A stretch of DNA of 32,000 nucleotides from Telmatocola sphagniphila. Lineage in GTDB: Bacteria; Planctomycetota; Planctomycetia; Gemmatales; Gemmataceae. Location of the stretch: assembly GCF_018398935.1 (NCBI RefSeq), contig NZ_CP074694.1:660001-692000 (forward strand), read 5' to 3'. Both the position numbers and the translations under genes were made by a program. Below the pieces are notes generated by a model. The model saw nothing but the letters and a program-made list of their open reading frames with translations. It was not told the DNA's origin and did no database searches. Positions 1 to 32,000 of the stretch are shown piece after piece (the stretch's first letter is position 1; each line of letters starts with the position of its first letter).

Positions 1-1563
1 CTGTTCGGGAAAGATTGCAGCAAGGTCTTCACCACCGTGGGCCCCGAACAGGAATACTTCCTGATCGACAGCCAGTTCTTCTTCGCTCGTCCCGACCTTT
101 TGAATGCCGGCCGTACGCTTTTCGGAGCGAATCCTCCCAAGGGGCAGGAACTCGAAGACCAGTACTTCGGGGCCATTCCGGAACGCGTTCTGGCCTGCAT
201 GGCCGATGCCGAAACTCAACTGTTCAAGCTGGGAGTTCCGGTGAAGACCCGCCATAATGAAGTGGCCCCCAGCCAGTACGAAATTGCGCCGATTTTCGAA
301 GATTCGAACCTGGCTACCGACCACAATCAACTCGTGATGGAAGTGATTCGTCGCACGGCTCCGAAGTATGGACTGGCCGCTCTGTTCCACGAAAAGCCTT
401 TTGCCGGCATCAATGGTTCGGGCAAGCACAATAACTGGTCCATGTCGTCCGACGATGGCGAAAACCTTCTGAATCCCGGTTCGACGCCGCACGAAAATGC
501 ACAGTTCCTGGTCTTCTGCGTGGCTGTGATTCGGGCTGTCGCCAAGTATCCCGAACTTCTGCGAGTGACCGTCAGCGGTGCCAACAACGATCATCGTCTG
601 GGCGCCAACGAAGCTCCGCCGGCAATTATCTCGATCTTCCTGGGCGACCAACTCCAGGACATCATGGATCAGCTCGAAAAGGGCGCGGCCAAATCGACCA
701 AGCAGGGCGGCTTTATGGAAATCGGCGTTTCGGTTCTTCCGAAACTTCCCAAAGACGCCGGCGACCGCAATCGAACCAGTCCTTTCGCTTTCACCGGCAA
801 CAAGTTCGAGTTCCGTGCCGTGGGCAGTTCCCAGTCGATTGCGGGACCGAATACCGTTCTGAACACCATCGTTTCGGAATCGCTGGATTTCATTGCTACA
901 GAACTGGAAAAAGTTACCGCGGGCGGAAAGAATCTGAACTTGGCCGTGCAGGAGTTGCTGCCGAAAATCCTCAAGGATAGCAAGAAAGTGCTGTTCAACG
1001 GCGACGGCTACTCCGAAGAATGGCACAAAGAAGCTGAAAAGCGCGGACTGCCGAATCTGAAGAATACCGTAGACGCCCTGGCCAAGATCGTAAGCAAGGA
1101 AAGTCTGGAACTTTTCGCGAAGTACAAAGTGTATAACGAAGCCGAGCTTCGAAGCCGCTTTACCATTCTCTGCGAAAACTATGTCAAAGTCGTCACCGTG
1201 GAAGCGAAACTGACCAGTTTCATGGCCAAGACAATGATTATTCCCGCCTGCCTGCGTTACCAGACCGAAGTTGCCGGTGCTGTGGCAACCAGCAAAGCCG
1301 CAGGTGTCGAGGCAACCACCTCCATGGAACTGTTGAAGACTTTAAATTCGCAGATTATTACTCTCTCCACGGCTGTGGCAAAGCTGGATGCGGTTCTCGC
1401 TCATCACGCCAGTGGTGAACCGTACGATCACTCCAAGTACTCGCGCGATGCCGCCGTCCCCGCCATGAACGAGGTTCGAGCGGCGGCCGATAAGCTGGAA
1501 GCGATTGTCGCGGATGATCTCTGGCCGATCCCGACCTATCGCGAAATGCTCTTCATTAAATAA
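1..1563 (+). CDS. glnN: Glutamine synthetase type III (GlnN-like), C-terminal ~520 aa; the 5' end lies outside the window
   Basis: Frame 1 is open from base 1 ([23 protein letters not shown]), so the listed start at 37 is an internal GTG. GS catalytic-domain motifs are present: [34 protein letters not shown]. The long C-terminal extension is typical of type III enzymes. Stop TAA at 1561-1563. Confidence 0.85.
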
Positions 1564-1630
1564 GGTAGCTCTGGAAGCCGACTGGAACTGACTCCGTCGG
1601 CCCTGAAGCCCTCCTGATAACCCCCCTTCA

Positions 1631-1670
1631 AAAATTCGCGAAAGAGTCAGCTGATTCCTCGCGAATTTTT
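1631..1670 (+). terminator. Possible terminator hairpin after glnN
   Basis: Inverted repeat AAAATTCGCGA (1631-1641) / TCGCGAATTTT (1659-1669) ends in a T run. The stem is AT-rich and the loop is 17 nt, so this is weak. Confidence 0.3.
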
Positions 1671-1763
1671 GCATTTCTGACCAAAAAAGCGTCTAAAATC
1701 CAAGAGATATGGCATTTTTGAGACGGAAAATTGCCTTTTCTTTGGGAATTGTGGCGATTTTCG

Positions 1764-1792
1764 TTGACTAGTGAGTTGAGTACACCTATTCT
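1764..1792 (+). promoter_or_regulatory. Sigma70-like promoter candidate for the HU gene
   Basis: TTGACT (1764-1769), a 17-nt spacer, then TATTCT (1787-1792), about 50 nt upstream of the ATG at 1841. Pattern match only. Confidence 0.35.
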
Positions 1793-1840
1793 CGCAATAA
1801 CGATTTTTCCAACTGTACTATCAGACATGAGAGGCATCGA

Positions 1841-2158
1841 ATGGCTAACCCGAAGTCGATTACGAAAGTTGAATTGTACAACCAGATCGCGGATGCGACC
1901 GGCATGACCAAGGCTCAGGTCAAAACTTTCTTCGACGGTTTGACCGCAACCATCATCAAGAATCTCGGCAAAAAGGGCCCCGGCGTTCTGACGCTCCCCG
2001 GCCTTTTCAAGCTCCGAGCGGTGAAGAAACCCGCAGTGAAGGGCGGCAAGGAAGTTCTCAATCGACTGACGGGCCAGATGACCATCACCAAGAACAAGCC
2101 CGCCTCGACCTCGGTCCGCGCTCGGGCTCTCAAGGGGCTCAAAGAAGCTCTCAAGTAA
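1841..2158 (+). CDS. hup: HU/IHF-family histone-like DNA-binding protein (105 aa)
   Basis: The N-terminus KVELYNQIADATGMTKAQVKTFFDGL and the arm region PGLFKLRAVKKPAVKGGKEVLNRLTGQ fit the HU/IHF fold pattern. It is a monocistronic unit between a promoter-like site and a strong terminator. Confidence 0.85.
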   Translation: MANPKSITKVELYNQIADATGMTKAQVKTFFDGLTATIIKNLGKKGPGVLTLPGLFKLRAVKKPAVKGGKEVLNRLTGQMTITKNKPASTSVRARALKGLKEALK

Positions 2159-2188
2159 GCAACTTGCCCTACAAGTCATAAAACTAAC

Positions 2189-2217
2189 AAAACGGTCTCG
2201 GAAGAGGCCGTTTTTTA
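2189..2217 (+). terminator. Rho-independent terminator of hup
   Basis: Stem CGGTCTC (2193-2199), loop GGAA, stem GAGGCCG (2204-2210, one G-U pair), followed by TTTTTT at 2211-2216. Confidence 0.75.
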
Positions 2218-2297
2218 TTTCACATTAATCCAGCTACTTTCCGAACGAATACACTAATAAGAGCGTCGCCCTTGTCAATCAGAAGTGCAGATTCGCC

Positions 2298-2918
2298 ATG
2301 GCCGCAGTCAGTAAAAGCTCGGATCCCTCCTTCGGTGTATATCCTCCGGAAGAGCATTCCGTCGAGCGACTGGAAGAACGGGTCCGGCTTCTGGAGGAAG
2401 AAGTCGTCGAACTGCGAAACGTCGTGACGACGTTCGGCGATCTTTTCGTCGGCACCTCTCCCAAAGATTCTGCACCGACCGCGACGGTCCCCCGCTCGGA
2501 TAGCAGCGATCCAATCGCCGCAGTCGCCACTCAGGCCCTCAAAAAAACTTTTTGGAGTCGGTTGGGTAACTGGCCTTTGTTCGAACTTTATTCCGAAGTG
2601 ATTCTGATATTCCGAATGTACATCGACCCGCGTTATCGAATGCGTCGGATGACCCAGTTGGTGATACCGGCCATCGCCATGCTCTTCGTTGGCAGCTACT
2701 TCTTCTTCAACTACCTTTTTGCTCTGCCAATCCTGAGTACGATTCTGGAAAGAGCTATCGAAATCTTCCTGGCTATACTTCTGTACAAGGTGCTGCTGGG
2801 TGAGTTGGTCCGATACAAAGAAGTTCTGCAAAATTTCGCGAATTGGAATAACCTGCGTCGGCCAACGGTTGTCACATCCGGAGGAGAAGATCCTCACACG
2901 CCCATGGAGATGGATTGA
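2298..2918 (+). CDS. Hypothetical membrane protein with an N-terminal coiled-coil-like segment and a C-terminal hydrophobic domain
   Basis: ATG start. It contains the acidic heptad-like stretch [22 protein letters not shown], then about three hydrophobic helices ([44 protein letters not shown]). Its stop TGA (2916-2918) abuts or overlaps the pdxJ start. I recognise no family. Confidence 0.55.
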
Positions 2919-2920
2919 GA

Positions 2921-3658
2921 ATGATTCGACTGGGTGTGAATATCGATCATGTTGCCACCGTACGGCAGGCACGACGCGGGTTCGAGCCCGATCCCGTACT
3001 GGCCGCCGGGTTGGCACTTCTGGGCGGTGCGGATACGATCACCATTCACTTGCGGGAAGACCGCCGTCACATCCAGGATCGCGATCTTTATATTCTCCGA
3101 CAGACACTTCCTTCGGGATTGAATCTGGAGATGGCCTGTTCCGATGAAATCGTTCAACTGGCACTGAAGACGAAGCCCGATCAGGTAACGCTGGTTCCAG
3201 AGAAACGCCAGGAACTCACAACCGAAGGCGGTTTGGACGTTATTGGCAACGAGGCCGCGGTTGCTCAAGTGACCCAGCAACTGGGAAGCGCAGGAATTGA
3301 CGTATCCCTCTTCATCGACCCCTCCATTGAGCAAGTGGAGAAATCGGCGAAACTCGGCGTGCGTGCGATCGAATTTCACACCGGTTCCTATGCGGAAGCC
3401 AGGGGCCGCGATGCGGTAGCTCATCAGCTTGGTCTCCTGCGTAAAGCAGCGGCGCGGGCGATCAAACTCGGATTGCACGTGCACATGGGGCACGGCTTGA
3501 ATTACCTCAATGTCCAGCCGATCGTGCGGATTCCCGGAGTCGAGGAGTTGAACATTGGGCATAGTATCATCAGCCGGGCGATATTCGTAGGATTGGAAAG
3601 AGCGGTTAGAGAGATGAAGTTGGCAATGCAGGAAAACTTCCCCCACCCCGAAGTATGA
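2921..3658 (+). CDS. pdxJ: Pyridoxine 5'-phosphate synthase
   Basis: [20 protein letters not shown]...[16 protein letters not shown]...IEFHTG...HMGHGLNY are classic PdxJ motifs. I prefer the ATG at 2921; the ORF track starts at a TTG at 2915. Confidence 0.9.
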
Positions 3659-3756
3659 GAATTTGAGCGGTCCTGGATATTCGTATTCCCATCTTATGGC
3701 TCATCGGTTATTGAATTTCTTTCAAGAGAATGTTTTTCCTGGCAGGAGCCTTTAAG

Positions 3757-4812
3757 ATGAAGATTATCGGAAAGCCGGTGGTACTGGCTCTTTCGCTGGT
3801 ATGGTCCGCAGGTGTTGTCAACGCTCAAGGACCGGCTGGTGGTAGCCCGAACGGTGGAATCGCCATCCCCGCTGTCGGTGGAGCGGAAGTTGCCACTCCA
3901 CGACCCACCGGAGTGGCCGCCCGCGTCAACAATCAGAATATTCCCGAAGTCGCCGTGGCTCGCGCACTGAAAGCAGTGCCCGTGGAAGATCGAGCCAAGG
4001 CTCGGCCGGAAATCATTCAGTTTCTGATCGACAATGCTCTGATCGATCAATACCTCGGTGCCCTGAAGATCAGCGTCGATGCCTTCGAAGTGGAGAAGAA
4101 ACTCGCTGAATTCAAAGCCGAAGCGACCTCCCACAAGCAGGAATACGCCAAGGTTCTCGAAAACCTGATGCTCACCGAAGAAGAGCTCAAGGAACATATC
4201 GTAGGGCAGACTCGCTTCGATAAGTTCGTTGCACAGCAGGCGACCCCAGAAGTGCTTCAACAGATGTTCAAGGCGAATATAGACGTGTTCGACGGTACGC
4301 TGGTCCGCGCCCGCCACATTCTGGTGACTCCAAAAGATGATTCCGCCAAGAGCAAGCAGGAAGCCGAAGTCAGAGCTCGCCAGATCAAGGTGGCACTCAC
4401 CAAGGCCGTTAACGAAGCCATGGTCAAATTGCCGGCGGACACGACTAAAGAAGCCCGCGAGCAATATCGCCTGAAATTCACCGAAGATGCTTTCAAGCAG
4501 CTCGCCCAGTCCTATTCCGACTGCCCTTCGAAGAGCGAAGGCGGCGATCTGAACTGGTTCCCGCGTGCTGGCAGCATGGTGGAGCCTTTCGCCAAGGCGG
4601 CTTACGCGCTGCCTGCGGGAACGGTCAGCGACATCGTTCCCACGCAATTTGGATACCACCTGATTCTGGTGACGCAACGCAAGCAGGGGGCGCCGACGGA
4701 ATTTGAGAAGGTTAAGGATGCCGTCCGAATGTACTATGAAGGGAAGCTTCGCGAAGCCATTACTGCGAAGATGCGGGCTACCGCGAAAATTGAAGTGACT
4801 CCCGGTCGCTAA
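3757..4812 (+). CDS. Secreted parvulin-type peptidyl-prolyl cis-trans isomerase (SurA/PrsA-like)
   Basis: AGGAG lies 8 nt upstream of the ATG at 3757. The signal peptide is MKIIGKPVVLALSLVWSAGVVNAQ. The parvulin core reads ARHILV...SDCPSKSEGGDLNWFPRAGSMVEPFAKAA...FGYHLILV. The upstream ATG at 3730 is less likely. Confidence 0.85.
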   Translation: MKIIGKPVVLALSLVWSAGVVNAQGPAGGSPNGGIAIPAVGGAEVATPRPTGVAARVNNQNIPEVAVARALKAVPVEDRAKARPEIIQFLIDNALIDQYLGALKISVDAFEVEKKLAEFKAEATSHKQEYAKVLENLMLTEEELKEHIVGQTRFDKFVAQQATPEVLQQMFKANIDVFDGTLVRARHILVTPKDDSAKSKQEAEVRARQIKVALTKAVNEAMVKLPADTTKEAREQYRLKFTEDAFKQLAQSYSDCPSKSEGGDLNWFPRAGSMVEPFAKAAYALPAGTVSDIVPTQFGYHLILVTQRKQGAPTEFEKVKDAVRMYYEGKLREAITAKMRATAKIEVTPGR

Positions 4813-4832
4813 AATTCTCCCGCATTATTTCG

Positions 4833-4866
4833 AGCGATCCCGTTTTTGGGATCGCTTCATTTTTTG
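4833..4866 (+). terminator. Rho-independent terminator of the PPIase gene
   Basis: AGCGATCCC (4833-4841), loop GTTTTT, GGGATCGCT (4848-4856), then TCATTTTTT. Confidence 0.8.
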
Positions 4867-4888
4867 TTGCCCTGATTAGGTTGATGAC

Positions 4889-5269
4889 GTGCTACCAATT
4901 TTTTTGCTGATAGGCTCCAACATCTTCATGACCGTGGCCTGGTATGGCCATTTGAAATTCAAGGATCATTCGATCTGGATCGTTATTGCTGTCAGTTGGA
5001 TGATCGCACTGCCGGAGTACCTGTTGCAGGTGCCGGCGAACCGACTGGGGACGAACACGTTCAGCGCGACGCAAATGAAGATCTTCCAGGAAGTGATCTC
5101 CGTTACCATCTTCATACTTTTCGGTTACTTTTATCTGAGAGAATCGCCGACCTGGCGAACAGGAGGGGCATTTTTGCTGATACTGCTGGCCGCCGGATTG
5201 GCTGCGAGCGATCACAAGAAACCGCTGATTGTGGAACTCGAAAATCCGCAACAGATCGCGGCGAAATAA
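4889..5269 (+). CDS. Small DMT-superfamily membrane protein (DUF486-like)
   Basis: GTG start, 126 aa, four hydrophobic helices. From memory, the N-terminal SNIFMTVAWYGHLKF motif is characteristic of the DUF486 family. Confidence 0.65.
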   Translation: MLPIFLLIGSNIFMTVAWYGHLKFKDHSIWIVIAVSWMIALPEYLLQVPANRLGTNTFSATQMKIFQEVISVTIFILFGYFYLRESPTWRTGGAFLLILLAAGLAASDHKKPLIVELENPQQIAAK

Positions 5270-5272
5270 AAT

Positions 5273-5308
5273 AAACTCCTGCGCAGTCGAGCGACCGCGC
5301 GGGAGTTT
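5273..5308. terminator. Bidirectional terminator hairpin between the convergent DMT gene and rpmA
   Basis: AAACTCCTGCGC (5273-5284) pairs with GCGCGGGAGTTT (5297-5308) through one G-U pair. T-rich tracts follow on both strands. Confidence 0.6.
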
Positions 5309-5336
5309 CATCGAATTTCAAATTGTCCGAAATCGC

Positions 5337-5603
5337 TTATTTCGCGACTTCTGCAACCACGGGAGCCGTCACATTCACACGACGGCCTTCGCGATCGAAT
5401 GATACCAGACCTTCGACCAAGGCGAACAGAGAATCATCCTTAGCTCGCTTCACGTTGCGACCGGGAAGGAACTTCGTACCCCGTTGCTTGATGATGATGC
5501 TGCCAACCGTGACGAACTGACCGGCGTAAGCTTTGACGCCGAGCCGTTTGGGGGCCGAGTCTCGTCCGTTACGTACCGAGCCCTGACCTTTCTTATGTGC
5601 CAT
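5337..5603 (-). CDS. rpmA: 50S ribosomal protein L27
   Basis: [24 protein letters not shown]...[16 protein letters not shown] is the canonical L27 sequence. GAGG lies 8 nt upstream of the ATG. Confidence 0.95.
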
Positions 5604-5753
5604 TTCCGCCTCACTGTTAACTTCAAATAAGAATAATTATGATAAGAATCTCTGTTGCTGCGGACAATGGCAAGTAGCAGAAAATTCAGACTTCTGGGCG
5701 AACAATGATCGCAAATAGAGCTCTCTGCCAAGTCAGGTTTCGAAGATTCTGGA

Positions 5754-7202
5754 TCAGGACGGAGCCACCGGCTTGCCATCGGGCCCGATTTTCAAAAGTC
5801 TAATGGTTGGCAGATAATCCCCTCCTTCAATCGGGTGCCCTGCGAGAACCAGTACCCGCATACCTTCCGTGAGAACCTTTGCGTCGAAAGAGTGCTGAAT
5901 CGCTGTCGACATTCGATCATCACCCGCGCGGCGGCAGTAAATCATATGCACAGGTTTCAGACCCCAGACCAGAGCCATTTGCCGGACGACAAACTCCGAA
6001 GGGGAGGGAGCCACTACCATGGCTTTCGGGCGGTGCCGAGCAATCAACCGGGCGGTTCTACCAGATAGAGTTGGAGTGACAATGGCGTCGACTTTCAGCT
6101 TATTTGCCAGGTCGTAAACTTCATTGGTAATGATGTCGTCGACGTCTTCGGTCTTCAAATTCAGTTGCACCATCGGATCGGTCAGATCGGCCAGGTGCGA
6201 TTCCGCTTCCAGGGCAATTTTGGACATGCAGAGCACGCTTTCCACCGGGTAATCGCCGGCAGCGGTCTCCCCGGAGAGCATGATGGCATCGGTCCCATCG
6301 TAAATCGCGTTAGCAACGTCACTGGCTTCCGCACGCGTCGGCCGAGGGTTTTTTCGCATCGAATCGAGCATATCCGTCGCGGTAATCACCGGCTTGCCGT
6401 AAGAACGCGCCAGGGTAATCAAGCGTTTCTGAACCGTGGGCACTCTTTCCAACGGGATCTCGACGCCTAAATCGCCGCGCGCCACCATAATACCGTCAAA
6501 GGCTCGCACGATTTCTTCCGCTCGCTCCACGGCCTCCGGACGTTCCATCTTGGCGATTAGCGGCACATCCAGGCCGAAACTTTTAGCCGCCAAACGGAGT
6601 TCCTCCGCTGCTTCCGCGCTCCGAACGAAGGAGAGTGCCAGCCAGTCACATCCGGATTTCGCGAGGAACGCCAGAGCGGTGCGGTCGGCGTCCGTCAACG
6701 CGGGTATGGTCAGCGGCGTGTCGGGTAGGTTCAATCCTTTCTTGGGAAGTAATTTTCCCCCGATGACGACTTTCGCCAGGAGTCGATCCTTCAATTTCTC
6801 CCCGGCTACCAGTTGCAACCGGCCATCATCCAGAAGAATGCGTTCGTTTGGCTTCACATCTTGAAGCATCTCCGGTTCCGTTATAGTGATGTCCTCCGCC
6901 GCAACCGGAGTGTGGGAGAGGCTGAAGGAAATCGTATCGCCGCCTCGAAGTTCGCGTTCTGAGGGGAGAAACACTCGGAGTTTAGGACCGGGCAGATCCG
7001 CCAGAATGGCAACATTCTTGCCGAGTTGCCGGGCAATAGTTCGCAGTCGATCGATCCGCTGGAGGTGCTCTTCAGCGCTCCCATGGGAACAGTTGATGCG
7101 GGCCACATCCATCCCGGCATCCAGTATCGCTCGCAGTCGCTCCTCCGAATCGGTCGAAGGACCCAGAGTTGCAACGATGCGCGTTTGACGTTCGATAGCC
7201 AT
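5754..7202 (-). CDS. pyk: Pyruvate kinase
   Basis: TRIVATLGPS, MDVARINCSHG, GPKLR, MVARGDLGVEIP and MLSGETAAG are all pyruvate kinase motifs. I prefer the ATG at 7202 (MAIERQTRIV) to the TTG at 7229. Confidence 0.9.
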   Translation of the reverse strand: MAIERQTRIVATLGPSTDSEERLRAILDAGMDVARINCSHGSAEEHLQRIDRLRTIARQLGKNVAILADLPGPKLRVFLPSERELRGGDTISFSLSHTPVAAEDITITEPEMLQDVKPNERILLDDGRLQLVAGEKLKDRLLAKVVIGGKLLPKKGLNLPDTPLTIPALTDADRTALAFLAKSGCDWLALSFVRSAEAAEELRLAAKSFGLDVPLIAKMERPEAVERAEEIVRAFDGIMVARGDLGVEIPLERVPTVQKRLITLARSYGKPVITATDMLDSMRKNPRPTRAEASDVANAIYDGTDAIMLSGETAAGDYPVESVLCMSKIALEAESHLADLTDPMVQLNLKTEDVDDIITNEVYDLANKLKVDAIVTPTLSGRTARLIARHRPKAMVVAPSPSEFVVRQMALVWGLKPVHMIYCRRAGDDRMSTAIQHSFDAKVLTEGMRVLVLAGHPIEGGDYLPTIRLLKIGPDGKPVAPS

Positions 7203-7238
7203 AAAACCTTTCTTTGGAAACTCTCTCAACTCAAACAG

Positions 7239-9611
7239 TTATTTCGGTTCGCCCAAATGCTTTTTGAAGAATTTCGCCGTGCGAACCCAGAGCTTTTCCG
7301 TGACTTCCGGATCGGCCTGATACATGTGGGTGATACCCGCCAAGGGAACGAATTCGAAATCCTTGCCGGCGCGGAACAGCGCATCGGCCAGGCGGAGAGA
7401 GTGCCGAAAATAGACATTGTCATCGGCGGAACCATGCACCAGCATCAAAGGGCCGCGCAAATTCTTGGCTTTTTTGATCAGATTCGCTTCATCGTAGTCT
7501 TTTTGGTGCTCCGGCAGCAAGCCCATGTAGCGTTCTGTGTAGTGGGTATCGTAATCTTCCCAGTCAGTGACCGGAGCCCCGGCCACACCCGCTTTGAAGA
7601 AACTTTTTTCATCCAGCATTGCGAGAGCCGACATGTACCCGCCGAAGGACCAGCCGACGATACCCGAACGATCAATATCCAACTCCGGATATTTAAGAGC
7701 TAACTGCCGCAGAGCCAGTTGCTGATCCGCCAATGGAATTGAACCAAATTTGCCATAAATGTTACGTTCCCACTCGATTCCTTTGCCCGGGGTTCCTCGG
7801 TTGTCGATACCGACGATGATAAATCCCTGATTCGCCAGCCATTGCTTGATGAGCCAGGGCCGCATGGCATTTACGACGGTGAGATGATGTGGGCCACCAT
7901 AGACATCCACGATGACCGGATATTTCTTCTTAGGATCGAAATTGGTCGGCCGGAGAATGCAAGTGGAGAAGTTCAACTCTCGCGTTTCATTCCTGGGACT
8001 GTTAAAGGTTTCACCACTTACAACATTCAACCATTCCCAACGTAGATCCAATTTCGGTTCCGCACCGACGGAGGGTATGTCGAATTTCTTCTGGTTGCCG
8101 AACCAGACGCTACTTTGCGGCATATTCTTGATCGAAGTATGCGTTCTCACGGACCATGAATGATCCCTGGCAAATACAGCGGTATGCTGGCCGGGCTCCT
8201 CGGAAAAACGTTCTAATTTGAGATCCTCTCCTTCATTCTTTGGGATACGAATTCTGTAGAGATGGATCTCACTGCTACCGTTGGCCTCTGCGTCCTTGAA
8301 CGGGTATCCGGTAATAATGAATTCTGTCCCATCAGATTTTGCGGAGATCAGCTTTTCGAATAATGCTGGTTCTGAAAGATCCGAAATTTTCTTTTGATCT
8401 AAGTCTGCAAAAGAAAAGACCCCTTTGCCCGATTCGGAATTTTGGAAGCAGAGCCGATCAAAATCTCTCTGATATGTCGCAAAGAATAACTTGCTCTTAG
8501 GGAGCGACTTCAAAGACTCCGGATAGAGATTCAGAAAGCGAGAATTATGCTGTCTGCTAATAATCTCCGTGTCTTTCTTTTCTCCTTCAACCCGAAAAAT
8601 AGCCTGGTGTTGCTGGGACCGGGTTTGCCAGATAATGAGCAATCCCGTTTCGTTGCTCCAGCCGACATTTGTTAAGTATTCCCATGATTCTGCAGATTTT
8701 GGTGAGGGGCTACCACTTTGAGGATCAAACTCTGGAAAAGTGATCTCCTCAAACTTCAGCCAGGATGGTTCCTTACCCGCCTGACCATCTTCCAGACTAA
8801 TGAGTCCGACGCGGACCTTGGCATTCTTCTTACCGGGGCGAGGGTAATATTGCGGCAAGCCAGCCCGATCCGGCTTGCTCGGATCATTGACCGTCCACTG
8901 TTCCAACCCTTCGTGATCGGCCTCCTCAATCAGCATCATTTTGGAATCGGGCGACCACCAGAAGCCGTGCATCCGCTTCATTTCTTCCTGGGCCACGAAC
9001 TCCGCCAGGCCGTGCGTTTTCACCAGTGTGCCGCCGTGCGTAATCCGAGATTCCTTATCGGTCGCGAGATCATAAACGTACACGTCCTGAAGGAGCACAT
9101 AGCCGACTTTTCTGCCATCGGGACTGAGTTGCGGATCTATGGGCGAACCGGAGAGCTTCAATTCCTGGCTTTTCTTCTGCAACCGGTCGAAAGTGTAGAG
9201 CTTGCCGGAGAGGGGAATCAAGAGCTGCTGCGAATTTGGAATCTGGAAGTAATTGGAAATGCCTCGAGCGACAATTCGCATCCGTTCGCGTCGGGCTTTC
9301 TCCTCGATTGTCAGGTTTTCCTCTTTGGTTCCCATCAGCTGCGAAGCCAGCAGAAGTTCTTCAATTTTTCCGGTAGCTAAATCGAGGGAATGCAGGGCCA
9401 GTTGAGGTTCGCTTGCCCGGCTCCTGAGGAAGAGCACATATTTATTATCTTCGGTGAACTGGAAATTACCGGGACGGCCTCGGAGAAACCCCTGAGATTC
9501 GGCGTATTCCCGCAGGAAGCTAGTGTCGGGTTGATCGTTCACCGGTTTGTCCTGAGCATGCGAGTCAACGGGCAGTACGAGAAGTATTAACGAAAAACCG
9601 AGCCAACGCAT
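7239..9611 (-). CDS. Secreted S9-family serine peptidase (dipeptidyl-peptidase IV-like, beta-propeller plus alpha/beta hydrolase)
   Basis: ATG at 9611 gives the signal peptide MRWLGFSLILLVLPVDSHAQ; the ORF track starts at a GTG at 9620. The catalytic triad context is GWSFGGY (Ser), HGSADDNV (Asp) and GITHMY (His). The long N-terminal domain fits a DPP-IV propeller. It ends 36 bp upstream of pyk on the same strand. Confidence 0.85.
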   Translation of the reverse strand: MRWLGFSLILLVLPVDSHAQDKPVNDQPDTSFLREYAESQGFLRGRPGNFQFTEDNKYVLFLRSRASEPQLALHSLDLATGKIEELLLASQLMGTKEENLTIEEKARRERMRIVARGISNYFQIPNSQQLLIPLSGKLYTFDRLQKKSQELKLSGSPIDPQLSPDGRKVGYVLLQDVYVYDLATDKESRITHGGTLVKTHGLAEFVAQEEMKRMHGFWWSPDSKMMLIEEADHEGLEQWTVNDPSKPDRAGLPQYYPRPGKKNAKVRVGLISLEDGQAGKEPSWLKFEEITFPEFDPQSGSPSPKSAESWEYLTNVGWSNETGLLIIWQTRSQQHQAIFRVEGEKKDTEIISRQHNSRFLNLYPESLKSLPKSKLFFATYQRDFDRLCFQNSESGKGVFSFADLDQKKISDLSEPALFEKLISAKSDGTEFIITGYPFKDAEANGSSEIHLYRIRIPKNEGEDLKLERFSEEPGQHTAVFARDHSWSVRTHTSIKNMPQSSVWFGNQKKFDIPSVGAEPKLDLRWEWLNVVSGETFNSPRNETRELNFSTCILRPTNFDPKKKYPVIVDVYGGPHHLTVVNAMRPWLIKQWLANQGFIIVGIDNRGTPGKGIEWERNIYGKFGSIPLADQQLALRQLALKYPELDIDRSGIVGWSFGGYMSALAMLDEKSFFKAGVAGAPVTDWEDYDTHYTERYMGLLPEHQKDYDEANLIKKAKNLRGPLMLVHGSADDNVYFRHSLRLADALFRAGKDFEFVPLAGITHMYQADPEVTEKLWVRTAKFFKKHLGEPK

Positions 9612-9655
9612 GATAGCCACCTCAAAAGTGATCGTCCCGATCTTATAACAGTTTC

Positions 9656-10411
9656 ATGGCCAATGCTCTGCAGAAAATTCCGTCGGCCGGCGCTTCGTTT
9701 GAACCCCGAGCTAAATTACTGGCGACCCTATCCGCGTTTATCCTATTGATCGCCAGCCAGTCGATTCCGATCCTGGCCGGGGCCGTCGGTTATATCCTGG
9801 TTATCTGCTTTCTCGTGCGAATGCCTTGGATTTGGACCCTGAATCGAGTTCTTTTAGTCTGGCTGGCGGCGTTGCCTTTTCTCTTGTTCGCACCATTCTG
9901 GATCACGGAAGGCCGAAAGTTGGCGGAGGTCTGGGGATTAGCGGTCTATGAAGGTGGGATGAAATTTTCCCTGGTTCTGGTTCTACGCACCACGGGCATT
10001 TCCCTTTGGGCGTTATTTATCCTGGCTACAACCAGTTGGACCCAGGGAATACAGGCCGCGCAAAAACTGGGAATGCCCCGAAAACTGGGGGCCATTCTGC
10101 TTCTGACCCACCGCTATATTTTTCTGATGAATGCCGAGTTGGATCGAATCAAAGTAGCAGTGCGCATTCGCGGTTTTCGGAATCGCATGAATCTGCACAG
10201 CCAGAAAACCATAGGTCATCTGCTCGGATTTCTGTTTCAGCAGGGTTTTCAGCGATCCGAGACTCTGCACCAGGCTTTGATGGTTCGCGGTTTTAACGGT
10301 CAACTCCCCAGTCTGCGGACCCCCGTGATGAAAACCAAAGATTGGGTATTTCTGACTTTCTCGATTTTGCTTCATTCCGCCCTGTTGGCCGGGGATTGGA
10401 TGGGAAGATGA
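9656..10411 (+). CDS. cbiQ: ECF/cobalt-type transporter transmembrane (T) component, CbiQ family
   Basis: It is a polytopic membrane protein. The conserved CbiQ/EcfT C-terminal region reads A.R.RGF. (VAVRIRGFRN). Its stop overlaps the downstream ATPase start (ATGA at 10408-10411). Confidence 0.7.
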   Translation: MANALQKIPSAGASFEPRAKLLATLSAFILLIASQSIPILAGAVGYILVICFLVRMPWIWTLNRVLLVWLAALPFLLFAPFWITEGRKLAEVWGLAVYEGGMKFSLVLVLRTTGISLWALFILATTSWTQGIQAAQKLGMPRKLGAILLLTHRYIFLMNAELDRIKVAVRIRGFRNRMNLHSQKTIGHLLGFLFQQGFQRSETLHQALMVRGFNGQLPSLRTPVMKTKDWVFLTFSILLHSALLAGDWMGR

Positions 10412-11124
10412 CGAGCGAACCGATACTTTCCGTCGAGGAATTGGAATATCGCTATCCCGACGGCCGGGTGGCCCTGCATCGAGTATCCTTTGCGATTCGC
10501 CAGGGCGAATGTGTGGGAATTCTCGGGGCAAACGGCGCGGGTAAAACGACACTTTTCCTATTACTTTCGGGCGTGCTGAAAGCCCGGCAGGGCAAGGTAC
10601 TGGTCGCCGGGCTAAATCCTTTTGATCTCCAGGATCGAAAAAAGCTGCCGACTAAGTTGGGAATCGTTTTTCAGGATAGCGATGATCAGATTTTTCATGC
10701 GACCGTGGAGGAAGATGTTGCCTTTGGCCCATTGAATCAGGGCTTGCCAATTGCGGAAGTGCAGGGCCGTATTCAGGAGGCAATGAAGTTAGCGGGGATT
10801 GTTGGTCTGGAACAACGCTGTCCCTTGAAACTCTCGGGCGGCGAGAAACGCAAGGTGGCCCTGGCCGGGATTCTGGCGATGCGGCCGGAAATCATTCTCT
10901 TCGATGAACCGAGTGTATTCCTGGATGCCCGCGGTCGGCGTTCGCTGGTTGAGACGATTTGCGGACTCCAGCAAACCAAATTAATCGCTTCTCATGATCT
11001 GGAATTGATCCGGGCCAGCTGCAATCGAATTCTGCTGATGGATGAAGGGCGAGTGATCGCCGATGGGCCTGCAGAAGATTTGTTGTCCAACGGGGAGTTG
11101 CTACGACAGCATGGGGTCATGTGA
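10408..11124 (+). CDS. cbiO: ECF/cobalt-type transporter ATP-binding component, CbiO/EcfA family
   Basis: Walker A GANGAGKTT, Q-loop, signature LSGGEKRKVALAG and Walker B ILFDEP. I prefer the ATG at 10408, which overlaps the cbiQ stop; the upstream part of the listed ORF overlaps cbiQ. Confidence 0.85.
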   Translation: MTSEPILSVEELEYRYPDGRVALHRVSFAIRQGECVGILGANGAGKTTLFLLLSGVLKARQGKVLVAGLNPFDLQDRKKLPTKLGIVFQDSDDQIFHATVEEDVAFGPLNQGLPIAEVQGRIQEAMKLAGIVGLEQRCPLKLSGGEKRKVALAGILAMRPEIILFDEPSVFLDARGRRSLVETICGLQQTKLIASHDLELIRASCNRILLMDEGRVIADGPAEDLLSNGELLRQHGVM

Positions 11125-11140
11125 ACCCCATACTATCCAG

Positions 11141-11163
11141 GGAACACGCCCAAAGCGTGTTCC
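11141..11163. terminator. Hairpin between convergent cbiO and the DUF3467 gene
   Basis: GGAACACGC, loop CCAAA, GCGTGTTCC: a perfect 9-bp stem. Neither strand has a clear U tract. Confidence 0.35.
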
Positions 11164-11182
11164 GAGAGATTGATTCAAAAAC

Positions 11183-11554
11183 TTACGATCGGTTGCCGGT
11201 CTGGCCCTGTTGCGGTCGAAAACGGCGCTGCGGATCCACTTCGACGGCCCCGAAAACCTGTTCGTGACGGCCGATGGCCATGTTCAAGGCGGTCAGAAGC
11301 CGTTTGGCAGTCGGGAAGCTCAACACCATGCGCTGATTGATGCGAACGGCTTCTGGTCCACTCTGCGTCATCAACCCGGAATGGAGACCGAAGTCCATTA
11401 TCAACTCTTCGAACGTCGCCGTGACGCGGAAAAAGTTACTATAACTCGTGGTCATATTGGCGGTGTTGACCGTCAATCGCATCTGCTGATCGGCGGTTGC
11501 AGCTGGCGTCGTGACCGGTGGCGCTGCTTCTGGCTTGTTTGCTTCTTCTGCCAT
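11183..11554 (-). CDS. DUF3467-like small protein
   Basis: From memory, the central motif YSNFFRVTATFEELIMDFG matches the conserved core of DUF3467. It has an Ala/Pro-rich N-terminus. Confidence 0.6.
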   Translation of the reverse strand: MAEEANKPEAAPPVTTPAATADQQMRLTVNTANMTTSYSNFFRVTATFEELIMDFGLHSGLMTQSGPEAVRINQRMVLSFPTAKRLLTALNMAIGRHEQVFGAVEVDPQRRFRPQQGQTGNRS

Positions 11555-11786
11555 GAAAAACTCCAGTTTAATCGACCTTCGTCGAATCCGTTTGGGGAGG
11601 TCAATCTTCTTCGCATTATTGTATGAGGGATATCGAAAGTGCGATACCCCTGTAAAAAGAGATGTGTGAGGGAAAATCGCCGTTGGTCGCTAAAGAGTAG
11701 GCGTTATCCCGGTTGTGCCGAATTCGGAAACCTGGAAGCCGAACGGTTTTCAGCTAAGCTGAAGGTCAGAGTATTAAGGAAATCGA

Positions 11787-12905
11787 ATGATCGCAACTCA
11801 ATACAGTGTGACCAATCTTGCTAAGCTCTTTAGTCCTTCGCTGCTATTCTTCGAAGAACTTATCGAGGCTAATCTCAAAAGAGTCGTCGAAATTGCCGGG
11901 TCATCGGATCGCCTTCGCCCGCATGTGAAAACGCATAAATGTCCCGAAATCGTTCAAAAAGCCCTCCAACAGGGCATCACGAAGCATAAATGTGCCACGA
12001 TTGCCGAAGCGGAAATGCTTGCGATCGAAAAAGTGCCCGATGTGCTGATTTCCTATCCGCTGGTCGGTCCGAACCTCCAAAGGCTTACCGCCCTGATTCA
12101 AAAATACCCGGCCACGTCCTTCGCGATTCTCGTCGATCATCCGACCTCTTTGAAAATGCTGGAACAGGCTTTATGCGAAGCCGGCGTGAAAGTCCGAGTT
12201 CTCCTCGATCTCGACGTCGGACAGCATCGCACGGGCATTTGCGTGGAAAAAGCAGGTGATCTCTATCGACAGCTAGCTTCGACGAAAAATGTTATCCCCG
12301 ATGGTTTCCAACTCTACGATGGCCATAACAACCAGCCGGAATTGGAGTCCCGTAAAAAGGGAGTGGAAGCATTTCTCGAGCCGATTTTGCAATTGAGATC
12401 CCTACTCGAAAAGCAGGGAATCCCCGTTCCTCGGCTGGTGTGCGGAGGTACTCCTTCCTTTCCCGTGCATGCTTCCCTCAATATTCCCGGAGTGGAATGT
12501 TCGCCGGGAACGTTCGTGCTGCACGATGCCGGGTATGGTGAGAAATACGAGGATTTACGCGGTTTTCAGCCTGCGGCTGTCGTACTGACGAGGGTGGTTT
12601 CCAAACCGACGAAAGATCGGGTCACATTCGACGTCGGAACCAAGGCCATAGCCAGCGACCCGCCGGCCGGGAAGCGACTGAAGTTGATCGGCTTCGATAA
12701 TTTTGAGCCTGTAGGGCACAACGAAGAGCACTTCATCATCCAAACTCCCGAAGCGGATCGGTTCCAACCCGGGGATTGGATGTACGCCGTGCCGATTCAC
12801 ATTTGTCCCACGGTAGCGCTGCATGCAACGGCCTATGTTGTGAAGGGACAGAAGGTGGGCGAACAGTGGAAGATCACGGCTCGCGACCGCGTCCTTACGA
12901 TTTGA
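11787..12905 (+). CDS. PLP-dependent D-threonine aldolase / D-serine dehydratase-like enzyme (alanine racemase N-terminal fold)
   Basis: The PLP-lysine context is RPHVKTHKC. The C-terminal HxC metal-site-like motif is VPIHICPT. The length of 372 aa is typical of the D-TA family. Confidence 0.7.
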   Translation: MIATQYSVTNLAKLFSPSLLFFEELIEANLKRVVEIAGSSDRLRPHVKTHKCPEIVQKALQQGITKHKCATIAEAEMLAIEKVPDVLISYPLVGPNLQRLTALIQKYPATSFAILVDHPTSLKMLEQALCEAGVKVRVLLDLDVGQHRTGICVEKAGDLYRQLASTKNVIPDGFQLYDGHNNQPELESRKKGVEAFLEPILQLRSLLEKQGIPVPRLVCGGTPSFPVHASLNIPGVECSPGTFVLHDAGYGEKYEDLRGFQPAAVVLTRVVSKPTKDRVTFDVGTKAIASDPPAGKRLKLIGFDNFEPVGHNEEHFIIQTPEADRFQPGDWMYAVPIHICPTVALHATAYVVKGQKVGEQWKITARDRVLTI

Positions 12906-13072
12906 TGTTCAGTTCGGAAGAAGCCTACAAATTCGGCTCGTATTCCTGCAAGTTCTCCATCTTCTCTCGCCCAGGCAGGATTGCGCCTCAGTGTCATCTC
13001 GGACTTGCAGATTCTTCAATTTCCGCGTATTGCCAGCCGTTACGAGTATTCAATTTACCGCACAGGTGCAGA

Positions 13073-13585
13073 ATGCGTTTACGCGCGATTAAATTCGGTC
13101 TGGGCTTTACAGTCGCGGGACTGCTGACAGGCTGCGTGGAAAGACGATTTGTAGTCGATTCGACGCCGCCGGGTGCGAAAGTCTATGTGAACAATCAACC
13201 TGTGGGTTTCACACCGGTGGATGTCCCGTTCACATACTACGGTAAGTATGACATCACACTGGAACGCGAAGGCTATCAAACCGAAACGCAAAAATGGCAC
13301 ATCCCTGCCCCCTGGTGGGCCTATCCTCCTTTCGATTTCATAACCGAGAATCTCTATCCAGCTAAGATTCAAGACGTTCACCGAACCACATTCGATATGA
13401 AACCAATTGTTCCGCCGAATCTGGAAGAGATTCGTCTGGATGCGGAAGAGTTGCGTATCCGAGGTCAGGCGATTCCCGATCCGAGACATGTTTCTCCACC
13501 AAAGCGGGGAGTAGACCCCTTGGGAGTGGCTCCTCCTCCCCCGGCGAACGGCCTTCCGAATACTTCTCCTCCCACCTCCCGCTAA
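13073..13585 (+). CDS. PEGA-domain lipoprotein
   Basis: ATG at 13073 gives MRLRAIKFGLGFTVAGLLTGC, a lipobox with Cys. The PEGA motif is STPPGAKVYVNNQPVGFTPV. The tail is Pro-rich. The listed ORF start at 12776 overlaps the preceding gene and is unlikely. Confidence 0.65.
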   Translation: MRLRAIKFGLGFTVAGLLTGCVERRFVVDSTPPGAKVYVNNQPVGFTPVDVPFTYYGKYDITLEREGYQTETQKWHIPAPWWAYPPFDFITENLYPAKIQDVHRTTFDMKPIVPPNLEEIRLDAEELRIRGQAIPDPRHVSPPKRGVDPLGVAPPPPANGLPNTSPPTSR

Positions 13586-13610
13586 TCTCGACCTCGCCCC
13601 GGTCCATTCA

Positions 13611-13657
13611 AACGAAAAGAGCCGCAGTATCCACTGCGGCTCTTTTCGTTTTTATTT
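13611..13657. terminator. Bidirectional terminator between the convergent PEGA and peptidase genes
   Basis: Perfect 18-bp inverted repeat AACGAAAAGAGCCGCAGT (13611-13628) / ACTGCGGCTCTTTTCGTT (13633-13650) with loop ATCC, followed by TTTATTT. Confidence 0.8.
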
Positions 13658-13669
13658 CAAAGTAGGAAA

Positions 13670-14776
13670 TTAGGGACGATCGACTTCGGGAGGAAGCAGC
13701 ACAGCCGGAGGCGGCAATTGGGGATCACTATTTCGACCGGATCGATTGCTGGTGTTGCTGTTCTTGGCAGGACAACTGCCATTAGTGCAGTTTCCGGAGT
13801 TGCAATCCTGGCAGCTGGGGAATTGAGCGGGTGCCGACTCATAGAATCGTCGCGGCATGTTTTCCCAGGCCGGATCGGCTTTGCTGGTTCTGTCCACCGA
13901 GGGCGAAGAGCCACGAGCCACTGGCAGGGGATCGAGTTGAGGTTGCGCCATCGTATCGCTCGACCGCACATTGCTCCGGCTATCTCTTGAGGTCACCGTG
14001 GCGGGAGGCGCCGATTTACGGGGAGTACTTGCAACATCATCGCCCCGGGCCGACTTGCGAAGAAAATCAATCCACTGAGTCTGAAGTTCATTCACGTTCT
14101 TCACTTCATAATACTTCTGGCAGGCGCGGTCCCAGCCGTTATGCATACCGTCGTTCACGAAGTTGAGAAACGTCTGGCGATCGGATTGTTCGATCAGATA
14201 CTTGGAGATCGAATACCCTTCGGCGTAGAGAATCATTTGCTCGCTGGGATTGGCCGGGTAATCTTTCATGGCGAATAGCGAAGTCAGCAGAAATGCCCGA
14301 CCCGCATTCAGATACTGAACGGACATTTTGTCGTGCCGGCGACGTTCCAAATCGTCTTCAGAATAGACCGATCCGCCTTCATCCGCCCAACGGGGAACGG
14401 GCTGTTTGAAGTGGTGTGCGAATACGGTGTGGGTAATTTCGTGAGGCAGAACCGAATTCTTAAGCCGTTCGATAGGGCCTTTGATGTACATGTCCTGAGT
14501 GCCGCGACCGAAGTCGAAAGTCGTCGCGCCTTCCGCGGCCGAGCTCGCGGGAATGATTCGTAAGGGGCAGCGATTTTTCCAATTGGGCATTTCCTGACCC
14601 AGCCATTCGATCGCTTTTTCGCGTCGATACTTCTCGGCCAGGCGAGCGAATTCTTCGGCCATTTCTCGCGTAGGAGCTTCGACGACAAAGTTATCCGTCC
14701 GGACAACCGAACCGCCCGCTCGAACTGGAATGAGCACGCTTAAGGTGAAAATTAAAGAGATAATCCACTTTGCCAT
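13670..14776 (-). CDS. Secreted zinc metallopeptidase-like protein (peptidase MA / HExxH type) with a low-complexity Cys-containing C-terminal tail
   Basis: The signal peptide is MAKWIISLIFTLSVLIPVRAGG. HEITH is followed by RWADEGGS, the gluzincin-like third-ligand context seen in the Peptidase_MA_2 type. The C-terminus reads CQDCNSGNCTNGSCPAKNSN. Confidence 0.55.
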   Translation of the reverse strand: MAKWIISLIFTLSVLIPVRAGGSVVRTDNFVVEAPTREMAEEFARLAEKYRREKAIEWLGQEMPNWKNRCPLRIIPASSAAEGATTFDFGRGTQDMYIKGPIERLKNSVLPHEITHTVFAHHFKQPVPRWADEGGSVYSEDDLERRRHDKMSVQYLNAGRAFLLTSLFAMKDYPANPSEQMILYAEGYSISKYLIEQSDRQTFLNFVNDGMHNGWDRACQKYYEVKNVNELQTQWIDFLRKSARGDDVASTPRKSAPPATVTSRDSRSNVRSSDTMAQPQLDPLPVARGSSPSVDRTSKADPAWENMPRRFYESAPAQFPSCQDCNSGNCTNGSCPAKNSNTSNRSGRNSDPQLPPPAVLLPPEVDRP

Positions 14777-14992
14777 CCATAGCTCCTTCTACGCTTCACG
14801 TGTATGCTCTGCGTGAATGAAATGTAAACGCAAAACGCTTGCCAGTGGAATAGCAGCTCAAAAAAAGGGGGTTAAGCTTTACCGCAAACGTTGGAAATTG
14901 CCCAGAGTGAGGAACAAGCGGGCAAAAGCAGTTGTAACAAATGCAAAAATGAGGGCGAATTGACTGAACCTTGTAACAATTACACAACCCGC

Positions 14993-16291
14993 TCAAACAA
15001 TTTTTCTGTGGGCTCGAATCGAATTTTGAAATAATTTTTCCTGCTCCAGGTTCCCTTTCTCATCAAAGGGCAGCCCAATCGTTTCCTGGCAAAGCTCAAG
15101 ATTCGGGTGATTTTTCACTTCGGTCAGCAGGCTCGGAGATACCCATAACTCGCTGACTTCCAGAGAGTTAGGAATGAAAACGATCTTCCTCTGCGAGTCG
15201 TTCGGTTGCCAGCAGGTGTCGATAGCCGCGGCCAGGCACTCTTTATCCGTTTCGAAGGCGAGCGGGATTTTCGAACGCCAAAGCATGCACGCCGTGAGGT
15301 TGTTCATGCGAAAGGGAGTCGGATCGATGGCTCGAATTGCGCGGTTTGTGGTTAAGTCGGCGATACCGATTCCGGTGGCATTGCCATGCGATTCCGGAGA
15401 GACATCGAGACATACTATCCGTGTGATTCGAGGTTCGGCCGGCTCCATATCGGGGGAGTTTTCCACCAGGAAGCGGCCGACCACGTTCGGATCAATGCCG
15501 GATCCCGAGTAGTTTTTCCCGAGTTCGCCGATTACCAGGATATCGACCTGCTTGAAAGGAATCCGACCCATCCAACTGCGGGCAAGTTCCAAGAGCTTCG
15601 GTTCCGTTTCAAGTAGTTCGTCGCGATCCACCCATTGCAGAAGGGCCGTCTGATCGTGGGAGTTCTCCAGGATTCCCAGGCCGCCGAGGAATTTCGTGTT
15701 TTGTAAAATGACTTTAGCGGTTTCGGGAAGAATCTCCCGCAGACCCTTCACTCCCCAGCGGTGATGTTGGGAAGCTCCCTCTCTTTTTCCTAAGCCGATG
15801 ACGGTCATTTTGGTGATGCCGCTTTCATAGCGTCCGCGATAATCGGTGTGCGGCTTGATGCGTGAAATCGTTATCACGCCGTCGGCCGATAGTGCATTGT
15901 CATCCCACCAGACTGGATCGCCGAAGCTGTTGATGCCGATCTGTTTGGCCGTCATTTCCGTGCGAACTTCCACATTCAAGTTCTTTTCGGTTATCCCATA
16001 AGCCGCTAACAGTTCTCGCTGACCTTCGGAACTGGCCCCGCCGTGGGAGCCCATCGCGGCCACGATAAAGGGCTTCGCTCCCAACTGTTGCAGGGAAAGC
16101 AGGGTGGCTCGGACGATTTGAAGGTAGTTGGCAATACCTCGCGAACCACAGGCTACGGCGATCCGATCACCGGGCCGTATCTTTTTCGAGAGGTTCGATT
16201 TCTGAAGCTGATTCTGAACCTCGAAAAACACATCTTGAACTTGAGGTTGGTTGGCGATTTGTTTGACGCGGTGGAAAATTGGCAGATTCAC
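14993..16291 (-). CDS. Conserved protein, possibly of the LarA-like (DUF2088, lactate racemase N-terminal domain) family
   Basis: GTG start, 432 aa. The segment ISRIKPHTDYRGRYESGITKMTVIGLGKREGA loosely resembles the LarA H..F.G.SGG.K region. The coding call is solid; the family assignment is from memory and tentative. Confidence 0.45.
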   Translation of the reverse strand: MNLPIFHRVKQIANQPQVQDVFFEVQNQLQKSNLSKKIRPGDRIAVACGSRGIANYLQIVRATLLSLQQLGAKPFIVAAMGSHGGASSEGQRELLAAYGITEKNLNVEVRTEMTAKQIGINSFGDPVWWDDNALSADGVITISRIKPHTDYRGRYESGITKMTVIGLGKREGASQHHRWGVKGLREILPETAKVILQNTKFLGGLGILENSHDQTALLQWVDRDELLETEPKLLELARSWMGRIPFKQVDILVIGELGKNYSGSGIDPNVVGRFLVENSPDMEPAEPRITRIVCLDVSPESHGNATGIGIADLTTNRAIRAIDPTPFRMNNLTACMLWRSKIPLAFETDKECLAAAIDTCWQPNDSQRKIVFIPNSLEVSELWVSPSLLTEVKNHPNLELCQETIGLPFDEKGNLEQEKLFQNSIRAHRKIV

Positions 16292-16383
16292 ACGGACTCC
16301 CGGTTGGAGATTGCCATTGCTCGAATTTCAATGATTCGAGTACATTTTAATCGGAAAAGCTGGACTACCCACACGGTTGCCTT

Positions 16384-17358
16384 ATGAAGCGAAAGAAAAT
16401 CAGCATCGTAACACCCTGCTACAACGAGCAGGATAATCTGATCGATTGTTACGAGGCAGTGAAATCGGTATTCGCTTCCCAATTACCCGAATACGATCTG
16501 GAACATCTTTTCTGCGATAATGCCTCGAGCGATAACAGCCCGACTCTGTTGCGAGATCTGGCCGTTCGGGATGAACGGGTGAAGGTTATTTTGAACGCCC
16601 GCAACTTCGGGCCTTTTTGTTCGACCTTCAATGGTTTGATGAGTACTTCTGGGGACGCGGTCGTGGTGCTTTTGGCGGCCGATTTGCAGGATCCGCCCGA
16701 AGTGATCGTTGATTTCGTTCGTCGCTGGGAAGCGGGGTATCAAATTGTCTATGGCATCCGTCAGGTCCGCGAGGAAGGGTTTTTGCTTCGCAATACGAGG
16801 CATGTCTACTATCGGGCGGTTACTAGACTGGCTCATATGCCCATTCCTGCGGATGTAGGTGAATTTCAGCTCATTGATCGGCAGGTCGTGGAAGCTCTGC
16901 GTCAGTTCGATGACCACTACCCCTATATAAGAGGGATGATTGCCAGTTGCGGCTTCAACTCAGTGGGGGTCGAGTACACTTGGCGGGCCCGGCGTAAGGG
17001 AATTTCCAAGAATCGGATCTTCCATTTGATCGATCAAGGGCTTAACGGGCTGATTTCCTTCAGCAAGTTGCCCATGCGGATCTGCATGGCGGCCGGTTTT
17101 GTGCTGTCAGGATTCAGCATACTCTTCGCCGGATTCGCTTTTTGCTGGCATTTGTTTCACACTGGCAGCCCCGTTCCGCCCGGCACGCCGACGCTCATTG
17201 TTGCTCTGTTCTTTTTCTCGGGCGTTCAGCTCTTCTTCTTTGGGGTGATCGGCGAGTATATCAGTGCGATACACTCGCAAGTTCGGAAGAAGCCGCTAGT
17301 GATTGAGAAAGGGCGATTCAACTTCGATCGAGATGAAGCGACGAGAAAAGCGGCTTAG
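16384..17358 (+). CDS. Family 2 glycosyltransferase (polyprenyl-phosphate sugar transferase type: DPM1/GtrB/ArnC-like)
   Basis: ISIVTPCYNE, the DxD-like AADLQDP motif and two C-terminal TM helices fit the polyprenol-phosphate GT2 architecture. Confidence 0.8.
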   Translation: MKRKKISIVTPCYNEQDNLIDCYEAVKSVFASQLPEYDLEHLFCDNASSDNSPTLLRDLAVRDERVKVILNARNFGPFCSTFNGLMSTSGDAVVVLLAADLQDPPEVIVDFVRRWEAGYQIVYGIRQVREEGFLLRNTRHVYYRAVTRLAHMPIPADVGEFQLIDRQVVEALRQFDDHYPYIRGMIASCGFNSVGVEYTWRARRKGISKNRIFHLIDQGLNGLISFSKLPMRICMAAGFVLSGFSILFAGFAFCWHLFHTGSPVPPGTPTLIVALFFFSGVQLFFFGVIGEYISAIHSQVRKKPLVIEKGRFNFDRDEATRKAA

Positions 17359-18128
17359 GTCGCAAAGTATTCCACGGCATTTCTGAAGAGTGGGAGTCCG
17401 TCGCCTTCCTGGGCTAATCCCAATCGCGTCCATTGCGGGTGTTGCGTGGGTAGAACATGCCTTTCCGGATGAGGCATCAGCCCCAAAACCCGGCCAGTCG
17501 CATCGCATAAACCGGCCACCGCTCCCATCGAGCCATTGGGATTGGCGGGATACTGGGCTTCGGGTTGGTTTGGATGACTATAGGTGAGCACAACCTGTCC
17601 CGCTTGTTTGAGTCCGTCCAATATCCATTGTTTACGGGTAATGAATTTCCCTTCGCCGTGAGCGACGGGGATGTGCATCGATTCCAGGCCCTTCAAAAAC
17701 ACGCATTTATTAGGATTTACCCTGAGGTGAATCCAGCGATCTTCAAATTTTCCCGAGTCGTTGTGTCCGAGGGTGGCGAGAGGGCCATCTTCATCGGGTG
17801 GTAAAATCAGTCCAGCCTTCAATATGGCCTGAAAGCCATTGCAGATGCCCAGAATCAGCTTTTCGGCGTCGCGGAACTTGCGAAGAGCGTCTCCGAGGAA
17901 GTTGGCGAGTTGCGTCGCGAGAATTTTCCCGGCGGCCACATCATCTCCATAGGTGAATCCGCCGGGAACGCAGAGGATTTGAAACCTTTGTAATTGGGCC
18001 GGATCTTCGCGTAAGCGGTTAATGTGCATGCGTTCTACGAATGCACCGGCCATCTCGAAAGCAAAATGGGCTTCCTGATCGCAATTGGAGCCTGGACCAC
18101 GAAGAACGAGCACTTTTGGGGTGGCCAT
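17355..18128 (-). CDS. purQ: Phosphoribosylformylglycinamidine synthase, glutaminase subunit
   Basis: KVLVLRGPGSNCDQE, the catalytic Cys in GICNGFQ and His in MPHPER. I prefer the ATG at 18128 (MATPKVLVL) to 18164. Confidence 0.85.
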   Translation of the reverse strand: MATPKVLVLRGPGSNCDQEAHFAFEMAGAFVERMHINRLREDPAQLQRFQILCVPGGFTYGDDVAAGKILATQLANFLGDALRKFRDAEKLILGICNGFQAILKAGLILPPDEDGPLATLGHNDSGKFEDRWIHLRVNPNKCVFLKGLESMHIPVAHGEGKFITRKQWILDGLKQAGQVVLTYSHPNQPEAQYPANPNGSMGAVAGLCDATGRVLGLMPHPERHVLPTQHPQWTRLGLAQEGDGLPLFRNAVEYFAT

Positions 18129-18437
18129 TATTGGTATTATCCCTGTCTTTTTGCTTGACATCATCTGAAATTACCACGATGATTTCAATGTATTGGGAAG
18201 CTCTAGGCAGTAGTAGGTGGGCTTTTCTGATGGTATTTGGTGGTTTTCCGAAGCTGTTTGGTGGTTTTCCGTAGAAAGTTTTCGATTATTCGAAAACGTT
18301 TTTGGCCATGGAGTCGAGCTTAGCGAGCGGACTTTAAGTGCTGAAATCGGAACGGCTTGTGTAGGACGGGCCGGGATGCAAAATTCAACCGCTGGAAAGC
18401 GGCCGGGGACTATTTCCCTTTTTTTTGACCCAGGCCG

Positions 18438-18466
18438 TTGACACTTTTGACCAGCGACCATAAAGT
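18438..18466 (+). promoter_or_regulatory. Candidate 16S rRNA promoter
   Basis: Consensus -35 TTGACA (18438-18443), a 17-nt spacer, then TAAAGT (18461-18466). A T8 tract (18420-18427) resembling an UP element precedes it. It lies about 320 nt upstream of the mature 16S 5' end. Confidence 0.45.
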
Positions 18467-18603
18467 ATTGTTACCGAAGTAAAGAACACTCGGTGACATC
18501 GAAAGACGCGAGTTTAACGATGACAGCCGATTAGTCTTTATGGTAAGCCTCTGAAGAGATTTAGGGGTGTCGGTAACAGGATCTGTTTTCGGACAGATTG
18601 CAT

Positions 18604-18616
18604 TGATCTTTGACAA
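18604..18616 (+). promoter_or_regulatory. boxA-like antitermination element in the rRNA leader
   Basis: TGATCTTTGACAA matches the E. coli rrn boxA TGCTCTTTAACAA at 11 of 13 positions. It sits immediately 5' of the processing-stem arm, the canonical position. Confidence 0.4.
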
Positions 18617-18648
18617 ATTGGTTGTGTAGAGAGCCTAAATCGAGAGTG
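18616..18648 (+). other. 5' arm of the 16S precursor processing stem (RNase III-type helix)
   Basis: AATTGGTTGTGTAGAGAGCCTAAATCGAGAGTG pairs with the trailer at 20372-20401. About 28 bp form in blocks of 7, 6, 3, 3 and 9 bp with small bulges. Confidence 0.65.
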
Positions 18649-18786
18649 GGCAAAACTAATGTCATAAGACATTAAGGCTGCTCATTCTCTCATGCGAAAG
18701 CATGGAATACTTTGAGTAGTCCTTTAGGTCAGATGATTAAACACTCAGTTGTTATTTAAATGGCGAAAGCCATGCGAAAACAATAT

Positions 18787-20300
<1,514 letters not shown>

Positions 20301-20371
20301 CTAAGGAATATCCAAAGCATCTCTCTTAGTACCTCTCACAGGTACATAAAGAGGATAGCTCACATGAAACT

Positions 20372-20401
20372 CACTCTCGACTAGTCTACTACACACCAAT
20401 T
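20372..20401 (+). other. 3' arm of the 16S precursor processing stem
   Basis: CACTCTCGACTAGTCTACTACACACCAATT is complementary to 18616-18648. Confidence 0.65.
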
Positions 20402-20421
20402 TGCTTAGATATAAACAAGAA

Positions 20422-20451
20422 CCCCGCTGAGTAAAATCAGCGGGGTTTTTT
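20422..20451 (+). terminator. Rho-independent terminator directly after the 16S trailer
   Basis: CCCCGCTGA (20422-20430), loop GTAAAA, TCAGCGGGG (20437-20445), then TTTTTT (20446-20451). Confidence 0.8.
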
Positions 20452-20461
20452 GTTGTACCTG

Positions 20462-21158
20462 CCCAACCAAAACATTTTTAAATCCCCCACTGATCCCCGG
20501 ATTTTATCCCAGTATCTAAGCGGTACCCCTCCTGGGTTATTTTGTGAATGAAATCCGTGGAATTGTGGAATTGAAAACCGAGAGGGGTTTCAGAAATCAG
20601 CACCGGGTCAGCGCAGCGTCACCCGGTGTATAAATTGATGAAGTTTGTCAAATTTCCACCCGGCCAAATAGATCCCTCGAATCAAATACCTCCCCCGGAT
20701 ATCATCCGGGGCTTTAGTCTGTAACCCCTCCGGGGTTTATTTGCATCGTGAAAACCCAGAGGGGTTTCAGAAATCAGCACCGGGTTAGCGCAGCGTCACC
20801 CGGTGTATTAATTGATGAAGTTTGTCAAATTTCCACCCGGCCAAATAGTTCCCTCGGATCAAATAGCTCCCCGGATTTCATCCGGGGCTTTAGTCTGTAA
20901 CCCCTCCGGGGTTTATTTGCATCGTGTAACCCCGGAGGGGTTTCAGAAATCAGCACCGGGTCAGCGCAGCGTCACCCGGTGTATAAATTGATGAAGTTTG
21001 TCAAATTTCCACCCGGCCAAATAGTTCCCTCGGATCAAATACCTCCCCCGGATTTCATCCGGGGCTTTAGTCTGTAACCCCTCCGGGGATTATTTGCATC
21101 GTGAAACCCCGGAGGGGTTTCAGAAATCAGCACCGGGTCAGCGCAGCGTCACCCGGTG
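20462..21158. repeat. Non-coding tandem array of a ~177-bp unit: one degenerate copy, three full copies and a 45-bp partial copy
   Basis: The anchor GGGGTTTCAGAAATCAGCACCGGG recurs at 20584, 20761, 20937 and 21114, giving periods of 177, 176 and 177. Full copies are about 95% identical by eye. 20462-20583 is a diverged partial copy with an insertion. No ORF of 60 aa or more lies in this region. Confidence 0.9.
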
Positions 21159-21247
21159 AACTAATATGCCCCATCCGGTGAACTAATATGCCCCACCCGG
21201 TGAACTAATATGCCGCACCCGGTGAACTAATATGCCCCACCCGTTGG
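21150..21247. repeat. Four exactly phased 22-bp direct repeats (iteron-like) plus a 10-nt partial fifth
   Basis: The copies are CACCCGGTGAACTAATATGCCC (21150), CATCCGGTGAACTAATATGCCC (21172), CACCCGGTGAACTAATATGCCG (21194) and CACCCGGTGAACTAATATGCCC (21216), then CACCCGTTGG. Confidence 0.9.
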
Positions 21248-21297
21248 ATTAAAAAGATTGATAAGGATCACTCACTCGAAATAAAATCCAATCACCC

Positions 21298-23085
21298 CTA
21301 CATCCGCTCTACCGTCCGAATCGCTAACAGATTCAATACCAGGCTGATTGTCCGGGCTGTTAAATCGCACAGTACCAACCGACTATTTTTCAGTTCATCG
21401 CTACTGGCTTTCAGCACGCTACAATTCGGCGAGGCATAAAAACTTGCAAGAGCCTTAGAAACTTCCCATAAATAGCTGGTCAAAGCATGCGGGGCATATT
21501 CGGCCTCGGCGGTAATCAGAGCTTCATCCAGTCTTAAGAGTTGCAAGGCGAGAGCTCTTTCTTGCGGTTCGCCGAGAATCACCGGATGATTTTGCTTCTG
21601 AAATGCCAGTTCCTCCACTTCCGATTCCCGGAAAATGCTCCGGCACCGGGCATAGGCGTACTGGTTGTATGTTGCCGTATTACCATCGGTTGCCAGCATT
21701 TTCTCGTAGCTGAAAACATAATCACTGGTCCGATTCTGACTCAGATCCGCGTACTTCACAGCTCCCAGGCCAACAACTTCTGCAATTTCCTGAATCTCGG
21801 CATCGCTTAACTCAGGTACCCGAAAGCCGCGTTCTTCTCGTTCGGACCGACTCGCTTCGTATTTCTCCCGACCCTGGCGAATCGCTTCGTCCAACAGTTC
21901 ATTCAGTTCGATCGGTTCGCCGGAGCGCGTTTTGATCGGTCGTTTATCTTCTCCCAGCACCGAACCAAATGAAACGTGCGTCAGTTCGATGTTTGGGTAA
22001 CCCCAGCGTTTGGCGGCGGTAAAAAGTTTCTTGAAATGATCGCCCTGCCGAAAATCGACTACGTAAAGGCAGCAATCCGCTCGGAAATGCTCGACCCGGT
22101 ACTTGATCGTTGCCAGATCAGTGGTGGTATAAGTGTAGGCCCCATCGCTCTTTCGGATCAGCGATACCGATTTCTCGTTCTCGGCGATAACAATTGCCCC
22201 TTGGCTTTCCTGGGCGATTCCTTTTTTCAGGCAATCCGCTACCACATCGGCCAGCATCGGGTTGTAGAAGCTCTCTCCGAGTTCATGATCGAAATGAACG
22301 TCGAGTCTTCGATAAATAATGTGGACTTCTTCCAGACACGCCGGCATGAACTCTTTCCAGAGCCGATTGTTCTCAGGGTCTCCTTGATGGAGTTTCACGG
22401 TCTCCTGTCGATAAGCCTGGACGACCGGATTGGCCGTATCTCCCTCGTCTTCATCGCTTTTCGCTTCGCCCAGTTTGCGGACGAGTTTGTAGAGTCGAGC
22501 TAACTCACTCACCGGGTCTTTTTCGTAAGCCGCCTTATCCAAGTGATTCTTGTAACCATACAGTAGCATGCCGAACTGAGTGCCCCAGTCGCCCAGGTGG
22601 TTGTCCGCAATCACCTGATGTCCCCGAAATTCCAGCAGCCGATGCAACGCTTCCCCGATGATTGTGCTGCGTAAATGTCCGACGTGCAATGGTTTAGCTA
22701 CGTTCGGACCCGAGTAATCGATGACGATTTTTCGCGGCGAGGAAGCTCGGGAAGCCCCTAGTCGATCATCCGAGCGAATCTGGGACAGGGCTTGAGCCAG
22801 AAACGCATCCGACAACTTCAGATTGATGAATCCCGGACCGGCCAAGTTGGCCGAGGCGATCAGGCCGTCTTTGGGCAATTCCGAGATGATTTCCGAGGCC
22901 AATTCTGGCGATTTTTTATTGAGCGTTTTTGCCAGCGGCATTGCAAAATTGGCTTGATAGTCGGCCAAGTCCGGATTTTGTCCGGGGCGAATCATCCCCA
23001 GATACCCGAGGAGTTTCGATTCGTCCTCGACTCGTTTAGCCAGGATCGGTCGGAATACAGATCGAAGTTGCTCAATCAGGTTCAT
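21298..23085 (-). CDS. argS: Arginine--tRNA ligase
   Basis: 595 aa. The class I HIGH region is KPLHVGHLRSTIIGE. The anticodon-binding C-terminal domain ends in the typical ...RTVERM. Confidence 0.95.
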   Translation of the reverse strand: MNLIEQLRSVFRPILAKRVEDESKLLGYLGMIRPGQNPDLADYQANFAMPLAKTLNKKSPELASEIISELPKDGLIASANLAGPGFINLKLSDAFLAQALSQIRSDDRLGASRASSPRKIVIDYSGPNVAKPLHVGHLRSTIIGEALHRLLEFRGHQVIADNHLGDWGTQFGMLLYGYKNHLDKAAYEKDPVSELARLYKLVRKLGEAKSDEDEGDTANPVVQAYRQETVKLHQGDPENNRLWKEFMPACLEEVHIIYRRLDVHFDHELGESFYNPMLADVVADCLKKGIAQESQGAIVIAENEKSVSLIRKSDGAYTYTTTDLATIKYRVEHFRADCCLYVVDFRQGDHFKKLFTAAKRWGYPNIELTHVSFGSVLGEDKRPIKTRSGEPIELNELLDEAIRQGREKYEASRSEREERGFRVPELSDAEIQEIAEVVGLGAVKYADLSQNRTSDYVFSYEKMLATDGNTATYNQYAYARCRSIFRESEVEELAFQKQNHPVILGEPQERALALQLLRLDEALITAEAEYAPHALTSYLWEVSKALASFYASPNCSVLKASSDELKNSRLVLCDLTARTISLVLNLLAIRTVERM

Positions 23086-23229
23086 TCAGAATATTCTCGA
23101 TGCTCGTGTTAAAAACGACCGCTGATGGTTGGGTATAGCGAAGCCGTGGCTTCGCGGAACCCACTGTTGACAGGATTTTCTTAGGAAATGAAGGGGAAAG
23201 ATAGGGCGATCAGCGTCACCGCCTACAGG

Positions 23230-23727
23230 CTAGTAACGCTCCCAATCCACTTTCGGAGCATCGCTCCAAAGCTCTTCGAGGCGGTAGAAATCGCGCGTTT
23301 CCGGATCGAAGACGTGCACCAGGATATCGGTGTAGTCCTGGATGATCCATTTGCTCGCCTCGTAGCCTTCGATGCCGTGACGTACGTCGCCTTCGGCTTT
23401 CAACACATCGTCGATTTCCTCGGCGATATTGTGGATCTGGCGACGGCTGGCCCCAGTCGTCAGCACGAAGAAATCGTAGAGCGGGTGCGCTCTTCGCATA
23501 TCGAGCACGATGATGTCCTTAGCTTTATTATCGCGGGCACTTCGGGCGCATATGCAAGCCCGTTCAAGAGCACTTTTCAGTGCAGGTTTCGAAATGGGGG
23601 CAGTCAAAGTTTCTGTTGCCAAAGGCCCTCCTTGAATCAATTCAAAGTTCGGAAGGTGGCTTTCGAGCAACGCATTTTCCCAAACACGGTCACTGGCTGA
23701 TTCCACCTCCAGAATATGTGCGGACAT
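23230..23727 (-). CDS. rsfS: Ribosome silencing factor RsfS (iojap family)
   Basis: IVLDMRRAHPLYDFFVLTTGASRRQIHNIAEEI...GYEASKWIIQDYTDILVHVF..E.R.FY.LE.LW is the RsfS core. AAGGAAG lies 8 nt upstream of the ATG at 23727. Confidence 0.85.
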   Translation of the reverse strand: MSAHILEVESASDRVWENALLESHLPNFELIQGGPLATETLTAPISKPALKSALERACICARSARDNKAKDIIVLDMRRAHPLYDFFVLTTGASRRQIHNIAEEIDDVLKAEGDVRHGIEGYEASKWIIQDYTDILVHVFDPETRDFYRLEELWSDAPKVDWERY

Positions 23728-23909
23728 ATATATCTTCCTTTGATCGACGAAAAAGGTCAAGCGGCTTCCGGGGAATTCCCTTGGGAAACACGAATTTTCA
23801 AAAGCTCTTCTACTTTAAAGACAGGACATGTCCTCTCGGGTTCTCGCAAAAATTACCGGACATTCGCAGGTCCGAACGGTATATTCGAACGACATAAGGA
23901 GTTTGAATT

Positions 23910-24893
23910 ATGCAGAAAGTGTTGATCTCTCCCGCACCGCTTGCCACTATGCCCGGGCCCTATCGCGATATTCTCACGGAGTCGGGATTCGAGTTGGTCT
24001 TCCCGCCGCGCCGCGCCCAAATGACCGAGGCAGAGACCATCGAATCTCTGCAAGGCTTGAAGGCTGTGGTGGCCGGGTCGGAACGCTACACGCCCAAAGT
24101 GCTGGATGCTTTACCCGATCTGAAAGTTATCGCCCGGGTCGGCGTCGGCTACGATGCGGTGAACATTCCCCACTGCACCGAAAAGGGGATAGTCGTGGCC
24201 TACGCTCCTGGTGCGAATAATCAGGCCGTCGCCGAGCAGACGCTGATGGCCGTTTTGGTACTGGCGAAAAGCCTGATGACTCAGGATGCCGCCATCCGAC
24301 AGGGGCTTTGGCCTCGACAGGGCTATCTGCCGGTTCGCGGGGCAACTCTGGGAATTGTGGGTTTAGGTCGGATCGGGAAAGCGGTGACTGTGCGTGCAAA
24401 AGCCTTCCGCATGAATGTAATTGCCTGCGATCCGGTGGTCGATGAATCTTTTAACCGCGCTCACGATGTTACCATGCTTAATTTTGAGGAAGTGCTAGCG
24501 AAATCCGATTATCTGACCTTTCACGTCCCCAGTTTGCCCAGCACATACAAGATGATTCGCTCCGAAACTTTGAAGCTGATGAAGCCGACCGCTTTTCTGA
24601 TCAACACCTCACGCGGACCCGTCGTAAACGAAACGGATCTGGTAGAAGCTCTGGAAAAGAAAAAGTTGGCCGGGGCCGCACTGGATGTTTTCGATCCCGA
24701 ACCCCCGCCCGCAAATCACCCGCTTTACAAGTTCTCAAATGTGATTCTAACCGCTCACACCGCTGGCGTTGATCAGCAAGCCCTGCAGGATCTGGCTTAT
24801 TCCGCCGCAGCTTCGATAGTCAAGTTGTCCCAAGGGGAATGGCCGGCGGAGCAGATAGTGAACGGAGACGTCCGGGCGAAATTCAAGTGGTGA
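23910..24893 (+). CDS. D-isomer-specific 2-hydroxyacid dehydrogenase (phosphoglycerate/glyoxylate reductase-like)
   Basis: The NAD fold is GIVGLGRIGKAV. The catalytic contexts are NTSRG, LDVFDPEP and TAHTAG. Confidence 0.8.
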   Translation: MQKVLISPAPLATMPGPYRDILTESGFELVFPPRRAQMTEAETIESLQGLKAVVAGSERYTPKVLDALPDLKVIARVGVGYDAVNIPHCTEKGIVVAYAPGANNQAVAEQTLMAVLVLAKSLMTQDAAIRQGLWPRQGYLPVRGATLGIVGLGRIGKAVTVRAKAFRMNVIACDPVVDESFNRAHDVTMLNFEEVLAKSDYLTFHVPSLPSTYKMIRSETLKLMKPTAFLINTSRGPVVNETDLVEALEKKKLAGAALDVFDPEPPPANHPLYKFSNVILTAHTAGVDQQALQDLAYSAAASIVKLSQGEWPAEQIVNGDVRAKFKW

Positions 24894-24911
24894 TCGGGCG
24901 ACCAAATTTCA

Positions 24912-25661
24912 TTACAGGATATCCATGATAATGCAGGAGACGTTGTCTCGGGAGCCGCTATCCAAAGCGAGTTGACCCAGACCGTCCGCACAGGCTTGCG
25001 AATCGGTTTGCGTGCCGACAAAATTCAAAAGTTTGTCATCCGGGACTACGCCGTGCAGACCGTCGGAGCAGAGCAGGAAACGATCCCCCTGTTGCAGCGG
25101 AACTACCGTCACTTCCGGGCCATCTCCGACTTCTTTGCTGCCGAGGTATTTCCAAAGGACGTTGCGGAACTTATGCTCTCGGGCCTCGGCGGCTGAAATC
25201 GTTTTCGCTTCCACCAGAGCTTGAGCTAAAGAGTGATCGACGGTCAACTGGGAAATCTTGCGATTGCGAATCAGGTAGGTTCGGCTGTCGCCAACGCCGG
25301 TGACGAAGAGTTCCTGACCTTTACGCCAGACGGCCACGACCACGGTCGTGCCCATGTTCTTCATTTCCTTATCCAGCGAACCCATCGCCATGATTTCTTC
25401 ATTGGCGGTGACAATCGCTTTGCGGATAATGGTTTTCGTCTGCTCGATATTTACGGCCGGCGAGAGATGTTTCCGCAATTCGCGGGGTATGATGTCGATG
25501 GCTTTTTTACTGGCGACTTCGCCAGCGTTCTGGCCGCCCATACCGTCCGCAACAATACACACAATCAAATCGGGGAACAGTTTGACTTCGATAGAATCTT
25601 CGTTGTTTTCACGGTAATTCCCGAGAAGTGTGCATTTACCGATGTTCAGCGACAATGCCAT
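24912..25661 (-). CDS. PP2C-family Ser/Thr protein phosphatase
   Basis: RENNEDS, ADGMGGQNAGEVAS, CSDGL and GSRDNVSCI are PP2C metal-binding motifs. Confidence 0.85.
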   Translation of the reverse strand: MALSLNIGKCTLLGNYRENNEDSIEVKLFPDLIVCIVADGMGGQNAGEVASKKAIDIIPRELRKHLSPAVNIEQTKTIIRKAIVTANEEIMAMGSLDKEMKNMGTTVVVAVWRKGQELFVTGVGDSRTYLIRNRKISQLTVDHSLAQALVEAKTISAAEAREHKFRNVLWKYLGSKEVGDGPEVTVVPLQQGDRFLLCSDGLHGVVPDDKLLNFVGTQTDSQACADGLGQLALDSGSRDNVSCIIMDIL

Positions 25662-25915
25662 GCGAACAACTCCTCGCCTGTCAACGCTATCAACTGTGCC
25701 AGGCGAAAGTTATGAAATTAAAATGCTGCGCAAGCCAGCAACTACAGGGAACTTCCTTGCAACCTACTATCACGTTACCAAATATAGTATGTGTGACAAA
25801 GTGTAAATCCACAAGTCAGATAGGATGCTAGCTGAAAAACTCGCTTTCTCCTCTTGCGAATTCTGCCGATATATTCGATATTCTCGTCAGAGTCCAAGTG
25901 TGAACGGAGAATTGC

Positions 25916-27073
25916 ATGGATGCGATGCCCCGGCCCAGGCTGGCCCTGGTGCACGATTGGCTGACCGGAATGCGCGGCGGAGAGAAGTGTCTGGAGGTTC
26001 TCTGCCGGGAGTTTCCGGGTGCGCCGATTCATACCCTGATCCACCAAGTTGGCTCGACCTCACCTGAAATCGACTCGCATCCTGTCAAATCGAGTCGGCT
26101 CAATCATCTGCCGAAAATCGAGCGCTATTACCGATATCTTTTACCACTCATGCCCTGGGCCGCCCGCTGGAATGTCCGCGACTGCGATCTGGTTTTGAGT
26201 TTCAGCCACTGCGTGGCCAAGGCCGCCGTACCTCCTCCGGGAATCCCGCATGTCTGCTACTGCTTTACCCCGATGCGTTACGCGTGGCATATGAAGGAGC
26301 AGTATTTCGGTTCGGAACGGGTCTCCTTGAAGACTCGGGGAATCGACATAATTTTAAGCCGCATCCGGGAGTGGGATCGCAAAATCAGTACGCGGGTTAC
26401 CCATTTTATTGCTATTAGTCGAACGATCCGGGACCGGATCCGGGATTCCTACGATCGCGACAGCACGGTGATTTATCCTCCCGTGGATACCAAGTTCTAC
26501 ACTCCAACAAACATTCGTCGGGAGAACTTTTTTCTCGTGGTCTCGGCTTTCGCTCCTTACAAGCGATTGGATCTGGCACTGGAGGCCTGTCGACGGCTGG
26601 GACGAAAGTTAGTGCTCATCGGCAAAGGGCAGAACCTACAGAAGCTGAAAAATCAATACGCTGGCGATGATCGGATTCAATTTCTGGGCTGGCAATCAGA
26701 TCAGACGATCCGGGACTATCTGCGACGCTCCCAGGCACTACTGTTTCCCGGAGAGGAAGATTTCGGGATTGTTCCCCTGGAGGCGAACGCCTGCGGAACT
26801 CCCGTGATCGCTTACGCTCGGGGAGGGGCCACAGAGACGATCAAGCCTCTTGCGGGTTCGGCGGAGCCTACGGGAGTGTTCTTTGACGAACAGTCGGTGG
26901 ATAGTCTCGTCGCGGCCATCGAAACGTTCGAGAGGAGTCGCAGTGCGTTTTCTCCGTTAGCCGCTCGAGCGAATGCACAGAAGTTCAGTCAGGATCGCTT
27001 TCGGCGCGAAATGCTCGATTATATATCGAGTGTGCTGGCGGAAGATGGTCAGCGTCAGAGACGGGCGGCCTAA
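25916..27073 (+). CDS. GT-B fold glycosyltransferase (family 4-like)
   Basis: The N-terminus has LALVHDWL..MRGGEK. The C-terminal E-x7-E region is EEDFGIVPLEANACGTPVIAYARGGATET. An alternative ATG lies at 25925. Confidence 0.8.
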   Translation: MDAMPRPRLALVHDWLTGMRGGEKCLEVLCREFPGAPIHTLIHQVGSTSPEIDSHPVKSSRLNHLPKIERYYRYLLPLMPWAARWNVRDCDLVLSFSHCVAKAAVPPPGIPHVCYCFTPMRYAWHMKEQYFGSERVSLKTRGIDIILSRIREWDRKISTRVTHFIAISRTIRDRIRDSYDRDSTVIYPPVDTKFYTPTNIRRENFFLVVSAFAPYKRLDLALEACRRLGRKLVLIGKGQNLQKLKNQYAGDDRIQFLGWQSDQTIRDYLRRSQALLFPGEEDFGIVPLEANACGTPVIAYARGGATETIKPLAGSAEPTGVFFDEQSVDSLVAAIETFERSRSAFSPLAARANAQKFSQDRFRREMLDYISSVLAEDGQRQRRAA

Positions 27074-27075
27074 AC

Positions 27076-27103
27076 GAAAAAAGCTCTGGAGAATCTCCAG
27101 AGC
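27076..27103 (-). terminator. Terminator hairpin serving mainly the minus-strand repeat-protein gene
   Basis: GCTCTGGAG (27083-27091), loop AAT, CTCCAGAGC (27095-27103). The A7 run at 27076-27082 supplies the U tract on the minus strand, 30 nt after the TAA at 27134-27136. Confidence 0.6.
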
Positions 27104-27133
27104 CTTCGATGTTTCAGTCTAGGTCGGAATCAA

Positions 27134-29065
27134 TTACTTGCAGCCGCCGCAAGAAGAGCGACCGCCGAACAGCTTCATTCCGCCGAACAGGCTCTTGTGA
27201 CCACTGACAGGAGCAACAACTCCGCCGCAGCCCGAAACCGTAGCGCCACCGCAGCCGCTGTCGCAACCACTGCTGACCTGAACCTTGACGATTTCTTCGG
27301 TAGCAACCATTTCGGTGTAGGTTTCTTTCTTGCTCTTCTTAACGTCGCTCCAAGTGGTGACATCAACGTCGATGACCTTGTCCACTACCTTGGCAACGTT
27401 AACGGTGTGGGTAGCGGTCTTGGTGACCGGAACGCACTTCTTGGTAACAACTTCCACGTCCTTGGTAACCGGAATCATTTCGACTTCGGTGCGGGTAGCG
27501 GTCTTGGTAACAGGTACGCACTTGTTGACGGTAACATCAACGACCTTCGTCGAAGGAACGCTTTCGTAAACGGTGTTCACACCGGTCTTGGTGACTGCAA
27601 CGCACTTGTTAACGGTGACGTCAACGACTTTCGTCGAAGGAACGTTTTCGTAAACGGTGTTCACGCCGGTCTTGGTGACGGCAACGCACTTGTTAACGGT
27701 GACATCAACGACTTTCGTCGAAGGAACGTTTTCGTAAACGGTGTTCACGCCGGACTTGGTGACGGGAACGCACTTGTTAACGGTGACGTCGACGACCTTA
27801 GTGGAAGGAACGTTTTCGTAAACCGTCTTGGTAGCTGTCATGGTCTTGGCGACGCAATGAGTGACCGGAACCTGAATCGTTTCCGTCATTGCAACTCGTT
27901 CGTAAACGGTGCTGGTGACAGTTTGCGATTCGGTAACGGTTTCGTAGTGTCCGCAAGGAGCCGGGGTAGCACATGCACTGGTGGTAGCGCCGCCGAACAG
28001 TTTGCCACCGAAGAGGCTGTGACCATGGCCCACAGAAGTGGTACCACAGCCACCGCAACCGCCGGTGGTAACCGGGGTGCCGCAACCGGAAGCTGCAACT
28101 GCGGGAGTGCCGCAACCGCCGCAACCGCTCACCGTGGTTGCACAAGGATCAACGGCAACAACCGGAGCTGCCACCCAAACTTTGCGACAAACAGGAACTG
28201 TGTTCGTTACAGTCTTGGGAACGCAGGTGTACTTGGTGACGGTACGAGCTTCCATCGTCGTGACGGGTTCCATTACCGTGTAGGTGTAAGGAACTTGCTT
28301 CGAAACGGTGGTGTACTCGGTTACGGTTCGCTTTTCGACGGAGGGCTGCCATTCGTAAGCGGTGTAAGTGTAAGGAACTTGCTTGGCGACCCGGGTGTAC
28401 TCGGTCACTGTGCGTTTTTCAACGGTGGGCTGAATTTCGTTGACGGTGTAGGTGTAAGGAACTTGCTTGGCGACCCGGGTGTACTCGGTCACTGTGCGTT
28501 TTTCAACGGTCGGTTGAATTTCGTTGACGGTGTAGGTGTAAGGGACTTGCTTAGCGACCTGCGCGTATTCGGTAACCGTCTTCTTTTCGACAACGGCTTG
28601 CCATTCATTGACGGTGTAGGTGTAAGGAACCTGCTTTTCCTTGCGGTCGTAGCTCGTCTGCTTGACGACTTCCTTGACATCGGCCCACTCGTTAACAGTG
28701 TAGGTCGTCGTTTCGGTCTTCGGTTCCCAAACAGTTTCCTTGATGGTCTGCTTCTGCTTGGTCGTCACGGGAACCTTTTCGATATATTCGACGGTTCGTT
28801 CTTTGGTGACAGGCTTGTAGGTGATAACTTTCTGGTCAATCCAGGTTGGAGCAGGTGCTGCAACAGGACCGCAGGGAGCAGCGGCGCCGCAGGGCGATGC
28901 AACTGCGCCACCGCAACCGCTAGCAGCTACCTGACCGCAGGGGTCAGCAGCAACACCGCAACCCGAGGCAACGGCGCCACAAGATTTCTTGTGGGTAGCC
29001 ATTACGGGAGCCGTCAACAGCATGGCAGCAGTGAAGGCAGCGGCCGAACGAAAACCTTTCAACAT
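27134..29065 (-). CDS. Secreted Cys/Gly-rich repeat protein with YTV-type repeats (643 aa), a candidate planctomycete envelope protein
   Basis: AGGGAGA lies 6 nt upstream of the ATG at 29065. The signal peptide is MLKGFRSAAAFTAAMLLTAPVMA. There are two blocks of 28-aa repeats and three CG-rich linkers. All six differences between near-identical repeat copies are synonymous in this frame but non-synonymous in the antisense ORF. A terminator follows on this strand. Confidence 0.75.
   Translation of the reverse strand: MLKGFRSAAAFTAAMLLTAPVMATHKKSCGAVASGCGVAADPCGQVAASGCGGAVASPCGAAAPCGPVAAPAPTWIDQKVITYKPVTKERTVEYIEKVPVTTKQKQTIKETVWEPKTETTTYTVNEWADVKEVVKQTSYDRKEKQVPYTYTVNEWQAVVEKKTVTEYAQVAKQVPYTYTVNEIQPTVEKRTVTEYTRVAKQVPYTYTVNEIQPTVEKRTVTEYTRVAKQVPYTYTAYEWQPSVEKRTVTEYTTVSKQVPYTYTVMEPVTTMEARTVTKYTCVPKTVTNTVPVCRKVWVAAPVVAVDPCATTVSGCGGCGTPAVAASGCGTPVTTGGCGGCGTTSVGHGHSLFGGKLFGGATTSACATPAPCGHYETVTESQTVTSTVYERVAMTETIQVPVTHCVAKTMTATKTVYENVPSTKVVDVTVNKCVPVTKSGVNTVYENVPSTKVVDVTVNKCVAVTKTGVNTVYENVPSTKVVDVTVNKCVAVTKTGVNTVYESVPSTKVVDVTVNKCVPVTKTATRTEVEMIPVTKDVEVVTKKCVPVTKTATHTVNVAKVVDKVIDVDVTTWSDVKKSKKETYTEMVATEEIVKVQVSSGCDSGCGGATVSGCGGVVAPVSGHKSLFGGMKLFGGRSSCGGCK
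27410..27913 (-). repeat. Intragenic 84-bp (28-aa) tandem repeats, block B, six copies
   Basis: The consensus is NTVYENVPSTKVVDVTVNKCVAVTKTGV. The four central copies (27494-27829) are near-identical, and two adjacent copies differ at 3 of 84 nt. Confidence 0.9.
28214..28717 (-). repeat. Intragenic 84-bp (28-aa) tandem repeats, block A (YTYTV type), six copies
   Basis: The consensus is QVPYTYTVNEIQPTVEKRTVTEYTRVAK. The copies at 28382-28465 and 28466-28549 encode identical peptides and differ at 3 of 84 nt. Confidence 0.9.
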
Positions 29066-29395
29066 ACGTCGTCTCCCTCTTTCCGCCGAAAATAAATGAT
29101 GTGAAATGTAAGGTTTATTCATGGCGGAGCCTTACAAATCATGTCCTATCTTATTGCGGCTAAATGTTGACCGCTGAAGCATCATGCTAAACATGACCTT
29201 TTGGGAAGGCCACGCGTAATAAGAAGAATACACAATCCTGGTAAAATGGAAAGAGAAAATCGTCTTTATCGGGGCTTTCACTCTAACGAGTAGGAGTTAG
29301 GTAAAATCAACTTAGGAATCTTTGCCATTCTCAATAGAATCGCTTAAGTCAACATATTCCCACCAATCAGTCCCTTTTTGGAAAGGCAGGCTCTC

Positions 29396-30100
29396 ATGCG
29401 GAAGTGGTTTTGTGCATTGGCTCTAGTTTTTGGGCTTTCGGTTGCTGTCAAAGCGGATGACGACTTCGTGCCCCTGTTCAACGGGAAGGATCTCACCAGC
29501 TGGAAATTGCATCCCGAAACGAACACGGGAGCTTTTAAGGAAGTCAAGGCTGTGATGGCCGATGGCAAAAAGGTCGCCTGGGAAGGCATCACCAAAGACG
29601 GCAAAACGATTACTCTGTGGAAGGTTGTCGACGGTGCGATCGTCGGCGGCGGCCCGATGAGCCACCTCTACCACGACGCGGCCAAGTGGGAAAACTTCCA
29701 CTTCCGGGCTGAAGTTAAAATTAACGATAAGGGCAACAGTGGCATTTTCTTCCGAGCCGGTTACCGCGGCGGAATTCCAGAAGGTTACGAAGCCCAGATC
29801 GATGCGACCCACAGCGACCCGATTCGAACGGGAAGCATTTACCCCAACGGTGAATTCGGTCTGAACAAATTCCGCAAGGATATCGTGGTCATGAACACCG
29901 CGCCTCACAAGCCGGACGAATTCTTTACCTACGAAATTATCGCCAAGGGCGCTACCCTGACGACGATCGTGAACGGCAAGAAAATCAAGGAATGGACCGA
30001 TCCGGCCAAGACCTTCACCAAGGGGCACTTCGCTCTGCAAGGCCACGACCCAGGCTCGGTGATGACTTTCAAGAAAATTGAAGTCAAGGAATTGAAATAA
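29396..30100 (+). CDS. Secreted DUF1080-family protein (3-keto-disaccharide hydrolase-like, concanavalin-type fold)
   Basis: ATG at 29396 gives the signal peptide MRKWFCALALVFGLSVAVKA. FVPLFNGKDLTSWK, GNSGIFFRA, YEAQIDATH, GSIYP and HFALQGHDPGSVMTFKKIEVKEL follow the DUF1080 pattern, recognised from memory. Confidence 0.75.
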   Translation: MRKWFCALALVFGLSVAVKADDDFVPLFNGKDLTSWKLHPETNTGAFKEVKAVMADGKKVAWEGITKDGKTITLWKVVDGAIVGGGPMSHLYHDAAKWENFHFRAEVKINDKGNSGIFFRAGYRGGIPEGYEAQIDATHSDPIRTGSIYPNGEFGLNKFRKDIVVMNTAPHKPDEFFTYEIIAKGATLTTIVNGKKIKEWTDPAKTFTKGHFALQGHDPGSVMTFKKIEVKELK

Positions 30101-30124
30101 TCGTTTGCTGCGAGTCGCCCACGT

Positions 30125-31120
30125 TCATTTCATCCGCCAGACACTTTCTAACGGGATGCGTTCTTTTTCCAGCGTGTCCCGAATATCCTCCAAAAACCTT
30201 TTCGCATCCATCGGATAGCCTGCGGTCGCCTTCAGGCCGGGAATCTTGTTGCGCCAGTACTCGTTGAACTGCAGCATCAGCAATTCCCTCAGATACTTCG
30301 CCAGCATAGATGCCAAAGCCACCGGAAGATATTTCTCTTCGGCCTTGGGCGTAAAACGTAGGTCCACACGCGTAATATCATGCTCTTCCAGATCGCTGGG
30401 GCAGCCGAGCTTTACCCGATAGAAGCCCTCCGCGGCCGTTTCTCGCACGGTTTCAATCCAACAGTCGGGAAAGGCTTCCTGCAGGATCGCACCGTAGAAA
30501 TTCCGCCCCCCCAATTTGTCAACTGCCACCACGTTTTCCCAACCCTGACCTAGGAATTCGGGTCGAAGTTTCTGCAAGAGCGATATCACGCCGGCGGCTG
30601 TGGCCGCACTCTTGACGTTGTGCTTCTCCACTATCCGGTTGAATAAGGGGGTTGGAGTGATCGCCACGAACGTCCACTCCGTTTGCATCGTGTGGCCGGA
30701 GGGTAGCGACATTCGATGCCGATCCCACTTTTCGACATCCAAAACGATTTGATCGAGAGGATACTCGACGGGAATAGTCCGTTGTGGATCGTACCAGGGC
30801 TCCTGCCGAAGTTCTTCAAGTCCCAGGGCACCGACATCCTGCAGAAAGGAATCGAGTGTCAGAGGTGGCGTTCGCAACATCGGCAGCAAGGTGAAGAGGC
30901 CACGCTCCAGGGAAGCGAGCCGACCCGACTTCCCGTAGAGATTTTTGGAATCTGCCACCGGAATCTTGCTGGCATCGGATTCGTCGCGGGCCAGAACATC
31001 CTGAAGTTCTGACCAGAGATCCAGATTGGGATTGGGCAGCCGCCACATCACTGCCGCCTGAGTCATTGGACCCAGATTCGGACCGTAGCCCGCTTCATCG
31101 ATTCCTGCCAAATAGGCCAT
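30125..31120 (-). CDS. RNase H type 2 (RNase HII)-like protein with a large internal insertion
   Basis: GIDEAGYGP (cf. the DEAGRGP motif), ADSKNL (DSK motif), VAVDKLGG (third acidic residue) and KAEEKYLPVALASMLAKYLRE (cf. KGDS....AASILAKVTRD). At 331 aa it is much longer than the ~200 aa of canonical RNase HII. Confidence 0.5.
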   Translation of the reverse strand: MAYLAGIDEAGYGPNLGPMTQAAVMWRLPNPNLDLWSELQDVLARDESDASKIPVADSKNLYGKSGRLASLERGLFTLLPMLRTPPLTLDSFLQDVGALGLEELRQEPWYDPQRTIPVEYPLDQIVLDVEKWDRHRMSLPSGHTMQTEWTFVAITPTPLFNRIVEKHNVKSAATAAGVISLLQKLRPEFLGQGWENVVAVDKLGGRNFYGAILQEAFPDCWIETVRETAAEGFYRVKLGCPSDLEEHDITRVDLRFTPKAEEKYLPVALASMLAKYLRELLMLQFNEYWRNKIPGLKATAGYPMDAKRFLEDIRDTLEKERIPLESVWRMK

Positions 31121-31201
31121 TTTTCCGCCCTATATAATTACGAGCACGGTGCTTCCTGAATAGTTTAGCAGGTAACTGCCATACCCGGGGGAACGAATCT
31201 C

Positions 31202-31552
31202 ATGGCGATGCTAGCCGACAATATTTTTCTGAAGATCATCGACAAAAAGATCCCGGCAAAAATCGTTCACGAGGACGATCTCTGTCTGGCTTTTCACGAC
31301 ATCCATCCTCAGGCCCCCGTTCATGTCGTGATCATACCGAAAAAGGAAATTCGCACGCACGACGACCTGACCTCTGAAGATGCCGTTGTGCTGGGGCATC
31401 TGCATCTGACTGCCCAGAAGATCGCTCGTCAGCTGGGGCTTCACCAGGGTTATCGGCTGGTCCTCAATTGCAAGGAAGACGGCGGGCAAACTGTTCCGCA
31501 TCTGCACATGCATTTGCTCGGCGGTCGAAATATGGGCTGGCCTCCCGGTTAA
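31202..31552 (+). CDS. HIT-family (Hint-like) nucleotide hydrolase
   Basis: IFLKIIDKKIPAKIVHEDD, AFHDIHPQAPVHVVIIPK and the histidine triad HLHMHLLGG. Confidence 0.9.
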   Translation: MAMLADNIFLKIIDKKIPAKIVHEDDLCLAFHDIHPQAPVHVVIIPKKEIRTHDDLTSEDAVVLGHLHLTAQKIARQLGLHQGYRLVLNCKEDGGQTVPHLHMHLLGGRNMGWPPG

Positions 31553-31675
31553 AAACCTCCGCCTTTAAGCTTCGGAGATCTTTCGAAAAAAGGCGATCAG
31601 TTCCCTGAAACGGACGACTTGCCGGAGGCGTCTGGTTGTTAGTGAACGGGTACTTTCCTCTCCGGAGTTGTTGAA

Positions 31676-32000
31676 ATGAAATACTGCAAGTTAATTGCGA
31701 TGCTGGCCCTCCTGCTCGGGGCGGGCACCGCGCGCAGTCAGGGAGCTCCACTACCAGTGGGTTTAAAAGATGTGCCGCCCGATAGCATTTACTTCTTCCA
31801 TGCGGACGTGAAGTCGATTCTGAAATCTCCTCTGGTCCAGGAAGTTCGTAAGGGGCTGGGGGATCAACTCCAGCAAGCGATGGAAGCCGCGAAAGCTCAA
31901 GGGATCGATATCGAAAAACTCTCGACCGTGACTTTCTCCTCGCCGAATTTCACACTGATCGCTTCCAATGCGGAAAATAATCAGTTTTTGCTCACCCTTC
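31676..32000 (+). CDS. Hypothetical secreted protein, N-terminal 108 aa; the 3' end lies outside the window
   Basis: The frame is open from the ATG at 31676 to the window edge, so it is absent from the ORF track. The signal-peptide-like N-terminus is MKYCKLIAMLALLLGAGTARSQG. I recognise no family. Confidence 0.45.
   Translation, partial: MKYCKLIAMLALLLGAGTARSQGAPLPVGLKDVPPDSIYFFHADVKSILKSPLVQEVRKGLGDQLQQAMEAAKAQGIDIEKLSTVTFSSPNFTLIASNAENNQFLLTL

Follow-up and report, generated by a model that had tools for sequence, protein, structure and literature searches.

In Telmatocola sphagniphila, a planctomycete of peat bogs, the 16S rRNA gene and the convergent argS gene are separated by a spacer of about 800 bp that consists wholly of non-coding duplications of hairpin-forming DNA. 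The best explanation of this array, which we put forward tentatively, is a locus-restricted minisatellite produced by repeated slippage or unequal crossing-over, acting at most as a hairpin barrier of the REP/BIME type at the 3' end of a transcript. Such a minisatellite would make up the entire non-coding spacer of ~790 bp, from the 16S terminator to a point 54 nt past the argS stop codon. The array sequence is without a match in any of the searches performed.

The spacer and its nested repeats

The genes adjoining the array are housekeeping genes (Pfam), and their convergent arrangement, described in the initial annotation, was borne out by Rfam for the 16S rRNA gene and by Pfam for argS. No 23S rRNA, 5S rRNA or tRNA genes were found in the window (the whole 32-kb stretch of DNA that was analysed), so the 16S gene is solitary there; it also appears to be single-copy, because an Illumina contig crosses it unbroken. 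On the other side, argS is the final gene of a conserved rsfS-argS pair (RsfS, 23230-23760, − strand), and its product contains the tRNA-synt_1d (E 2e-99), DALR_1 and Arg_tRNA_synt_N domains (Pfam) and is 100% identical to the ArgS of T. sphagniphila. The spacer and its flanks comprise the following features, where R1 is a covariance model of the repeated module.

18787-20300, + strand: 16S rRNA gene, full length (Rfam SSU_rRNA_bacteria, 1426 bits); left flank of the spacer
20420-20452: strong 16S terminator, whose G+C-rich stem of 11 bp closes a 6-nt loop and leads into a T-run (terminator scan and folding)
20455-20494: putative linker remnant, diverged and corresponding to the second half (weak MAFFT alignment to the units)
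20495-20628: module M0, the oldest copy (R1 66.5 bits, E 8.6e-11)
20629-20692: linker 1, 64 bp, A+T-richer and non-palindromic (sequence and unit alignment)
20693-20805: module M1, a 113-bp quasi-palindrome (R1 139 bits on +, 56.5 bits on −; inverted repeats I6 and I18)
20806-20868: linker 2, 63 bp after a 1-nt deletion, with a weak sigma-70-like match TTGTCA-16-AATAGT at 20822-20849
20869-20981: module M2, the best-preserved copy (R1 145 bits on +, 63 bits on −)
20982-21045: linker 3, 64 bp, with a weak promoter-like match TTGTCA-16-AATAGT at 20998-21025
21046-21158: module M3, the last copy (R1 143 bits on +, 61 bits on −)
21150-21243: second tandem array, 22-bp unit CACCCGGTGAACTAATATGCCC, 4.3 copies, 94% match (TRF score 174)
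21244-21297, − strand: unique spacer of 54 nt past the argS stop codon, with no convincing terminator hairpin
21298-23085, − strand: argS, arginine--tRNA ligase of 595 aa; right flank, convergent with the 16S gene

TRF delimits the main array at 20582-21158 (period 177, 3.3 copies, 96% matches, 0 indels, score 1077), and in a repeat search of the window successive copies start 177 and 176 bp apart. Any two of the three full units share 95.5% identity (8 differences per pair, 12 variable sites among the three), in agreement with the ~177-bp unit of ~95% identity reported initially. Two further statements of that annotation also hold, namely that the block lies directly 3' of the 16S terminator, right past which repeat-derived DNA appears to begin, and that it lacks an ORF of at least 60 aa, the longest ORF within the array being 59 aa. 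Every unit has a stop codon in every frame, although 177 = 3 x 59, which rules out a coding repeat. The older diverged copy that had been placed at 20462-20583 exists and is shorter than proposed: about 50 nt (20493-20542) align with the units, at ~75% identity and with a local alignment score of 25 against a shuffle maximum of 18.5. Logan contigs assembled from Illumina run SRR14506984 cross the entire 16S gene, end at ~20611 and resume at ~21129; two independent contigs support both outer junctions of the array, and the breaks coincide exactly with the onset of repeated k-mers. The array accounts for the breaks in short-read assembly at this locus, and its internal copy number is that of the source assembly.

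The array is better parsed as four quasi-palindromic modules of ~113 bp, each ordered (ii)-(iii)L-(iii)R-(i) after the constituent dyads, split by 64-bp linkers. R1 detects all four modules, the leftmost of which is decayed, and also matches the reverse strand of the modules at 56-63 bits; the modules are therefore pseudo-twofold symmetric. Their inverted ends form imperfect arms of 32 nt that are 81% complementary (I4, I5), and the end of the 177-bp array found by TRF, 21158, is the exact right edge of M3. M1 runs from hairpin (ii) through a long (iii)L/(iii)R hairpin with a degenerate right arm to hairpin (i), and M2 has a perfect pair of 15-nt (iii) arms (20899-20913 and 20928-20942) and folds at −64.3 kcal/mol on the + strand and −65.3 kcal/mol on the − strand (z about −9). 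The left half of M0, corresponding to hairpins (ii) and (iii)L, is decayed and folds at only −2.0 and −4.1 kcal/mol; its right half, which is part of unit 1, combines an intact dyad (i) with a (iii)R that has degenerated.

The three dyads described for each unit are present where they had been placed, give or take 1 nt. Dyad (i), CACCGGGT-N12-ACCCGGTG, occurs four times (20601, 20778, 20954 and 21131), with 0 matches to its pattern in dinucleotide-preserving shuffles of the window, and dyad (ii), CCCCGGAT-N3-ATCCGGGG, lies at 20693, 20869 and 21046. The arms of dyad (iii) exist as well, with coordinates that had been off by 1 nt, and pair at 20723/20752, 20899/20928 and 21076/21105 (7 arm matches observed, 0.07 expected); the GGGGAT mismatch noted in the left arm of unit 3 is confirmed in the sequence. 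Perfect hairpins with a stem of at least 8 bp are concentrated here, 10 of the 17 in the 32-kb window falling within the 700 bp of the array. Derivation of dyad (i) from a diverged 16S terminator was considered and rejected: the positions correspond in the alignment, but only ~4 of 11 stem bases match.

Several smaller duplications had been overlooked: the 22-bp array of 4.3 copies, an 18-bp duplication inside each unit and an 8-bp duplication within M0 (GTGGAATT x 2.1 at 20557-20573, TRF). Linker 1 holds one copy of the 18-bp internal duplication together with a degenerate CACCCGG motif. Tandem duplications at 8, 18, 22 and 177 bp are thus nested within about 800 bp (TRF). The 22-bp repeats abut without spacers (4 matches to the unit against 0 expected), their sequence is identical in Illumina contig L001, and the array begins within the last dyad arm, its first nonamer being the right arm of the last dyad (i).

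This arrangement brings up a different reading, which we regard as unlikely, namely that a dimeric sequence-specific protein binds the 9-bp palindrome CACCSGGTG, making the array either an anchoring site or an obstacle (roadblock or insulator) to RNA polymerase or replication forks. Twelve such sites (at most 1 mismatch) lie in 645 bp of the array, compared with 6 in the other 31 kb; they are paired 19 bp apart in each module, and five at the argS end are phased at 22 bp, so that the spacings read 19, 19, 19, 19, 22, 22, 22, 22. Two helical turns correspond to 22 bp, and a palindromic nonamer at this phasing suits protein sites more than RNA structure. Also in favour of this reading, the arm of the last dyad is at once the first of the 22-bp repeats. 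Plasmid iterons and centromere repeats (e.g. F sopC) are phased direct repeats with a short palindromic core, and the small array resembles them in having direct repeats within the 17-22 bp range (22 bp x 4.3, 94% match), four to five copies, a period of about two helical turns and a palindromic core. In contrast to plasmid iterons, however, it is chromosomal and lies between housekeeping genes, with no rep or par gene among its neighbours and no blastn similarity to iterons or centromeres from plasmids or phages. Furthermore, tandem duplication automatically yields a multiplicity of sites, which is therefore not independent evidence of binding; no exact CACCSGGTG occurs elsewhere in the 32 kb, no gene for a DNA-binding protein adjoins the array, and the array is absent from the nearest available relative. 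On the sequence, the 12 phased palindromes add a little to the idea of protein sites. Eukaryotic rRNA genes are followed by protein-bound arrays that act as terminators or fork barriers (Sal-box/TTF-I, Reb1, Fob1), and a bacterial counterpart, in which a dedicated protein on the 12 CACCSGGTG sites would form a polar roadblock and so insulate the 16S gene against oncoming argS transcription or replication forks, is conceivable as a long shot.

Hairpins and transcription at the convergent junction

The multi-terminator array preferred in the initial annotation is weakly supported. Upstream of the array the 16S gene has a strong terminator of its own, a hairpin (20420-20447) that folds at −20.7 kcal/mol on the + strand and −19.8 kcal/mol on the − strand, has T at 6 of 8 positions past the stem on the + strand and is terminator-like on the − strand too (terminator scan). 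The hairpins of the units share the G+C-rich stem-loop of intrinsic terminators and lack the T-tract. Dyads (i), (ii) and (iii) form G+C-rich hairpins of 17-28 nt with −7.6 to −15.8 kcal/mol, and the module hairpins reach −13 to −33 kcal/mol, yet at most 4-5 T follow in the next 8 nt; on either strand the unit hairpins have 1-5 T in the 8 nt past the stem, whereas the native terminators at 4833, 13610, 20420 and 27083 have T-runs of 4-6. The unit hairpins are not canonical intrinsic terminators. The first arm of dyad (iii), which had been taken for one, is a weak hairpin (−7.6 kcal/mol) followed by T at only 4 of 8 positions.

A weaker form of the multi-terminator reading draws on argS, which has no hairpin of its own ahead of the array. 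Folding of the sequence that separates the argS stop codon from the array revealed no credible hairpin, and the RNA fold of the 54-nt spacer is not better than that of shuffled sequence (z = +0.8 to +0.9). The array is therefore likely to be the 3' zone of argS transcripts; situated past the strong 16S terminator and ahead of any argS terminator, it would, by analogy, most likely be transcribed as the 3' end of the argS mRNA, and it may perhaps not be transcribed at all.

Under the minisatellite explanation, a single ancestral segment, consisting of a ~113-bp quasi-palindromic module and a 64-bp linker, would have been multiplied by repeated slipped-strand mispairing or unequal crossing-over, and a plausible source of the instability is hairpin-forming DNA at the place where two convergent transcription units meet. 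Very stable G+C-rich hairpins without U-tracts may then have the effect of a REP/BIME cluster of E. coli: by pausing or attenuating read-through they would prevent argS transcription from extending antisense through the 16S gene, and any transcription leaking past the 16S terminator from doing so through argS, and they would block 3' exonucleases. In E. coli, the tandem REP cluster REP325 attenuates transcription partially, in part through Rho, and stabilises the mRNA upstream of it; for REPs located between convergent genes, a correlation with increased expression of the two genes is reported (bioRxiv 10.64898/2026.03.23.713779). By this analogy, a role of the array as a REP/BIME-like barrier or stabiliser is plausible.

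The linkers also bring to mind tandem sRNA genes of the kind of cyanobacterial NsiR1, from which linker promoters would produce a ~65-nt + strand RNA made of hairpin (ii) and (iii)L and ending in UUUAUUUG; we consider this quite improbable. Two hairpins and a U-rich end do look sRNA-like, in units 2 and 3 hairpin (ii) is preceded at ~20 nt by a sigma-70-like TTGTCA-16-AATAGT, and nsiR1 offers a precedent with 12 tandem copies, each with its own promoter (PMC4030482). The array shares with NsiR1 tandem direct repeats, each with room in principle for a promoter, a short structured RNA and a terminator, but the promoters and transcripts of NsiR1 in heterocystous cyanobacteria are validated and conserved across genera, whereas the promoter-like sites of the array match at only 9 of 12 positions, are about as frequent in this region as chance predicts (7 found, 5.3 expected) and are lost in unit 1. 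The would-be terminator is the weak −7.6 kcal/mol hairpin, no Rfam match comes near a family threshold, and no conservation was found in any other genome searched. The symmetry of the module also carries no strand signal, as 0 of 6 arm mismatches (I4) are G-T pairs. The locus would gain much in importance if a protein proves to bind the phased CACCSGGTG sites or if small RNAs prove to be made from the units; to our knowledge, non-coding regulation in Planctomycetes is almost unexplored.

Further copies and relatives

The unit was sought in several collections. The exact 27-mer GAGGGGTTTCAGAAATCAGCACCGGGT, invariant in all four copies, had 0 matches in GTDB genome contigs, a collection that may not include the source genome; a dyad-based pattern and a 24-mer had 0 matches in JGI metagenomes, and the dyad (iii) pattern had 0 in IMG/VR. 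The six-frame pseudo-protein of two units, a query aimed at spurious ORFs called on dispersed copies, matched none of 5.8 billion predicted proteins at E <= 1. The module was detected by blastn (word size 7) and the covariance model at its own locus only in the masked window and 88 loci of the PVC group (Planctomycetota/Verrucomicrobiota) and others (1.37 Mb). Neither 72,556 plasmids nor phages gave a match to the array with blastn in distant mode. Only the 16S rRNA passes the Rfam gathering threshold; matches in the array at E <= 10 are to miRNA, leader and unrelated models at chance level, the best scoring 24.3 bits against a threshold of 100.

Within the organism itself, whose complete genome is 6.59 Mb, no second copy of the unit was seen in 41 kb. 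The Illumina contigs on either side of the array extend for 154 kb and 242 kb without a break; by the logic of de Bruijn assembly, none of the unit's 31-mers is repeated within the surrounding ~400 kb. Relatives were approached through ArgS, of which the best GTDB relative among the matches listed is 56% identical. According to the initial annotation, any selected function would be weakened if close relatives lack the array, and in the nearest available one (ArgS 78% identical, 3.4-kb contig) no array was found in the 625 nt past argS; more distant relatives have other genes downstream of argS.

These searches bear on the possibility, again an unlikely one, that the 113-bp module is a dispersed selfish element of the MITE or REPIN type that also occupies other sites in the genome, the present locus being a cluster later tandemly amplified in the manner of BIMEs or NIMEs. 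The build of the module is indeed suggestive: like REPINs and MITE-like elements (ERIC, Correia, RUP; the NIME of Neisseria), it is an imperfect palindrome of ~113 bp with terminal inverted repeats (arms of ~32 nt, 81% complementary, I4), and its two small inverted hairpins combine into one long hairpin of −33 kcal/mol. REP families exist in Planctomycetes, and the hallmark of REPs and REPINs is a GTAG or CGTC tetranucleotide at one end of the palindrome (PMC3733652). On neither strand of 20455-21260, however, is GTAG present, and CGTC is confined to the loop of dyad (i), away from the outer end. The module likewise differs from MITEs in that no direct repeat that could represent a target-site duplication flanks it and that no cognate transposase, including a RAYT (IS200/IS605-like tyrosine transposase), is encoded in the 32-kb window (Pfam). 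No other copies were found, be it in the 41 kb read, as the invariant 27-mer in GTDB, which may not include the source genome, as breaks in the flanking contigs or as spurious ORFs among the 5.8 billion proteins. The copies at the locus share an identical 64-bp linker and therefore result from tandem duplication and not from independent insertions. A dispersed family may exist within the complete genome, chiefly at low copy number or as copies more than 10% diverged.

The absence of homologues is also compatible with neutral junk: replication slippage within a long convergent spacer would have left an array that is tolerated and does not measurably affect transcription, RNA stability or DNA transactions. 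We rate this well below the minisatellite with a REP-like effect, though above the other rival readings. It agrees with duplications nested at several scales, with the decay of the edge copies without compensatory changes, with the absence of the array from the nearest available relative and with the lack of homologues in the GTDB, JGI, protein, plasmid, phage and 1.37-Mb searches. Stems of −13 to −33 kcal/mol in a likely transcribed 3' region should, on the other hand, affect RNA polymerase or exonucleases, as REPs do, and at least three copies persist even though long identical stretches favour deletion. The three full units diverge from each other by 4.5%, which implies some age for an array so prone to recombination and could be a sign that several copies are under selection. 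All 12 variable sites lie outside the stems of dyads (i) and (ii), both loops of which vary (~2.2 expected in stems, P about 0.09); the invariance is compatible with constraint on the stems. The multiple copies may be either selected or merely tolerated.

Comparison with known repeat systems

Several classes of repeat were set aside. Whole 177-bp units repeating at 95-96% identity and 22-bp repeats without spacers are at odds with a CRISPR array, in which short identical repeats alternate with unique spacers of similar length, and the R''/R' core motifs RYYYAAC and GTTRRRY, which in integron attC arrays bound each imperfect palindrome, are found only at 20461/20467 and 21243/21249, outside the modules. 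No parS site or DnaA box was found in the modules.

The closer parallels are the tandem REPs or BIMEs of E. coli (e.g. REP325, yjdM-yjdN) and bacterial minisatellites. Like the former, the array consists of tandem G+C-rich palindromic hairpins in alternating orientation with linkers, lies in a 3' intergenic position and lacks U-tracts after its hairpins, and its dyads fit the description of REPs as short (20-40 bp) G+C-rich imperfect palindromes. It has no sequence similarity to the E. coli elements, however, and its unit of 177 bp compares with ~35 bp for a REP; it is known at a single locus, whereas REPs occupy hundreds, and it is built of near-identical tandem duplicates, whereas a BIME is a mosaic of dispersed elements. 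If the minisatellite explanation is true, the locus is one more case of a hairpin-rich convergent termination zone expanding into a minisatellite; REP-like 3' barriers could then form locally without a dispersed mobile family, which would have some bearing on the debate over the origin of REP/BIME clusters.

Mycobacterial MIRUs are a dispersed family of about 40 loci per genome, some with small ORFs. The array shares with bacterial VNTRs and minisatellites such as these an intergenic position, non-coding head-to-tail repeats of tens to hundreds of bp, an apparent origin by slippage or unequal recombination and degenerate edge copies. By the same analogy its copy number is expected to vary between strains, and it should make a good VNTR marker for strain typing in Telmatocola. 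From the MIRUs it is set apart by a strongly palindromic unit and a single known locus.

Structure of the array

The tandem array between the 16S rRNA gene and argS is real and had been accurately described in the initial annotation. It lies in the spacer of two convergent genes:

18787-20300, + strand, stand-alone 16S rRNA gene
21298-23085, - strand, argS, last gene of the conserved rsfS-argS pair

Tandem Repeats Finder (TRF) places it at 20582-21158 with a period of 177, 3.3 copies, 96% matches, no indels and a score of 1077, and a repeat search of the window gives start-to-start spacings of 177 and 176, which bears out the ~177-bp unit. The three full units are equidistant, with 8 differences in every pair, and the identity judged by eye to be ~95% is computed as 95.5%. 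Dyad (i), CACCGGGT-N12-ACCCGGTG, and dyad (ii), CCCCGGAT-N3-ATCCGGGG, are located as originally reported, with four and three occurrences in the array, respectively; the pattern of (i) has no match in shuffles of the window. The 15-nt arms of dyad (iii) are likewise present (7 occurrences vs 0.07 expected), although the coordinates first assigned to them were 1 nt low. An ORF scan agrees that the array contains no ORF of at least 60 aa, and no open frame runs through a unit, each having a stop in all six frames.

The outer junctions are confirmed by the two Illumina-only contigs (run SRR14506984) that bear on them. The left contig (153,953 nt) covers the diverged copy as well as the whole 16S gene with its terminator, and ends at ~20611; the right contig begins at ~21129 and includes argS and an identical version of the neighboring 22-bp array. 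Both stop where repeated k-mers begin, so the internal copy number is supported by the source assembly alone.

Hairpins (ii) and (i) are mirror-symmetric about the left and right arms of dyad (iii), (iii)L and (iii)R, and their stems are related (CCCCGGAT vs CACCGGGT), so the repeat phase is better drawn as a quasi-palindromic module of ~113 bp plus a non-palindromic linker of 64 bp. A covariance model trained on the three good modules scores 56-63 bits on the reverse strand of each module as well, confirming their pseudo-twofold symmetry, and it detects a decayed fourth module at 20495-20628 (66.5 bits), in keeping with the older diverged copy previously noted at the left. The right end of the 177-bp array is exactly a module edge, at 21158. 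A second tandem array occupies 21150-21243 (22 bp x 4.3 copies, unit CACCCGGTGAACTAATATGCCC), and the right arm of the last dyad (i) doubles as its first nonamer. Every 177-bp unit carries an 18-bp internal duplication, and the diverged copy an 8-bp one (GTGGAATT x 2.1). By alignment, repeat-derived DNA begins directly 3' of the 16S terminator, so 20455-21243 contains no unique sequence.

From this nested-duplication pattern we infer that iterated slippage or unequal crossing-over at the 8-, 18-, 22- and 177-bp scales may have built the array from a palindromic module located where the two convergent transcription units share their termination zone. The preferred reading, to which slightly less than an even chance is given, is a locus-restricted non-coding minisatellite formed by such steps and functionally most like a REP/BIME cluster.

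Distribution and genomic context

Neither blastn (word size 7) nor the covariance model found a further copy in the remainder of the window, in a further 9 kb outside it, or in 1.37 Mb of bacterial loci, among them loci of the PVC group (Planctomycetota/Verrucomicrobiota). A 27-mer shared unchanged by all four copies is absent from 596 Gb of GTDB genomes, two unit patterns gave no matches in JGI metagenomes, the array has no match in IMG/VR or in plasmids and phages, its six-frame pseudo-protein matches none of 5.8 billion predicted proteins, and Rfam contains no match near any family threshold. Since a k=31 de Bruijn assembly cannot cross array-shared k-mers, the flanking Illumina contigs (154 kb and 242 kb) indicate that near-identical copies are absent from ~400 kb (6% of the genome), a span that a random family of at least 50 near-identical copies would leave empty only ~5% of the time (Poisson estimate). 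This argues against an abundant young dispersed family and is still compatible with a small or diverged one; as no further copy appeared in any sequence collection searched, membership of a dispersed REPIN/MITE-like family is considered improbable.

The ArgS of the window is 100% identical to the Telmatocola sphagniphila protein. The next best ArgS, 78% identical, is encoded on a 3.4-kb contig of the relative GCA_043744995.1, where the 625 nt downstream of argS contain neither a tandem repeat nor unit similarity. More distant Gemmataceae-like relatives keep rsfS-argS and have other genes downstream, so the position of the array next to the 16S gene is specific to this lineage. In the 78% relative, a single large compound hairpin without a repeat array lies directly 3' of argS (locus L082, 2790-2870; CCGGAGAG…CTCTCCGG, then TTTTCG on the opposite strand), an arrangement that may be similar to the ancestral spacer.

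The 16S gene has no ITS tRNAs, and no 23S, 5S or tRNA genes occur in the 32-kb window; with a strong terminator ~120 nt downstream (-20.7 kcal/mol, then a T-run) it forms its own transcription unit, 18787-20452. The unbroken Illumina contig that crosses it suggests that the genome has one 16S copy. Of the 16S promoter-like sites, the best (18438-18466, TTGACA-17-TAAAGT) lies ~170-220 bp downstream of a 21-bp tandem repeat (x 2.6, TTTTCCGAAGCTATTTGGTGG, 18216-18271), which could be an array of upstream activator sites serving the rRNA promoter, or one more product of slippage close to 16S. The best sigma-70-like match in the spacer (TTGATA-18-TAAAAT, 10/12, 21258-21287, + strand), just past the 22-bp array and directed into argS in antisense, may well be due to chance. 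The neighbors are all housekeeping genes (glnA, pyk, a DPP-IV-type peptidase, an ABC transporter, glycosyltransferases and others), with no transposase, integrase or regulator genes among those in the window. A 662-aa ORF (27134-29122, - strand) without a Pfam match has Cys/Gly-rich segments and an N-terminus resembling a signal peptide. Its two blocks of 28-aa tandem repeats (…QVPYTYTVNE… and …TVYENVPSTKVVDVTVNKCV…) correspond to 84/168-nt repeats in the DNA. An antisense ORF of 632 aa overlaps this ORF, and Illumina contigs break within it.

Signs of selection, putative binding sites and termination

Signs of selection on the array are weak. The stems of (i) and (ii) contain none of the 12 sites that vary among units (~2.2 expected, P ~0.09), whereas both loops do vary; another four of the 12 lie in the (iii) arms, where each weakens pairing and none is compensated. 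The leftmost module no longer has hairpins (ii) and (iii)L, the remains of which fold at -2.0 and -4.1 kcal/mol. That units differ by 4.5% implies that the array is not brand new; its survival of recombinational deletion for some time is mildly suggestive of retention. That it is neutral junk is regarded as unlikely.

The nonamer CACCSGGTG, itself palindromic, has 12 sites with at most one mismatch inside the array, spaced by 19 bp within each module and by 22 bp (x4) at the argS end; the remaining 31 kb contain six one-mismatch sites and no exact one. Phasing at two helical turns likens these sites to iterons and slightly favors a protein-binding array. That reading is nevertheless given little probability: tandem duplication by itself multiplies the sites, there is no regulator gene next to the array, and plasmid or phage similarity is absent.

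Folded as RNA, the long (iii)L+R hairpin reaches -33 kcal/mol, against ~-15 for dyad (i), -13 for dyad (ii) and -7.6 for a single (iii) arm. The multi-terminator array proposed initially is weakly supported: its G+C-rich hairpins lack a proper U-tract (1-5 T in the next 8 nt), unlike the native terminators of the window at 4833, 13610, 20420 and 27083, all with obvious T-runs. The AACCCCTCCGGGGTT + TATTTG arm, earlier said to look like an intrinsic terminator, is the weakest hairpin of the set. One native reference was the perfect 42-nt hairpin at 13610-13651 (AAACGAAAAGAGCCGCAGT…ACTGCGGCTCTTTTCGTTT), a textbook bidirectional terminator that has A-runs and T-runs on its flanks and separates a PEGA-domain gene from a peptidase-like gene convergent with it. 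All dyad arms are perfectly Watson-Crick complementary, and in the extended arms of I4, the inverted-repeat pair at unit ends, no G-T pair is seen by eye among the six mismatches, so neither strand is singled out as a functional RNA; tandem sRNA genes of the NsiR1 kind are judged very improbable.

The 54 nt 3' of the argS stop codon show no more stable folding than shuffled sequence, which makes dyad (i) of the last module the first strong structure that a transcript of argS would meet. If the REP/BIME-like minisatellite reading is correct, then by analogy the hairpin array would benefit the argS mRNA and would prevent antisense transcription into the 16S gene.

Comparison with known repeat systems

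In E. coli, the REP325 tandem REP cluster attenuates read-through, partly via Rho, and protects upstream mRNA, and REPs are also reported between convergent genes (bioRxiv 10.64898/2026.03.23.713779). The array shares with tandem REP/BIME clusters its stable hairpins without U-tracts in a 3' region. REPs are defined by a GTAG or CGTC tag at the end of the palindrome (PMC3733652), and the array has neither end tag, no sign of dispersal in the collections searched and no RAYT gene in the 32-kb window; it would act like a REP/BIME cluster yet fails membership. The inverted ends of the module recall a MITE, from which the array differs in its identical linkers and lack of target-site duplications. 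The array is also distinct from CRISPR and attC arrays, parS sites and DnaA-box clusters.

Long-period non-coding arrays are uncommon, not rare. In the 1.34 Mb of comparison loci, TRF detected three others whose period is not a multiple of three:

L057, 1-599, period 278 bp
L070, 7679-8330, period 278 bp
L056, 18474-18772, period 97 bp

These come from Verrucomicrobiota (Prosthecobacter, Akkermansia) and Microbulbifer loci; the two arrays of period 278 bp might share a relationship. The array studied here is by category a bacterial VNTR/minisatellite with an unusually palindromic unit.

Follow-up and report, generated by a model that had tools for sequence, protein, structure and literature searches.

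The window, a stretch of 32,000 nt of planctomycete DNA, encodes on its minus strand a Cys-rich protein with a predicted signal peptide, in which two blocks of different 28-aa repeats (A and B) appear to be the partner strands of a single structure rather than independent modules. Such pairing would explain why the period and the copy number are the same in both blocks. We consider it likely that the protein is secreted and forms a giant beta-hairpin rod of about 75 nm whose ends are Cys-rich and which is cross-linked into the protein wall of planctomycetes; here we infer both the location and the cross-linking through disulfides. Judged by homology, the protein is a divergent, expanded member of the Planctomycetia-specific YTV cell-wall family that the Pfam model misses.

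The gene and the layout of its product

The longest minus-strand ORF in the ORF listing spans 27134..29122 and encodes 662 aa. Its second ATG, at 29065, is the likely true start, giving a product of 643 aa, because a Shine-Dalgarno-like AAGAGGGAG lies upstream and the N-termini of homologs begin at this position; the original prediction had the same end coordinate. An exact look-up found no record identical in sequence to the 643-aa or 662-aa product. The features are given below, with amino acid positions here and throughout in the 662-aa numbering.

29378..30100, plus strand: divergently transcribed PF06439 (DUF1080 / 3-keto-disaccharide-hydrolase-like) gene, a conserved neighbour of the wall-protein family
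29073..29081, minus strand: Shine-Dalgarno-like AAGAGGGAG, upstream of the second ATG
27134..29065, minus strand: putative wall-protein CDS, 643 aa from the likely start ATG (29065..29063) to the stop TAA (27134..27136)
28997..29065, minus strand: predicted Sec signal peptide MLKGFRSAAAFTAAMLLTAPVMA, aa 20-42
28847..28996, minus strand: Cys/Gly/Ala-rich N-terminal cluster with 6 Cys, aa 43-92, proposed open end of the hairpin
28172..28846, minus strand: arm A, aa 93-317 (225 aa), YTV-type 28-aa units, proposed N-terminal hairpin strand
28382..28549, minus strand: youngest duplicate pair of arm A, units aa 192-219 and 220-247, differing at 3/84 nt, all third codon positions
27947..28171, minus strand: middle Cys/Gly linker, aa 318-392 (75 aa), 8 Cys, proposed hairpin tip
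27989..28030, minus strand: GHGHSLFGGKLFGG in the middle linker, aa 365-378
27275..27946, minus strand: arm B, aa 393-616 (224 aa), VYENVPSTKVVDVTVNKC-type 28-aa units, proposed C-terminal strand antiparallel to arm A
27575..27742, minus strand: youngest duplicate pair of arm B, units aa 461-488 and 489-516, differing at 3/84 nt, all third codon positions
27137..27274, minus strand: C-terminal Cys/Gly tail, aa 617-662, 5 Cys, ending GCK
27161..27205, minus strand: SGHKSLFGGMKLFGG in the C-terminal tail, aa 640-654
27079..27107, minus strand: intrinsic-terminator-like hairpin (13-bp stem, then a T run) shortly past the stop codon

The plus strand also carries a long open ORF (27197..29095, 632 aa), which could be the real product, or the region could be non-coding repeat DNA. 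Against both readings, the minus-strand product has hundreds of homologs and its gene is flanked by the Shine-Dalgarno-like site and the terminator. In addition, all six nucleotide differences within the two youngest repeat pairs (6/6) fall at third codon positions of the minus-strand frame and are synonymous; by coordinate arithmetic the plus-strand ORF is in codon register with that frame, so that the same sites are first codon positions on the plus strand. The minus-strand coding call of the original prediction is thereby upheld, and we give these alternatives practically no credence.

The architecture read earlier from the translation was found in full, comprising the signal peptide form, the Cys/Gly clusters, the two 28-aa repeat blocks, the motifs of the SLFGG/KLFGG region and the terminal SSCGGCK. 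The predicted signal peptide is Sec-like in form, conserved in homologs and helical in the structure model. Valine and threonine together make up 35% of the mature protein, and its 27 Cys make up 4.4%. GHGH and SGHK motifs adjoin the Cys clusters.

Block A consists of five clear 28-aa units of the form QVPYTYTVNE..VEKRTVTEYT.VAK (aa 164-303; 16-28/28 identities) and an additional degenerate unit (aa 136-163), with YTYT recurring at aa 167, 195, 223, 251 and 279 and TTYT at aa 139, a period of 28 aa. Block B, whose units are of the VYENVPSTK type, consists of four near-identical units, TVYENVPSTKVVDVTVNKCV.VTKTGVN (aa 433-544; 23-28/28 identities), and degenerate units at aa 405-432, 545-572 and 573-600. 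The counts first proposed, six units in A and six to seven in B, are thus reached when degenerate units are included (five clear plus one; four near-identical plus three). At the DNA level, Tandem Repeats Finder detected repeats at 27499-27823 (period 84, 3.9 copies, 92% matches, score 517) and 28278-28636 (period 84, 4.3 copies, 83% matches, score 408), far beyond chance.

Proposed pairing and joint expansion of the two arms

Length is coupled between the arms. Among 88 family members, with arms delimited by profile landmarks, the lengths of the two arms were correlated (r = 0.77, p = 3e-18) with a median difference of 2 aa. Matched classes include 101/100, 127/126 (the modal class), 129/128, 141/140, 147/148, 151/150, 155/154, 157/156 and, for the protein described here (the query), 225/224. 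The closest homolog of the query is a 141/140 protein, so the query is three units longer than it in both arms. The arms truly differ by one unit in about 10% of members, and therefore the length lock is not absolute. A segmentation of the arms by composition merged them at short linkers and gave a spurious negative correlation; it was replaced by the profile landmarks.

Positions in the two arms also covary in an antiparallel register. APC-corrected mutual information between the arms peaked on the anti-diagonals i+j = 393, 395, 391 and 397 (z = 8.1, 6.9, 5.8 and 3.3), against z = 1.4 for the best parallel diagonal. Of the top inter-arm pairs, 24/25 lay on anti-diagonals 391-397, spread along the whole arm. 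The signal persisted in 43 gap-free sequences with the query excluded, and was lost when the C arms were shuffled among sequences. Opposite-charge pairs were doubled on these anti-diagonals (0.069 vs ~0.03), same-charge pairs were threefold lower, and K-E/E-K swaps were present. Covariation of Cys alone between the arms was weak, its best anti-diagonal (389) not standing out; disulfides within the hairpin are therefore unsupported and we claim no specific disulfide pairs.

The duplication histories of arms A and B mirror each other in the query gene. The units of arm A face those of arm B one-for-one, and the youngest A and B pairs, equal in divergence, face each other in hairpin register. When the B-B identity matrix was mirrored, its correlation with the A-A matrix was r = 0.81 (exact Mantel p = 0.015), compared with r = 0.24 unmirrored. 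We propose that rod length evolves in quanta of 28 aa (~9 nm), a tandem duplication in one arm being later offset by a duplication at the mirrored site of the other. This would be an unusual evolutionary mode, as two different repeat arrays in one gene would have to expand jointly at mirror positions while keeping register; apparent intermediates of such mirrored expansion are found in nature.

These observations bear on the original prediction of two unrelated repeat families, when it is read as two independent modules, each with its own beta-solenoid or fibre domain and sharing the 28-aa period by coincidence. The distinctness of the families held up: the A and B repeat profiles overlapped twice among 300 x 332 repeat hits and occupied separate halves of every member. 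Similarity between the blocks was marginal, with p = 0.09 by consensus comparison and, by profile comparison, z = 4.2 under an overly permissive null and z = 2.2 (p = 0.03) under one that preserves parity; by these comparisons, support for a common origin of the A and B repeats is marginal. Independence of the modules did not hold up, in that locked arm lengths, anti-diagonal covariation, charge complementarity and mirrored duplications are all unexpected of it, and both structure models contain strands of 38-130 residues without turns, unlike the coils of a solenoid. We therefore regard two independent modules as very improbable.

Structure models and the proposed rod

The AlphaFold2 model of one relative, the canonical member P0054, contains only two strands (E58-187 and E193-322; pLDDT 85-94), each of 130 residues and linked by a 5-residue turn. 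In the model of the query, nested strands of equal length (51, 38 and 74 residues) surround the linker, although the quality of this model is low across the expanded repeats (mean pLDDT 57). The extended beta structure suggested earlier thus agrees with the long uninterrupted strands predicted in both proteins (38-74 residues in the query, 130 in P0054). The accompanying guess of a beta-solenoid does not, since the strands in both models run without turns and the covariation falls between the arms, not between successive coils.

The inter-arm covariation by itself fits two arrangements alike, a hairpin within one chain and A-B pairing of the same register between chains. The pairing could accordingly be antiparallel but intermolecular, in domain-swapped dimers or head-to-tail polymers, which would account equally well for the arm-length lock. 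The 75-aa linker of the query is long enough for swapping, and since a two-stranded ribbon on its own is physically implausible, some intermolecular beta contacts are to be expected. The linker is just 8-17 aa in most family members, however, and AlphaFold2 closes that of P0054 to its 5-residue turn with high confidence. An intramolecular hairpin is therefore the simplest topology, and we judge pairing between chains unlikely, if well worth keeping in view. A single ribbon is unlikely to be stable by itself, which makes an oligomer the probable biological unit.

In the intramolecular hairpin that we favor, arm A would pair unit-for-unit and antiparallel with arm B, placing the 75-aa linker at the tip and bringing the N- and C-terminal Cys/Gly clusters together at the opposite end. 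Fully extended, the rod would measure ~75 nm in the query vs ~43 nm in canonical 127/126-aa members. One face of the rod would be rich in Val, Lys and Glu and the other in Thr, Pro, Trp and Cys.

Known structures offer geometric analogs. A sequence-profile search of the PDB with the query returned nothing at E<=1. The only entries that Foldseek retrieved from the PDB were long-hairpin pore stems and phage tail knobs (phi29 tail complex 6qz9, phage Andhra tail 8egr, lysenin 5ec5, epsilon-toxin 6rb9, aerolysin and anthrax PA 3j9c), with TM-scores <=0.11 and probabilities <=0.30, too low to indicate a shared fold. Like the query family, the stems of beta-pore-forming toxins and the phage tail knobs have very long two-stranded antiparallel hairpins with an alternating residue pattern, but they have no sequence relation to it and are analogs in geometry only. 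Their hairpins have roughly 30-40 residues per strand, several-fold shorter than those proposed here, and occur only in oligomeric barrels on globular domains. To our knowledge, strands of 127-225 residues would exceed several-fold those of any hairpin solved to date, and we know of no solved precedent for an isolated two-stranded ribbon of such length. Elongated beta rods that lack a conventional core are nonetheless familiar from the G5-E repeats of staphylococcal SasG/Aap and the single-layer sheet of OspA. These resemble the proposed rod as thin, repeat-built beta structures of the cell surface, but they are made of many short strands across the rod, whereas ours would have two strands along its entire length.

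Membership in the YTV family and a possible wall role

The original prediction had linked block A to the YTV envelope proteins of planctomycetes and had taken a Pfam hit as the measure of that link. By this measure the link fails, because Pfam YTV (PF07639) gave no match to the 662-aa or 643-aa product even at E<=10; the measure is, however, too strict. Pfam and NCBIfam scans of the query returned nothing informative, and scans of the genome collection with the single protein or with an alignment of the query and P0001 yielded no confirmed relative. A family profile search identified 827 representative clusters at E<=1e-3, 122 of them at E<=1e-30. These relatives are mostly 315-470 aa long and match the whole two-module profile in one stretch; the two-module plan is the norm in this family.

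Pfam YTV recognises 14/86 family members, leaving an annotation gap in which the model reaches only about one sixth of the sampled family. Two members, P0054 (24.4 bits) and P0158 (32.2 bits), exceed its curated gathering cut-off of 21 bits. Both matched the profile containing the query over their full length in a single stretch (E = 5.7e-63, positions 1-375, and E = 8.2e-27, positions 1-378, respectively), and direct BLASTP of the query against P0054 gave E = 4e-9. The Pfam YTV stretches of ten proteins (six above cut-off) align onto block A units, and those of P0054 have the same 28-aa spacing as block A. The link to YTV envelope proteins is thus supported through full-length homology to relatives that pass the Pfam model. 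Consistent with membership in the wider family of YTV-type wall proteins, the query combines this homology with tandem Y-T-V repeats, a secreted-type N-terminus and Cys-rich composition. Family members with names belong to Gemmata and Gemmataceae, and named relatives of the ArgRS encoded in the window to Gemmataceae and Fimbriiglobus, all in Planctomycetia, the class to which the YTV family is confined (PMC8567305, PMC12673574).

The query shares with YTV wall proteins a signal peptide, Cys-rich regions, the 28-aa Y-T-V repeat, the two-arm plan, a C-terminal Cys-x ending and a Planctomycetia host. It differs in its block A pattern (YTV-NE-xQP vs YTV-x-VP in the Pfam model), in its arm lengths (225/224 aa vs the modal 127/126) and in its 75-aa tip linker with an LFGG motif. 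YTV Cys-rich proteins are major proteins in SDS-boiled walls of Rhodopirellula baltica, Gemmata obscuriglobus (GobsU_38067, GobsU_28375, GobsU_21360) and Tuwongella immobilis (PMC8567305, PMC5287468, PMC12673574), and one YTV protein is essential in P. limnophila (PMC10632474). The proposed wall role of the query draws on its homology to such proteins, identified by proteomics in other species. We found no description of YTV hairpin architecture, structure or mechanism in the searchable literature, beyond whose reach lies Mahajan et al. 2020 (GBE), and no 'YTV' entries in the supplements of PMC8567305.

We suggest that after Sec export the rods associate through their faces and are joined covalently through their Cys-rich ends and the one Cys per B unit (~every 9 nm), yielding an SDS-resistant proteinaceous wall layer; disulfide cross-linking through the block B Cys is plausible. 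The make-up of the planctomycete wall has been disputed for decades, and a concrete model of two-faced rods with Cys-rich ends makes this open question testable. In the chlamydiae, which belong to the same PVC superphylum, the disulfide cross-linked Cys-rich proteins OmcA, OmcB and MOMP give the envelope its rigidity; the likeness of this outer-membrane complex to the proposed wall role is a functional analogy only.

The hairpin could also be correct and its role different, for example as a fibre or adhesin on the cell surface, as a spacer or ruler in the periplasm, or as a metal-binding protein whose Cys/Gly/His-rich ends hold the metal. The location of the query is assigned by homology, the His motifs beside the Cys clusters would suit metal binding, and the conserved, lectin-like DUF1080 neighbour could hint at a glycan-linked role. 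Weighed against the top-scoring position of Pfam-YTV relatives in SDS-resistant wall preparations from three species (PMC8567305, PMC5287468, PMC12673574), these roles seem to us decidedly unlikely.

YTV wall proteins in general could be rigid single-hairpin nanorods of 127-225 residues per strand, stitched by disulfides at their Cys-rich ends into the sacculus and varying in length by mirror-duplication steps of 28 residues (~9 nm), a generalization that we offer tentatively and as having slightly less than an even chance of being right. Rods that can be made longer or shorter by increments of 9 nm may represent a design principle of use for protein materials. The query, at a predicted ~75 nm, is the longest matched-arm example among the members examined.

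Coding strand, start codon and repeat layout

The gene and its start were delimited by the following minus-strand features:

27134..29122, minus strand: long ORF of 662 aa, used here for residue numbering
29065, minus strand: second ATG, the likelier start, giving a 643-aa product
29073..29081, minus strand: AAGAGGGAG, preceding the second ATG

The ATG at 29065 is favored because AAGAGGGAG precedes it and homolog N-termini correspond to it, in agreement with the coordinates originally predicted. The coding frame of the region is the minus frame, since, read that way, every difference among the youngest repeat copies (6/6) is a synonymous change at a third codon position; a terminator with a 13-bp stem lies at the end of the gene. 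Antisense to the gene and in codon register with it, an ORF of 632 aa is open on the plus strand (27197..29095); rather than a gene of its own, it seems to be a shadow ORF of the repeat-rich coding strand.

Every predicted element of the architecture is present in the translation: a signal-peptide-like N-terminus followed by a Cys/Gly/Ala cluster; block A, with five clear 28-aa units (QVPYTYTVNE..VEKRTVTEYT.VAK, aa 164-303) and, at 136-163, a degenerate one; a Cys/Gly linker that carries GHGHSLFGGKLFGG; block B, with four near-identical TVYENVPSTKVVDVTVNKCV.VTKTGVN units (aa 433-544) and degenerate copies at 405, 545 and 573; and a tail with SGHKSLFGGMKLFGG and a terminal SSCGGCK. Tandem Repeats Finder placed both arrays at a period of 84 nt (scores 517 and 408). 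Cys clusters are confined to the two ends, the family medians being 4 Cys in the N-terminal region, 4 in the tip linker and 5 in the C-tail. About three quarters of full-length members terminate in [G/C]-Cys-x-COOH (x = N, H, K or R), with the penultimate Cys conserved; the query ends in GCK (aa 658-662, window 27137..27151). LFGG or FGG[KR]LF-type motifs occurred only in the Cys/Gly end regions of 88 members (after the signal peptide in 23/88, in the tip linker in 16/88 and in the C-tail in 30/88) and never in the arms; the query's sites are 27989..28030 and 27161..27205.

Membership in the wider YTV family

The original prediction had likened block A to YTV proteins and pointed to Pfam as the check; the query matched nothing in Pfam or NCBIfam, and YTV (PF07639) gave no match even at E<=10. 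A search of 5.8 billion proteins returned only 21 relatives, most of them 370-430 aa long with the same two-module plan, the named ones from Gemmata or Gemmataceae; two weak matches in this search carried PF07639. An exhaustive search with a 379-position profile, built from a 15-sequence alignment, retrieved 827 representative clusters at a threshold of E<=1e-3, of which 122 reached E<=1e-30; most clusters matched the entire profile in a single stretch. The Pfam model recognizes 14 of 86 family members.

The YTV link itself was borne out through two homologs, P0054 and P0158. Both are full-length matches to the family profile (E = 5.7e-63 and 8.2e-27), exceed the 21-bit Pfam YTV cut-off (24.4 and 32.2 bits) and have YTV stretches that align onto block A; BLASTP also links the query directly with P0054 (E = 4e-9). 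These matches place the query in the wider YTV family, within the large share of it that lies beyond the reach of the Pfam model. YTV-to-YTV spacing in P0054 is 28 aa, as in block A; the canonical repeat reads YTV-x-VP, whereas the query has YTV-NE-xQP. Cys-rich YTV proteins are known from Planctomycetia only (PMC8567305, PMC5287468, PMC12673574, PMC3343278) and are major proteins of the SDS-resistant wall material prepared from R. baltica, G. obscuriglobus and T. immobilis (PMC8567305, PMC5287468, PMC12673574); in P. limnophila, one YTV protein is essential (PMC10632474). The ArgRS encoded in the window indicates a planctomycete of Gemmatales type, with a replicon of ~6.6 Mb. As the family is already known, the system is not of a novel type; the query is a divergent variant that escapes the standard model and whose arms are nearly double the normal length.

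Antiparallel pairing and mirrored expansion of the two arms

Blocks A and B, taken in the original prediction for unrelated modules, are not independent but form the two arms of one structure, as locked arm lengths, anti-diagonal covariation, charge coupling and predicted strands all indicate. The repeats stay distinct in iterated repeat profiles (300 A matches at relative position 0.2-0.5, 332 B matches at 0.5-0.9, 2 overlaps only), and they resemble each other only marginally (consensus sequences, p = 0.09; profiles under a parity-preserving null, p = 0.03). Arm lengths, derived from profile landmarks in 88 full-length members, are correlated (r = 0.77, p = 3e-18, median difference 2 aa), with N-arm/C-arm classes of 101/100, 127/126 (the mode), 129/128, 141/140, 147/148, 151/150, 155/154 and 157/156. 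The query's arms measure 225/224 and those of its closest homolog, P0001, 141/140; the query has therefore gained exactly 3 x 28 aa per arm.

Antiparallel pairing of A with B runs the whole arm length. Line-averaged, APC-corrected mutual information between columns of the two arms peaked at i+j = 393, 395, 391 and 397 (z = 8.1, 6.9, 5.8 and 3.3), with no parallel diagonal above z = 1.4, and this K, K+/-2 pattern is a signature of antiparallel strand pairing. Nearly all top inter-arm pairs (24/25) fell on the peak anti-diagonals, spanning 60<->335 to 179<->216. The signal was kept with 43 gap-free sequences, query excluded, and was gone once C arms were reassigned among sequences. On the peak lines opposite-charge pairs were doubled, same-charge pairs were down threefold, and K-E/E-K swaps were present. 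The AlphaFold2 model of P0054 (pLDDT 85-94 over residues 58-322) comprises just two strands (E58-187 and E193-322) with a turn of 5 residues between them; the predicted beta structure is upheld, and the suggested solenoid gives way to two uninterrupted strands. Confidence is lower for the query's own model (mean pLDDT 57, with low values in the expanded units), in which strands of matching length (51, 38 and 74 residues) are nested around the linker on both sides. Foldseek returned no solved structural analog of the hairpin, its sole matches being long-hairpin pore stems and phage tail knobs (TM-score <= 0.11).

Arm lengths are locked and expansion is mirrored. With i+j ~709, each A unit from 108...276 has one B unit opposite it in 573...405, and the youngest A pair (192/220) lies opposite the youngest B pair (489/461), with 3/84 nt differences in each. 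Mirroring raises the correlation of the B-B with the A-A DNA identity matrix from r = 0.24 to r = 0.81 (exact Mantel p = 0.015). Some family members carry one additional unit in a single arm only. In P0027, P0023, P0046, P0024 and P0025, which may be intermediates before a compensating duplication, the two arms are genuinely unequal, by roughly one repeat unit or more. Because the excess unit is a near-identical recent copy in most inspected (P0027, P0023, P0024 and P0025; not evident in P0046), duplication in one arm, then compensation in the other, is the likely order of events. The arms of another homolog, P0002 (886 aa, L004 7501-10161), appear by eye to be expanded, at roughly 185 aa each; its C-terminal ~300 residues are Arg/Pro-rich, unlike the rest of the family, and look like a frameshift or read-through artefact of metagenome assembly.

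Proposed assembly and genomic neighborhood

What emerges is one giant hairpin whose arms co-evolve, an architecture of which we found no description in the searchable literature, a body that excludes the key 2020 YTV paper. The ribbon is two-faced (Val/Lys/Glu versus Thr/Pro/Trp/Cys), with one Cys per B unit and no Cys opposite in arm A. We propose that the query would be exported via Sec and fold as an intramolecular, not swapped, hairpin, giving a rod ~75 nm long if each residue spans 0.33-0.34 nm. Rods might associate face-to-face or laterally and be stitched by disulfides through the end Cys clusters and the single Cys of each B unit, in a putative wall role. The result recasts an old problem of planctomycete wall biology as a set of specific experiments.

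Neighboring features, including those in genomic contexts of homologs (L002, L003 and L004), were:

29378..30100, plus strand: secreted PF06439 (DUF1080 / 3-keto-disaccharide-hydrolase-like) gene, ~250 aa
L002 1919-2674, L003 8916-9674, L004 6408-7160: counterparts of the PF06439 gene
18787..20300, plus strand: complete bacterial 16S rRNA gene, 1426 bits

The rRNA genes are unlinked, since no 23S, 5S or tRNA gene accompanies the 16S gene in the 32-kb window. In 4/5 contexts examined, Gemmata sp. G18 among them, the PF06439 gene is the direct upstream neighbor of the wall-protein gene, in divergent orientation; these neighbors, mutually 46-59% identical and more conserved than the wall proteins, may be functional partners. 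Glycosyltransferase genes neighbor the wall-protein gene in the window and on L002. A GT4 gene (25916..27073) is convergent with it, and PP2C phosphatase genes occur nearby both in the window (24912..27073 region) and on L002, where a GT2 gene, a sugar transferase gene and, additionally, an exosortase EpsH gene are found.
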